Source: Candidatus Hermodarchaeota archaeon (GTDB lineage: Archaea; Asgardarchaeota; Lokiarchaeia; Sigyniarchaeales; SOKP01). From it: a DNA stretch of 59,596 nucleotides. The notes below the pieces were generated by a model. That model made no database searches and was not told the origin of the DNA. It saw nothing but the letters and a program-made list of their open reading frames with translations. Of this stretch, positions 1 through 59,596 are shown one piece after another. Positions within the stretch are counted from its first letter, which is position 1. Every line of letters starts with the position of its first letter. The position numbers and the translations under genes were made by a program. The stretch covers positions 1 to 59,596 of the forward strand of contig JBHLLP010000020.1 in assembly GCA_048885525.1 (NCBI GenBank). The letters are read 5' to 3'.

Positions 1-161
1 ACTAAAAAATTTTCTCCTGGAATATCTATAACAGCAGCATCTTCACCAATCTTTGAGCCCATTATTACCCTACTATCATTAATTTCTAAATTTGAGAGTA
101 ATTGAGCTAAATAATCATGTTTAAGCTTTCCTAGAGTAAATTTTTCATTAACTCTTTTCAT
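1..161 (-). CDS. AIR synthase/HypE-like (PurM superfamily) protein, N-terminal part; runs off the window edge
   Basis: Not in the ORF track. Read by hand from ATG at 161: MKRVNEKFTLGKLKHDYLAQLLSNLEINDSRVIMGSKIGEDAAVIDIPGENFLV. GKL...GEDAAVI is the N-terminal signature of this family. Confidence 0.75.
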   Translation of the reverse strand, partial: MKRVNEKFTLGKLKHDYLAQLLSNLEINDSRVIMGSKIGEDAAVIDIPGENFL

Positions 162-401
162 GGTTATAGTCTTTTTAGGAGTTCATGATTTATTAAAATT
201 TTCAACAAATCCTTGGTTAAATCCATCTTAACGTTATATAATTTTAATGAAGAAAGGTATCCCAAGTAATTTTATAGATAATGAGAAAATAAAAGATGAA
301 ATATGATATATGGTTAAATTTGACCCGAAAGTTTAAAATCCATTTCTTCCTTGATGATAGTAAGATTTTAAACTCTACTTGCAAAAAAGAGTCGGTTAGA
401 A

Positions 402-926
402 ATGGCATTTGGTAAAGCATTCTTGTTGAGTATTGCTGCTTTTGTGGGTTTAAACTTCATTTTTACAATAATATATTATGCTCTCGGATCAGGTTTTGAT
501 ACATTGTTTACAACCATCGAATCAGCTCCATTAATTATACTATATTATTTATTCGGTTCAATCATAAGTACACCTTATATAATTCTTAACAATATGATTT
601 TTCAACCATTATTATTTAGTTTTGACTTAGATATTTTCTTAATGTGGTTAGGATTCTTAATTGCACCGATAATAGCCGCAATACTCGCTGGAAGATTTGG
701 TGAAAGTAAAGGCCAATCCTTTGGAGCATGGGCCTTAACTGCTGTAATAAGTACGGTATCTGTGATTATCGCAGCATTATTAAGTCCTACTACTGAGGGT
801 GAATTAATAACTTTATATGGTTTGTTATCTGAACAGATCATTATTTTCGCTATTATTAGCCTAATAATTAATATAGTATTTTATGGATTCTTCGCCTTAT
901 TGCTCTCAAAAATAGAATACTATTAA
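402..926 (+). CDS. Hypothetical multi-pass membrane protein
   Basis: 174 aa with about 5 hydrophobic segments; T-tract directly after the stop. Confidence 0.7.
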   Translation: MAFGKAFLLSIAAFVGLNFIFTIIYYALGSGFDTLFTTIESAPLIILYYLFGSIISTPYIILNNMIFQPLLFSFDLDIFLMWLGFLIAPIIAAILAGRFGESKGQSFGAWALTAVISTVSVIIAALLSPTTEGELITLYGLLSEQIIIFAIISLIINIVFYGFFALLLSKIEYY

Positions 927-1211
927 TTTTTTTTCGATATTATTCAAAATTTGTTCTATTTTTATAGTCTAAATTAAACTGTAATTTAGGAAGGGAAACA
1001 AAATTTTCAATCTTACATTGGATTTCGCCTTTAATTGTCTCTTTTTATATTAAATTTGAATTTTGTTATCCTTATCCTCTTCTTTTTATTAATCATTCAA
1101 GAACAAATGATTTTAATGATGTTTCCTAATCTATTAATGGGTTAATAGGATTCCTACTCTGAAATTAATATAAGTAAAATAATAGTATAAGTAAAATTTT
1201 TGGTGAAGTGA

Positions 1212-1541
1212 ATGAGTTCAGGAAAATTAGAGGAGAATTATCTTAAGAATGTTGAAAGCAGTTTTAGATTCAATGATTCTGCTATTTTTAATAATTATAA
1301 TTTACAACAGAGTAAATTTTCTGAACAAAAATTATACGAACATGATTTAATAAAAGATAATAAAAGTATCCTTAAGCATTTAAATGAAGGTGTTAAAAAA
1401 AATCATTTTAACATGATAAAAGAAATTCACAATATTTTAAAGAGTTCAAAAAATCTTACCCAAAACCAAAAATTTGCTTATTGTAATAGTCAGAGATTTT
1501 TTATGAAATTATATTTGAAGAGAATTTCTAGAGAACGATGA
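1212..1541 (+). CDS. Hypothetical protein
   Basis: 109 aa ORF; GGTGA SD-like motif just upstream of the ATG; no recognisable motif. Confidence 0.5.
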   Translation: MSSGKLEENYLKNVESSFRFNDSAIFNNYNLQQSKFSEQKLYEHDLIKDNKSILKHLNEGVKKNHFNMIKEIHNILKSSKNLTQNQKFAYCNSQRFFMKLYLKRISRER

Positions 1542-1578
1542 GTTATAAAATTATTTTATTTGTTATTGCATTGTAATT

Positions 1579-3012
1579 TTATATTTTATGAGATCTAAGA
1601 AATTCCATATAATTACATAATAACGAAATGCTTTTTGCAGCATCTCTCAATGATAAGAAATAGAGGATTCTTCTCTTATGTAATAACTTTTTAGAAGACT
1701 CAAATTTTTTTGCGAGAGCACTATCATCAGCAAGGTTAGGTAAACAAAACGCGAATGGTTTTGAGGATGAATCAAAACATCTTATCATTCTATTAAATAC
1801 ATGCCGATAAATATGATCAGGCCAGAGTGGTATTATGATTATATCAATATTTGGATCATTAACCACAATTTCAATACAATCAGTAAAAGTTTTTAAAATA
1901 AACCCAGATGCACCTAAATCAACGGGATTTTTAATATTTACATTAACATAGGGTAAAATTTCAGCTATTTTTGACTGTGATTGAAATGTTAATTCTGGTA
2001 TATTAAGATTTCGAGATGCGAATAAGTCTGTCATATTTACAGAAGCACCTCCTCCTGGAGTAATTATTCCAACATTTCTTCCTTTAGGAAGATATTTTGG
2101 ATATAATAATTCAAAGGTTTTTATTGTATTCCAAAATTCTTCATTATCACTAACAAGAGTAGTACCAGTTTGTTTAGCCATTGAATGCCACAAAAATTTA
2201 TTTGAAGCTATTGCTCCAGTATGGGAAAAAGCAGCACGAGATCCATCTTTAGTATAACCTCCCTTCCATAAAATAACTGGTTTAATTTTAGTTGCCTTTC
2301 TAAGTTCTAAAAATAATTCGTGTCCTGAAGCTGAACCGGAAGATTCTAAATAAGCAGCAATTAGATTTGTTTTTGAATTTTGACGATAAAACCTTAAAAA
2401 ATCCACGCAATTTAAATCAATTTGATTACCAAAACTAATTCCATAACGGAACCTAATATCTCGTTGATAACCTACATTAACTAACTGGGTTAAATGCCCT
2501 CCGGATTGGGACATGAAAGATACACTCCCATATTTTCCATATTGGGATGCAAATGAGAATGCCATTCCATTTTCTGCGTTTAATGGACCTAAACAGTTTG
2601 GTCCGATTATCCTTGTAATAGAGCCTTTAATAATTTTTAAGAGTTCTAATTCTAATTGTTTTCCTTTAAAATCTCCAGTTTCAGAAAACCCTGAAGCAAA
2701 AATAATAACCCATTTTATTCCTTTTTTAACGCATTCTTTCAGAGCTTCTGCGATAAATTGAGTGTTCAATGAGATATAAGCTGTATCGACAGGATAAGGA
2801 ACGTCTAAAACCGAAGGATAACATTTCCATCCCAATATTTCATTATATTTTGGATTTATTGGATAAAAAGTATTAGACCAAATAGAATTCTTGAAAGCTG
2901 GCAAATACATCATTGAGCCTAATCTTGAGCTTTCTGATGCTCCAATAAATGCAATATGTTTAGGATAAAACAAAGAATTAAGATTTTCAAATTGTTTTTG
3001 ATCTTTTTCCAT
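1579..3012 (-). CDS. acdA: ADP-forming acetyl-/acyl-CoA synthetase, alpha subunit
   Basis: CoA-binding N-domain (IAFIGAS, YPINP, SGFSE, RIIGPNCLG), SQSGG, GNQIDL, phospho-His motif SHTGAIA, NPVDLG. Confidence 0.85.
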   Translation of the reverse strand: MEKDQKQFENLNSLFYPKHIAFIGASESSRLGSMMYLPAFKNSIWSNTFYPINPKYNEILGWKCYPSVLDVPYPVDTAYISLNTQFIAEALKECVKKGIKWVIIFASGFSETGDFKGKQLELELLKIIKGSITRIIGPNCLGPLNAENGMAFSFASQYGKYGSVSFMSQSGGHLTQLVNVGYQRDIRFRYGISFGNQIDLNCVDFLRFYRQNSKTNLIAAYLESSGSASGHELFLELRKATKIKPVILWKGGYTKDGSRAAFSHTGAIASNKFLWHSMAKQTGTTLVSDNEEFWNTIKTFELLYPKYLPKGRNVGIITPGGGASVNMTDLFASRNLNIPELTFQSQSKIAEILPYVNVNIKNPVDLGASGFILKTFTDCIEIVVNDPNIDIIIIPLWPDHIYRHVFNRMIRCFDSSSKPFAFCLPNLADDSALAKKFESSKKLLHKRRILYFLSLRDAAKSISLLCNYMEFLRSHKI

Positions 3013-3197
3013 TAAATAATTAAATTTAAAGATTTTTTAATAATTTTCCAATATATTGATTTAGCTATTACATCTTAAAGAGAGTTGGAGTTTTAATTAT
3101 TTTGAAAAAACCAAATTTTTAATTAAATTTACAATTAGAGTACCCATACTTACTGAATTTTTTCTATAGATTTAAAAAGAATTTGGAGAAAGTGAAA

Positions 3198-4655
3198 ATG
3201 GCTAGACCAAGTCCGTTAGAAGTTTATGCACTCTTGGATAAATCAAATTGTAAGGACTGCGGGTATGATACGTGCATGGCTTTTGCAACAGATACATTAG
3301 AAAGGAAGGTAAAACCTCAAGATTGTAATCATCTAATGCAAGATCCAAAACAAGCAAAAAATAGAAATAAGCTTATTGAACTTTTGACACCTCCTCAAAA
3401 ATCTGTTACAATTGGGGTAGGAGATAGGGCAGTTATTGTAGGCGGAGAAGAAGTTTTAATGAGACATCAATTAACATTTTATAATCAAACAGCTCTATTT
3501 ATTGAAATAGCAGATGATGATACTGATTTGGAGGATATTATCAAATATCTCTCAGACCTTAAAATTGAAAGGATCGGAGATATTCTTACCCTTGATGGTA
3601 TTGCTTTAAGAAATGTTTCCGGAGATAAAGATCAATTCAAATTAGCTGCTAAAAAAGCAACAGAACTCTCAAATCTTCCAGTTATGTTGTGTAGTTTTGA
3701 TACTGGATTTTTATTAGCTGCTGCTGAAGAAATTAGGGATAAAAAACCATTACTCTACGCTGTTACAAAAGATAATTGGGAAGAAATTGGAAAATTTGCC
3801 ATACAGAATAATTTACCTGTTGTTATTACTTCTAGTGATTTAGATGAGCTAATATCTTTAAGTGCTACTCTACAGATATTAGGAGTAAAAGAAATGATAT
3901 TAGATCCAGGAACTTATTTTGGACCAGGGAATCTTTCTGTAACCTATGATAGAATTATGCAATTAAGAACAGCGGCAATAGATAAAAAAGATAAAAATTC
4001 TTGCTGGCCAGTTATGGGTGTGCCTGCGGCTTATTGGAGTCAAGTAAAGATAGGAGAAGATAAACAACTATGGGAACATCAATATCAAGAAGTGATAATG
4101 GGCGCAATAATGGAATCTATAGATGCAAATATGATAGTATTACACACCGGTCAGAAAAAGGAAGAGATTTGGGCACTTTTAGCCTTGATGACATTAAGAC
4201 AAAGTGTATTTTCTGATCCAAGAATTTATCCTGCTGTAGATCCAGGGATGTATAAAATTGGAGAACCCGGAGATGTGGCTCCAATATTCGTTACAAGTAA
4301 TTATAGAATGACTAAAATCCCTGTTGAACAAGATCTACAAGGAGCTAACCTAAATTGTTGGCTTTTAGTAGTTGATACTGAAGGTATAGGAATTGAGAGC
4401 GCTGTAGCTGGTGGACAATTTAGTGCAGGTGGAATTGCGGAAGCTGTTAAGGAGTTTGGAGCTTTTGATAAAGTTAACCATAGAATTCTAGTTATTCCAG
4501 GTATGGCTGCTCGTTTGAGTGGAGCATTAGAAGATGAAGCAGATGCTTTTGTGGTTGTAGGGCCTAGAGATAGTTCTGGAATTCCAAAGTTTATGGAATC
4601 TCAGTGGAAACCAGAAGAATATATGAAAGAATATGAATCTTGGTCAAAAGAATAA
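3198..4655 (+). CDS. acsC: Corrinoid iron-sulfur protein large subunit (CODH/ACS gamma, AcsC/CdhE)
   Basis: N-terminal Fe-S motif NCKDCGYDTCMAFA...C, GGEEVLMRH, TIM-barrel region, C-terminal VTSNY / LLVVDTEG / IPGMAARLSG / VGPRDS. ATG at 3198 after GGAG is preferred to TTG at 3183. Confidence 0.9.
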   Translation: MARPSPLEVYALLDKSNCKDCGYDTCMAFATDTLERKVKPQDCNHLMQDPKQAKNRNKLIELLTPPQKSVTIGVGDRAVIVGGEEVLMRHQLTFYNQTALFIEIADDDTDLEDIIKYLSDLKIERIGDILTLDGIALRNVSGDKDQFKLAAKKATELSNLPVMLCSFDTGFLLAAAEEIRDKKPLLYAVTKDNWEEIGKFAIQNNLPVVITSSDLDELISLSATLQILGVKEMILDPGTYFGPGNLSVTYDRIMQLRTAAIDKKDKNSCWPVMGVPAAYWSQVKIGEDKQLWEHQYQEVIMGAIMESIDANMIVLHTGQKKEEIWALLALMTLRQSVFSDPRIYPAVDPGMYKIGEPGDVAPIFVTSNYRMTKIPVEQDLQGANLNCWLLVVDTEGIGIESAVAGGQFSAGGIAEAVKEFGAFDKVNHRILVIPGMAARLSGALEDEADAFVVVGPRDSSGIPKFMESQWKPEEYMKEYESWSKE

Positions 4656-4724
4656 GTGATTGTTAAAAATTTACTACTTTTTTTCTCTTTTTTAATATTG
4701 ATACCCAAAATTAGATTTTTATTT

Positions 4725-5393
4725 TTAAAATAAAGTCATTATTAAACCATTAGTTAACTCGCTGACAGAATTTATTATTATAACTTTTCCTTTTTTAATT
4801 GCATTTAGTTGCTCGGATGAATAGTGTCCCGTTAATACTCCTATGAATGGACAGTTTAGGTTATTAGAAAGCATAACATCTTTTGGATGATCTCCGATGA
4901 TTATAATATCATATCCAGGGTATTTCTTTTCTATAATTATTTTTAATTTTGGATCTAATTTTCCCAGGTCTTTTGTATCTTCTGTTTCTCCTATGATATA
5001 ATTAAAATATTTCTGAATCTTTAAAATTTCAAGAATTTTTTTTGCCATTTCTTGCTTTTTTGATGTTATTACTCCTAAAGTGTAGGATAACTCGTATAAT
5101 TCTTTTAATTTAGATTTAATACCAGGTAATAGACTTGCTTGATAAATGCCTTTTCTCCCATAATATTCTCTAAACGCAAACACTAATTTTGAAGTGTCAT
5201 AGTCGGAGATTTTATTAAACATTTCATTTAAAGGTGTGCCAATCATATATTCTATTTCCGGTTTCTCCAATATAGGTAAGTTATGTTTATTTAACGCATA
5301 ATTAAATGAAGCTACGATCCCATCCTTGTTATTGATTAAAGTATTATCTAGATCGAAACTTAAAATAATATTTTTACTATTCTTATCTTTCAT
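4725..5393 (-). CDS. HAD-superfamily hydrolase (phosphoglycolate phosphatase-like)
   Basis: Motif I FDLDNTL, motif II ITSK, motif IV IGDHPKD. Confidence 0.85.
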   Translation of the reverse strand: MKDKNSKNIILSFDLDNTLINNKDGIVASFNYALNKHNLPILEKPEIEYMIGTPLNEMFNKISDYDTSKLVFAFREYYGRKGIYQASLLPGIKSKLKELYELSYTLGVITSKKQEMAKKILEILKIQKYFNYIIGETEDTKDLGKLDPKLKIIIEKKYPGYDIIIIGDHPKDVMLSNNLNCPFIGVLTGHYSSEQLNAIKKGKVIIINSVSELTNGLIMTLF

Positions 5394-5487
5394 TTTTCTT
5401 AAAGTTAATAATTAATAAAATGTAAAAAAATAAAGAAAAGAAGGTTTATTAAAATTTCCTGTTAAGAATTGCTTGATATCCTTCTTA

Positions 5488-6708
5488 CTAAGTCATATGA
5501 ATTGTTAATAATGGATCTCCAAAAAATTTCATACCATATACTTCTTCCCAGTGATTAAATGGGATAATTTCTGGTCCATAAAACCAATCTTTAAACGCTT
5601 CTCCGAAAATTTTTCCATCTCTTAAGGAATCATAGAATGGTTGATATAGGCACATCCCTCCTGATCTTGAACATCCTATTACATTTAACGCTTGACCACT
5701 AAAAAGGTAATGTGTTGCAAGATTATTTGTACTCATTAGATTTGCTGAAAAACAGGAGTATAGATTAAAGAATAAGGGTTGAGGTCCAGTATTATATATA
5801 TCTTTGTAAGTTAAGATTCCATCTGTAGGAGTTGTTTGATATATATTAACACCAAACTGCTGTTCAGTTCCATTAGAATGAGCAAGTATATGTACAAGTT
5901 CATAATTGGCGAAGTTAGGATGTGTAATATCTGAAATATTTGATAAAAAGTATGTCGCATTTGTATAATCATTACCATAATAATTGTAGTCTGATTCGCA
6001 AGTAAGATTATTACCAGTATAAGCGGTGAAAGCACCAATCCATTCACTAGCCCAAAGTGCCCATTCATCATCAATATAAAGTAAAGCTTTATTGGGTCGA
6101 ACTGTAACACCAGTTCTTAAATTATGAGTCCTATTGAAAAAGTTATTCAATGCTATAATTGGATTAAATCCTGCCATAGATATAGTATATGGACTAATAC
6201 GAGCTACCCATATTTCTGGAAGTGCATCTGCTGTACCATTATTATGTTCTACATGGTTGTCTAAAGCACCTACATCATAATAACCATTTGTATTTACATC
6301 GGTCCAATTTCCGTCCAAATCCATAAGATAATAATCACAAGAAAATTGACGGTACTTATTCCACGCAGAGTCCCAATATTGTGCTTTTGCATATGGGAGT
6401 TTTCCTATTAATACAACTCCTATTAATCCATTCGAATAGGCTGTTATAATGTGATTTTTAAGTTGAGTAACATCAGTATTAGACCAATTATAAACCTCTA
6501 CCTTATATCCTTGAGTAATAATATCTTGTTTATATTGATTGATATCAGAAGACAGACTACTATAAATCGTAGAATTAACATAAATATGAACTCGAGGTGA
6601 TTGAGTAGATTGTCTTCTGCCAAAATTGACAATTGTAAATGGAATCGTTACCACAACAAATACAATACAAATTGTTATTACTATTAGATATTTATTAATT
6701 TTTTTCAT
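5488..6708 (-). CDS. Membrane-anchored/secreted gingipain-like (C25, clan CD) cysteine peptidase domain protein
   Basis: N-terminal hydrophobic anchor; C25-like motifs VVLIG, CDYYLMDLDG, PEIWVARI, putative dyad AHS...YSC, C-terminal FFGDP. Confidence 0.65.
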   Translation of the reverse strand: MKKINKYLIVITICIVFVVVTIPFTIVNFGRRQSTQSPRVHIYVNSTIYSSLSSDINQYKQDIITQGYKVEVYNWSNTDVTQLKNHIITAYSNGLIGVVLIGKLPYAKAQYWDSAWNKYRQFSCDYYLMDLDGNWTDVNTNGYYDVGALDNHVEHNNGTADALPEIWVARISPYTISMAGFNPIIALNNFFNRTHNLRTGVTVRPNKALLYIDDEWALWASEWIGAFTAYTGNNLTCESDYNYYGNDYTNATYFLSNISDITHPNFANYELVHILAHSNGTEQQFGVNIYQTTPTDGILTYKDIYNTGPQPLFFNLYSCFSANLMSTNNLATHYLFSGQALNVIGCSRSGGMCLYQPFYDSLRDGKIFGEAFKDWFYGPEIIPFNHWEEVYGMKFFGDPLLTIHMT

Positions 6709-6863
6709 AATTAATCGCTTTTAGAACCGATTGATCATTTTTTCACTAAATTTTAATATCTTAAGAAGAATTGAAAAATTTTTATTAATCTTCACATAAA
6801 GAATTAGTTATAAATATTTACGTTTTTTAAAATACCAAAAACAGTATATACAAAAATGTCTGT

Positions 6864-8513
6864 TTAGTTTATTGTAAACCCTTTAAATAACTTTAAAAGA
6901 TACATTATTTCTTCAGAATTTTCAATTAGTCTTCTCAATTCAAAAGGGAAATTATTCAATTCAACCTCTTTTCTATTGGATACCCGTTCAATCATAATTT
7001 TTATAATTTCTTTATATTTTCTTACAGTATTACTTCCAGTTTCAATTTCAGAAATAACTTCCCATGCTTTATCTAATTTTCCGTTTAATATACATGAGAT
7101 AGATGCGAGTACATAGCTTTGTACTATATGAGAATGCCCTATTTTCTTAAGATTAGCAGCTTTATAATAATAACGATATAAATTGTTAACCATCTCCCTT
7201 AAAAGAAAATCTTTGGCGTCATCCAATTGTTCATAGAATTTTATACTTTCTAAAATAAGAGTCGCTGCGGTAAAAAATTGCTTATTTTTTAAACCTTCTT
7301 CAGCGATTTTATGTAATCCCCTAATTATTTGATTGAATATCCCAAATCTATTAAATTCTAATTCACCTTCTATAGCAATATCATAGGCATTTAAATAACT
7401 TTCAGTGGACTCGTTTATACTACTGATCTTCCAAAAGTTATCTCCTGCTTTAACATAATGCTTATAAGCCATTTCAAAGTTTTCCATATCTTTAAATATA
7501 TTAGCAGCATCAGCAAAATTTATCGCAGCTTGGTTAAAATCCTCCATTTTTTCTGAATAATTTCCAGCCAATAAAAAACAAGAAGCACATTCAATTAAAT
7601 TATTTTGTATATCTTGATAACATAATCCAGCTCCTCGGTAATATCGGGCTATCTTATGATAATTATCTTTACTTTTTTCAACATTTTCTGCTAGATCTAT
7701 ATAAGCTCCAGCCTCTTTTTTGGAGAAAATAGAATATTGATCTTCTTTATCTAAAATTTTATAGAGATTTTTCAATATCTGATAAATCTGAGCTAAGGTT
7801 AACTTATCACTTTTATCTTCATATTTTGTAGCTAAATTTGAGAAATATTCAACACCATCTAAAATTACATCTTGAGATTTGTTGTAATCATCAATTTCTT
7901 CATAACATGATCCTATCTGTCTGTAAGAGAAAGATAACATATCAAAATAGTTATGAAGTTTTGAAATTTTGATTACTCTTTCGTAATATTTTATGGCATT
8001 CTTGTAATCAAAAACTTTTAAAAATAATTCTGCGATATTTTGAAAATTTTGGGCGAGCTTTCTTGTTTCATTAAACTCCTTTAAAAGTTTACTTTCTTGG
8101 TTTAAGAATTTTATGCTATTTAGAAGATTTTTTTTCTCAGATTCTAAATCTTCAATTTTCTCACGATAAATATCCGCTATTCTTAAATATAATTCAGCAA
8201 TCTCATGTAATTTCGCTTGAAGTTTATAATCAACAATTAATTCTTTATAGAGCTCAATAATTTGTTTGTACAATTTGATCGCTTCAGAAAAATCAAAATT
8301 TTCTACAATTTCTGCTACAGAGAAGAGTAATTCTCCTGCTTCAAGAAATTCTCCAGATTGAGCAATCTCTTTAGAGAAATTAATAGAACCTTGAACCATC
8401 TCTTCTATAGCTTTTTCCTTCTCGATTGGATCCCTTAACTGTTTTATTTTAGATTCATCTTTTCGTATCTTATCTAAAAAATCTGTGTAATCGATGAATT
8501 CTTCTTCAATAAT
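6864..8513 (-). CDS. TPR-like alpha-solenoid protein with alpha/gamma-SNAP-like C-terminal half
   Basis: Repeated helical hairpins (EAGELLFSVAE, AAINFADAANIFK, AYKHYVKAGD). The frame is open 38 codons upstream of the track ATG (8399), to an ATT at 8513 behind GAGGAG. Confidence 0.7.
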   Translation of the reverse strand: MIEEEFIDYTDFLDKIRKDESKIKQLRDPIEKEKAIEEMVQGSINFSKEIAQSGEFLEAGELLFSVAEIVENFDFSEAIKLYKQIIELYKELIVDYKLQAKLHEIAELYLRIADIYREKIEDLESEKKNLLNSIKFLNQESKLLKEFNETRKLAQNFQNIAELFLKVFDYKNAIKYYERVIKISKLHNYFDMLSFSYRQIGSCYEEIDDYNKSQDVILDGVEYFSNLATKYEDKSDKLTLAQIYQILKNLYKILDKEDQYSIFSKKEAGAYIDLAENVEKSKDNYHKIARYYRGAGLCYQDIQNNLIECASCFLLAGNYSEKMEDFNQAAINFADAANIFKDMENFEMAYKHYVKAGDNFWKISSINESTESYLNAYDIAIEGELEFNRFGIFNQIIRGLHKIAEEGLKNKQFFTAATLILESIKFYEQLDDAKDFLLREMVNNLYRYYYKAANLKKIGHSHIVQSYVLASISCILNGKLDKAWEVISEIETGSNTVRKYKEIIKIMIERVSNRKEVELNNFPFELRRLIENSEEIMYLLKLFKGFTIN

Positions 8514-8763
8514 TTTTTTATCTCCTCAAACAAAATAAAACCTAAATATAGAAATTAATGTAAAAATAAAAAAAATTGGTTTTTAGTAAAAACTTATAAA
8601 AGATCAGTTCAATTTTCTTAAATTCGAAAATGGATAAAGAAAAGTAAATTATAAACAAAAATTTCTACAAAAACAAGAATTCATCGCAATCTGAAACGAA
8701 TAAATCTAAAGAAATAATATTAAATAGTATTACACGTATATTATTAATAATAAAAAAATGTAG

Positions 8764-8982
8764 GTGATTGTTATAAAACAAGTCTCAGAATTATTAGATA
8801 CTGGTCTTTATGAAACTTTTAAACCAGAAAAAACAATGACCGTGGCGGATTTATTAAGAGAACTCAACTTAGAAGATAAATATTTTGGGATACTAGTAGA
8901 TGGAAAGAAGGCTACACCCGAAACAGTTATTAATGAAAAGAGCGAAGTTGTCATATTACCCCATATCGCAGGTGGGATTTAA
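8764..8982 (+). CDS. Ubiquitin-like beta-grasp protein (SAMP/MoaD/ThiS type) ending GG-Ile
   Basis: TVADLLREL, ILVDG, VVILPHIAGG then one Ile and TAA. The start may be ATA at 8773 because the called GTG lies inside the AGGTGA SD. Confidence 0.8.
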   Translation: MIVIKQVSELLDTGLYETFKPEKTMTVADLLRELNLEDKYFGILVDGKKATPETVINEKSEVVILPHIAGGI

Positions 8983-9083
8983 CTCATTAATTAAAATGGA
9001 TTTTTTTACAATTCTCTTTTTAAAAGTAATATATAATATTTAATTATTTTAATTCAATTTATAGGAATATTTCAGGTAAGAAG

Positions 9084-10979
9084 ATGAGGAGAAATAAATT
9101 AATAGAGTTAAGTGTAGTATTTGTTTTACTTTCTTTTATGTTACTAAATACTTCAATTCTTAGGCTTCCATTTCACAGGAAAGTACAAATTAACACCTAC
9201 AGAGAATTTTTTGTACCTAATACCTCAGGACCAAGCGATTTTATTTCAGTTTGGAATACAACAAAAGTAAGTTCAGGATCTAGTGGTAGTAATCAAGTGC
9301 ACTTACCACTCCAATCTAGTGGAACATATAATTTTACAGTAGATTGGGGCGATGAGAGTAATGATATAATCACGATATGGGATCAAGCTGCTGTCACACA
9401 CACTTACACTATTGAAGGTGTTTATACAATTAATATCACAGGAATCATCATAGGTTGGAGGTTTCAGAATGGAGGAGATAGATTGAAGATACTCGAAATA
9501 AAGCAATGGGGGATCTTATATTTGGGTAATTCGGGAAGTTATTTTTATGGATGCAAGAATTTAGAAATTACAGCTACTGACAATTTGAATTTAATAGGAA
9601 CTACAAATTTATTTTCTGCGTTTAAAGACTGCAAAAATCTAGGGAATAATGGCGATATGAATGGTTGGAATGTCTCGAATGTGACAGACATGTCTTACAT
9701 ATTTTCTGGTGCGTCTTCATTCAATCAACCCATAAGTAGTTGGGATGTTTCGAGTGTGACAGACATGGATAACATGTTTTCTCGTGCGTCTTCATTTAAT
9801 CAACCCATTGACATTTGGGATGTTTCTAACGTGATAGAAATGGATGGTATGTTTGCTGGTGCATCTTCTTTCAATCAAAATATCGGTAGCTGGGATATTT
9901 CGAACGTGAAAGATATTTTTTACATGTTTTACGGTGCATCTTCATTTAATCAAGATATCGGTAACTGGGATGTTTCAAGCGTGCCAGACATGTCTTATAT
10001 GTTTTATGGTGCGTCTTCATTTAATCAGGATATCGGTAGCTGGAATATTTCAAGCGTAACAGACACATCTTATATGTTTTATGATGCAACTTCCTTCAAC
10101 CAACCCATAAATAGCTGGGATGTGTCGAGCGTGATAGATATGTCTTATATGTTTCGTGGTGCATCTTCTTTCAACCAGCCCATAAATAGCTGGGATGTAT
10201 CGAATGTTAAGTTTATGTATAGCATGTTCCAGGATGCATTTTCCTTTGATCAAAATATCAGTAATTGGGATGTATCGAATGTTATGAGTATGTATAGCAT
10301 GTTCCGTGGCGCTTCTTCTTTTAATCAACCTATAAATAGTTGGGATGTATCGAGTGTAACAGACATATCTTTCATGTTTTATGATGCACCTTCTTTTAAC
10401 CAAGACATCGGCAACTGGAATGTTTCAAACGTAGCATACATGGATGGCATGTTTTATGGCGCATCCTCCTTTAATCAACCCATAAATAGCTGGGATGTAT
10501 CGAATGTTATGAGTATGTATAGCATGTTTCATGGCGCTTCTTCTTTTAATCAACCTATAAATAGCTGGGATGTATCGAATGTAGTAGACATGTCTTATAT
10601 GTTTTCTAATGCGTCTTCTTTTAACCAAGAGATTGGTAACTGGAATGTATCTAGTGTAATCGACATGTCTTACATGTTCTACAATGTCCTATTATCGATT
10701 TCTAATTATAATAGCTTGCTAATTAGCTGGTCACAGTTAACACTGCAAATAGGGGTAAACTTTCATGGAGGTGATTCACTTTATAGTGTGGGTGCTGCTG
10801 CTGATGCTAGAAATTATATTATAAATACTTACAATTGGACTATCCAAGATGGGGGACCAAAACCTGAAACATATCCTATCTTTGGCTATGAAATTCTAAC
10901 TTTGATCGGAATTAGCATTCTTGGTTTACTAATTGGTTTAGTTTTGTTTAAAAAGAGATCAGTCTCTCATAGGGAATAG
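9084..10979 (+). CDS. Surface protein with DUF285/PARCEL (BspA-like) repeats, PKD-like N-domain and C-terminal TM sorting signal
   Basis: Signal/TM N-terminus, VDWGD...HTY, 14 repeats of W(D/N)VSxVxxMxxMFxxAxSFNQxIxx, C-terminal IFGY + TM helix + KKR. Confidence 0.9.
9666..10690 (+). repeat. Intragenic tandem repeat, 14 x 75 bp (25 aa)
   Basis: Trp codons recur every 75 nt from 9666 to 10641. Confidence 0.9.
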
Positions 10980-11143
10980 CTGTTAGATCATCTTAATTTC
11001 TTTTTTTTAGCACAATTTAATAGAATTTTTTTAAATTTATTATTTAAGTATAGAAATTTCCTGTTGTTCATTTCCATAGAATCTACTATTTTGAAGTGAG
11101 AAGAGCGCTGTAAAACACCCAAAATCCTTCTATTAATATTTAA

Positions 11144-12124
11144 TTATTTTAATTCAATTCTTAGTAAATCTTCAGCTAAAATAGTATTTGGAAAAATGTC
11201 TTTTGCTTCTTCTAGTAATTTTAGGGCATCTTCTTGATATCGTGAAGAAATATGAGTGAGAATCAATTGTTTAGCATTCATTTTTTTTGCATCATTTGCT
11301 GCGTCAATCGATGTAGAGTGTTTTTTATCTTTAGCTGTTTCTGCTAAGGCTTTTGCGAATGTTGCTTCATGAATTAAAATATCAGAATCTTTCCCTAAAT
11401 TTATTAGAGAGTCACTCGGTCTCATATCTCCTGAGTAAGTAATTTTTCTTCCTGGTCTTTTCGGACCAACAACTCCCTCTTTAACGGGATCAATTATTTT
11501 TCCATCAATTTCAATAGTTTCCCCTTCTTGGAGGATTTTCCAAAGATTACCTTCAGGAATGTTCAGTTCTTTTGCTCTAATTGGGTTAAACTTTCCATAA
11601 CGAGGTTTTTCAATAAAAGCATACGCATATGTAATAACTGAGTGCTCCACTAATGCATAATTTATGGAATAATATTTGGAATCGAAAATAATATTATCAC
11701 TTATTTTCATTGATTTTTTTGGTACTTCTGAATCTAATCCCTTGAACTCTATTAATTCATTATTTTGATGATCAATCTCAAAAATCGTAATAGGATACGT
11801 AGCTTTTAATCCGAGAATTCTTTTATGGAGATATAAATAATAAAAAAGATTTCTAGGCCCAAAAATCATCATCGGAGCGGTTCTATCATTTAAACTTAAT
11901 CGAAATAAGAATCCGGGGAGCCCTATAATATGATCTCCATGAAAATGTGTTATAAAGATTTTCAACGGTTTATTAAATTTTAAAGAAGCTTCAGCAAATT
12001 TACGTTGGAAATCTTCGCCACAATCAAATATTAAAGTCTGGTTTTTATATTTTACAGCAATAGACGATAAATTACGATTTTTAATGGGAATCGCAGCAGC
12101 GCTTCCTAAAATAATTAATTCCAT
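11144..12124 (-). CDS. rnz: Ribonuclease Z (tRNase Z)
   Basis: LGSAAAIP, FDCGE, THFHGDH, exosite GP region, YSGD, HEATF, HST, LTHISSRY. Confidence 0.95.
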   Translation of the reverse strand: MELIILGSAAAIPIKNRNLSSIAVKYKNQTLIFDCGEDFQRKFAEASLKFNKPLKIFITHFHGDHIIGLPGFLFRLSLNDRTAPMMIFGPRNLFYYLYLHKRILGLKATYPITIFEIDHQNNELIEFKGLDSEVPKKSMKISDNIIFDSKYYSINYALVEHSVITYAYAFIEKPRYGKFNPIRAKELNIPEGNLWKILQEGETIEIDGKIIDPVKEGVVGPKRPGRKITYSGDMRPSDSLINLGKDSDILIHEATFAKALAETAKDKKHSTSIDAANDAKKMNAKQLILTHISSRYQEDALKLLEEAKDIFPNTILAEDLLRIELK

Positions 12125-12131
12125 AGTAAAT

Positions 12132-13448
12132 TTAGATTTTTTTTCTTAAATGAGAAATCTCTATTCTTTGTTCATTAGTAAGTTTTCTAAGATGATCAAC
12201 TTTATTCTTAAGCTCTCTCACTCTTAATGTTAAATCGGGATCCTCCCTCTTGGGTTGAATTTGTGTTTGGATAGTAAGTGTATCTAACTGGCGTTGTAAT
12301 TCACTGAGTTTTTGATCTTTTATTTTAGATTGATTTTCTAATTGTCTGTATTTTGCTTTTATCTGTACTGCCTCATTTTTGATTGTTTCAATTTCACCTT
12401 CTTTTGTTTCTAGTTGTTTTTTTAGAAAAATTGCCATTTCTCTTTGCATTTTTAATTTACCTTCCAGTTCTTTTTGTGTATTACCCGATTCTGTTGATGT
12501 GCCCGATTTATATATTTTTAGTTGCTCTTGAAGTGATTGAATCTGTAATTTAGATCTATTTAATTTATTTTGGAGATCTTCTTTTAATGCCTTTATCATG
12601 TCATCAGAAGGACTTTCAATTTGATCAATTTTTACAGCATTATCTGCTTTTTGTAAAGATAAAATATCATTTTCTAATTTTTTAATTTCCTTGTCTTTTC
12701 TTTCAAGATTCTCTTTCAGTATAATTATTTCTTTGTTAAAATCGGTAGATTTCAAATTATCTAATTCTTCTTTTTCACTTTCTTTATTAGATTTTTCAAG
12801 CTTTTGTTTTAATTCAACCACTTGTCTTTTAGCTTTAGTTAATTGGTTTTGAAGATCTTCAATTAATTTTTTAGTTATTGAATCGCTAGTTTTATCACCT
12901 GAATAAGAACCTAGGTATTTAAGTTTTTCATTTAAATCTGAGATTTCATTTCTTAAAATTTCAATTTCTTTGTCTTTTTGATTTAATTTTTCACTTAAAT
13001 CTTCACTACTAGCACTTTTAGACATTAATCTGTTAATTATTGATCGTTGTTTATTCACTTCTTCTTGTAAATCTTTTACCAATACATTGAGAGGTGATTT
13101 ACTTCTTAAATCTTCAACTCTAATAACAGATGAGTTTTTTTTTGTTTTTAATCTTTCTAATTCTTGTTGTAACTGAACTTTTTCTTTTCTTAAAAAGCCC
13201 ATATTATTTTTTAAATCCCGTATTTGTCTATCTTTTTCTTCGAGTTCATAAGCAAATCTAGATTCTGCAGCTAGTATTTTTTTGCTTTTCTTTGTTGCTC
13301 CTTCTTCTAATTTTTTAAGATTCTCTAATTCTATAATTTTATCTTGGAGTTCTTCAATGATATCATCAAGATGTTCGATCTCTTGATTTTTTTTCTCCAG
13401 TTCTAACTTTAATTCTCTGATTTTATTTCTTAAAGCATCTTCAGTCAT
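12132..13448 (-). CDS. Long coiled-coil protein, function unknown
   Basis: 438 aa, K/E/L/Q-rich heptads throughout; no ATPase motifs. Confidence 0.75.
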   Translation of the reverse strand: MTEDALRNKIRELKLELEKKNQEIEHLDDIIEELQDKIIELENLKKLEEGATKKSKKILAAESRFAYELEEKDRQIRDLKNNMGFLRKEKVQLQQELERLKTKKNSSVIRVEDLRSKSPLNVLVKDLQEEVNKQRSIINRLMSKSASSEDLSEKLNQKDKEIEILRNEISDLNEKLKYLGSYSGDKTSDSITKKLIEDLQNQLTKAKRQVVELKQKLEKSNKESEKEELDNLKSTDFNKEIIILKENLERKDKEIKKLENDILSLQKADNAVKIDQIESPSDDMIKALKEDLQNKLNRSKLQIQSLQEQLKIYKSGTSTESGNTQKELEGKLKMQREMAIFLKKQLETKEGEIETIKNEAVQIKAKYRQLENQSKIKDQKLSELQRQLDTLTIQTQIQPKREDPDLTLRVRELKNKVDHLRKLTNEQRIEISHLRKKI

Positions 13449-13564
13449 TGAGAAGAAACACCATTTTATTAGAAATTAATTTATTAATAAAATTTTAGAA
13501 ATTAAAATTTAACCTATTAATTTCGTATCTATATTATCATTTTCTAATAATCTAAAAAAATATA

Positions 13565-15472
13565 TTAATACATATTAAAATCTTTGATAGAAAAGTTATT
13601 AATTTTTTTAATAATCGGAAAAAGGCTTAGAAAATTAAAGAATATAAAAATAACAAATAAACTCAAGAAAACAATAAATGGAATATATAGGGGGGGTAAA
13701 TAGACTCGATTAAACAAAAATAAAGAATTAATTATCATTCCTATTCCTAAACTTAAAAGTAACGATGGTAATAATACAAAGATAGACTCTAAAAATAGAA
13801 TAGATTTCAATGATCTAGTTTTTGAGCCAAGTGCACGCATAATAAGAAAATCTTTTGCTTTCTCCATTATCCCTGCCTTCTGATAGTTGTATAAGGATAA
13901 TATAGTTAACATTGAAATCACTACAATTAATGACAATGGGTAGATCGATAAATTGTTTAAGTAATTGATATTGATTTTAAATATTTCATCTAATTTAATA
14001 TACGTGAAGTTATCACCGATATTATTCGATACATTCTCAAGTGTATTTTTTATTCCATTAAATGAACCAGCTTCTAGTTTCAGGGATACAAGATTGATTT
14101 CTGTTGTTAAATTAAGTGCTTGCTGAATAATATCCAATCCTACATAACCTGCCCATCCAGAATAAAAGCTATCAATAACAACTCCACTAATGTGGAATAT
14201 TGACCCCAGAGATGTAATTACTAAACTCTGATCTAATGCATATTCGAAAAAATTGTAAGCTAAACTATCTCCAATAGTCATATTATCGTAAGCATCTTCT
14301 TCTGTAAAGAATCTCCCCTCAGTTTCAAAATTTTGAATAATACTATCAGGTTTAACTCCAATAATGGGAATATTACCTTTTCTATGCTGACCTACAACTA
14401 TATATGAATCATCTTCACGAATATGAATCCCAGGAACTTCTTCTACATTATAAAAATTAATTAATCTTTCATCTATTTTTTCAATTTCATCGATTGTATA
14501 TAACTCACTCACATCACTCAAATTGAATAAATAATTTGAGGATAAAAAGTTAATATTAGAATCGTCTACTAAAAGTAATGGATCAGAAAACATTTTATAC
14601 ATTAAAGAATAGTTATAGATAACATCTCGATGTCCAATTATTACTATATTTTCACCTTGGGATTTATTAATCCATTCTTGAGATGATATTCTTAATATAA
14701 TTGTCCCCAAACCTAACGTAAAGATCACTAGTCCAATTACAGAAAATAAGATTATATATCGCTTAAATTCTCCTTTTTTCCGTAATGTATTAACTACAGC
14801 GATTTTGATATTAAATCCTATTGAGATTAACCATTTTGGGATAAATTTTATTTGTTTAGATGCATCATAATTATAAGGTATATCCTTTGAGAACGTATTA
14901 ATTATGGTCTGTTTTCCAATTTTTCTTAATGTATATCCAGTTATAAAAAATATTCCTATAATACAAGAAAAAAACAAAATTGGGGTATATATTAAATCTA
15001 TTTGAAATGAAAAGTGAAAATTAAAAAAAGACATAATTAAAGCAAATATCACATAAACTATTAATCCTAAAATTAATCCAAATAAAAATCCAATAAAGTA
15101 TAGAATATATGCTTCGAGTAAGTAAAAACTATATAATTTTCTGGGGAGTGTACCTAAGGATTTCATAATCGCAATATCCCTTTTTTTAGAAATAACCAGA
15201 GTAGTTGTAACAGTTACTACAATCGCAACTGTTAATGATATTAATAATATTTGAATTAATAAATTGAATTGCTTATAGATTGAATTAATTCCTCCAGAGA
15301 AATAAAATTTATTAATAAAAGTAGTTGGAATGAATATGTTTAAACCTATAGATGATGTAAAATAAATTAAAAACTCTGTAAGAGCAATAATAATTATTAT
15401 TATCAGTAGAAATGGAAGATTTGAATGCCTTTTCCTATAAAGGTCTTTAAAAGCAAAATCAAGTGAAGTCAT
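13565..15472 (-). CDS. ABC transporter permease, FtsX/MacB/LolE family (duplicated TM module)
   Basis: KKRDIAIMKSLG and KDFLIMRALG motifs, large extracellular loop with EGRFF; adjacent to the ATPase gene. Confidence 0.85.
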   Translation of the reverse strand: MTSLDFAFKDLYRKRHSNLPFLLIIIIIIALTEFLIYFTSSIGLNIFIPTTFINKFYFSGGINSIYKQFNLLIQILLISLTVAIVVTVTTTLVISKKRDIAIMKSLGTLPRKLYSFYLLEAYILYFIGFLFGLILGLIVYVIFALIMSFFNFHFSFQIDLIYTPILFFSCIIGIFFITGYTLRKIGKQTIINTFSKDIPYNYDASKQIKFIPKWLISIGFNIKIAVVNTLRKKGEFKRYIILFSVIGLVIFTLGLGTIILRISSQEWINKSQGENIVIIGHRDVIYNYSLMYKMFSDPLLLVDDSNINFLSSNYLFNLSDVSELYTIDEIEKIDERLINFYNVEEVPGIHIREDDSYIVVGQHRKGNIPIIGVKPDSIIQNFETEGRFFTEEDAYDNMTIGDSLAYNFFEYALDQSLVITSLGSIFHISGVVIDSFYSGWAGYVGLDIIQQALNLTTEINLVSLKLEAGSFNGIKNTLENVSNNIGDNFTYIKLDEIFKININYLNNLSIYPLSLIVVISMLTILSLYNYQKAGIMEKAKDFLIMRALGSKTRSLKSILFLESIFVLLPSLLLSLGIGMIINSLFLFNRVYLPPLYIPFIVFLSLFVIFIFFNFLSLFPIIKKINNFSIKDFNMY

Positions 15473-15487
15473 TTTGATTTTTAATTC

Positions 15488-16285
15488 CTAATCTGCTGTT
15501 TTAGTTTTGATTTCTTCTTCAATAATTTTTCCATCATCAAAAGAGATAATTCTATCGGCTAAATTTATTAAATAATCATCGTGAGTTGCAACAATAATTG
15601 TTCTAATATTATTTTTTAAGTCGCTAAAAAGATCTCTAATTAATTTGCTACTTTGCTTATCCAAATTTGCTGTTGGTTCATCAGCAATAATCATAGGCGG
15701 ATCATTTGCTAACGCTCTTGCTATGGCTACTCTTTGTTGTTCTCCCGCAGATAATTGAAAGGGTAGATGCTCCCTTCGATCTTTAAGACCCATTTTTATC
15801 AATAATTCTGTTGCACGTTCTCTTTGTATTTTAAACTCGATACCTGAAAGATTCATAGGAAACATAACGTTTTCTTCAGCAGTAAGTGTACTTATGAGAT
15901 TATAATTTTGAAATATAAAACCAGAATTCAATAATCGCCAGGTTGTTAAAGATTCTTCTTCCATATCTGAGATTTTAACTCCAAAGTTGTATATTACTCC
16001 TTTATTTGGGGAATCTAATCCTCCTAATAGATTTAGTAATGAGGTCTTACCAGCACCGCTAGGACCTTTAATAACTAAAAATTCTCCATTTTTTATTAAG
16101 AGGGATATATTATCAACAGCTCGAACTATAAAGTCCCCAATCTCATAATCCTTAAATATTCCTTCACAAATAATCGCATATTTACTACTGATATTTTTTG
16201 AGAGACTATCTTCTGACATTTTTTCATAATCTTCTATTGAACTTTCTTGATTTGTATCCTCCGAATAATTTTCTTTTTCTGGCAC
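15488..16285 (-). CDS. ABC transporter ATP-binding protein, LolD/MacB family
   Basis: Walker A GPSGAGKT, Q-loop FQNYNL, signature LSAGEQQR, Walker B IIADEPT, H-switch ATHD. Confidence 0.93.
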   Translation of the reverse strand: MPEKENYSEDTNQESSIEDYEKMSEDSLSKNISSKYAIICEGIFKDYEIGDFIVRAVDNISLLIKNGEFLVIKGPSGAGKTSLLNLLGGLDSPNKGVIYNFGVKISDMEEESLTTWRLLNSGFIFQNYNLISTLTAEENVMFPMNLSGIEFKIQRERATELLIKMGLKDRREHLPFQLSAGEQQRVAIARALANDPPMIIADEPTANLDKQSSKLIRDLFSDLKNNIRTIIVATHDDYLINLADRIISFDDGKIIEEEIKTKTAD

Positions 16286-16841
16286 GATTTTTATAATAAT
16301 TATTTATTTATATTTTTAGTGCCAATATAAGTTAATCACTTTAATATCTTAAAAGTCGATTAATAATTGGATTAATCCCGATAGAAAAAAACAATCAAAT
16401 TTGTATTATAAATTTAGTATTCAATGTTTCATAAATATTATAACCTAAGATCTATTCTAAAATAATCTTTTTTTAATCAATTTATTACAATAGAGAGAGA
16501 ATTTTTAGAATGTTAGTACATAATTAAATTAAATTTAAATATTAAAGAATCATACTTATACCCTAGAGGGAAGATTGAGAAAATACAAATAATATCCCCT
16601 AAAATTACACAATTCGAATAATTGAGGAAATTTCCTAATTAAAATGGTAACTATCTAAATTTTATGAAATCTTAGACTTTTAAGATTTTACTTTTTCTCA
16701 TCTCCCTCGCTCTCTTTTTATATTTTGTTATCAGTATAATTTTAATGTGTTTATATTTTTATTAAAATAAGATTTAAAGGATAATTTTAATTTATTTTAA
16801 TAATATTTACTGATAGATTTTATTAAAGGAAAGAGATTTTT

Positions 16842-17474
16842 ATGGATTTTGAAGATCTGACAGAATTAGTAATTGAATTGGAAGTTGATGATATTGCGGA
16901 TGCTGTAAAAGAAGCATTAAATGAAGGTAAGGATGCTTTTGATATATTGGATTCTTTGACAAAAGGAATGGAAGAAGTAGGTCGTCGTTATGAGGAAAAA
17001 GAATACTATTTAACAGAACTTGTTCTTGCTGGAGAAACTATGAAAGAAGCTTTTGCTGTTTTGAAGCCAATATTGGCTGCTGCTGATAAATCAGAAGATA
17101 AGGTGAAGATAATTTTGGCTACAGTAAAGGGGGATAATCATGATATAGGAAAGAATATACTAGGATCTCTTCTCTTGAGTTCTGGTTTCGAACTTTACGA
17201 TTTAGGGATGGATGTTGATGAAAATACTATAATTGAAAAAGTTAAAGAAACTGGAGCTACAATTGTCGCTTTAAGTTCTTTATTAACCATGACAGTAGAA
17301 CATATTAAAGTTGTTCATGAAGCCTTAAAAAATGCAGGAATACGTGACAAGGTTAAATTAATTGTTGGTGGTGCTCCTTTAAATAAGGAACTTGCGAAAA
17401 GACTTGGAGCTGATGATTTTGCTGACGATGCTGTTGAAGGTGTAAAACATATCAAAAGACTAGCTGGAATTTAA
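16842..17474 (+). CDS. Methyltransferase-system corrinoid protein (MtaC/MttC/MtbC-like)
   Basis: N-terminal cap domain (GMEEVGRRYE) and B12 motif DNHDIGKN...SSLLT...VGGAP. Confidence 0.92.
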   Translation: MDFEDLTELVIELEVDDIADAVKEALNEGKDAFDILDSLTKGMEEVGRRYEEKEYYLTELVLAGETMKEAFAVLKPILAAADKSEDKVKIILATVKGDNHDIGKNILGSLLLSSGFELYDLGMDVDENTIIEKVKETGATIVALSSLLTMTVEHIKVVHEALKNAGIRDKVKLIVGGAPLNKELAKRLGADDFADDAVEGVKHIKRLAGI

Positions 17475-17681
17475 TAAAAATTATCTATAAATTCTTCTTT
17501 TTTACTATCTAAATTTTAGAGATTTATAAAATATAACCTTATTTTTTTATGGATTTTATAGAATGTTTCTTACTTGGATTAAAATATATTAAATTATAAT
17601 AAGAAGATTTATACTCTTTTTGAATCGTTTATATCTCAAGGAATATTAATATAATAGAATCCTATTAAAGAGGTTTTTAAA

Positions 17682-17936
17682 TTGAGTCAAAAGGAAAAAG
17701 AAGGAATTGTAATTGATAAAGAATTAGATACACGTGGTTTATTCTGTCCCGAACCTTTATTTGAGGTAAGGAATTTAAGTGAAACTCTTAGTGTGGGACA
17801 ATGCTTTAAAGTTATTGCTGATGATCCTGCTGCTGAAGAAGATCTCAAAAGATGGGCAAAAAGAACTGATACTAAGGTAGTGGAATTTAATAAAGATGGC
17901 GATGATCTAATATTTGTATTTAAGAAATTGAAATGA
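17682..17936 (+). CDS. tusA: TusA/SirA-family sulfur carrier
   Basis: LDTRGLFCPEP, ADDPAAEEDLKRW. Confidence 0.9.
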   Translation: MSQKEKEGIVIDKELDTRGLFCPEPLFEVRNLSETLSVGQCFKVIADDPAAEEDLKRWAKRTDTKVVEFNKDGDDLIFVFKKLK

Positions 17937-17954
17937 AAAAATGAGGAATAGAAG

Positions 17955-19145
17955 ATGAGTGTCTATTTAGATTACCAAGCAGCAAAACCAGTGGATCCAC
18001 GTGTATTTGAAGCTATGAAACCATATTTCACTCAGGAATTTGGCAATCCATCTTCATTACATAATTACGGATATAATGCTACTAATTCATTAGAGGAAGC
18101 TCGAAGTAAAATTGCTAAATTTGTTAATACTCCAGATCCAGACAATATCATTTTTACTTCTGGGGCTACAGAGTCAAATAATTTAGGAATAATTGGGGCT
18201 GCCTTAAGAAATAAAAGAAAAGGTAATCATATCATAATCTCAGAAATTGAGCATATTTCGATATTAAATATTGGTAAATATTTAGAGAGAGAAGGGTTTA
18301 GAGTGAGCAGAGTCCCTGTAGATCAATTTGGTATTATTAATTTCAATAAATTAGAACGCTTAATAACTGATGAGACAATTTTAATCTCAATTTCCATAGC
18401 TAGTAATGAAATTGGGTCACTCCAACCTGTGGAAAAAATCGTAGAACTTGCTCAAAAGAAGAACATCTGGTTTCATTCTGATGCTGTTGCTAGTGAAAGT
18501 ACAATCCCTATTGACGTTCAAAAAGTTTCTTTTGATTTGTTGACCTTGTCTTCAAATGATATTTATGGACCAAGAGGCGTAGGAGCATTATATCTTAAAA
18601 AAGGAGTGAGAGTAAATCCAGTTATTATTGGGGGAGGTCAGGAGAAGGGAATGAGATCTGGATCTGAAAATATGCCCGGGATAGTAGGATTTGCTAAAGC
18701 AGCTGAAATAATGAGAGCAGAAATAAGTGAGGAAGCAGCAAGATTAAAAATTCTTAGGGATAAATTAATTAGGGAAGTTTTAAAAATACCTAAATCATAT
18801 TTAAATGGGCATCCTGAGAAAAGGACGCCCCATAATGCTAATTTCCGGTTTGATTATATTGAAGGCGAATCATTACTTCTCTCCTTAAAGGATGAGAAAG
18901 TGGAGGTGGCAACAGGTTCCGCTTGTTCTTCAAAGACTCTAGAACCTTCACATACCCTTATCTCGTGTGGTTTATTACATGAGGAAGCACATGGGAGTTT
19001 ACTTCTAACTTTAGGGAGATTTACAGAAGAAAAAGATATAGATAAAATTATCGAAGTATTACCCGGAATAGTAAGAAAATTAAGAATATTATCACCACTT
19101 ACGCCTTCTGATTTATTAAAAAAATTAAAAGAGGAGGAAAATTAA
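17955..19145 (+). CDS. iscS: Cysteine desulfurase (IscS/NifS type)
   Basis: YLDYQA, GNPSS, FTSGATESNN, YGPRGVGAL, RSGSEN, catalytic loop GSACSS, EPSH. The PLP-lysine region reads SSNDIYGP instead of SxHKxxGP. Confidence 0.85.
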   Translation: MSVYLDYQAAKPVDPRVFEAMKPYFTQEFGNPSSLHNYGYNATNSLEEARSKIAKFVNTPDPDNIIFTSGATESNNLGIIGAALRNKRKGNHIIISEIEHISILNIGKYLEREGFRVSRVPVDQFGIINFNKLERLITDETILISISIASNEIGSLQPVEKIVELAQKKNIWFHSDAVASESTIPIDVQKVSFDLLTLSSNDIYGPRGVGALYLKKGVRVNPVIIGGGQEKGMRSGSENMPGIVGFAKAAEIMRAEISEEAARLKILRDKLIREVLKIPKSYLNGHPEKRTPHNANFRFDYIEGESLLLSLKDEKVEVATGSACSSKTLEPSHTLISCGLLHEEAHGSLLLTLGRFTEEKDIDKIIEVLPGIVRKLRILSPLTPSDLLKKLKEEEN

Positions 19146-19946
19146 ATGAGTGTACATAAATATACCGATAAGGTAATGGACCATTTTCGAAATCCACGAA
19201 ATGTAGGATCAATTGAGAATCCTGATGGATACGGAAAGGTTGGGAATCCAGTATGTGGAGATTTAATGGAAATTTTCATAAAAGTAGGGAAAAATGACAA
19301 AGGGGAAGATATAATTGATGATATCAAATTCAGAACTTTTGGTTGTGGGTCCGCAGTATCAACTTCTTCAATGGTAACTGAGATGGCTAAAGGTATGACT
19401 CTTGATGATGCCTATAATATTACTAGAAGCGATGTAGCCAAGGAATTAGATGGTTTACCACCTATCAAAATGCATTGTTCAAATCTAGCCGCAGATGCTT
19501 TAAAAGCAGCAATAAATAATTATCGTGAGGGTACTCAACCAGAAGTAGAGGTAGTAACTTCATGTCAGCTAGAAGTGCGAGTAATCTTGGGAGTTGATGA
19601 GTTCAAAGGAAAAGGGGTCTATTTGGAAGTTCCTAACCTTGAGGAATTAAGAGAAAAGAGAACTTTAATTGTGGATACAGGGGATGATTCTTTAGAATTA
19701 GCACTTAAATTAACCGAATATACAGGAAGAGTGATTGTTGTGACTTCTGCAAAAGAAATCCCTGGAACTGTGGAAATAGCGAAAAAATTAAAACAATCAG
19801 ATGTAAAAATTTTACAACAATCTGAACTAAATGAAGTTAAAGGAGAACTCAATGAAGTAGAAAAGGTTGTTATACATGATTTCGATGAAGATGAAAATTA
19901 CGAATTATTTGTGGATGCTATAATAATTTTAGATTATAGAGGTTAA
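19146..19946 (+). CDS. iscU: IscU/NifU scaffold fused to a degenerate TrxB-like Rossmann domain
   Basis: DHFRNPRNVG, GNPVCGD, FGCGSA, LPPIKMHCS; about 135 extra C-terminal residues resembling the TrxB NAD(P)H domain. Confidence 0.85.
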   Translation: MSVHKYTDKVMDHFRNPRNVGSIENPDGYGKVGNPVCGDLMEIFIKVGKNDKGEDIIDDIKFRTFGCGSAVSTSSMVTEMAKGMTLDDAYNITRSDVAKELDGLPPIKMHCSNLAADALKAAINNYREGTQPEVEVVTSCQLEVRVILGVDEFKGKGVYLEVPNLEELREKRTLIVDTGDDSLELALKLTEYTGRVIVVTSAKEIPGTVEIAKKLKQSDVKILQQSELNEVKGELNEVEKVVIHDFDEDENYELFVDAIIILDYRG

Positions 19947-19952
19947 TTTTTT

Positions 19953-21104
19953 TTATTTTTTCATTGAATCTAAAATATAATCGGTTATATATTTGCTTTC
20001 TTTATCCATTTGATTCTTATAGTTAACATATCTAAAATTAAAAACGCATAAAGGACAAGAGGTAACAATTTCTTTAGTTTCAACATTATTGAATAATTGC
20101 TCACCTATTTTAATACAAATACTACTATCAACACCTCTAATTCCAGAACCTGCTCCACAACAAGGACATTCTTCAGGGTTTTTAGAAAATTCTTTAACTT
20201 CTAAAGCACATTTATTTAACAATTTTCGAGGTTCTGAGTATAGAGGTCCACTTATATATTTTCTCCCTACTCGACAAGAATCATGATAGGTTATTATTTT
20301 ATTCAGTGGTTTTAAATTTATTTTATTAATTTTTTCTAATTCATAAATAATCTCTATAATATGTCTCACATTTAGATTAAAATCCTTAGAGCATTTTCTA
20401 TATACTTTATCAAAAGCATACAAACAACCTCCACATGTAACAATCAAATTCTTTATTCCTATCTTATTAAAGAGTTCAATATTTTTTTGAAATATTTTCT
20501 TTGCTAAATTAAGATTTCCTGCGGAGTATACATATTCTCCACAACATGGTTCCTCCTTTAAAATTTTAAAGTCATAACCAGCAAGTTTTAAAATTTCATA
20601 TGGAGCAAAAGCACTTTCAGTTACTCGAAATGAAGACATACATCCTAAAAATAACAGAGTGTCCGAATCTTTCTTTTCAAATAACTCATTTAATCTATAA
20701 GAATCAGGTAACCAATTTAATCTCTCTTCAGGATTCCCTCCAACAGAGTTGTTTTTTTCAATAATTCCTCTTATAATTTTATTGTGTATTTCTAAAGGTG
20801 CTTTATTTTCTTCCACAAGTTTAACCTTCGATGAATGAATAACTTCTGAAATATGAATTTCTTGTTGACAGGTTAAATCACACAACCCACATAACGTACA
20901 AGTATAGAGTCCACTAATTTCTTCTTCTGTAATCTGATTATTTGAAAATACTTTTTTAGCTATTTTTAATCTTCCGTTAGGTGATTTTAATTCATCATGA
21001 GTAACCTTGTAAGTATCACATACTTCCATACAATCCATACAATCTATACATGAATTTACTTCGGTTAGTAATTTATCAACTTCCATTTCAATATCATTTT
21101 TCAT
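19953..21104 (-). CDS. Fe-S oxidoreductase with 2x[4Fe-4S] and CCG domains (HdrD/GlpC-like)
   Basis: CIDCMDCMEVC, CTLCGLCDLTC, FLGC, EPCCG, CGGC, YHDSC, CCGAG, SCPLC. Confidence 0.88.
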   Translation of the reverse strand: MKNDIEMEVDKLLTEVNSCIDCMDCMEVCDTYKVTHDELKSPNGRLKIAKKVFSNNQITEEEISGLYTCTLCGLCDLTCQQEIHISEVIHSSKVKLVEENKAPLEIHNKIIRGIIEKNNSVGGNPEERLNWLPDSYRLNELFEKKDSDTLLFLGCMSSFRVTESAFAPYEILKLAGYDFKILKEEPCCGEYVYSAGNLNLAKKIFQKNIELFNKIGIKNLIVTCGGCLYAFDKVYRKCSKDFNLNVRHIIEIIYELEKINKINLKPLNKIITYHDSCRVGRKYISGPLYSEPRKLLNKCALEVKEFSKNPEECPCCGAGSGIRGVDSSICIKIGEQLFNNVETKEIVTSCPLCVFNFRYVNYKNQMDKESKYITDYILDSMKK

Positions 21105-21215
21105 AATATTAGATTATATACTAATTTTTCTAACTTATAATGACCAAATTTAAATTAATCGTTTTATAAAAATAGTTAAAGAGATTGTAAACAAATAAAG
21201 AAATTGGTCGTCTTT

Positions 21216-23600
21216 ATGAAAAGAGTAGTAATAATTGGTGGTGTAGCAGGAGGTGCTTCTGCTGCCGCTAGATTAAGAAGATTAAGAGAAGACTTCGAAA
21301 TAATTATGTTAGATCGAGGTCCATACGTTTCATTTGCAAATTGTGGATTACCTTACTATATAGGAAATATAATAAAAGATCGCGAGTCTTTAGAATTGGT
21401 AACACCAGAAACATTCCTCGAGAGATTTAATATTGATGTTCGGGTTAATAATGAGGTAATTTCAATAGATAAAGATAAAAGAAAAGTTAAAGTAAAAGAT
21501 TTAAAAAAATTAAATGAATACATTCTTGATTATGATTATTTAATCCTAGCAACTGGCTCAAAACCAATAGTTCCTTCATTTCTTGGACTTGACAAAATTC
21601 CTTATTTTACAATATGGACCATTCCAGATGCTATAAGAATACGCGAGTATGTGGAAAAATCTAATATTAAAAAGGCAGTTATTGTCGGAGGAGGTTTCAT
21701 TGGATTAGAAATGGCAGAAAATTTAGTAGAGAAAGGTGTGAAGGTTAAAATTGTTGAAATGTTAGATCAAGTGATGCCACCTATAGATAAGGAAATAGCA
21801 CAATTTATACACCAAGAATTAATATTAAATGGAGTTTGTTTAGTTTTAGAAGATCCTGTTGATTCTTTTGGCAGAAATGAGAAAGATGAACCTTTTGTTA
21901 AGACAAAAAGTGGTCGAGTAATAGAAACAGATCTAGTTATTTTATCTATTGGTATTAGACCGGAAAATGCACTAGCTAAAGAAGCTGGCTTAGAGGTTAC
22001 CAAAAAAGGATATATCAATGTTAATAAAAGAATGCAAACATCTAGTCCGAGTATTTATGCTGTTGGTGATATTATTCAAGTTGATCATTTTCAGACTAAA
22101 AAACCAATATCAATTGCATTAGCAGGTCCCGCAAATAAACAGGGAAGAATAGCAGCAGATAATATTGCTGGAAGAAATTCTGAATATAAAGGGATTTTAG
22201 GAGCATCTGTTGTTAAAGTTTTTGATCTTACAGTTGCTTCTGTAGGATTAACAGAAAAACAATTAAAAAATCTAAATATAGATTATAATAAAATTTACAT
22301 TCATCCTAATAATCATGCTGGTTATTATCCTGGAGCAATACCAATAACATTAAAATTAATTTTTGAGGTCCCAAATGGTAAAATTCTTGGCGCACAAGCA
22401 GTCGGAGGTTCCGGTACTGAAAAAAGGATTGATATTATCTCAACCGTGATAAAGTTTAATGGGACTGTCTTTGATTTAGAAGAATTAGAATTAACTTACG
22501 CTCCTCCTTACGGTTCTGCCAAAGATCCCGTTAATATGGTAGGATTTGTTGCATCAAATTATCTAAGAAAAGATATGCCTATTTGGCATTGGCATGATTC
22601 AATTGATAATATAAATAATGGGGCTGTTTTATTAGATGTTAGGACTAAAGAGGAATTTTCTGCTAGATCTATTGAAGGCTCAGTAAATATTCCAATTGAG
22701 GAACTTCGAACCCGTATGGATGAAATTCCTAATGATAAATCAATATATGTTTACTGTGAAGTAGGATATCGGAGTTATTTAGCTTTAAGAATTCTACTAC
22801 AAAGTGGTTTTAAAGAAGTATATGAATTAACTGGGGGATTTAAAATTTATGAGATGTCAAACGCAACAACAGAAGAAATAATTGCGGCGTGTGGAGGATC
22901 TGAATATGTTATCGAAGAATTTGTACATGAAAAGGCTACTGAAAGTGAAGGTTACATAGAAGTGGATGCATGTGGACTTTCATGTCCAGGTCCTTTAAAT
23001 GCTTTGATAAAAGGTTTTGACACATTGCCAGAAAATAAGATATTAAAAGTATATGCTACAGATCCTGGATTTAAATCTAGCGTTGAGGCTTATTCTAAAT
23101 TAAATGAAGCCGTAAATTTATTATATCTTGGAAAAGAAAGAGGGATGTTAGTTGCAAAATTAGAAAGGGTTAAACCAATTGAAGTTATTACTCCTGTTAA
23201 AAAGAAAACTAGAAAAGAGCTAAGACCTCCTGATGCACCTCCCATTTCAGATATTAGTCCTGATGAGCTTTTCGAACGTATTAGTACTGAAGAAGAACCA
23301 CCACTTATGATTGATGTTCGAACTCCTCAAGAATATCTTGGTCCACATGGTCATATCAAAAATACTAAATTAATTCCTTTAGGAGAGTTATTAAATGATC
23401 CAGAGGTTATTAAGAATTATAAGAATGAGGAAATAATCGCAATATGTCATTCTGGTTCTCGGTCTTTGATGGCTGCTCAAATTTTAGCACAAGCAGGATT
23501 TAAGGATATTAGAAATTTAACCGGAGGAATTATGATGTGGCATAGAAAAGGTTATCCCGTAGAGTTAGAAGAAAACAGAATGACAGAAACTTTTTATTAA
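21216..23600 (+). CDS. CoA-disulfide/persulfide reductase fused to rhodanese, TusA and a second rhodanese
   Basis: GGVAGG, SFANCGLPY, GGGFIG, YAPPY; rhodanese VYCEVGYRS; TusA DACGLSCPGP; rhodanese ICHSGSRS. Confidence 0.9.
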   Translation: MKRVVIIGGVAGGASAAARLRRLREDFEIIMLDRGPYVSFANCGLPYYIGNIIKDRESLELVTPETFLERFNIDVRVNNEVISIDKDKRKVKVKDLKKLNEYILDYDYLILATGSKPIVPSFLGLDKIPYFTIWTIPDAIRIREYVEKSNIKKAVIVGGGFIGLEMAENLVEKGVKVKIVEMLDQVMPPIDKEIAQFIHQELILNGVCLVLEDPVDSFGRNEKDEPFVKTKSGRVIETDLVILSIGIRPENALAKEAGLEVTKKGYINVNKRMQTSSPSIYAVGDIIQVDHFQTKKPISIALAGPANKQGRIAADNIAGRNSEYKGILGASVVKVFDLTVASVGLTEKQLKNLNIDYNKIYIHPNNHAGYYPGAIPITLKLIFEVPNGKILGAQAVGGSGTEKRIDIISTVIKFNGTVFDLEELELTYAPPYGSAKDPVNMVGFVASNYLRKDMPIWHWHDSIDNINNGAVLLDVRTKEEFSARSIEGSVNIPIEELRTRMDEIPNDKSIYVYCEVGYRSYLALRILLQSGFKEVYELTGGFKIYEMSNATTEEIIAACGGSEYVIEEFVHEKATESEGYIEVDACGLSCPGPLNALIKGFDTLPENKILKVYATDPGFKSSVEAYSKLNEAVNLLYLGKERGMLVAKLERVKPIEVITPVKKKTRKELRPPDAPPISDISPDELFERISTEEEPPLMIDVRTPQEYLGPHGHIKNTKLIPLGELLNDPEVIKNYKNEEIIAICHSGSRSLMAAQILAQAGFKDIRNLTGGIMMWHRKGYPVELEENRMTETFY

Positions 23601-23726
23601 TCTAAAATCCCTCAGATTTTTCTTTAAATTATAAGTAAAAAAGTTTTAAGAAAGGCGAAATGTTATTAATCCAAATATATTCATATATAACGAATTTCCA
23701 ATTTAAAAAAATGGAGGTTAAAAAAT

Positions 23727-24317
23727 ATGAAAGAAACTGCTAAAAAATTATTTACTGCATATGTTGGAGAATCTCAAGCACGAAATCGATATACTTTCTT
23801 TTCAAGTATCGCTAAAAAAGAAGGATATGTTTTAATCTCTGAAATTTTTCTTGAGACTGCTAATCAAGAAAAGGAACACGGCAGTTGGTTTTATAAAATG
23901 TTACAAGGATTCAAAAAAGAAGAAAAGTTCGATGAGATGAAAGTAATCCCTGATGCTGAATTTCCTACAACCCATGGAACTACAATCGAAAATTTGAAAT
24001 CTGCGATAGCAGGAGAAAATATGGAATGGCAAACACTTTATCCAGATATTGTTAAAACTGCTGAAAAAGAAGGATATCATGACATTGCTAAAAGAGTAAA
24101 TGCAATTATAAAGGCTGAAAAACATCATTCAGAGCGATATGGTAAGCTCTTAAAATTAGTGGGTGATGATGCTTTCTTTAAACGTGGAAAGAAAATTGTT
24201 TGGGTTTGCATGGAATGTGGTTATGAAGTTGAAATGGATGAATTACCCAAAGACTTTAAATGTCCATCCTGTGACCATCCTCGGGCGTATTATAGAAAGA
24301 AATGTGAGGATTTCTAA
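23727..24317 (+). CDS. rbr: Rubrerythrin
   Basis: GESQARNRY, EKEH, GENME, AEKHH, C-terminal CMECG...CPSC; GGAGG SD. Confidence 0.95.
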   Translation: MKETAKKLFTAYVGESQARNRYTFFSSIAKKEGYVLISEIFLETANQEKEHGSWFYKMLQGFKKEEKFDEMKVIPDAEFPTTHGTTIENLKSAIAGENMEWQTLYPDIVKTAEKEGYHDIAKRVNAIIKAEKHHSERYGKLLKLVGDDAFFKRGKKIVWVCMECGYEVEMDELPKDFKCPSCDHPRAYYRKKCEDF

Positions 24318-24408
24318 AAAAGTATATGAATTTTTAATTTAAAATCAAAATTTTTAAAAATTAAACAATCTGATTTAACAACAAAAAAGTAAGAATTTGT
24401 GAATAAAA

Positions 24409-24795
24409 ATGAAGCAAAAAGAAATCTATAGGTGCTCTGTATGTGGAAAGGTAATAGAAATTTTACATCCCGCTTCTCCCGAAACTATCTGCTGTGGAGA
24501 ACCCATGAAATTAATGGAGGAACAGACTACTGATTGGAAAACAGAAAAACATGTTCCCAAGATCATGGTTGATGGGAATAAGGTCATAGTTGATGTTGGG
24601 ATCTCGATGGGGACACCTCATCCCATGACCAACGAGCACTATATTATGTGGATTGAAATAATCTGTAAAGACGGATGCTACGAAAGAAGATTCTTGAAAC
24701 CGGGTATGGAACCTAAAGCAACATTTACTGTTGCTAATCCAGAAGGCCTCTGGTCGAGGGAATATTGTAATCTCCACTTTTTGTGGCGTTCTTAA
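24409..24795 (+). CDS. dfx: Desulfoferrodoxin (2Fe superoxide reductase)
   Basis: CSVCG...CCG desulforedoxin domain; EKHVP, HPM, HYI, CNLH. Confidence 0.95.
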   Translation: MKQKEIYRCSVCGKVIEILHPASPETICCGEPMKLMEEQTTDWKTEKHVPKIMVDGNKVIVDVGISMGTPHPMTNEHYIMWIEIICKDGCYERRFLKPGMEPKATFTVANPEGLWSREYCNLHFLWRS

Positions 24796-24908
24796 AGTTT
24801 AATTTTCTTTTTTTTTTATTTAAATATTTTAAAATAATGAAATTTTAAGCTTTTAAAATACAATTGATAATATTAAAATGAATTAAATATTGTCATTGAA
24901 GAAAAAGT

Positions 24909-26264
24909 ATGATCTTTTTTTTACAGTTATTTGTAATCTTCTGTTTTGTTATCGTAATAATTGCTCTTTTTCGTGAAAAAACTGATTTTTTAGCATATAG
25001 CGTATTAGCTATGCTAGCAGCAGCTACAGCTACATATCTTTTTTCACCAACTCCACTACGTCTTGAAGATTTTTTTCAAGCAATAGATTGGACTGTAATT
25101 TTTTTCTTAATTTCGATGTTTACAATTGTAGCAATATTAGAGGATAAACGTATTTTTAATGAAGTTGCCTTACGAATAACTAAAAAATTTAGTACTAATA
25201 CTCGTCAATTTTTTTGGGTAATATGTTTAATTTCAACGATTAGCGCTGCTTTTATTGAAGATATTTCGGTAGCGGTTATTTTTATACCAATGATCATAAG
25301 TACAAGTGAAAAAATGAAAATAAATCCTACTCCTATATTAATGGGAATGACTATTTGCATTAATCTTGCCGCTACATTGACTCCTTTTGGATCTGCTCAA
25401 AATATTTTAATTGCTGATAAATTTGGTTTAACATCAAACTGGTTTTTCGTTAATCTAGGATTATATTTTGTTTTTGGAGTTGTTATAACATTACTTCTAT
25501 TAGATAAATTTTTCCTTAAAAAGCATTTAAAAGAGATTTGGGTTCCACATTGTGTTGAATATGAAGAAGAACTAAATCAAAAACATGTAGAAGAGCATGA
25601 ATTAATAATTATAGAGGATTCAATAAACTCTAAAACATTTTATAAAAATTTGGTTTCTATTTTGATATTTTTTGCTTTATTAATTCTTATTCCAAACATT
25701 TTATTTGTAGGACTGTTTGGAATGTTACTTTTTGTTTTTATTAATCCACGGTTAAAAGATTCAGGTAGAAAACAACCAGATATCTCACATTATCTTAAAC
25801 AGGTAGATTTCAAACTAATATTCTTCTTTATATGTTTATTTGTCTTGGTGTATTGTTTTGAGATTACAGGAATTATTGGAATTATTGAGGAATTTATTAA
25901 TGTTATTGCACCACAGCAGATTTTCTTATTATCTATCTTTATTTTAGTTTTTACGTCTATTCTTTCTGGATTTCTCGACAATGTTCCGGTAACAGTAATT
26001 TTCATCCCTGTTATACATCTATTAGTTTCTTCTGGATTTTCAGCATCACCTCTCTTAATTGCCTTTATATTAGGTATTAATCTAGGAGGAAATTTTTTAC
26101 CTCAAGGTTCTGCTGCAGATATGATGACTTTGGAACTTTCCACTAAATATTGTGTTGATGGTATGAACTATAAGAAATTATTAAAAATAGGAGGTTTATT
26201 TGCTTTATTTCATATTATATTAGGAATTGGTTATCTTGCTATAATTAGCTTCTTTTTTTATTAG
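24909..26264 (+). CDS. ArsB/NhaD/SLC13-family ion transporter
   Basis: About 11-12 TM; IDW, SAAFIED, TPFGSAQN, SGFLDNVP, NLGGNFLPQGSAA. Confidence 0.85.
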   Translation: MIFFLQLFVIFCFVIVIIALFREKTDFLAYSVLAMLAAATATYLFSPTPLRLEDFFQAIDWTVIFFLISMFTIVAILEDKRIFNEVALRITKKFSTNTRQFFWVICLISTISAAFIEDISVAVIFIPMIISTSEKMKINPTPILMGMTICINLAATLTPFGSAQNILIADKFGLTSNWFFVNLGLYFVFGVVITLLLLDKFFLKKHLKEIWVPHCVEYEEELNQKHVEEHELIIIEDSINSKTFYKNLVSILIFFALLILIPNILFVGLFGMLLFVFINPRLKDSGRKQPDISHYLKQVDFKLIFFFICLFVLVYCFEITGIIGIIEEFINVIAPQQIFLLSIFILVFTSILSGFLDNVPVTVIFIPVIHLLVSSGFSASPLLIAFILGINLGGNFLPQGSAADMMTLELSTKYCVDGMNYKKLLKIGGLFALFHIILGIGYLAIISFFFY

Positions 26265-26305
26265 ATAAATTTTTTAATTTTTAAATTAAATTGAGGTAAT
26301 TAAAA

Positions 26306-26854
26306 TTGGAAAAAAATAAAGCCATTATTTTGGATAGAGATGGTACATTAATTGAAGATAAAAATTATACATATAAAGTTGAAGATTTTGAATTATTACC
26401 TGGAGTAATTGAAGGATTAAAATTACTTAAAAAACAATTTCTCTTTTTTATTGTAACCAATCAATCTGGTATAGGAAGAGGTTATTATACTATTCAAGAT
26501 TTTCAAAATTTTAATAACCATTTATTAATGATACTTAAAAATCAAAAAATTGACATTATAAAAACATATTTTTGCCCTCATTTAAAAGAGGATAATTGCG
26601 AATGTAGGAAACCAAAAAGTAGGTTTATTGAAGATATCATCAATGAATTTAACATTGATATTAATAGATCATGGATGATAGGTGATCATCCATCAGACAT
26701 AGAGTTTGGCATAAAAGGAGGTTGTAGAACAATTTTTCTTACTACTGGTCATGGTGATAAACACATAGACGATTTAGAATCTCTTGGAATAAAACCGACT
26801 CTAATATGCGATAATTTTTTAGAAGCCTCAAAACAAATTTTAAAGATTCTTTGA
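26306..26854 (+). CDS. gmhB: HAD-IIIA phosphatase (GmhB/histidinol-phosphatase-like)
   Basis: LDRDGTL, VTNQSGIGRG, CPH...CECRKP, MIGD. Confidence 0.85.
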   Translation: MEKNKAIILDRDGTLIEDKNYTYKVEDFELLPGVIEGLKLLKKQFLFFIVTNQSGIGRGYYTIQDFQNFNNHLLMILKNQKIDIIKTYFCPHLKEDNCECRKPKSRFIEDIINEFNIDINRSWMIGDHPSDIEFGIKGGCRTIFLTTGHGDKHIDDLESLGIKPTLICDNFLEASKQILKIL

Positions 26855-26943
26855 TTCTTAACTCTTATAAGAGATTATTATAAAAATATTGAATCACACT
26901 ATTCTATCATAATTAGATATAAGAATAAAACTGCTTGCTATAA

Positions 26944-27432
26944 ATGTTCTTTAAGAAATTAAATAATGCTGGTTTATGGAATAAAATTCAAAAATTGAGA
27001 GAACTTATTAAACTAGAAAAATATTTTAAAAAAAGAATTTGTTGGAATTGCGGTAAAGAGCTGAATATATATGATTTTTTAAGTGATAATGTTGATTTTT
27101 CTCCTGAATATATTCTTAAATTATGGCAAACTTCGATATTAGAATTCCATTGTTGTGAATGTTTTAGATATCTTAAAATCCATGAATTAAAGAGCATTGA
27201 GAGAGAGTTGAAAGAAAGAAAATGTTTATTTTGTGAAGCCCCAATAGATATTTTTAAATTTAGTAAATTACATAATTATTTAAAAATTTTTGAACTAAGA
27301 AATCTCTGGTTAGATATAAATTTCCGAATTTTTTGTGACAACTTATGCAAACGTAAATATTATAAAATATATTATGATTTTCTTAAGAAAAGAAAATTGA
27401 AAAAACAGATTGAATTAAAAAATAAGGAATAA
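26944..27432 (+). CDS. Hypothetical protein with two tandem Cys4 (putative Zn) modules
   Basis: RICWNCG...LW...FHCCEC and RKCLFCE...LW...IFCDNLC. Confidence 0.65.
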   Translation: MFFKKLNNAGLWNKIQKLRELIKLEKYFKKRICWNCGKELNIYDFLSDNVDFSPEYILKLWQTSILEFHCCECFRYLKIHELKSIERELKERKCLFCEAPIDIFKFSKLHNYLKIFELRNLWLDINFRIFCDNLCKRKYYKIYYDFLKKRKLKKQIELKNKE

Positions 27433-27454
27433 AAATAAAATAGTTAGATTTTTA

Positions 27455-28633
27455 TTAATTTCTCTTTTTTCCGAGAAATGGCATAGCATGTTCATATTTT
27501 TTCATTACAAACCGAGAAATAACAATTCTTTGAATTTCACTTGTTCCTTCATATATTTGGTATAATTTTGCATCTCTAAATAGTTTTTCAACTGGATATG
27601 TTCTTAGATATCCATATCCCCCAAATATTTGCACTGCTTCTGTTGTTACATTCATTGCTACATCCGAAGCGAAAGCTTTAGCTATTGAAGAACTCAAATT
27701 ATTGTCCATTCCTTGATCAGCTTCCCAAGCTGCTTTGTATGTTAACAAACGTGCAGCTTCAATATCTTTATACATATTGGCTATTTTTTCTTGGATTGCT
27801 TGATAATTTCCAATTGCCCTTCCAAAAGCTTCTCTTTTTTGAGCATAATCAATAGAATATTCCATTGCAGAGCGAGCACATCCAACTGCAAATGAACCAA
27901 TAGCCGGTCGAGTATGAGCAAATGTTTGCATAGCTAAGACAAATCCTCTTCCAGGTTTAGCAAGTACATTTTCTCTAGGGATCCTCACATCTTTTAAACC
28001 AACTGATACAGTATTAGATGATCTTTGACCAAGTTTAGGGATATGCTTACCTAATTTTACTCCTTCGCTTTTTGTATCTACAATAAATGCTGCTATCCCT
28101 TTATGCTTCTTCTCAGGGTCTACTGTTGCAAAAACAGTAATATAATCAGCATATCCTCCGTTAGTAATCCAAAATTTATTGCCATTTAAAATATATTCAT
28201 CCCCATCTTTTTCTGCTAAGCATTTCATTCCTGCAACATCAGAACCCATCGTTGGCTCAGATGTGGCAAAAGCAATTAATTTAAATTCATTTATTAATTC
28301 GCTCAAAATTCTTTGCTTTTGTTCTTCATTACCACCAATAACAATTGGTTCAGCACCAAGGTTATTATCAAAGATTGAAGTTGCAATTCCTGGACATGCT
28401 GATGATATTTCTTCAACGACAATACATGAACTTAATAAGCCAAAACCAGGACCTCCATATTCCTTAGGGATTCCTAAATTTAATAATCCTTCTTCCCAAG
28501 CCCTTTTAATAACGGGTAGAGGAAATTCTTCAGATTCATCATATTTTCTTGCAACTGGTAAAACTTCACTAATCGCAAACTCTCTCGCCTTTTTTTGTAA
28601 AGTTTTTTGTTCTTCTGTTAGCATAAAATCCAT
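27455..28633 (-). CDS. Acyl-CoA dehydrogenase
   Basis: IPKEYGG, FATSEPTMGSD, NGNKFWITNG, KLGQR, QIFGGYGY, RDAKLYQIYEGTSEIQR. Confidence 0.95.
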   Translation of the reverse strand: MDFMLTEEQKTLQKKAREFAISEVLPVARKYDESEEFPLPVIKRAWEEGLLNLGIPKEYGGPGFGLLSSCIVVEEISSACPGIATSIFDNNLGAEPIVIGGNEEQKQRILSELINEFKLIAFATSEPTMGSDVAGMKCLAEKDGDEYILNGNKFWITNGGYADYITVFATVDPEKKHKGIAAFIVDTKSEGVKLGKHIPKLGQRSSNTVSVGLKDVRIPRENVLAKPGRGFVLAMQTFAHTRPAIGSFAVGCARSAMEYSIDYAQKREAFGRAIGNYQAIQEKIANMYKDIEAARLLTYKAAWEADQGMDNNLSSSIAKAFASDVAMNVTTEAVQIFGGYGYLRTYPVEKLFRDAKLYQIYEGTSEIQRIVISRFVMKKYEHAMPFLGKKRN

Positions 28634-28648
28634 TTTTATAGCCTCATT

Positions 28649-29872
28649 TTATCCCATTTTTTCTATTAATTTATCGATAATTTCTTTAAAATCTAAATCT
28701 TCTGGTCTTGGTACAAACTTAATTTCTATTGTATCTTCCATTACATCAATTTTAGCAGCCTTCATTAATTCTACGATTTCTTTTACAGCACCTCCACCCC
28801 AACCATATGAACCAAAAGCTAATCCGACTTTGTTCATTGGTTTTAAACCCTTTTGATAAGATAAATATTCTGCCACTGTTGGATATAGTCCATTATTTAG
28901 GGTCGGGCTTCCAATTACTATAGCTTTTGCCTTCATAGCTTCTGTAATTACATCTGAATAATCAGCGTTGGTTAATCGATATCTTTTTACTGGAATTCCT
29001 CGGTGTTTAATTTCATTAGTTAAAGCTTTAGCAATTTTTGCTGTACTCTCCCACATCGTATCATAAACAATAAGTACACTTTTTTCATCTATATCTCCTT
29101 TACTCCATTTAGTATATCTTTCTAAAATTTCAGGAATGTTCTTCCTCCAGCAGACACCATGAGAAGTACATATAACTTCGATTGGTAATGCTCCAACCTT
29201 TGGTAATGCTTTTGCTATTAGCCCAGAAAGGTGAAGTAAAATATTTGCATAATATTTCTCTGCTTCCTGAAAAACTTCAGCTAGATCGTTTTGATCATCC
29301 CAACGCTTAGATGTTGCATAATGTTGCCCAAAAGCATCATTTGAAAACAAAACATTTTTCCCATTCTCATCAGTCATAAAAGAAACCATGGAATCGGGCC
29401 AATGAATCATTGGAATAGGCACAAATGTAAACTTTTTACCGTTTCCAATATCCAAAGTATCCCCTTCTTCGACAGCTCTAATTTTATTAAATATATCTTC
29501 ATCAACTTCTTCATGAAAATGGGCTTTTAAAATTTCAACCCCTCTCTTTGAAGCAATTAATTCGGCATTAGGTAAATGCTTAATAATTAATGGAAATGAT
29601 CCAGAATGATCCATTTCTACATGATTAGTAATGAAATAATCAATTTCAGAAGGGTCGCATACTTCCCTAATATTATTCAAGAAATATTCAAAATAAGGAC
29701 GTTTAACAGTATCAATCAGCACTGTTTTTTCTCCTTTAACTATATATGAGTTATAACTACTACCTCGATGAGTAGAATATCCATGAAAATTCCGTACCTC
29801 CCAATCTACATAACCAACATAATAGATATCTCTCATTAATTCTAAATGAGTAATTTCAATTTCCACCTTCAT
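28649..29872 (-). CDS. fprA: Flavodiiron protein (O2/NO reductase)
   Basis: SYNSY, NHVEMDHSG, HWPDS, SNDAFG, SHG; flavodoxin domain TMWEST, GSPT, FGSYGWGGG. Confidence 0.95.
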   Translation of the reverse strand: MKVEIEITHLELMRDIYYVGYVDWEVRNFHGYSTHRGSSYNSYIVKGEKTVLIDTVKRPYFEYFLNNIREVCDPSEIDYFITNHVEMDHSGSFPLIIKHLPNAELIASKRGVEILKAHFHEEVDEDIFNKIRAVEEGDTLDIGNGKKFTFVPIPMIHWPDSMVSFMTDENGKNVLFSNDAFGQHYATSKRWDDQNDLAEVFQEAEKYYANILLHLSGLIAKALPKVGALPIEVICTSHGVCWRKNIPEILERYTKWSKGDIDEKSVLIVYDTMWESTAKIAKALTNEIKHRGIPVKRYRLTNADYSDVITEAMKAKAIVIGSPTLNNGLYPTVAEYLSYQKGLKPMNKVGLAFGSYGWGGGAVKEIVELMKAAKIDVMEDTIEIKFVPRPEDLDFKEIIDKLIEKMG

Positions 29873-30001
29873 TAATTAGGATTTATAATTTATTTTTTAA
29901 TAGTAATACAAATCAAATTAAAAACTTATATTCTATTTATTATAAAATTTTACAGAAATTAAGCAATAAAAAAAAATTAAAGAAGATAATAGATTTCTTT
30001 G

Positions 30002-30139
30002 TTATTCAATTTTTTCAAACATATCTTTTCCTACGCCGCAAACGGGGCAAGTCCAATCATCTGGTAAATCTTCAAATTTTGTTCCTTCGGCTTCTTCATC
30101 ATACACATAACCACAAGCTTGACATTCCCATTTTCCCAT
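30002..30139 (-). CDS. rub: Rubredoxin (45 aa)
   Basis: Not in the ORF track. Read by hand: [45 protein letters not shown]. Confidence 0.95.
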
Positions 30140-30296
30140 TCTAACCACTTCTTAGTTCATTTAAGATGTAATATTTGATTTTATGGATTGAAATTGAATG
30201 TATATTAAAAATATTAATTTAATATTTTATAAATTGTTCCAAAAAGAGATTAGATTAATTACGCAAATAAATAAAAAAAAAAAAATTAGATTATAT

Positions 30297-31694
30297 TTAC
30301 AAGTTAAGTTCTATAATTTTTTCTTGGTGGAATTTAACTTTGTCTGGAGTTAAGTAGTACCATCTCCAAAAGACTATCGTTGAAATCAACATCAATATTC
30401 CCGGAATTAAACCAAAATGAATATGTACTCCCAATATTGCTGATAGTGGTTGCTCTGCAAGTGTACCTCCCGGGACATATCTTGTAATGGTTTGTACTGA
30501 CGCAAAAATAATTCCTTGTAATAGAAATGCTAGGCGTCCAAAGAATTGTAGGAATCCATTAAACACACCTTCTTTACGTTTATGAGTAATAACCACTGAT
30601 TCATCAATAACATCGCCTAATATTGGTGCTATCATAGTCCAAAACCCTCCAAGGGCAAAACCCCAAAGGATAAGAGAGGCAAATAATATCCATTTATCCT
30701 CGATAAAAATAAAAGGGATTGTGAAAATAGTTAATAAAAAGCTAGTTATTAACATTGTAATCTTGTTATTATCGGTTTTATGAGCTATAATCGCCCATAA
30801 TGGTGAGCCAATTAAAGCTCCAATAAGAAAACCAGCAGATAATAATGTTTGCGTTTCTTCTACTTCTGCCAATGCAAATTTAACAACAAAAGGAATAGAT
30901 GCTGTAATAGATATTACAAGTGTCCTGTAAAGAGTATAGGAAATTATAAAAGAGAGAAATGATTTTTGTTTCAGTGAAGTCCTTAAGGATCTAAAAAATG
31001 ATTCACTTTCATCCGCACGCTCATGACTATCAAGATATTTATCGATTGTTAATTGATCCTCTCGACATCCAGGGATTGAGAGCATCAAGACAATTATTCC
31101 TACGATTATTATTAACCCAGCATTTATGATGAAAGAGACAGCAACCTCATAATCAATTATCAATGGTGGCAATATTGCTCCGAGAGCTACCCCAATAATT
31201 CCTATAGGAGTTTGTATACCTGTAGCCTTTCTACGTTCTTCTGCTGACCGAAATTTATCTGGAAATAGAGATGAAAAATTAACAAAAAATATAGAGTTAA
31301 AAGTATCGAAGATACATGTAGTAGCTATAAACCAAATAAATAGAATCCATGCTCCAGACTGAGGATCTACATTCGGGGGTGTAAAAACAAGAATATAACA
31401 CAATATATACGGGATCCCACCAATCATTATCCATGGAAATCTCCTTCCCCATTTTTTTGTAAACTTAAAAGGCCTGTTTGTTAAATACCCCACTAGGGGG
31501 TCATTAACTGCATTCCAGATAGCAAAAATAATAACCCCTAAACCAATAATTAACGGGTTAACACCAATAGTGCTGACATAAAAGAAATATAATAATGAAG
31601 TAAACGCCATCTCCATAAATTCGGTTAGGAATTTACCAAATCCATATGATGCCATATTCAGTTTTGAATGTTCAATTCCAATATCTTCTCCCAT
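30297..31694 (-). CDS. MFS transporter, GPH/MelB (MFS_2) family
   Basis: WNAVNDPLVG, WGRRFPW, DVIDE...RKEG; about 12 TM. Confidence 0.9.
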   Translation of the reverse strand: MGEDIGIEHSKLNMASYGFGKFLTEFMEMAFTSLLYFFYVSTIGVNPLIIGLGVIIFAIWNAVNDPLVGYLTNRPFKFTKKWGRRFPWIMIGGIPYILCYILVFTPPNVDPQSGAWILFIWFIATTCIFDTFNSIFFVNFSSLFPDKFRSAEERRKATGIQTPIGIIGVALGAILPPLIIDYEVAVSFIINAGLIIIVGIIVLMLSIPGCREDQLTIDKYLDSHERADESESFFRSLRTSLKQKSFLSFIISYTLYRTLVISITASIPFVVKFALAEVEETQTLLSAGFLIGALIGSPLWAIIAHKTDNNKITMLITSFLLTIFTIPFIFIEDKWILFASLILWGFALGGFWTMIAPILGDVIDESVVITHKRKEGVFNGFLQFFGRLAFLLQGIIFASVQTITRYVPGGTLAEQPLSAILGVHIHFGLIPGILMLISTIVFWRWYYLTPDKVKFHQEKIIELNL

Positions 31695-31811
31695 TTTTAA
31701 CCACAGATCTTTAAATTAAATTTATTAAATTAGATAAGAATTAGATTTTTCTATTTTTATATGTAATTATTTTTTTAAAAATAATGATCAATTCCAAAAC
31801 TATCTAAAGAT

Positions 31812-31949
31812 CTATTTTTTAATAAAGAATTTTTTAGGGGATCGACACTTTGGACATCTATATTCTTTTTCATCTAGTTCTTCGAAAAGTTTGTCTTTCT
31901 CATCATTAACGTAAATATAATTACATATTTTACATCGGTATATAGAAAT
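31812..31949 (-). CDS. Second rubredoxin-like protein (45 aa), probable ATT start
   Basis: Not in the ORF track: (M)SIYRCKICNYIYVNDEKDKLFEELDEKEYRCPKCRSPKKFFIKK*. No ATG/GTG/TTG in frame; GAGGAG lies 6 nt upstream of the ATT. Confidence 0.75.
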   Translation of the reverse strand: MSIYRCKICNYIYVNDEKDKLFEELDEKEYRCPKCRSPKKFFIKK

Positions 31950-31973
31950 TATTATCTCCTCATTAAAATATAA

Positions 31974-33326
31974 TTATGATTTGCTTTTTATTTTAAAATC
32001 TTTTTTAGAACCTTTGCAATTTGGACATTTCCAATCTTGCGGTAAATCTTTAAAGAGAATACCCATTTTAGCCTCATCATATTCCACACCACAATTATTG
32101 CATATGTAAGAATATAACTCTAATAATTTTTTTAACTCCTCTCTATCAACGTCTTGTTCCATTTTATTATATACAAAAGACATTGCTTTATTATCACCGA
32201 ATAAAATAGCTCCCTTTAATTTATTTCCCTTTAATACCAATTTTTGATAACAGCAATCTTTTTTATCAGATTTTTTTAAGATTTCCCATGCACCACCTTC
32301 TTCTTTTGTAGGATCTATAATCCCCATTGAAGTTAATTCTAAACCAACAATTTTAAGGGTGTTTTTAGGGGTTGTTCCTCTATAATCAACTTTTTTTAAT
32401 CCAAGTACGGAAGCTGCTACTATTTTTGATTGCTCCATACATGCTGGAATAATACCCCATATTTGATTTTTGTATTCTATGCAATCTCCAACAGCATAAA
32501 CATCTTTTTCACTAGTTTCCAAAAATTCATTAACAATTATTCCCCTATTAGTTTGAATACCAACTTCTTTGGCTAAATCTATTGTGGGGGTGATCCCCGC
32601 CTGGATTAGGACCATATCTGTAGTTAATTTTTGTCCACTTTTTAATTTGATTCCCGATACTGTTCCATTTCCTAAAATTTCTTCAGTAGCAGCATCTAAA
32701 ACTACTTTTATTCCCCGACTTTCAATTTCCTCCTTTAACATTAGACCACATTCTTCATCTAATTGTCTTGGTAATAATCTTGGAAAGAATTCTACTACTG
32801 TTGTATCCAAATTACATTCATTAATTTGATTTGCTAATTCTAATCCTAACAAACCTCCTCCAATTATAATTGCATTATTCACATTTTTTCTTTTAATATA
32901 TTCTTTTATTTCAAGAGCATCAGCAATACTGCGAAGTGTAAACACACCTTTCTTTTGTTGTTTCATGTCAATTGCATTTTTAATGGGTGGAATATTAGGA
33001 GTACTTCCAAGTGCTAAAATGAGTTTATCATAAGATATCTCCGATTTTTCTCCTTCTATATATATTGATTTTGAATTTAGATCGACTTTTACTACTTTTT
33101 TATTTAAATGTAAGTTTATATGTCTAGTTTTATACCAATCTTCTTTAAAAACAACTAAATCATCAATGGTTACTTTCTCGGATATCAATTCTGGTAGTTT
33201 TACTCTCGTATAATACGGGTATTCTTCTTGTGTAAAGATCTCAATTTCTACTTCATCATTGAGAGATCTTAAATTTTGGGCAGTAAATGTTCCAGCAATA
33301 TTGTTCCCTATTATTACAACCTTCAT
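31974..33326 (-). CDS. NAD(P)H:rubredoxin oxidoreductase with fused C-terminal rubredoxin
   Basis: IIGNNIAG, YDKLILALGS, GGGLLGLE, YAVGDC; C-terminal CNNCGVEYD...LPQDWKCPNC. Confidence 0.9.
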   Translation of the reverse strand: MKVVIIGNNIAGTFTAQNLRSLNDEVEIEIFTQEEYPYYTRVKLPELISEKVTIDDLVVFKEDWYKTRHINLHLNKKVVKVDLNSKSIYIEGEKSEISYDKLILALGSTPNIPPIKNAIDMKQQKKGVFTLRSIADALEIKEYIKRKNVNNAIIIGGGLLGLELANQINECNLDTTVVEFFPRLLPRQLDEECGLMLKEEIESRGIKVVLDAATEEILGNGTVSGIKLKSGQKLTTDMVLIQAGITPTIDLAKEVGIQTNRGIIVNEFLETSEKDVYAVGDCIEYKNQIWGIIPACMEQSKIVAASVLGLKKVDYRGTTPKNTLKIVGLELTSMGIIDPTKEEGGAWEILKKSDKKDCCYQKLVLKGNKLKGAILFGDNKAMSFVYNKMEQDVDREELKKLLELYSYICNNCGVEYDEAKMGILFKDLPQDWKCPNCKGSKKDFKIKSKS

Positions 33327-33396
33327 AGAATTATTAGTTTTTACATATTATTTTAACGTTTTTATTATAGATTGTAATCTAGAAGCATAAAATAAA

Positions 33397-33408
33397 TGAA
33401 CATGTTCA
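33397..33408. promoter_or_regulatory. Perfect 12-bp palindrome TGAACATGTTCA in the divergent NROR/cooS intergenic region
   Basis: Seen directly; recurs at 35441-35452. Confidence 0.65.
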
Positions 33409-33483
33409 AAAATAAACTTAAATCAGATTCACTTATTTTTTAAATACGACAATTTTATAAAATTTAGAAAAAAGTGTTAATTT

Positions 33484-35388
33484 ATGGAAAATGAAAGAAT
33501 TTCTTATCATAAATCAGTTCAAAAAGTGTATGAAAGGCTTAAAAAAGATGGGATGACAAACATATGGGATCGTTTTCAAGCACAAGGTTTTGGAGGTGTC
33601 CCAGATAAGCGATGTCCATTTTGTTTAAAAGGTGCACGTTGTGATTTGTGTTCTAATGGTCCTTGCAGAGCTGATTCATCAATAGATAAACGCGGTGTAT
33701 GTGGAATTACTGCGGACGGGATGGCAATGCGTATGATGCTTCTAAGGAATGTTATGGGTGCATCAACCTATCATTATCATACTGAAACAACATTAAAAAC
33801 CTTGAAGGCTACAGTAGAAGGAAAAACACCATTTAAAATCTCAGAGCCAGAAAAGTTGAAAAGTTTTGCTAAGCGTCTTGGTTTAGATACATCTGGGTCT
33901 GAAAAAGAAATCGCACTTGAATTATATAGTTTTGTAAAAGAGGATTTTAATAGAGCTTATGATGAAACTAGTGAAATTGTTGAGAAATTAGCTCCACCTG
34001 AAAGACAAGAGGTATGGAAAAAATTAGGAATTTTCCCAGGTGGCCTTTATGGTGAAATGATGTTTTCGACTAGTTCTTGTCTTACAAATGTAGATGGATA
34101 TTATGCCAGTTTAGCTCTTAAAGCAATGAGACTTGGGATTGCGATGGCATATCAAAGCCAAATTGTCAATGAATTCACTCAAGATATTTTATTTAATGTT
34201 CCAAGACCTCATATAATGAGAGTGAATCTTGGAGTATTAGATCCCGATTATATAAATATCCTTCCCAATGGGCATGAACCATTTTTAGGATTTGCAATGA
34301 TCCAACTTGCTCGAAAAACTGAATGGCAAGAAAAAGCAAAAGCTGTTGGTGCAAAAGGCTTAAGAATAATAGCAAACATTGAGACTGGACAAGAAATGAT
34401 ACAAAGATGGGAAATGGATGACGTCTTCTATGGATTTACAGGAAATTGGATTATGCAAGAAGCCATTTTGGCTAGTGGTTGCATCGATGCATTTATTTGT
34501 GATATGAATTGTTGTATGCCAATTGATCCATTTTATGCTGAAAAATATAAATTCAAATTAGTTCCAGTTTCTGAAGTTGTAGCTTTTGAAGGGATAACTG
34601 AAAGGGTAGATTATAAGCCTGAAAAAGCTGAATCTCAAGCAGCTCAATTACTACAAATGGCAATTGATAATTTCAAAGAGCGTAGAACAAATGTTAAGCC
34701 CATTACTGATTTGGATATGAATGAAGCAATAGTGGGATTTTCAAGTGAAAGTATCCTTGCTGCTCTAGGAGGGACTTTAGAACCATTACTCGATTTAATT
34801 AAAGATGGTACTATACGAGGTGTTGCTGGATTAGTTTCTTGTACTACATTGAGAGATTATGGACAAGATGTACATGTTATTGAAGTGGCTAAAGAATTAA
34901 TTAAAAGAGATGTTTTAGTGTTATCAATGGGATGTGGTAATGGTGCATTACAAGTTGGAGGATTATGTTTACCAGAAGCAAAAGATTTAGCAGGTCCAGG
35001 CTTAAAAGCGGTTTGTGAAAAACTGGGTATTCCTCCTGTACTTAGTTATGGAACATGTACAGATACCGGAAGAGTAGCTGATTTGATAGGGATCATTTCT
35101 ACCGCACTCGGAGGTGTCCCAGTTCCAGATTTGCCAGTAGTTGCCGTGGCTCCAGAATACATGGAACAAAAGGCCACTATTGATGCTATATTCGCTTTAG
35201 CATATGGTCTTTATACATATGTCAATCCAGTGCCTACTGTTACTGGTGGTGCTGATTTAGTGAAACTTTTAACTGAAGATTGTAAAGATTTAACCGGTGG
35301 GATCCTACATGTAGAGACTGATACAAAAGAAGCAGTGGATGCAATGATGGAACATATAGAATCAAATCGTAAGAAATTAGGGATTTAA
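33484..35388 (+). CDS. cooS: CooS-family (Ni-CODH scaffold) protein with atypical C-cluster ligands (CooS-V-like)
   Basis: CPFC...CDLCSNGPC...RGVCG (D/B clusters), NGHEP, NIETGQE in place of the usual CCTGNE, DMNCC, VSCTT, MGCG, GTCTD, EYMEQKA. Confidence 0.88.
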   Translation: MENERISYHKSVQKVYERLKKDGMTNIWDRFQAQGFGGVPDKRCPFCLKGARCDLCSNGPCRADSSIDKRGVCGITADGMAMRMMLLRNVMGASTYHYHTETTLKTLKATVEGKTPFKISEPEKLKSFAKRLGLDTSGSEKEIALELYSFVKEDFNRAYDETSEIVEKLAPPERQEVWKKLGIFPGGLYGEMMFSTSSCLTNVDGYYASLALKAMRLGIAMAYQSQIVNEFTQDILFNVPRPHIMRVNLGVLDPDYINILPNGHEPFLGFAMIQLARKTEWQEKAKAVGAKGLRIIANIETGQEMIQRWEMDDVFYGFTGNWIMQEAILASGCIDAFICDMNCCMPIDPFYAEKYKFKLVPVSEVVAFEGITERVDYKPEKAESQAAQLLQMAIDNFKERRTNVKPITDLDMNEAIVGFSSESILAALGGTLEPLLDLIKDGTIRGVAGLVSCTTLRDYGQDVHVIEVAKELIKRDVLVLSMGCGNGALQVGGLCLPEAKDLAGPGLKAVCEKLGIPPVLSYGTCTDTGRVADLIGIISTALGGVPVPDLPVVAVAPEYMEQKATIDAIFALAYGLYTYVNPVPTVTGGADLVKLLTEDCKDLTGGILHVETDTKEAVDAMMEHIESNRKKLGI

Positions 35389-35440
35389 TCCCCATTCCTA
35401 AATTTTAATTTAAATTCTTCTTTTAATTTTTTTTTCATTT

Positions 35441-35452
35441 TGAACATGTTCG
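35441..35452. promoter_or_regulatory. Second copy of the palindrome (TGAACATGTTCG) upstream of the Fe-S protein gene
   Basis: 11/12 identical to the 33397 site; ends 38 nt before the likely ATG at 35491. Confidence 0.6.
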
Positions 35453-35490
35453 AAATCAAAAATATATTTCCACCTATATTTGGTTTAATC

Positions 35491-36276
35491 ATGACTGAAG
35501 CAAAACAACATAAAATTGTCAAAAGAAAAATTATTAAGATCGATGAAGATCTTTGTACAGGATGCGGGAATTGTGTGGTGGATTGTGCAGAAGGTGCATT
35601 AAAAGTAATCGACGGAAAAGCTAGAGTTATAAATGAAGTTTTCTGTGATGGGCTTGGTGCATGTATTTCTGGTTGTCCTGAAGGAGCCCTTGAAATTATT
35701 GAAAGAGAAGCGTTAGAATTCGATGAGGAAGCGGTTGAGAAACATTTAGAAAATATGAAACATAATGAACAACCTGAAACTGAACAAATAAAACAAATTA
35801 TTTCTGAACATACTCACCAATGTGGTTGTCCCTCTACTCAAACGATGGTTTTTGAGGAACTTGAAACTCCTACAGAAGTAAATGGAAAGATTCAATCATC
35901 ATTAAGACAGTGGCCAGTTCAAATGCACTTAATCAATCCTCAAGCTCCATATTATCAAGGTGCGGATGTATTACTTTCAGCAGATTGTGTTGGATTTTCC
36001 TACGGTGATTTTCATAGAGACTTCCTAAAACACAAGTCTATTGCGATAGCTTGTCCCAAACTTGACCAAGGGAAAGAAGTGTATATAAACAAAATTAAAT
36101 CATTGATTGATGATGCAAAAATAAATACACTTACAGTTGCTATTATGGAAGTTCCCTGTTGTTCAGGTCTATTAGCTTTAGCTCAAGAAGGAGCTAATCG
36201 TGCAAATAGAAAAGTTCCAATAAAATACATTGTTGTTGGCATACAAGGAAATATTTTAAAAGAAGAATGGATATAA
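35491..36276 (+). CDS. 2x[4Fe-4S] ferredoxin-domain protein of the LRQWPVQ family (often hcp-associated)
   Basis: CTGCGNCVVDC, CDGLGACISGCP, CGCP, LRQWPVQ, ADC, ACPKLD, MEVPCC. ATG at 35491 preferred to TTG at 35440. Confidence 0.85.
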   Translation: MTEAKQHKIVKRKIIKIDEDLCTGCGNCVVDCAEGALKVIDGKARVINEVFCDGLGACISGCPEGALEIIEREALEFDEEAVEKHLENMKHNEQPETEQIKQIISEHTHQCGCPSTQTMVFEELETPTEVNGKIQSSLRQWPVQMHLINPQAPYYQGADVLLSADCVGFSYGDFHRDFLKHKSIAIACPKLDQGKEVYINKIKSLIDDAKINTLTVAIMEVPCCSGLLALAQEGANRANRKVPIKYIVVGIQGNILKEEWI

Positions 36277-36296
36277 TTTTTTTCATACTTTTTTTC

Positions 36297-36950
36297 TTAT
36301 TTTTCAAATAAGACTTTCTTTTTAATGATTTTTCTAAGCATTACTGAAAGAGCTGATTTAGATTTTCCCAAATGAGTAGCTAATTCCTCTAATGAAATTT
36401 TTCGAGGAATTTCAAAAAATCCTAGAGAAATAGCTTTATTAAGTATGTTTGATTCATCAAATGTTAATTTACTTTTATCTTCTTCAATATTATAAGGAGA
36501 TAAGCCAATTCGTAGTAATTCAAAATCAACATTTTTTTGCTCGAAAAGAGTTAAAAGTTGGTCTATCCGCTCTCTACTTGAAATTAACCGCCAATAAGCA
36601 AATCCATCTTCAACTCTTACCGGGAAATCGACAAGAACACCACATTTAATTATAGCGTATAATAAATAAGGATCTTTTGTTTTGACATTAAACTTAACTT
36701 GATTTTCTTCCTTTTCTAATACACTTATTTCAAAAACAGAAGGATGGTTTCTAATTTCTTCCATGATTGAATCTACTTTGTAATGCATTATCTCAATTAC
36801 GCTATTACCAATAGATCGTTCAAGATCATAAGGAAGAAAATGTGAAATTTCCATTTTTAAATCAGGATAGTTTTTAAAAATTTCAGATATCCATATTTGT
36901 TCCGGAAACTTAATTTTTATTCTAGCTAAACTTGGTTTGCTTAAAGCCAT
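36297..36950 (-). CDS. Bat-type (HTH_10) archaeal transcription regulator
   Basis: C-terminal LT...L..A...GFFEIPRKISLEELA..LG.SKSALS..LRK. Confidence 0.88.
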   Translation of the reverse strand: MALSKPSLARIKIKFPEQIWISEIFKNYPDLKMEISHFLPYDLERSIGNSVIEIMHYKVDSIMEEIRNHPSVFEISVLEKEENQVKFNVKTKDPYLLYAIIKCGVLVDFPVRVEDGFAYWRLISSRERIDQLLTLFEQKNVDFELLRIGLSPYNIEEDKSKLTFDESNILNKAISLGFFEIPRKISLEELATHLGKSKSALSVMLRKIIKKKVLFEK

Positions 36951-37037
36951 CTTGAAATATTAGGATTTAAGATTTTAAAACTTTTATTTTATACAATAAT
37001 GATTAATTATTAATAAAATCAAGTTAAATTCATTATT

Positions 37038-37637
37038 ATGGTTGAAAACAAGAATCGACTTTTGGGAATATGTGGAAGCCCTAGAAGACAGGGAACTGAA
37101 TACGCAGTCCAGTATGCTTTAAATTATGCAGCTGAAAAGTTTGGGTTTAAAACAGAGTTTTGGACTGTTAGGAATAAAAAAATTAATTTTTGCCTTCATT
37201 GCGACTATTGTATTCGGGAGAAAAAAGGATGTGTTAATAAGGATGATATGGAGGATCTTTATTCTAAATTTGAGGAAGCAAAATTTATTCTCTTAGGTAC
37301 TCCAATATTTCAAGGTAATTTATCTGGCCAACTAAAGACGGTAATGGATCGGTGTCGTGCTATGGTTGCTAAAAATCCAAATGTGTTAAAAGATAAAATT
37401 GGAGCCGCATTGGCTGTAGGGGGAGATAGAAATGGAGGACAAGAAATTGCTATAAGAAGTATTTTAGATTTTTATCAACAAAACCATATTATATCAGTAT
37501 CTGGTGGAGCTTTCGGAGCGAATTTAGGTGCAAGTTTATGGAGTAAAGATTTAGGTGGAGAAGGCGTTGAAAAAGATGAAGAAGGTTTGAGAACTATCCG
37601 AAAAGTTATAAAACGGTTAGTAGAATTTAAAAAATAA
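37038..37637 (+). CDS. Iron-sulfur flavoprotein (Isf / flavodoxin-like FMN reductase family)
   Basis: GSPRRQGT, CLHCDYC...C, DDM, GTPIF, DRC, GGDRNGGQE. Confidence 0.9.
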   Translation: MVENKNRLLGICGSPRRQGTEYAVQYALNYAAEKFGFKTEFWTVRNKKINFCLHCDYCIREKKGCVNKDDMEDLYSKFEEAKFILLGTPIFQGNLSGQLKTVMDRCRAMVAKNPNVLKDKIGAALAVGGDRNGGQEIAIRSILDFYQQNHIISVSGGAFGANLGASLWSKDLGGEGVEKDEEGLRTIRKVIKRLVEFKK

Positions 37638-37657
37638 AAAATAAATTTGATAAAAAA

Positions 37658-37951
37658 TTATTTAATTCCAAATAGTTTCTTGGCTTCTTTCTCTCTTAAT
37701 CCAGAAACACCCCAGAGTTCTTTAAACCAATATTTACCTTTATGAATAACAACTGGCGTATTAACTATACAACCATCAGCATCACAGAATGTTTTTAAAA
37801 AATTATCATCATGTAATAGCTCATGTACAAATTCCTCCTCATTTATATCTCGTTCAATATATCTAACTTCATTTTCCTTTAACCATTCTTTTAATTCATG
37901 ACAACGATGACAATCTTCTTTTGTTATCACTAGTGGTGTTTTTGCTTCCAT
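37658..37951 (-). CDS. Glutaredoxin/NrdH-like protein
   Basis: CHRC, LKEWL, cis-Pro TPV; extra CDADGC. Confidence 0.75.
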   Translation of the reverse strand: MEAKTPLVITKEDCHRCHELKEWLKENEVRYIERDINEEEFVHELLHDDNFLKTFCDADGCIVNTPVVIHKGKYWFKELWGVSGLREKEAKKLFGIK

Positions 37952-38202
37952 ATTATACGAATATTCAAAAGTAATAAAAAAGCTTATTCTTCTGAAGTAT
38001 AAATTTTATAATAAAAAAAACGAAAAATCGATAGATGTATCACAGTAATTTCTATAAACCAAAATATAAGAATTGTTATTTATTACTATTAAAAATAAAA
38101 ATAAATGATTGATTTTCGCTCTAATTTTTATATATTATTCAGTATTTCTTAATAATTTATTATGATCAGATTCTTATTTCTTATTCTTATTTAAATCTTA
38201 AG

Positions 38203-38652
38203 ATGGATCAAAAAACTCGAAATGAACTTTTTAATCAGTATATAAAAACCCTATTTCATAGTTCTAGTTTTAAAGAGCGAGCAATTGCTGCACAAAACCT
38301 TAGCCAATTAAAAGAAACTCGTACCATCAACATGTTAGCTAGAGCTTTGAGATCAGAAAGAGATGATGTTGTTATTAACCAAATAATAGAAGCTATGGGG
38401 GAAATTAGAGACGCTAAAGCTACAATGCTAATTATTGAGTTTTTAAAACAAGAAGTAGAAAAACCAGAAGAAGAACAAGACAAAACAAGATTATTTATTA
38501 TTATAGAAAGCCTCATGAAAATTGGTGATAAGCGGGCACTAGAACATTTAGGTATATTATTAGATTCTTGTTATAGTGATATTAGAAAATTAACAGAAGA
38601 AGCTTTTGAGTGTATCGATCCTGATTGGAAGTTAAATATTAAATCAGTTTAA
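38203..38652 (+). CDS. HEAT/PBS-lyase repeat protein
   Basis: ERAIAAQNL, IIEAMGEIRD, IIESLMKIGD repeats. Confidence 0.8.
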   Translation: MDQKTRNELFNQYIKTLFHSSSFKERAIAAQNLSQLKETRTINMLARALRSERDDVVINQIIEAMGEIRDAKATMLIIEFLKQEVEKPEEEQDKTRLFIIIESLMKIGDKRALEHLGILLDSCYSDIRKLTEEAFECIDPDWKLNIKSV

Positions 38653-38692
38653 ATTAAAAAGATTTTTATACAAAAGAGGAAAAAATAAAATT

Positions 38693-39004
38693 ATGGCTGA
38701 AGTTATAGAAAACTTGGCTCAAACTGTTGAGGGATCAAAAAAAAGCAGAAATATTACGCTTCTAACTCTATCTACTTGTATGTGGTGTAAAAAATGTAAA
38801 GCCTGGTTAAATGAACGTGATATACAATATAGATACGTAGATGTCGATAAAATTAATTTTGAAGATAAATCGAAAATTCTTGCTTATTTAAATGAGAAAT
38901 ATAATTCAAGAGTTTCATATCCATTTATGATATGTGATGATGAGCATGTTGTAGGTTATAACCCTGGTAAATATGAAGATCTAATGAAATCAGGAGGGAA
39001 CTAA
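38693..39004 (+). CDS. Glutaredoxin (FTR-associated)
   Basis: LSTCMWCKK, YVDVD, SYP, VVGY. Confidence 0.88.
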   Translation: MAEVIENLAQTVEGSKKSRNITLLTLSTCMWCKKCKAWLNERDIQYRYVDVDKINFEDKSKILAYLNEKYNSRVSYPFMICDDEHVVGYNPGKYEDLMKSGGN

Positions 39005-39005
39005 A

Positions 39006-39371
39006 ATGGAAATGGAAACAAAAGAAGGTATGAAGAAATATGTTGAACAGGTAAGTAAGACAAACAATTGGATTCTAAATATGGATAGCAATACTTTTAA
39101 CGATTTAATTGATGGGCTAGTAGAAAATAAGAAAACTATGGGTTATCAATCATGTCCTTGTCGTTTAGCTTCAGGAAAACGAGAGCTTGACAGGGATTTA
39201 ATTTGTCCGTGCGACTATGCACCTCAAGATATTAAAGAATACGGAGCTTGTTATTGTAATCTGTATATGCGTGAAGATTTTTATGAAACAACCAAAAAAG
39301 ATTATATCCTTGTTCCTGAGCGCCGACCTGTGGAAAAAGAAAAAGTGGTTATCGAATCTTTTAAAAAATAA
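39006..39371 (+). CDS. Ferredoxin:thioredoxin reductase catalytic subunit
   Basis: CPCR, ICPC, CYCNLY, VPERRP. Confidence 0.92.
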   Translation: MEMETKEGMKKYVEQVSKTNNWILNMDSNTFNDLIDGLVENKKTMGYQSCPCRLASGKRELDRDLICPCDYAPQDIKEYGACYCNLYMREDFYETTKKDYILVPERRPVEKEKVVIESFKK

Positions 39372-39475
39372 ATCTCATTCTATTTTACTTTCTATTGTTA
39401 AAAGAAGGTTTAAGGTTTTTTTCAATTTTTTTTATAAATAAAACCCTTAAATAATAAAGTTTCTCTATGTGAATT

Positions 39476-39634
39476 ATGACAAAAAATGAAATATCTGATG
39501 ATGAATTAGAAGAAGAACTTGATAAAGCATTCAAAGAAAGCGAGAGGTTAAGAGATCATTGTGGAACTCCTTTACCAAGTAATAAAGAAGTGGGTATACA
39601 GAGAACTGATGTTAAAATAAAAAAAGATAAATAA
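39476..39634 (+). CDS. Small hypothetical protein (52 aa)
   Basis: Not in the ORF track: MTKNEISDDELEEELDKAFKESERLRDHCGTPLPSNKEVGIQRTDVKIKKDK*; T-rich tract follows. Confidence 0.55.
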   Translation: MTKNEISDDELEEELDKAFKESERLRDHCGTPLPSNKEVGIQRTDVKIKKDK

Positions 39635-39734
39635 ATCTCAACTAAATTTCTTTTTATTTATTTTTAAGCTTATTCAATTTTAATCAATTTTTCAAATATA
39701 AAAAATAAAAAGATTGAAATTTTTGTTAATAGGG

Positions 39735-40784
39735 TTAAGTTTCCTTTTCTGTTATTTTCAATTTGGTAATAGCACCAATCTCATTAAATTCACTAGGACT
39801 CAATTCAATATTTTTTCCCGTTAAAGAATTTGCTATAGTTGCTGCTAGTATCCCCCAAGGACATATAGAACTAACTAATTCTTCGGATTTCATATATGAT
39901 CTGACAACTGAAGTTGAGCAATTTATTGATTCGACAGTAAATTCATTTTCGGAGATCCATTTTATTTTAAGTTTTTCGGCCATACCAATTTTTTCAAATT
40001 TTCTCATCGCCATTTCCATTGCTTCATTTAAATTACGATTCTTTAATTCCTGCATATTTAATCCAATTTTTTCAGCATAACGTTCTAAAAATTCATAGGT
40101 TTTAGGGAACACATATTTATATAATACTGGGGTTCCTATTAATTCTTTAGCACTACCTTCATAACCGAATGTAATTCCATGCAAAATCATAGATACCCCG
40201 TGTAGATTTCTCAATTTTTCAGATTTTCCACGTAAACTTCTTTTAAATAAAGCAATGAGATATAAGCAAATACCTCCTAAAAAGGGGATAATTGCTGTCC
40301 ATAGAAATGAATCAGGGATTAAGTGTAAAGTTATAGGATAGAAATTGATTTTTGCATCATAATAATTAAAAACGCTAGTCCAATAGGATAAACTCCATCC
40401 AATTACACCTAATGGCCCAATAATATGTCCATATTTATAGATCTCATCTTTTTTAAACAATGCGATAGTGAATTTCAAGCTTACCAGCACAAGAGCACTA
40501 AAGCCTCCAATCCATGTATGAGCCCAAAGTCCAGAAGGAGTAAATAGATAAGGATTATTGGATTTTATATAGGAATCTAACATAATTAGACATAATACCG
40601 CAACGACATAAAAAATAAAAATCTCAATTCTTCCATACCATTTATGGAATTTTATTAAAATAACGTCACCTTTCATATTGTTTAAATCTCTGATGTTGGA
40701 AATTCCAATTAAAGCATTTGCTATAACAAAGCAATAACCTATCAGAGAAATAAAAACCATAAATTCTATTAAAATTGCTGACAT
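39735..40784 (-). CDS. Membrane protein: His-containing 5-TM domain plus C-terminal V4R/MetOD1-like domain
   Basis: TM His in FHKWYGR and AHTWIGG; soluble tail with INCS...ICPWG...G. Confidence 0.55.
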   Translation of the reverse strand: MSAILIEFMVFISLIGYCFVIANALIGISNIRDLNNMKGDVILIKFHKWYGRIEIFIFYVVAVLCLIMLDSYIKSNNPYLFTPSGLWAHTWIGGFSALVLVSLKFTIALFKKDEIYKYGHIIGPLGVIGWSLSYWTSVFNYYDAKINFYPITLHLIPDSFLWTAIIPFLGGICLYLIALFKRSLRGKSEKLRNLHGVSMILHGITFGYEGSAKELIGTPVLYKYVFPKTYEFLERYAEKIGLNMQELKNRNLNEAMEMAMRKFEKIGMAEKLKIKWISENEFTVESINCSTSVVRSYMKSEELVSSICPWGILAATIANSLTGKNIELSPSEFNEIGAITKLKITEKET

Positions 40785-40913
40785 TCAAATCAACTAATAT
40801 TAATTGTCTATTACAAAATTATGGTTAAAATTAAATTAAATTATATGATTACAACTATAAATATGAATCTTTCACATATAATTTATATAATCTTATGTTA
40901 AAAGGGATTAAGT

Positions 40914-42020
40914 TTATTTTAATTGTTTATAAATATCGAAGCAAGTGGTTTGAATAACTGAAAAATCAGTAAAATCATGGATATTACCTATTAAAGTTAA
41001 AGCAAAATTATTAAAATTCAAACATATAGTTATTATTTTCTCTCCACCAATACTGGCATTAAACAATACTCTATTATATATTTGAGTACTTGCTTTTTTT
41101 GAAGAAGTCAAAAAACTAATTGTTTCCGGAATATAATTGGAACAATCATAAGTTTTATCAAAAATTTGTGAATAAAATATTTTACCTACCATATCTACAA
41201 GATATATTTGCTTGATTTTGGGGTTCCAAACAACACGTTCAAATTTTTCAATTAGTTTTTTAGGTTTTTTAATATATTTATCTTTTTCATTAAAGAACTC
41301 TAGTCTTAAAAAATCATCTTCAAATTTTTCTGATAATTGGTATTGTTTAACAATGAGAATGTTACTCCGAGGTTCAACTATTAAATTTTCATTTTGAACT
41401 GTGTTAAGAAGAATCCAATTTACTTTTTCATTAAGATTATTTTGATATAATAATTTCGCAGAATTCATAATTAGAGGAATGAGGAAACTAATTTTATCCT
41501 TGTTTACATATTGTCTAGCATGGATGTAGTAAATGTTACCTCCTTTCGGTTCGATAAATATAATGGCTTTTAAATAAGTTTCATTATCAATATTTCTTAT
41601 GCAGTCATTTAATATATCCAAGCCATGTGAATTGATTATGGTTTTCACGTAATTATCAAAAATTTGAAATTGTGATACTTCCCCATTGAATTCTTTATTA
41701 AGGCTTTCTCTAAAAAGATTGATAAACTTTTCCATAATATCATGAATAACCGCGTGTAGTAATTCTATTAATTCATCATTTTTAGTAGTTATCACAAAAG
41801 TTAATTTTTGAAAAAAATCTTCATATTTCTCAAAAATTATTTTAGTTTTTTTCATTTTTAGGGATTTAATGTCTTCACCCCTTTCTACAGAAGCAAAACT
41901 ATTCATCGCAGTTAAAAATCCACTAAGTAAATCATCATCGCCGATACCTTTATAGCCTTCTGGATGCCATTTATATAAAAGTGCTCCTGAGTCATTGATT
42001 ATTAATAAATCATCAATCAT
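40914..42020 (-). CDS. Longin-domain protein with two further longin/roadblock-like domains
   Basis: LLIINDSGALLY...DDLLSGFLTAMNSFA...IKSLKM; later strand-hairpin starts AIIFIEPKGGNIYY and IYLVDMVGKIFY. Confidence 0.7.
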   Translation of the reverse strand: MIDDLLIINDSGALLYKWHPEGYKGIGDDDLLSGFLTAMNSFASVERGEDIKSLKMKKTKIIFEKYEDFFQKLTFVITTKNDELIELLHAVIHDIMEKFINLFRESLNKEFNGEVSQFQIFDNYVKTIINSHGLDILNDCIRNIDNETYLKAIIFIEPKGGNIYYIHARQYVNKDKISFLIPLIMNSAKLLYQNNLNEKVNWILLNTVQNENLIVEPRSNILIVKQYQLSEKFEDDFLRLEFFNEKDKYIKKPKKLIEKFERVVWNPKIKQIYLVDMVGKIFYSQIFDKTYDCSNYIPETISFLTSSKKASTQIYNRVLFNASIGGEKIITICLNFNNFALTLIGNIHDFTDFSVIQTTCFDIYKQLK

Positions 42021-42196
42021 AATTGTTTTAAACTAATATTTTATGATAATAGGTTAGTAATAGTTCTTAATTAGATAAATAAATGTCAAACTAATATAAA
42101 TTATCCCTTTAGAATTTAGATTTCTTTATAAATCTTATAATCTTTAAGGTAAATCTTTAATTAAGAACTTAAATTTGAAATTCTTAGGTGGTTTAG

Positions 42197-43177
42197 ATGG
42201 AAGAACGAATAAAAGGAAGGAAAAATTATCCTACTGATGAAGTAGATCCTACAAATTTCCTAAGTGATGAATCAGTAAGGGAATTAATTAATCAAAAAGA
42301 TAAAATTAATTTCAGTTCCAACGATTATTATAAACTCTATAATTGTGTTCACTGTGGAGAATGCGAGACCGAAAATGAACGTATTTTATTAAAACAAAAA
42401 TATATTGAAGATGGAAACACATTTGAAGGAATTAATGAGATGGTAGAATATTTTAAGGAATTTAGATCTCCTTATCCAACCAATAAAATGCGGATTAAAC
42501 GATTTGAAGGAATTTCAAGGGAATCTGAGACCCTTTTATTTATGGGATGTCTTTCTACGATAAGAATTCCACAATATACTGAACATGCTCTTCAATACTT
42601 AATGCAACAAGAGATGAATTTCACCATTTTGGAAACTGAAATTTGTTGTGGATGGCATTTAAAAATTAGCGGGTTAATAAATGAGTATGAAACATGTTTA
42701 ACAGAGAATAGAGAGATTTTTAATTCAAAAAAATTTAAAGAAATAATATGCTTATGCCCTGCATGCTTCTATCTTTTTAAAAATGAAATGGATGGACTAA
42801 ATGCTAAAGTAAAGTATATCTCTGATTACTTGAAACCTTCAACTACCCATAAATCTGGTAAAGTAGGAGTGCAACATTTATGTCAGTTAATGAATAGAGG
42901 CAAGGAAGGCATAGATATATACATTGATGATATTCTTAGAGAAGCAGGTTATGAAGTTGTAGACTTACCACATTGGTGTTGTGGTGGGGGTTCTGGATGG
43001 ATGGGGCGAACTGATGTAATTGAACGTATTGCACGAAAGAGAATGGCAGATTTTGATCTAGAGGACCTTGATTTTGTAACAACTTATTGTCCTTCATGTT
43101 GGTGGATTCTTCGTAGATTTAGTAAAAAATGCAGAATTCATCCAAAAGCTGTAGATTTATTTGCTTTATTATTATAA
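42197..43177 (+). CDS. CCG-domain Fe-S protein (HdrD/GlpC-like, shortened)
   Basis: CVHCGEC, FMGC, EICCG, CPAC, QHLC, CCGGG, CPSC. Confidence 0.85.
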   Translation: MEERIKGRKNYPTDEVDPTNFLSDESVRELINQKDKINFSSNDYYKLYNCVHCGECETENERILLKQKYIEDGNTFEGINEMVEYFKEFRSPYPTNKMRIKRFEGISRESETLLFMGCLSTIRIPQYTEHALQYLMQQEMNFTILETEICCGWHLKISGLINEYETCLTENREIFNSKKFKEIICLCPACFYLFKNEMDGLNAKVKYISDYLKPSTTHKSGKVGVQHLCQLMNRGKEGIDIYIDDILREAGYEVVDLPHWCCGGGSGWMGRTDVIERIARKRMADFDLEDLDFVTTYCPSCWWILRRFSKKCRIHPKAVDLFALLL

Positions 43178-43274
43178 AATAGATTTTAATAAGTATTTTC
43201 GAAATTTATTAAAAGTTTTGAACTAATTTGCTCCTAGTATTTCAAGTATAAAATTTATTGAAAGGGAAACCCTC

Positions 43275-43313
43275 TAAAAAAAGCGTATTTACTATTTTAA
43301 TGCGCTTTTTTTA
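43275..43313. other. 15-bp inverted repeat (hairpin or operator) upstream of the molybdate-type transporter
   Basis: TAAAAAAAGCGTATT-N9-AATGCGCTTTTTTTA, with one G:T pair. Confidence 0.6.
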
Positions 43314-43357
43314 AAAATTTTTTAAGAAATTTATTAAATTTAGTACTTTTTTAATAT

Positions 43358-44506
43358 TTGACTAGTTTGGAAGAAAAAAAAGGTTTTATTGAAAAAGAAA
43401 CAGAAAGAAAATATAAAAAGTTCACTTTAAGAGAATTTGGAGGAGCTTTTGGGGATTGGGGTACATTAATCCCATTTATAATTGGATACATATCAATTGT
43501 GGGTTTAAATCCAGCAGGAATCTTCCTTACTTTAGGAATTACTAATATTATTTTAGGGGTGAAATTTAATCTCCCACTTCCAGTTCAGCCTCAGAAAACA
43601 ATTGGTACAGTAGCTATCTCAGAAGAGTGGAATGCGAATATGGTTATTTCCACTGGATTTGGTACTGGAATCGTATGGTTTCTTCTTGGGTTTTCAAAAA
43701 AACTTAATTATATCGTGAGTAAAGTTCCTATTATAACCGTAAGAGGTATTCAATTAGGTTTAGCTTTCATTTTAGGTTGGACAGGAATTTTATTATTTAG
43801 TGAGAATATAATTTTAGGTTTTATCTCAATTGCAATTATTTTACTGCTTATAAAGAATAAACCAATACCATCCGCAATAATTCTTACGTTTGGGGGAATA
43901 CTGACAATGTTTTTAACAGGTATTATTACTTTTACAGATTTAAAATTTGGAATTCCAATATTATCTTTCCAAATACCTACATGGAATAATTTATTATTCG
44001 GAATGGTATATGCGGGAATTGCACAATTATTTCTGACATTAACAAATGTTATGATTGCGACTGTTGTATTGATTAAAGAGCTCTTTCCAGAGAAAGAGGG
44101 GATTGATGCTAACGTATTAGCATTTAATATGGGGGCGATAAATTTAATTAATCCTTTTTTAGGAGGTATGCCTTTATGTCATGGATCAGGAGGATTAATG
44201 GCTCAATATGCTTTTGGAGCTAGAACTGGAGGTTCTATGATATTAGAGGGAATAATGGAATTATTTCTTGGATTGTTTTTTTCTGAGACTCTATTTCTCC
44301 TGTTTACTGAGTTTCCAATGGCTATTCTAGGGTCTATGCTTATTTATACTGCCGTTCTATTGGGAAAAATAGCTTTTAGAGATTTTAATATTAAATCATT
44401 CCCTTTTATATTGATTTCTGCAGTTATTTCATTCGTATTTAATATAGCACTTGGTTTTCTAGTTGGGTTAATATTATATCTCATCTTTAGAAAATTTACT
44501 GAATAG
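43358..44506 (+). CDS. MOT1-family molybdate/sulfate transporter
   Basis: EFGGAFGDWGTLIP, PVQPQK, RGIQLGL, PLCHGSGGLMAQYAFGARTGG. Confidence 0.88.
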   Translation: MTSLEEKKGFIEKETERKYKKFTLREFGGAFGDWGTLIPFIIGYISIVGLNPAGIFLTLGITNIILGVKFNLPLPVQPQKTIGTVAISEEWNANMVISTGFGTGIVWFLLGFSKKLNYIVSKVPIITVRGIQLGLAFILGWTGILLFSENIILGFISIAIILLLIKNKPIPSAIILTFGGILTMFLTGIITFTDLKFGIPILSFQIPTWNNLLFGMVYAGIAQLFLTLTNVMIATVVLIKELFPEKEGIDANVLAFNMGAINLINPFLGGMPLCHGSGGLMAQYAFGARTGGSMILEGIMELFLGLFFSETLFLLFTEFPMAILGSMLIYTAVLLGKIAFRDFNIKSFPFILISAVISFVFNIALGFLVGLILYLIFRKFTE

Positions 44507-44669
44507 CCTTAAGTTTAACTCCTAAAATTTATCTTTTGAATTATTAATTTAATTTTATTAGATTTTATTCATTAACTATTTAGAATAAGTTTTTTTTATA
44601 AATTAAATGAAAAATTCTTTTAAATGTGAAAGCAAATATTCATAATAGAGTTAATCGATGGGTGATTTT

Positions 44670-45362
44670 ATGTTATTTTCTGAAAATGAAATGAATAATA
44701 TAAAAAGAGAAATGGCTAAACTAAAGGATAAAGTTGTACTTAAACTATTTACTGATTTTATAACAAAAGAAGATGGAAAAAAAATAAGAAAGTGTATGGC
44801 TTGTGAGGGAACTTACGAGTTATTAAAAACTCTAGAAGGATTATCTGATGGAAAGTTAGAAATTGATGAAATATCAACTGAAGAGAATGAAGAAGAAGCA
44901 AAAAAATTCAATGTTACTAAGATCCCAGCAATATTATTCGTAGATGAAAATGATAAAGAAATTATTCGATATTTGGCACATCCGACGGGATCTGAATTTG
45001 TACCCTTTCTCAATAGTATACAATATTTTTCAGGAGTGAGACCTTATTATGCGGATCAAATCATAACTCATCTTAAAAAAATATCAAAATCAAATATGAA
45101 AATCTTTATAACACCAACATGTCCATATTGCCCTGCAACTGTTCCAGTATTAACCTTATTCGCAATAGTTTCGAAAGGAAAGATTTCAGCAGAAATTATT
45201 GATGTCAACTTAAATCCAGACATTGGCATGGAATACCAAGTCCAAGGTGTCCCACATACAGTAATAAATGAGAAGGATCATATTTACGGTATGTTTACGC
45301 CTCAAGATTTACTTGACAAACTCACCAAAGGAGAAAGAGATTTTGGAGGAATGTATGCTTAA
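44670..45362 (+). CDS. Protein disulfide oxidoreductase (PDO / AhpF-NTD-like), paralog 1
   Basis: Two Trx folds: CMAC and TPTCPYCP, VQGVP. ATG at 44670 after GGTGA. Confidence 0.88.
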   Translation: MLFSENEMNNIKREMAKLKDKVVLKLFTDFITKEDGKKIRKCMACEGTYELLKTLEGLSDGKLEIDEISTEENEEEAKKFNVTKIPAILFVDENDKEIIRYLAHPTGSEFVPFLNSIQYFSGVRPYYADQIITHLKKISKSNMKIFITPTCPYCPATVPVLTLFAIVSKGKISAEIIDVNLNPDIGMEYQVQGVPHTVINEKDHIYGMFTPQDLLDKLTKGERDFGGMYA

Positions 45363-45379
45363 TTATATAAAGGTGATTT

Positions 45380-46069
45380 TTGAAAATGTCTCAAGATGAT
45401 AGATACAAAGAAATAATTAAAAGAGAAATGGCTAAATTAACGAAACCTGTTAAATTAAAAGTATTTACTTGTAAAGAAAAACAACCAAATGGAAGCCAGA
45501 TAAGAGAGTGTATGGATTGTAATCAATTTTTGACATTGTTAAGAATTTATGAAGAAAATTCAAATGGTATGTTAAGAATTGAAGAACTATGTATTGATGA
45601 CAATCCAGAGTTCGCTATAAGATATGATATTTCGAGAGTACCTACTATCTTATTCATTGATGACCAAGGGAGAGAAATTATTCGATATTTGGCTGCTCCT
45701 CAGGGAGGTGAAATTCAACCTTTTATTCAAGCTATATTTGCCTTTGCTGGTGCCCAAAATTATTACGAAGCGACAATAAAGCAAAATTTAGACAGAATTC
45801 AACCATCTACAATAAAAGTAATGATAACTGAAACTTGTCCATACTGCCCTCAAGTTTGTACTATAGTTAATAACTTTGCTATTGCATCTAATGGAAAGAT
45901 AAGAACAATTATAGTTGACATTATTGCAAATCCAGATATCGGTCAATATTATGACGCAGCTGGAGTACCGTATACTATTATAAATGATCAAAAAACCTTG
46001 GTTGGAATGGTTGGTCCAAATGAAATATTAAGAGCTTTGATTGGAGGTAATATACGTGTTCAATATTGA
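45380..46069 (+). CDS. Protein disulfide oxidoreductase, paralog 2
   Basis: CMDC and TETCPYCP, AGVP; clearly similar to paralog 1. Confidence 0.88.
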   Translation: MKMSQDDRYKEIIKREMAKLTKPVKLKVFTCKEKQPNGSQIRECMDCNQFLTLLRIYEENSNGMLRIEELCIDDNPEFAIRYDISRVPTILFIDDQGREIIRYLAAPQGGEIQPFIQAIFAFAGAQNYYEATIKQNLDRIQPSTIKVMITETCPYCPQVCTIVNNFAIASNGKIRTIIVDIIANPDIGQYYDAAGVPYTIINDQKTLVGMVGPNEILRALIGGNIRVQY

Positions 46070-46070
46070 T

Positions 46071-47000
46071 ATGGAAAGTATTGATTTAGAAAAAACATAT
46101 GATCTTATCATTTTGGGTGGTGGTCCTTCAGCAATAGGATGTGCTATATATGCGGCTCGATTTGCAATGGATATTTTAGTTATAGGCAAAACTTTTGGAG
46201 GATTAATTGCAACAACTCATATTGTTGAGAATTATCCAGCTATTAGATCCATTAGTGGTCAAGGATTGATGGACATGTTTAAGGACCATATGGACTCACT
46301 AAAGATCCCTTACATTTCAGATGAGATACGGAGTATAGATAGAGTTGATGATCACTTTGAACTCCACTCTTTCTTTCAAAAATTTAAAGCAAATTCACTT
46401 TGTATAGCAACGGGATCAGAAAGAAGGAAATTAGGCATTCCTGGGGAAGAAAAATTTGTAGGAAGGGGTGTTTCATATTGTGCAACTTGTGATGGACCAT
46501 TTTATAAAGATAAAAATGTTTGTGTAATTGGTGGGAGTGACTCCGCTGCAAAAGAAGCTTTATTTTTAGCTCAAAGTGTAAATAAAGTATATATTATTTA
46601 TCGAGGCGAAGAAATTAGAGCTGAGCCAATAAATAAGCAAAGAGTGTATGATAATGATAAAATTGAGATAATATATAAAACAAAAATCGTAGAAATCAAA
46701 GGAGATACAACGGTTAAATCTGTAATTTTCGACAATGGAAAAGAGTTTAAAGTAGATGGTGTTTTTATTGAGATAGGGTCAATTCCCAAATCTGAATTGG
46801 CAAAACATATTGGGGTTGAAACAAACGAAAAAGGGGAAATTAAAATTAATCGTAAATCAGAAACTAACATTCCAGGTATCTTTGCTGCAGGAGATGTTGC
46901 AGATGCTCCTTTCAAACAAGCAATTACAGGTGTAGCTGAGGGTGTAATAGCCGCATATTCTGCTTTCGATTATGTTAAGGAAATGAATATTGAATATTAA
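46071..47000 (+). CDS. trxB: Thioredoxin reductase (low-MW)
   Basis: GGGPS, VENYP, IATGS, GRGVSYCATCDG, FAAGDV, KQAIT. ATG at 46071 directly after the PDO2 stop. Confidence 0.93.
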   Translation: MESIDLEKTYDLIILGGGPSAIGCAIYAARFAMDILVIGKTFGGLIATTHIVENYPAIRSISGQGLMDMFKDHMDSLKIPYISDEIRSIDRVDDHFELHSFFQKFKANSLCIATGSERRKLGIPGEEKFVGRGVSYCATCDGPFYKDKNVCVIGGSDSAAKEALFLAQSVNKVYIIYRGEEIRAEPINKQRVYDNDKIEIIYKTKIVEIKGDTTVKSVIFDNGKEFKVDGVFIEIGSIPKSELAKHIGVETNEKGEIKINRKSETNIPGIFAAGDVADAPFKQAITGVAEGVIAAYSAFDYVKEMNIEY

Positions 47001-47092
47001 TAGAATTTTTTTTTCTCATCTTTTTATTACTTTATTAAACTGTTTGACAATTTGGTGAAGCTTTTTTTAATTTTAAAAAGAAAAAAAAGAAA

Positions 47093-47407
47093 TTATTCAA
47101 TATTAATTTCAATACTGTGGAACTCGGGCTCTTTAAAAGGGACCTCAATCTTTAGAAGTCCGTTTTTATAAACCGCTTTTGCCTCTTCCGGTTTTATGGG
47201 ACAACAAACAGTATAGGAACCTATATAAGTTGTATCTTCTGTTTCTCCTTTAATGAAAAAGCTATCTTCATGCATTTTAAGTTTAATTGTGTCTTTTTCT
47301 ACTCCAGGTAATTGAATTTCAATCTTGTAAGTATTATCTTTATCATCAGCCCAAGAACACACCTCTGGAGACATTAAATACTTTTCAGTTTCTTTTACTT
47401 CAGTCAT
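47093..47407 (-). CDS. Small heat-shock protein (Hsp20)
   Basis: LPGVEKDTI, AKAVYKNGLLKIEVP, C-terminal IxI; ATG at 47407 after AGGTGA. Confidence 0.88.
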   Translation of the reverse strand: MTEVKETEKYLMSPEVCSWADDKDNTYKIEIQLPGVEKDTIKLKMHEDSFFIKGETEDTTYIGSYTVCCPIKPEEAKAVYKNGLLKIEVPFKEPEFHSIEINIE

Positions 47408-47590
47408 ATTTTTCACCTTAAAAGTAATAAGTACTAATTAATTTCTAATTAAATGCAACTTAAAGAACAGATTTAAAAGTTCCTTTTATAGAATATGAAA
47501 AAAAGCTAATTTCTTCCTTAATAACAAAATTGGAATCTATGATTATTTTTAATTTATAAAATGCCATTAATTATTGATTCGAGACATTTA

Positions 47591-48517
47591 CTATTGATGA
47601 TTGATCAAAAATGATCCAATAGATAAAATTCCTACTATTTTTTCCCAATAATCTTTGATTTCCCATTCTTGTTTATTTTTTACTTTTTCAGAGATCTCTT
47701 TAAACATATCCCTAATCTTTAGTGAATCAAAATAAGTTAATATTGGTGCGATGACAGAAAGCATATATTGCTTTTCCCCATATCTTTCACTTTTATCAGG
47801 TATAGAATCGAAATAAATATACCCTTGCTTTTTAATATTCTCAATATTTAGTAATATCCCTTCTGCTTTTGTAATTTTATTATGTCCATAAATAGAAGTA
47901 GCGGCATGGAATAATTGTTTACCAATAGTATTAATCGAGATAGAACAATCTTTATCAGAAGGATAACTCACCTTTAAAATAGGACCCGCAACATCATCCC
48001 AATATATTAATAATAAACATATCATCAGTTTATCTTTATTTAAAATTGAGGGTTCGATTTTGATATTTAAAGATGAGAATAATTGTTTAATTTCTTTATC
48101 TATTAAATTAGATTTTAAGTTTCGATTAATTTTACCTGATATTGATGCTAGTAAATCCTCCTTATTAAATGGTTTTGTAATATAATCGTCTACTCCTAAC
48201 ATTTTTCCTAATCTAATATCTTCAGGTGTAGATTTTGCTGTAAGAAATAAAAATGGAATGCGATTCCATTGAGGATAAGATGAAACAGAATAAAAAAACT
48301 CATATCCATTCATTTCTGGCATCATAATATCACTAATTATTAAATCTGGAGCTGTTTTTATTTCAAATAAAAGTGTTAATGCATCTTTGCCGTTTATTGC
48401 AGTTTTAACAATATAATCGTTTTCTTCTAATAATACTTTTAAATGAAATAAGATATCTTCATTATCGTCAACTATGAGTATTACAGGTTGGGTTTTAGAT
48501 TTCATAACGATTCCCAT
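47591..48517 (-). CDS. Response regulator: receiver domain plus C-terminal longin/uDENN-like domain
   Basis: VDDN, SDIMMP, FLTA, ITKPF; output domain begins CLLLIYWDDVAGPILKVSYP. Confidence 0.8.
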   Translation of the reverse strand: MGIVMKSKTQPVILIVDDNEDILFHLKVLLEENDYIVKTAINGKDALTLLFEIKTAPDLIISDIMMPEMNGYEFFYSVSSYPQWNRIPFLFLTAKSTPEDIRLGKMLGVDDYITKPFNKEDLLASISGKINRNLKSNLIDKEIKQLFSSLNIKIEPSILNKDKLMICLLLIYWDDVAGPILKVSYPSDKDCSISINTIGKQLFHAATSIYGHNKITKAEGILLNIENIKKQGYIYFDSIPDKSERYGEKQYMLSVIAPILTYFDSLKIRDMFKEISEKVKNKQEWEIKDYWEKIVGILSIGSFLINHQ

Positions 48518-48566
48518 AACTGTCTTATAGTGAAAATATCAATTAAAATTATATTTAAATCTTAAT

Positions 48567-50759
48567 TTAAATATTATCCCTTCTTGGAAAAAAAATAGAA
48601 AAAGTTGTTTCATCTCCTAATTTGCTTTCAATAAAGATTTCTCCTTGGTGAAGCTTTATTATATCCTTTGCTATTGATAACCCTAATCCGGTTCCAGCAG
48701 TATCTTTAGCATTTAAACCTCTATAAAATCTTTCAAAAATACGTGGGAGTTCTTCTTCGCTTATCCCTATACCCCGATTTTTAATTTGAAATAAAATCCC
48801 ATTTTTTCCTTCGGGATTAAATTTTCCATTATAATTTTCAATCGCATTTATCTTGATAGTGGTATTTTCATATGAATATTTTATTGCATTATCAAGGAGA
48901 ATTCGAAAAACTTGATCAATTCTTTTAATGTCCCCGTTCATATTGATATCTTCATTAATATCAATTTGAAAGGTAATGTTTTTTTCATTAGCAAAAGGAG
49001 TTAAAAATAATTCTATATTTTGTAATAATTCTAAGGGATTATAGTTTTCAAAATTAAGCTCTATTTTTTTTTCATCAATTTGAGAGATTATAAGAATGTC
49101 TTCTGATAAATCTTTTAGAAGCGATAGATTTCTTTCTCCTGTCTCAAGAATATAATTTTGAAGTTCAGGAGTCAGTGAATTTTGTTTTTGCTTATATAAA
49201 TCTAATGACATCATCAGAACGGTTATAGGTGTTCTCAGTTCATGAGAAACTGTCGACACCATGTTTTTAATTCTTCTTTCTGCTAAGATTCTCTCCGTGA
49301 TATTAAGACCATAAACATTAAGATAATTTTCTTCAGCAATGGGGGTTATAGTAAACGAATAAAATTCTTTATTTAATTCAAGCTCAATTTGTTGAATTTT
49401 TTGAGTGTGAAAGACTTCTTCTATTACATTATTTAAACTAGGAGGTATTTTATCCCCAATCTCAATATTAAACAATGTTTCACCAGCATGATTTATATAT
49501 AAGACATTCTCATTACTGACTCTTAATATTGGATTTGGATTCTCCGAAGGAAACTTTGCTATACTCTTAATTTCTTCTTCTGCTTTTTTGCGTTCAGTAA
49601 TATCTCGACCAACTGCAACTATATAATTAATATCTCCTTGATCATTAGTAACAATTGAGCCTAAATATTCAAAGGGTATTTTTTTCCCATGTTTCGTAAT
49701 TAATTCCATTTGAATTGAAGTATTGCCAGTTTCTATAGCCTCACGTGTAGCCTCTTCAGCTTTTATTAAATCTTCTTGGCTATAATAAGAATCTGGTGCT
49801 TTCATGGATAATATTTCTTTATCAGTATACCCACTAATATCATTAAAAGCTTTATTCCATCTTATTGCTTTACCTGTCAATGGGTTAAACACGAAAAAAG
49901 TATCCATTTGTGCATTTAATGCAGTTGTTGTAAAGTTCTCACTCTCTTTTAATCTTTTGAATAACGTATATAAAGGATCTTCAAGCCCCTTTTTAATAAT
50001 TGCTAAATAAATAAGATAAAAAGAGACTATTTTAAAGAGGTGGCCTATTAAATTAGATAAATCATATGTGCCAATATATAAAGTAAAAGCTAACTCCGCG
50101 GCCATAGTTGATATAATCGAAAACATTTTAAGACGGAAGGTAGTTAAATTGAGTTCTTTTCTATCTCTATATAATATTATTATTGATATTGCTAGAAGTC
50201 CAATAATTATATATTCGCTGATTATTTTAAACTCGGTGAGACCAATCCCTTCAATATAGCAAACTGGAAAAAGCCTAGCAAAAATTGATATTACCAAAAT
50301 TGTAGTAACAACTGTATAGCCAATTACCAGATTATTTGGATTAACTTTTTTATACATTAAAAGAAATGCTATTAGAAATGAAACAGCTTGAAGATATCTA
50401 GCAGCGATCCATAATTGAGCAGGTAAATTTGAAGTATATCCTTCAAATATATTCATCCCAGTGTATGCTAATGTATGGATTAGATCGATTGAGCCTATAT
50501 ATAATAGACTAACTCCTAGAACTAAAAATATTGAGCTCTCTATATTTTTTCGAGAATTCCATCCAATTGCAAAAATTCCAAATGCTATAACTACACTAAA
50601 TAATTCAGCTATAGTATGAAATAGAAGATAACTGTAGAAGTTTGTTAGATAAATAAGAAATAATATTAGAGCAAAAATAATTATATTTAAACTGTATTTC
50701 CCTCGACTAGTGATTTCTTCTTTTATTTCTTGTGAATACATGTTATTATTATATATCAA
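48567..50759 (-). CDS. Sensor histidine kinase, MASE3-PAS-PAS-HisKA-HATPase
   Basis: MASE3 signature YLLFHTIAELFS...DLIHTLAYTGM...QLWIAARY; PAS ending RDITERK; SHELRTP, LDNAIKY, NRGIGI, IFERFYR, GTGLGL. Confidence 0.92.
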   Translation of the reverse strand: MIYNNNMYSQEIKEEITSRGKYSLNIIIFALILFLIYLTNFYSYLLFHTIAELFSVVIAFGIFAIGWNSRKNIESSIFLVLGVSLLYIGSIDLIHTLAYTGMNIFEGYTSNLPAQLWIAARYLQAVSFLIAFLLMYKKVNPNNLVIGYTVVTTILVISIFARLFPVCYIEGIGLTEFKIISEYIIIGLLAISIIILYRDRKELNLTTFRLKMFSIISTMAAELAFTLYIGTYDLSNLIGHLFKIVSFYLIYLAIIKKGLEDPLYTLFKRLKESENFTTTALNAQMDTFFVFNPLTGKAIRWNKAFNDISGYTDKEILSMKAPDSYYSQEDLIKAEEATREAIETGNTSIQMELITKHGKKIPFEYLGSIVTNDQGDINYIVAVGRDITERKKAEEEIKSIAKFPSENPNPILRVSNENVLYINHAGETLFNIEIGDKIPPSLNNVIEEVFHTQKIQQIELELNKEFYSFTITPIAEENYLNVYGLNITERILAERRIKNMVSTVSHELRTPITVLMMSLDLYKQKQNSLTPELQNYILETGERNLSLLKDLSEDILIISQIDEKKIELNFENYNPLELLQNIELFLTPFANEKNITFQIDINEDINMNGDIKRIDQVFRILLDNAIKYSYENTTIKINAIENYNGKFNPEGKNGILFQIKNRGIGISEEELPRIFERFYRGLNAKDTAGTGLGLSIAKDIIKLHQGEIFIESKLGDETTFSIFFPRRDNI

Positions 50760-50855
50760 TATTATTTTCGTTTCGATAATAATAAATATTCTTTTCTAAT
50801 ATATTTTAAATCATCAAATTATTAAAAATCGCTAATATGACTAAATTTAATGCAA

Positions 50856-51404
50856 TCATAGGACTTTAGTTTTTTCGAAGATCGCATATATTGTCGTCTT
50901 ATTTAGGGAATATGTAAAATTTGGTGGAAAAGTTTCCTTAATTTTCAAAATAAAAGCATTTATTACTTCTTCATTTAAATTGGAGTCAAATACTAAATCA
51001 GGATCAAATTTATGTAAGAATACTGAAAAATCAATATTATTCTGTTCCTTAATTGAATCTAATACTTTTTTTAGATATTCAAGTGCATTATTGTAATGTT
51101 TAGTATCTTGAATATCAATTACATATATAATTTTATGAGTTCCCTTAGTGAATTTGTCGAAATCATTAAAATAATCGTCAAGATAAGCCTCCTGACCCCC
51201 AAGGTCCCAAATTGCATACTTTGATTTTAAGGCTTCAAATAACTGCACATCGAGACCTTTAGTAGGCATTGGATGATTAAAAGCAGAAATACCCTTGATA
51301 CCCTTTAAACAATTTAATATTGATGTTTTCCCACTATTATGTAATCCAATAAGTACTATTTTTATTGATTCTTCCAATGAATTCTCTTTTTTTTGCGAGT
51401 TCAT
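50856..51404 (-). CDS. Small GTPase, Rag/Gtr-Arf-like
   Basis: G1 GLHNSGKTS, G2 PTKG, G3 WDLGGQ, YVID, G4 HKFD, G5 TTIY. Confidence 0.9.
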   Translation of the reverse strand: MNSQKKENSLEESIKIVLIGLHNSGKTSILNCLKGIKGISAFNHPMPTKGLDVQLFEALKSKYAIWDLGGQEAYLDDYFNDFDKFTKGTHKIIYVIDIQDTKHYNNALEYLKKVLDSIKEQNNIDFSVFLHKFDPDLVFDSNLNEEVINAFILKIKETFPPNFTYSLNKTTIYAIFEKTKVL

Positions 51405-51444
51405 ATTTTATTATGATTTTAAAATAAGCTTTAATATTAAAAGA

Positions 51445-51780
51445 TTAAGATAACAATTCATTTCTATCAATGTCTATTAAATCTTTAAGTTTCTCTGTAT
51501 TAATATCTGCTACTAATGAATTTATGTGAGAGAGAAGGGTAAAGATATCAATATTTTTTATCTTATAGTACTTAATATTATCTTTTTTCTCAAAATCTAT
51601 AAGATTATTATCAACTAATATATTCAAATGTTTGGAAATTGTTGATTGAGGTCTATCTAGTTCATTTTGAATTTCTGAAGAGTTTTTCTCACTACTTTTT
51701 AATTGATCTAAGATTTCCAATCTTGTTGGATCTGCTAATACTTTTAAAAACTCAACAGTGTATTTTCTTAGTTCACTCAT
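51445..51780 (-). CDS. ArsR/SmtB-family regulator
   Basis: LKVLADPTRLEIL, QSTISKHLNIL, YY. Confidence 0.92.
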   Translation of the reverse strand: MSELRKYTVEFLKVLADPTRLEILDQLKSSEKNSSEIQNELDRPQSTISKHLNILVDNNLIDFEKKDNIKYYKIKNIDIFTLLSHINSLVADINTEKLKDLIDIDRNELLS

Positions 51781-51972
51781 TTACTGAATAGAATATTCTT
51801 TTTCCTAGTTTTTAAAGCTTGTTTTAATGGATTATTAATGTATTTATAATAATATAAGTGACACAAAGGTTTAAATATTATGTTATCGTAATATTTATAT
51901 ATCATGGTATCGCGATAATTGAATATTTTATATCGATTATATTTATAATATAAATTAATCAGGGAGTAGTAA

Positions 51973-52500
51973 ATGATAAGTCAAAAAATTGGTATTGATG
52001 ATATTGATTGTAAAATTATGGATTTGATTCAAAAAGAACCCACTCTCACACATACAGAGATTGCGGGGCATGTAAATCGTAGTCAACCAACTGTAGGAAT
52101 GCGTATTAAAAAGCTTGAGAAATTAGGCGTGTTAAAATACCAAGCGGGAATAAATATAAAAGAAGCAGATCTCTGTTTTGGTCGAATTGAACTTCAAACT
52201 AAGAATCCAAAAAATGCCATTGAAAAAGTAAAAAAATGTCCTTTTCTTTTAAACGCATTTAAATTATCAGGAGATTCAAATATAAGCATTTTAACCGTAG
52301 GATTAAAGATTAAAGACATTGATAGAGTTGTTAACGGAAATTTTCGAAATGACCCAGATGTTATTGATGTTCATATTGATATTATTTCTGATGTTGTAAA
52401 CGATTTTGTATTGCCAATGGATTTAAATTTTGAATATGGAGAATTTTTATTTAATAAGAATTGCTGTGGTAAATGTAATTGCTCAACTAAAATTTGTTAA
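51973..52500 (+). CDS. Lrp/AsnC-family regulator with Cys-rich tail (paralog 1)
   Basis: IDDID, THTEIA...SQPTVGMRIKKLE, KCPF, tail CCGKCNCSTKIC. Confidence 0.9.
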   Translation: MISQKIGIDDIDCKIMDLIQKEPTLTHTEIAGHVNRSQPTVGMRIKKLEKLGVLKYQAGINIKEADLCFGRIELQTKNPKNAIEKVKKCPFLLNAFKLSGDSNISILTVGLKIKDIDRVVNGNFRNDPDVIDVHIDIISDVVNDFVLPMDLNFEYGEFLFNKNCCGKCNCSTKIC

Positions 52501-52514
52501 ACAAATAGAATAGT

Positions 52515-52754
52515 TTAATCTATGGTTAAAGCTTTCAATTTACAAGCCGTAGTACAGATGTGACATTTTACACATCTGTCCTCACGGTCCTCCACCACAA
52601 TACACTTAGGTGTAGATTCTTTATTTATTACCTCATAAATACCCCTAAAGCAAGCCTCTTCACAGGAAAAATCTTTACATCGCTCACATTTTGAGGTATC
52701 AATATGATGAAATTTATAACTTATAAGAGCATCTTGATCGTAAGGTTTACTCAT
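52515..52754 (-). CDS. Small 2x[4Fe-4S] ferredoxin
   Basis: CERCKDFSCEEAC and CVKCHICTTAC. Confidence 0.85.
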   Translation of the reverse strand: MSKPYDQDALISYKFHHIDTSKCERCKDFSCEEACFRGIYEVINKESTPKCIVVEDREDRCVKCHICTTACKLKALTID

Positions 52755-52877
52755 TATGATTACCCAAATAATAAAATCTTTTTATCTCTTAAGGTTATAT
52801 TCTATAATAAAACCTCTTAATTTTGGATACAAATATAGTCTAAATATAAGAGATAATAAAAAATTAATAAAGAATTC

Positions 52878-53546
52878 ATGAGTGGGAGTAAGCAAGCTCT
52901 TTTTGAAATTCCAAGTTTGATGAAAGGCATATTTGTTTCAAGACCAAATAGATTTATAGGAGAAATCAAATATAAGGGACGTATTGAGACTGCTCATATA
53001 CATGACCCAGGTAGACTCAAAGAATTACTTATTGATGGGGCTGAAGTTTTATTTACTCATTCTCGAGGTAAACTAAAATATTATATCAAAGCTGTTAAAA
53101 CTAATGATGAATGGATTCTTATAGACACTGCTTTACATTCAAAGATTGCTCAAGAGGTTTTTAGACTCTTACCAGAATTTTCTAATGTGAAAAAAATCAG
53201 AAAAGAAGTAAAAATTGGAAATAGCAGAATAGATTTTCTACTTGATGAAGTACCATTGGAAGTAAAAGGAGTAACGTTAGTAAAGGATGGTATTGCCCTT
53301 TTTCCGGACGCCCTTACTGAACGTGGAGCGAGACATGTAAAGGAAATTACTGAACATAATGGAGTTTTACTCTTTTTAATATTTTGTAGAGCAAAGAGTT
53401 TTGCTCCAAATTGGGAGATGGATTCTAAATTTTCGGAAAACTTAAGTGAAGCAAGAAAGAGAGGTATTAAAATACTAGCATCCCAGATAAGTTTTGATGG
53501 AAAAATAGTCTATTATGAAAGAAAAATTCTATTATCTGATTTTTAA
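52878..53546 (+). CDS. sfsA: SfsA (sugar fermentation stimulation / nuclease) protein
   Basis: RPNRF, AHIHDPGRLKELL, SRIDF, EVKGVTL, FPDA.TERGARH. Confidence 0.93.
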   Translation: MSGSKQALFEIPSLMKGIFVSRPNRFIGEIKYKGRIETAHIHDPGRLKELLIDGAEVLFTHSRGKLKYYIKAVKTNDEWILIDTALHSKIAQEVFRLLPEFSNVKKIRKEVKIGNSRIDFLLDEVPLEVKGVTLVKDGIALFPDALTERGARHVKEITEHNGVLLFLIFCRAKSFAPNWEMDSKFSENLSEARKRGIKILASQISFDGKIVYYERKILLSDF

Positions 53547-53678
53547 ATAGTCTTCGCATATAACAATAATATAGATTTTTCATAGGAAGTCAAAAAAGTA
53601 AAATCTTAAAAAGAAGTCTATGTTTATTAAAATCGGTTCCAAATCCAATTTTGAAATGAAAAATCGAGGTTTTAAAAA

Positions 53679-54002
53679 GTGGTATTATTAGTATCAATTA
53701 CTCGTTTTCCAGTAAGTAAAGCAAAAGTAGTTTCAGAAAGATATATTGAAGTTGCTAAGAAATATCCTCCAGATAGATCCTTGGAGAAAGTTATCCTCCG
53801 AATGGCTGCTAGAGTAGTAGGTAATGAAATTGAATCTATATCAGTGACGGAAGTCAAGGAAGGAAAATATGAAGAAGTATTAAAAAGAGCTACAGAACAG
53901 CAATTACTCTATTTTGACATTGAGGGAATGAACTTCCGAGTCGATACTTTTTTCTCAGGAGTAGAAGCTTTGCCTATGATAGGGCTCGAGATGCCAGAAT
54001 AA
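53679..54002 (+). CDS. Hypothetical protein
   Basis: 107 aa, GTG start behind GAGGT, normal composition. Confidence 0.65.
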   Translation: MVLLVSITRFPVSKAKVVSERYIEVAKKYPPDRSLEKVILRMAARVVGNEIESISVTEVKEGKYEEVLKRATEQQLLYFDIEGMNFRVDTFFSGVEALPMIGLEMPE

Positions 54003-54156
54003 ATTAGCAATTGAAAACTTAAACTAACTAAATAAAAACACTTTTTTTTTAATATTCTTAAACTAATTAATTGTATTTCAAATCTTTGTTTATTAGGTTT
54101 AGAACTCAAAAGAAGGTATATTAATGTTTTTTAAGTTCAATTAGAATAATTTGATT

Positions 54157-55101
54157 TCAAAAGATATTTCTACTTTTTTTAAATAAATTGAGTTTTGTTT
54201 TCTCATTATATGGAATAGGATTATAGCTAAGATCTAATCTTTCTAAATTTTTAAGATTCTCCAAACATTTTGTTTCTGTTATACTATTACTACTGAGATC
54301 TAAATGTCTTAATTTTAAGAATGAATCAAGCGCTCTAATCTCTTTAATATTATTATGTTTAAGATGTAATTCCCACAAATTGATTAAATGTTCTATACTT
54401 TTAATCTCAGTTATTTCATTTTCATTTAAATCTAAAATTTCTAAGTTCTTAAGATTCTCCAAACCTTTTATCTCTGTAATTTTATTAGAGTTGAGATATA
54501 GATATTTTAAATTTACTAATGAGTCGAACCCTTTGATTTCTGTTATTCTATTGTTCTCAAGATGTAATTCCCATAAATTATTTAGGTTTTCAAGACCTTT
54601 AATTTCAGCTATTTCATTACAATTCAAATATAATACCTCTAAATTCTTCAGATTTCCTAATCCTTTTATCTCCGTTATCTTATTCGAATGAAGATATAGA
54701 TCTCTCAAGTTTATTAGTGAATCAAGTCCCTTAATTTCAGTAATTTTATTTGCACCAAGAAAAAGAGTATCCAAATTTATAAGCTCGTCTAATCCTTCAA
54801 TTTCTGAGATCTTACTCTCTTGTATATATAATATTTCCATATTTGTAAGATAACCAAGATTCCCAATTTTTTTAATAAATTCGGGACTTTCAATAGTTAA
54901 GACTTTTAAATTTTTCAGACTATCTACACGGGAGAATTTTTTAAGTGAGGAACCGCCACATATATTTAGTCTTATAACCTTTTCTAAGCCCTCAATTTCA
55001 GTGAGACTCTCAACTTCTATAGGAAGATCTAAGACGCCACCTTTAACAGGAATCTGCTTTCCCCGATAAATGACATATTCCACTGAATATTTGTTAACCA
55101 T
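54157..55101 (-). CDS. Leucine-rich repeat protein (SDS22-like, 22-aa repeats)
   Basis: About 9-10 repeats of LxxLxLxxNxITEIKGLxxLxN; no signal peptide. Confidence 0.92.
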   Translation of the reverse strand: MVNKYSVEYVIYRGKQIPVKGGVLDLPIEVESLTEIEGLEKVIRLNICGGSSLKKFSRVDSLKNLKVLTIESPEFIKKIGNLGYLTNMEILYIQESKISEIEGLDELINLDTLFLGANKITEIKGLDSLINLRDLYLHSNKITEIKGLGNLKNLEVLYLNCNEIAEIKGLENLNNLWELHLENNRITEIKGFDSLVNLKYLYLNSNKITEIKGLENLKNLEILDLNENEITEIKSIEHLINLWELHLKHNNIKEIRALDSFLKLRHLDLSSNSITETKCLENLKNLERLDLSYNPIPYNEKTKLNLFKKSRNIF

Positions 55102-55339
55102 TATTAAGAAAACTAAAGAAATCCATATATTTAAATTTAAAGTCCACCTAAATTTTGAGTAATCATTATTGCGAGAGTTCAGAAAGATTTTTTAAAAAAA
55201 AATGAAAAATTTTCTCCTCAATTTTTGTGTTTAGAGGTTGTATTAATAAAGACTAATTTTTTATCAATATGAACCAATTTTTTATAAGTTGAGAAATTAT
55301 TACATAATTAAAGTAGAAAAAATAGTCAATGATCTTATT

Positions 55340-55894
55340 ATGATTTCAGAAAAATTAAAGCTTGATGATATTGATAAGCAAATAATATCGCTTGTTCAAG
55401 AAGATCCTAGTCTTACACATACAGAAATTGCCACAAAAATAAATAGATCACAACCAACGGTTGGTATGCGTATTAAAAAGCTGGAAAAGAACGGAATTTT
55501 ACAATTTCAGCCAGGGATCAATTTTAAAAAAGTAGATTTAAATCTCGCTACTGTAGAGATAAAAACAAAGAATCCGGAAGAGATAATGGATATGGCGAAG
55601 CACTGTCCCTTTATGCTTAATGCGTTTAAACTTTCAGGGGAGCATAACATTTGTATTTTACTCGCTAGTTCAAAGCTTCCAAAGCTTGATAATATTGTTA
55701 ATTATCATTTTCGAAATAATCCTCAAATAAGTAATGTTTCAATGGAAATTGTACTTGATATTGCGAAGGATTTTGTACTGCCAATTGATTTTGATTCGGA
55801 AGAACATAACCCTACACTTGAAAATGGATGCGGTGAGGCTTGTAAGTATAAAATTGCTAAGGCAAAAGGATTGGTAAAATCAACTAGTAACTAA
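55340..55894 (+). CDS. Lrp/AsnC-family regulator (paralog 2)
   Basis: Starts MISEKLKLDDID (ATG at 55340, matching paralog 1), THTEIA...SQPTVGMRIKKLE, HCPF, tail CGEAC. Confidence 0.9.
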   Translation: MISEKLKLDDIDKQIISLVQEDPSLTHTEIATKINRSQPTVGMRIKKLEKNGILQFQPGINFKKVDLNLATVEIKTKNPEEIMDMAKHCPFMLNAFKLSGEHNICILLASSKLPKLDNIVNYHFRNNPQISNVSMEIVLDIAKDFVLPIDFDSEEHNPTLENGCGEACKYKIAKAKGLVKSTSN

Positions 55895-55947
55895 ATTTTT
55901 CTGTCTTATTAAATCTAATAGTTATTAAAAAAGTTCTTTTAGTTTGA

Positions 55948-56514
55948 TTAATCTTCTTCTTCCTTATTAAATTTAAATTTAGGTAAATCTTCTACTATAT
56001 TACAATCGGGGCCACAATACCTTCCATCGAAATTTTCGATTTGGAAATCGATTGGCACAACAAAATCATGAATAGATTCAATTAATATATTAGTTTTAAC
56101 ATTGATAACATTTTCATCTTTTCTAAAGCACAAATCTACTAGTTTTTCAATAGTTTGTAAATCTGATGCAGCGATAAAGCAGAGTACGTTAAATTCCCCC
56201 GAAATTTTGAATGCATGATTAATAAAGGGGCAATTTTCAATCTTTTTAACAATACTATCAACATCTTTAGTAGAAATATAAGCAATAGCAACTTTAATAT
56301 CAACTTCTTTTATATTAAAGCCCACTTGCTTTGTGAGTAGATGCTTCCTTTCTAACTTTATTATTCGAGCACCTACAGCAGGTTGAGATTTTTCTATCTC
56401 CTTAGCTATATCACTGTGGGTGATATCAGGATTTCTTTCGATCATCTCGATGATTTTTTTGTCGTCATCATCGATACTCAATAATTCATTAAATGTTTTT
56501 TTCTTCATTTTCAT
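55948..56514 (-). CDS. Lrp/AsnC-family regulator (paralog 3)
   Basis: IDDDD, THSDIA...SQPAVGARIIKLE, NCPF, tail CGPDC. Confidence 0.9.
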   Translation of the reverse strand: MKMKKKTFNELLSIDDDDKKIIEMIERNPDITHSDIAKEIEKSQPAVGARIIKLERKHLLTKQVGFNIKEVDIKVAIAYISTKDVDSIVKKIENCPFINHAFKISGEFNVLCFIAASDLQTIEKLVDLCFRKDENVINVKTNILIESIHDFVVPIDFQIENFDGRYCGPDCNIVEDLPKFKFNKEEED

Positions 56515-56637
56515 TTTATTTCATAACCTCACGTTAATTTAAACTTAGTTTTAATGAATTTAAATCTTTATAAAGAGTCCAATTATTGAAATAAAGAATA
56601 TTTAGTCTCAACTTTTTAATTTATAAAATCTCTCGAA

Positions 56638-57600
56638 TTACAATACATTTATAAATATATTAATAATAATTATAACTGCGCTGAATCCTACTAAACCAAT
56701 CAAGAATTTCAATGGGTTTCCTTTCTCTTTTTCGGGGATTACTTCCCTAACAATTACATATAAAATCACACCAGAAATGAAGGAATAGAAAATAAATAAG
56801 AGTTCAAAATTAACTGGTAAAAACGAAATTAGTATTAATCCAATTATTATTCCCGCGAAGGCAGAACTGCAAGAAAGATATTTTATAACTGGATTTTCTT
56901 CAACCTGTTGTTCTTCATAAATTTCGAGATCAGTGAATATAAGATGTGCTTCAGATCGTTTAGTTACAATAGTTCTGAAAAATGCGTATATGAAAAAAAG
57001 AATTCCCCCCACTAACTCAATTCGTAATAAGCCTACTAAAATAAGGCCTACAAGAAAGTGATAAATATAATCTGTTACAAACCGGAAGTTAGTTAGCTCT
57101 TTATTAATCTTATTTTGAATCTTAATTTTATAGTTATTGATTTCTGTTTTCATTTCCTCTTCTTGGTCATTTAATTCAGATAATGTCCGAGCTATTTCTC
57201 TTAGAGCAATTTCATCCAGATGTTCATGCGTTAATTCTTTTGTAAGAATTTTTTCCATGTTATGTTCAACATTTTCTAGGATTTTCTCTTTTTTGATTAA
57301 TTTTCTCATCTTTTTTTGAGTCCTCATCTCAACTTTCTGTAAAATTAATTTTTCAGATACATGAATAAATGAAAAACCAATAAGTACAAAGAGATATTCA
57401 AATAGTTTTAAATGAAAAGGAAATTCAGGTAATCTTTCAGCGATTTCAGGAAGCACTATTAAAAAGAAATAAGATACTGATATTCCCGCTATTAATGATG
57501 CATGAACTTGAATAAGTTTATTTTCAAAATAATCTGCGATAAAAAATAAAACACCAAAAATTAAAGCAAGAATCAGAACTATTATTAAATTAACACTCAT
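56638..57600 (-). CDS. ZIP-like membrane protein with long cytoplasmic coiled-coil insert
   Basis: AGISVSYFFLIVLPE and SFISGVILYVIVREVIPE resemble ZIP TM2/TM7; about 90-aa charged insert. Confidence 0.6.
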   Translation of the reverse strand: MSVNLIIVLILALIFGVLFFIADYFENKLIQVHASLIAGISVSYFFLIVLPEIAERLPEFPFHLKLFEYLFVLIGFSFIHVSEKLILQKVEMRTQKKMRKLIKKEKILENVEHNMEKILTKELTHEHLDEIALREIARTLSELNDQEEEMKTEINNYKIKIQNKINKELTNFRFVTDYIYHFLVGLILVGLLRIELVGGILFFIYAFFRTIVTKRSEAHLIFTDLEIYEEQQVEENPVIKYLSCSSAFAGIIIGLILISFLPVNFELLFIFYSFISGVILYVIVREVIPEKEKGNPLKFLIGLVGFSAVIIIINIFINVL

Positions 57601-57717
57601 TAATATTGAAAATAGATTTAAAAATTATTAAAGTTGTAGTAGTAAACTAGAATTATAATATTCTGATTGATTGAGATAAAGACATAGTGGTAAAAAAAAG
57701 CACTTAGGTGAAATTTA

Positions 57718-58593
57718 ATCCAGTTTCTAATCATAACTTCAACCGAAGATAAAGCCTCAATGAATATACGTGACAAATTTTTGAATTCCAAATCTTTTAA
57801 GTTTGAAAAAGTTGATTCTAAATGGCATGATAATCCTGTTTTTAAACTAAAACAAGATTCAACTAAAAATGAGATCTTTTTGGGCTTAACTAGGGATCCT
57901 CTTATTTTTTTGAACAATTTAAAATTAGAGCAATCCGAATTAAAACCGGATTATCTTATTTTTGCAAGTCGTCATACCTCAAAAACTGCTCGCCCAGCAT
58001 TTTTAGTTCACACTACTGGTAATTGGAGTAAAGATGCTGATTTCGGTGGAGATCCTCAAGATTTATCAAAAACAAGTGCTTTACTTCATAAAGCCGGTTT
58101 TATATCGTTAATTGAACAAGAAATTCCTAATACATTAATAGGATTCTCACTTGATATAGAAGTGACTCATCATGGCCCTACAATCTTAGATAAACCTTTA
58201 ATTTTCATGGAATTAGGAAGTAGTAAGTTAGAATGGAGAATAGAAGATGCAGGGGGGATATTGACAAATACCATCATTAGTGCTATTCAGAAATATATTG
58301 AATATAAAGAAATGGGAAGCCAAAATGTAGGTTTAGGTTTTGGAGGTACACATTATGCTCCAAATTTCCATAGATTAATTAAAAATCAAAATCTTGCCAT
58401 GTCTTTTATATGTCCGAAATATTATATACAAGATTTAAACAAAGATTTGATTTACCAAATGGTAAATAATACTCTTGAAAAGGTTGATTATTTTATAATC
58501 GATTGGAAAGGGACTAATTCCGAAGATAAAAAACATTTGATGCCTCTTTTAGAAGATTTTAACATCCCAATAAAAAAAACAAAAGACTTCTAA
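57718..58593 (+). CDS. dtdA: D-aminoacyl-tRNA deacylase (archaeal DtdA/DTD2)
   Basis: FASRH, VHTTGN, EVTHHGP, FMELGS, GFGGTHYAP, PKY, IDWKG. The conserved N-terminus (FLIITSTEDKASMNI) lies upstream of the first ATG (57760), implying a start at ATC 57718. Confidence 0.92.
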   Translation: MQFLIITSTEDKASMNIRDKFLNSKSFKFEKVDSKWHDNPVFKLKQDSTKNEIFLGLTRDPLIFLNNLKLEQSELKPDYLIFASRHTSKTARPAFLVHTTGNWSKDADFGGDPQDLSKTSALLHKAGFISLIEQEIPNTLIGFSLDIEVTHHGPTILDKPLIFMELGSSKLEWRIEDAGGILTNTIISAIQKYIEYKEMGSQNVGLGFGGTHYAPNFHRLIKNQNLAMSFICPKYYIQDLNKDLIYQMVNNTLEKVDYFIIDWKGTNSEDKKHLMPLLEDFNIPIKKTKDF

Positions 58594-58623
58594 TTCGAGT
58601 AAAACTATAAAGTTCAGTAAATA

Positions 58624-59493
58624 TTATTGAGATTCTTCTTTAATTTTCTCATAATATTTAATTAAATTTTTGAAAACATAATTAGTCGGAGAGAATCCTT
58701 GAGTTGCAGTTTTTAATAGTATTTTTTGAAGAAAATCGCGATACGTAACGTTTTGATGTAAAGTAACATTTAATTCTCTGATATTGAAGAAGCTTCGAAA
58801 AAAGAGGGTTGGAAAATCAACTAGCGGTTGAAGTATTTGACTATAGTATTTTTTGCCTTCTTCACTTAACTCTAATTCCTTTTTTAAGGTATAAAGATAG
58901 TTTTCCCCTTTCTTTTCAATACTAATTATTCCATCTGATTCGATTTCTTCCATGAAATTAATGATATCAATTAGTTTTAAATCTTTTATATTTAATTTAT
59001 TTAAGCTATCAAGAATTTCGGTATCCATTTGCCCTTTTAATTTAATCAAGGTATAATTTCGAGCAATTATATTGTATTTCAATGGGACAGTTTCATGATC
59101 AAGTTTATTATATTGTATAAGATTTCCTAAAATTTCTTTTGCAATGAAATATTTTAATATTAATTGATCTTCCTTAGAAAAATCATTTTTAAAAATTTCA
59201 GATTCAAAATATGAACCATATAAGGTTTGTAATAAGGTCTTTACTGAATAAAAACCATCTAATGTTGCTTGTTCTATAACTTTTAAGGTCACAATTCTGT
59301 AGTTAATTTCATTTAAGAATTTATCTTTATCAAGAGGTATTTGGCGAATTATATGGGGTTCGCTATTAAGAGGTCCCAAGTATTCATCCCATTTTTTCTT
59401 AAAACGAGGTGATTGAGTTTTTACAATGTTTGAAAGTTTATAAACAACCTCACAAAGTTTATTTAAAAATTGTTGTTCTGAGACTTCAGTCAT
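58624..59493 (-). CDS. Hypothetical protein (possible winged-helix in C-terminal half)
   Basis: 289 aa ORF; EIESDGIISIEKKGENYLYTL resembles a wHTH wing; no family recognised. Confidence 0.65.
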   Translation of the reverse strand: MTEVSEQQFLNKLCEVVYKLSNIVKTQSPRFKKKWDEYLGPLNSEPHIIRQIPLDKDKFLNEINYRIVTLKVIEQATLDGFYSVKTLLQTLYGSYFESEIFKNDFSKEDQLILKYFIAKEILGNLIQYNKLDHETVPLKYNIIARNYTLIKLKGQMDTEILDSLNKLNIKDLKLIDIINFMEEIESDGIISIEKKGENYLYTLKKELELSEEGKKYYSQILQPLVDFPTLFFRSFFNIRELNVTLHQNVTYRDFLQKILLKTATQGFSPTNYVFKNLIKYYEKIKEESQ

Positions 59494-59596
59494 CCAGGAA
59501 ATACCTTAACCTTTTTCGATTTTTTTTTGAACTATTAATAATATTATTAACCTATATACTTTTAAATTTTCAATAAAAATTCAAATGAGATTATTT

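Follow-up and report, generated by a model that had tools for sequence, protein, structure and literature searches.

The dtdA gene is located on the forward strand at positions 57718..58593 of the window, which is the whole stretch of 59,596 nucleotides of Candidatus Hermodarchaeota DNA that was analysed. It comprises 291 codons followed by TAA, and its assignment to the DTD2-type D-aminoacyl-tRNA deacylases is supported by the Pfam family PF04414, by structures in the Protein Data Bank (PDB) and by an AlphaFold2 model. Minus-strand genes are present on both sides of dtdA in the list of open reading frames (ORFs). Between the neighbouring minus-strand gene at 56638-57600 and dtdA there is a divergent intergenic region (57601..57717, forward strand as read here), wherein A/T-rich, putatively TATA-like tracts are seen. 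The opposite-strand placement of both flanking genes makes dtdA the first gene of its own transcription unit and rules out coupling to an upstream cistron; translational coupling was rejected as a candidate on these grounds. A promoter and a short leader should be expected within 57601..57717.

A Shine-Dalgarno (SD) sequence, AGGTGA, is located at 57706..57711 on the forward strand and is complementary to the 3' end of 16S rRNA (...GGAUCACCUCCU). The 16S 3' end of this genome, found on contig C32, reads GGATCACCTCCT, and the AGGUGA of the dtdA leader can pair with this end of the rRNA (GAUCACCUCCU). The last three nucleotides of the SD (57709..57711) form a TGA stop codon in the dtdA frame, two codons before the proposed start. 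This stop closes the dtdA frame, and thus translation from further upstream is impossible. After the TGA the frame reads AAT TTA ATC(57718) CAG TTT CTA ATC ATA ACT TCA ACC GAA GAT AAA GCC TCA ATG(57760), wherein the ATC at 57718..57720 is the proposed dtdA start codon and is separated from AGGTGA by 6 nt. The SD, the orthologues and the contigs discussed below all bear on this choice. There is no ATG, GTG or TTG in the dtdA frame between the TGA and 57760, according to both the sequence and the ORF list, and stop codons close all three frames no more than about 30 nt upstream of dtdA.

The first canonical start is the ATG at 57760..57762, which encodes Met15 of the extended protein and is the start chosen by gene callers, such that the canonical product in the ORF list spans 57760-58593 and has 277 amino acids. 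No SD is present in the sequence before this ATG. A TTG follows at 57781..57783 (codon 22). For comparison, the window carries GGTGA separated by 4 nt from the ATG at 44670, and AGGTGA separated by 5 nt from the ATG at 47407 on the minus strand. In this genome, ATG starts are located 4-8 nt from GGTGA, and the spacing before the dtdA ATC falls within this range. The first-pass annotation had described the positions of the SD, the in-frame TGA and the ATC, the lack of a canonical start before 57760 and the two ordinary ATG starts that share the SD, and each of these descriptions is exact.

It had also been claimed that FLIITSTEDKAS belongs to the DtdA fold. The extended protein matches PF04414 with 191.7 bits (cut-off 33.6) over profile positions 3-204 of 205, and it matches PDB entries 2gfq from P. 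horikoshii (E = 1e-43) and 1yqe from A. fulgidus (E = 3e-33). Both structural alignments begin at residue 6 of the stop-to-stop translation, i.e. at LIITST, and thus homology to the solved DTD2 members is full-length and includes the N-terminal strand and the D-x-A-S-x-N-I motif. In the AlphaFold2 model, which was built on 36 orthologues and has a mean pLDDT of 92.5, codons 2-8 (QFLIITS, 57721..57741) form strand beta-1 (residues 2-8, assigned E by DSSP) and residues 12-22 form a helix, with pLDDT values of 96-97 in these elements. The claim therefore stands.

Met15, which is nearly invariant in the family, falls within helix 1 of the model, and initiation at 57760 would be predicted to leave out strand 1 together with the first turn of helix 1. 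Phe3 and Ile5 are invariant among orthologues and their codons exhibit synonymous changes; codon 2 specifies Gln, Glu or Lys, and the invariant Phe of codon 3 is encoded by TTT or TTC. The ORF is intact over its 291 codons and retains all residues that are invariant in the family. The product is a DTD2-type D-aminoacyl-tRNA deacylase, with its activity predicted from homology. It resembles the Pyrococcus and Archaeoglobus enzymes (2gfq, 1yqe; PF04414) in fold and family over the whole length. Those proteins, to judge from where their N-terminal strand falls in the alignment, are initiated at the homologous codon, which here is ATC.

A six-frame search of 40 relatives located dtdA in 38 of 41 genomes, and a scan of species-representative genomes added 45 dtdA loci from the Promethearchaeota (Loki-type Asgard archaea). 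Twenty-two genomes of the same genus carry GGTG(A), 6 nt and then ATC, ATT or ATA (collectively ATH), with one ATG among them. Alignment of DtdA N-termini across relatives, which had been suggested as a check on the ATC start, was carried out with 65 loci representing 51 distinct proteins. The codon homologous to 57718 is ATC in 25 of these loci, ATT in 19, ATA in seven, ATG in nine and TTG in one, and three further loci have an ATG 1-3 codons upstream of it. Within the close clade the codon is ATC, ATT or ATA and always follows GGTG(A) by about 6 nt, and in total ATH is found at the dtdA start in some 40 distinct related genomes. Most deeper branches have ATG at the homologous codon, giving a protein that begins M-E/Q/D-F-L-I-I-T-S. 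On a maximum-likelihood tree, a minimum of 17 changes of start-codon label is required, some of them exchanges between ATH and ATG.

There are six loci (L022, L048, L056, L057, L060 and L062) in which TAA directly precedes the ATH codon, and in these there can be no in-frame translation from upstream. A few loci differ further downstream. An ATG is present at codon 4 in L015 and L045 (F-M-I-I) and a TTG at the same codon in L010 and L014, and it is possible, judging from these codons, that these species use a slightly later start. Loci L010 and L014 also have no ATG at the position homologous to 57760, where CTC and TTG are found.

Nucleotide variation was examined among 37 distinct orthologous sequences of the ATH clade. 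At the three positions of the start codon the entropy is 0, 0 and 1.44 bits, such that variation is confined to the third base, with A and T fixed. Over the next 19 codons the mean entropy by codon position is 0.38, 0.21 and 1.18 bits. Upstream of the start, entropy is flat at about 1.4 bits except at GGTGA, which is located at -11 to -7 and is conserved in 89-97% of the sequences, and its flanks are not conserved. The three-nucleotide periodicity thus sets in exactly at codon 57718. This pattern indicates that protein-level constraint begins exactly at 57718 and that the ribosome binding site is the sole conserved upstream element. Comparison of the orthologues in this manner shows the 14 codons at 57718-57759 to be coding.

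These characteristics cause us to favour translation of dtdA from the AUC at 57718, as the first-pass annotation had proposed, and we place the probability of this reading at about 0.88. Of the readings considered, this one alone accommodates the comparative data. The support comes from the invariant A and T, the onset of periodicity, the conserved GGTGA, the six loci with an abutting TAA and the ATG codons of the deeper branches. If synthesis instead began at ATG 57760 or TTG 57781, the protein would have no strand 1 and the upstream similarity would be a relic. Gene callers do yield products of exactly 277 and 270 amino acids, and the near-invariance of Met15 would suit a start at 57760. However, the 14 upstream codons exhibit codon-position-specific constraint with many synonymous changes among the 37 sequences, and in both the model and the solved homologues they make up strand 1 and the opening turn of helix 1. 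The ATG at 57760 in particular lacks an SD and is absent from L010 and L014, and the ATG of most deeper relatives is the codon homologous to 57718 rather than this one. Initiation at 57760 or 57781 is consequently improbable. An equally small chance is given to initiation at one of the nearby non-canonical codons CTA 57727, ATC 57730 or ATA 57733. These are likewise near-cognate or Ile codons, and codon 4 is ATG in L015 and TTG in L010 and L014, but the three codons are located 15-21 nt from the SD, compared with 4-8 nt for ATG and ATH starts in this genome. Moreover, codons 2 and 3 are under protein-level constraint, whose onset is exactly at 57718.

Another class of explanation holds that the ATC is not what the ribosome encounters. 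Recoding of the codon ahead of translation (such as RNA editing to AUG) has nothing specific in its favour, although A-to-I editing could in principle cause AUA to be read as AUG. Known deaminase editing cannot turn ATC or ATT into AUG, yet these are the commonest forms of the codon. Readthrough of the TGA, a frameshift or another use of an upstream start was rejected, because all three frames are closed upstream, only the SD is conserved there and TAA directly precedes ATH in the six orthologous loci. Recoding, readthrough and frameshifting together are judged highly improbable. Least probable of all are a decaying pseudogene and a sequencing or assembly error that conceals a true ATG. In their favour, the sequence comes from one metagenome-assembled genome and ATC is one base removed from ATG. 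An ATG at 57718 had been named as a finding that would overturn the ATC start, and none was found. The contigs of two samples of the likely source study (X1 and X3) are identical over 57594-58100 at a depth of 15-21, and the contig of a relative from a different study (X5) has GGTGA, 6 nt and ATC; this is a comparison of contig letters, wherein minor variants are not visible. Together with the approximately 40 independent genomes that carry ATH, these contigs exclude an assembly error, and the intact ORF of 291 codons with its family-invariant residues argues against a pseudogene.

There are three further ATH cases in the window, all of which had been listed in the first-pass annotation. The first is an ORF for a 69 amino acid ThiS/ubiquitin-like protein (8762..8982, forward strand, including its SD; PF02597) that ends in GGI, and it has AGGTGA (8762-8767), 5 nt and ATA at 8773. 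The homologous codon is ATA in nine relatives, ATG in five, GTG in two and GTA in one. The second is an ORF for a 549 amino acid TPR/SNAP-like protein (6864..8527, minus strand), wherein GAGGAG (8527-8522) is followed by ATT at 8513 and the next canonical start is located at an offset of 38 codons. All 18 of the other same-genus genomes examined have GAGGAG(A/T) and then ATT at this site, and in one of them there is a TAA two codons upstream. The third encodes a 45 amino acid rubredoxin-like protein with a weak match to PF21349 (31812..31961, minus strand), and it has GAGGAG (31961-31956), 6 nt and ATT at 31949. There is no canonical start anywhere in this 45-codon ORF. Among 14 relatives, eight have ATT or ATC at this codon, three have ATG, one has GTT and in two a TTG is found at this codon or adjacent to it; two of the eight also have an in-frame ATG just upstream. 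Relatives thus retain either ATH or an ATG, GTG or TTG at or next to the codon in each of the three cases.

The suggestion that relaxed start-codon selection is a trait of the lineage was pursued by a count over the whole 3.58 Mb genome (GC content 29.4%). For every GGTGA, the codon at each spacing was recorded as opening an ORF if an in-frame stop occurs upstream before any canonical start and if the ORF has at least 100 codons. This is a simple rule based on ORFs and SD sequences and does not involve a trained start model. At a spacing of 6 nt, ATH opens an ORF in 25 of 299 instances, compared with 22 of 2506 for non-start codons (Fisher p = 3e-13). The individual values are 11/137 for ATT, 10/105 for ATA and 4/57 for ATC, and those of the canonical codons ATG and TTG are 8/42 and 5/64. 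Control codons remain near 1% (TAT 3/121, TTT 2/143, AAA 1/168). When spacings of 5-7 nt are pooled, ATH opens 45 of 576 compared with 53 of 4600 for other non-start codons (p = 1.6e-18), and ATG, GTG and TTG open 47 of 308 (47-48 ORFs).

The signal depends on distance, with ATH rates of 6.8-8.4% at 5-7 nt and of 1.2-1.6% at 8-9 nt. The second-position near-cognates ACG, AAG and AGG exhibit no enrichment after GGTGA in the whole genome under the same rule, and CTG opens an ORF in 3 of 55 instances. When any 5-mer of AGGAGGTGATC is accepted as the SD, about 70-80 more ATH starts are counted than the background accounts for, corresponding to 2-3% of genes and about one fifth of the starts led by an SD; this looser scan is noisy, with a background of about 1%, and serves only for this rough figure. 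The counts support the proposal that ATT, ATA and ATC with a strong SD would start genes about as often in this genus as ATG, GTG and TTG do behind GGTGA.

As an independent test, Pfam was run on 27 ATH candidates in which 10 or more codons separate the ATH from the next canonical start, and 18 of them have a Pfam match. In 12 of these 18 the domain begins before the first canonical start. The domains concerned include CorA (domain from residue 68, canonical start at 145), the rubredoxin-like domain of a rubrerythrin (residues 6-34, canonical start at 96) and peptidase M28 (from 101, canonical start at 158). A HIT/DcpS_C protein (25 versus 63), a Hef helicase with DEAD/ResIII domains (20 versus 52), Abhydrolase_1 (21 versus 46), AFOR_N (6 versus 31) and a Ras-type GTPase (2 versus 25) are also affected, as are RmlD (3 versus 12) and UQ_con, whose domain likewise begins before the first canonical start. 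The remaining two are the ribosomal proteins uL16 (21 versus 40) and uS10 (5 versus 13).

The start of uS10 is well conserved. All 20 same-genus genomes have GGTG(A/G), 7 nt and ATA at this site, and other families of the order mostly have ATG at that codon, with one ATT. Two genomes of other families have an ATG 1-2 codons upstream. Thus, the genome-wide count, the Pfam domains and the conservation of uS10 agree with the earlier suggestion of a lineage trait.

The gene for the initiation factor aIF1 is itself among the users of such codons. On contig C32 the aIF1 ORF reads TAA GAC AGC ATT, with no ATG, GTG or TTG before the domain, and a second paralogue on contig C2 has GGAGGTGA, 8 nt and ATA. 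Neither paralogue has a usable canonical start, and the gene for the fidelity factor therefore starts at AUH, as is the case for bacterial infC. A tRNA survey returned 13 (without introns) and 34 (with introns) genes with aragorn and 24 with the Rfam tRNA model, which is an incomplete set, and the initiator tRNA was located by its anticodon-arm motif. This tRNAi gene has A1:U72, a GGG/CCC anticodon stem, the anticodon CAU and one intron. An initiator with an altered anticodon was therefore rejected for the one tRNAi found and, since this tRNA is ordinary, an altered anticodon is probably not the cause of the ATH starts.

The proposed mechanism is that pairing between the SD and the anti-SD would set the small subunit such that the codon 6 nt downstream sits in the P site. 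The ordinary Met-tRNAi (CAU) would pair with A and U and tolerate the mismatch at the third position, and aIF1 would either tolerate this mismatch or be tuned to permit it. DtdA would then begin Met-Gln-Phe-Leu-Ile-Ile-Thr-Ser, with Met as the presumed first residue, and strand 1 and the beginning of helix 1 of the DTD2 fold would thereby be made. Perhaps the weak codon also lowers or tunes expression, keeping DtdA at a low level, or it may be nearly neutral in this lineage. ATC, ATT, ATA and ATG replace one another often on the tree, which points to a small cost of an ATH start here.

A broader reading is offered tentatively, and its components taken together are possible rather than probable. 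It holds that this lokiarchaeial genus has a changed start-codon regime, wherein the third base is largely ignored in the presence of a strong SD, aIF1 is subject to feedback and the initiation apparatus has changed. If so, the regime probably extends to the family, and AUU, AUA and AUC may routinely start 2-3% of genes, those for ribosomal proteins among them. By analogy with infC or with eukaryotic eIF1, aIF1 that is started at AUU or AUA may set the stringency through feedback. The cause may be a specific change, such as in residues of aIF1 or aIF2 or in the modification of C34 of tRNAi.

Comparable starts are known from bacteria. The E. coli genes infC and pcnB have SD-dependent AUU, AUA or AUC starts, and ATT, ATC and ATA are listed in NCBI table 11. 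Both there and here, the codon is a third-position variant of AUG that is located at a normal distance behind an SD and is conserved between species, and it is presumably read by the initiator tRNA. Both sets of starts include the gene for a start-codon proofreading factor, which is infC in bacteria and aIF1 in this lineage. However, such starts are rare single-gene exceptions in bacteria, whereas here they equal the canonical ones behind GGTGA (45 versus 47-48) and include ribosomal proteins. The machinery also differs, with archaeal/eukaryote-type aIF1, aIF1A and aIF2 here and IF3 in bacteria, and any autoregulation here would by analogy be that of aIF1. Mitochondria use AUA, AUU and AUC starts alongside AUG (genetic codes 2 and 5). 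Their mRNAs are leaderless and their tRNA-Met carries a modification (f5C34), and AUA also specifies Met during elongation in many lineages. In contrast, AUH specifies Ile inside the genes examined here (as in the ATC ATA of LIITS), the starts are SD-dependent and the tRNAi gene is ordinary.

In the bacterium Deinococcus deserti, non-canonical initiation codons were found by N-terminal proteomics (PMC2830850). The resemblance to the present case is that ATC and other non-canonical starts occur above expectation and that annotation needs correction; the difference is that direct protein evidence is available for D. deserti, whereas the evidence for these Asgard archaea is comparative. The start codons given for archaea in reviews are AUG, GUG and UUG (PMC7531240, PMC4705826), and AUU is nowhere mentioned in the text of one of these (PMC7531240). 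SD-led mRNAs and aIF1 as fidelity factor are common to the described archaea and to the lineage examined here, and aIF1 promotes the rejection of wrong initiation complexes in archaea (PMC7531240). Ribosome profiling of Haloferax assigned about 30% of putative alternative initiation sites to near-cognate codons, which were set aside as possible false positives (PMC7261190). Unlike the ATH codon of dtdA, those sites are not starts of main ORFs that are conserved across species (PMC7261190). Within the part of the literature searched, no paper was found that describes AUH starts for Asgard archaea. The evidence supports lineage-wide ATH start sites in an Asgard genus, the starts themselves being of a kind known in bacteria and mitochondria.

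Archaeal initiation proceeds with the eukaryote-type factors aIF1, aIF1A and aIF2. An archaeal genus wherein AUH rivals AUG behind an SD, even at aIF1, would constitute a natural experiment on start stringency near the eukaryotic stem. The changed regime, if true, would provide a natural system for the evolution of start stringency in the closest archaeal relatives of eukaryotes.

There are also consequences for annotation. Standard gene callers admit only ATG, GTG and TTG, and they thereby remove strand 1 of DtdA, deprive dozens of proteins of their P-loops or N-terminal domains and miss small genes outright, as with the 45 amino acid rubredoxin-like ORF. Because searches for eukaryotic signature proteins draw heavily on Asgard proteomes, the systematic loss of N-termini introduces bias into structure prediction, domain calls and phylogenies. 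The anticipated truncation by gene callers is evident for dtdA itself. The 277 amino acid product of ATG 57760 is present in public collections by exact look-up, and the representative of its cluster has 270 amino acids and is encoded on a contig of 59,596 bases, the same length as the window. This size of product fits a call from TTG 57781, which is probably where the 270 amino acid public product starts. Relative to the 291 residues of the extended protein, the public dtdA calls are 14 or 21 residues short.

There are two public gene calls at the locus of dtdA, which encodes a DTD2-type D-aminoacyl-tRNA deacylase with a proposed ATC start at 57718, and the N-terminal beta-strand of the protein is absent from both products. 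The call of 277 amino acids begins at ATG 57760 (57760-58593) and comes from a different assembly, where its contig measures 139,140 bases. The call of 270 amino acids is found on a 59,596-base contig and has a size that fits initiation at TTG 57781 (57781-58593). A run of eight A nucleotides (57692-57699) is located just 5' of the Shine-Dalgarno (SD) sequence of dtdA, and the leaders of orthologous genes exhibit moderate conservation of A-rich tracts at positions -20 to -26.

Extra partial dtdA-like fragments are present in two related genomes. One matches residues 206-293 with 68% identity (G023:C1:521881-522144), and the other matches residues 2-75 and carries two stops (G001:C292:16028-16249); both are probably gene remnants. 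Three genomes that belong to another family (G030:C22:58452-59405, G034:C40:4640-5581 and G037:C431:1757-2752) show a dtdA match split into two pieces within a single open frame of 324-364 amino acids, which suggests that a few tens of residues are inserted near residue 200.

ATH start codons (ATT, ATC or ATA) are used by both members of a divergent gene pair at 6864-8982. The minus-strand gene encodes a TPR/SNAP-like protein of 549 amino acids from an ATT start, and the plus-strand gene encodes a ThiS/ubiquitin-like protein of 69 amino acids, ending in GGI, from an ATA start. These two genes are also near each other on a shared contig in relatives (e.g. G008:C8, G015:C17 and G003:C9). A rubredoxin-like ORF of 45 amino acids (ISIYRCKICNYIY...CPKCRS; 31812-31961, minus strand) lacks ATG, GTG and TTG codons altogether and is kept in about 15 genomes of the same genus; a gene caller would overlook this entire gene. 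In several relatives, a second, distinct rubredoxin-like gene with an ATG start is located near the homologue of this ORF.

There are two paralogues of the start-codon fidelity factor aIF1/SUI1 in the source genome (G000). The minus-strand paralogue (G000:C32:32305-32520) reads TAA GAC AGC ATT AAA GAT GAT GAA..., wherein no canonical start precedes the domain. The plus-strand paralogue (G000:C2:79646-79861) carries GGAGGTGA, followed after 8 nucleotides by ATA, and its in-frame GTG codons are confined to the SD sequence.

The initiator tRNA gene (G000:C32:9579-9689, plus strand) has the A1:U72 pair, a GGG/CCC anticodon stem and CAU, and is interrupted by a 32-nucleotide intron immediately 3' of the anticodon loop. 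Standard searches pick up just 24-34 tRNAs in G000, and many tRNA genes of this genome therefore probably contain introns or adopt unusual forms.
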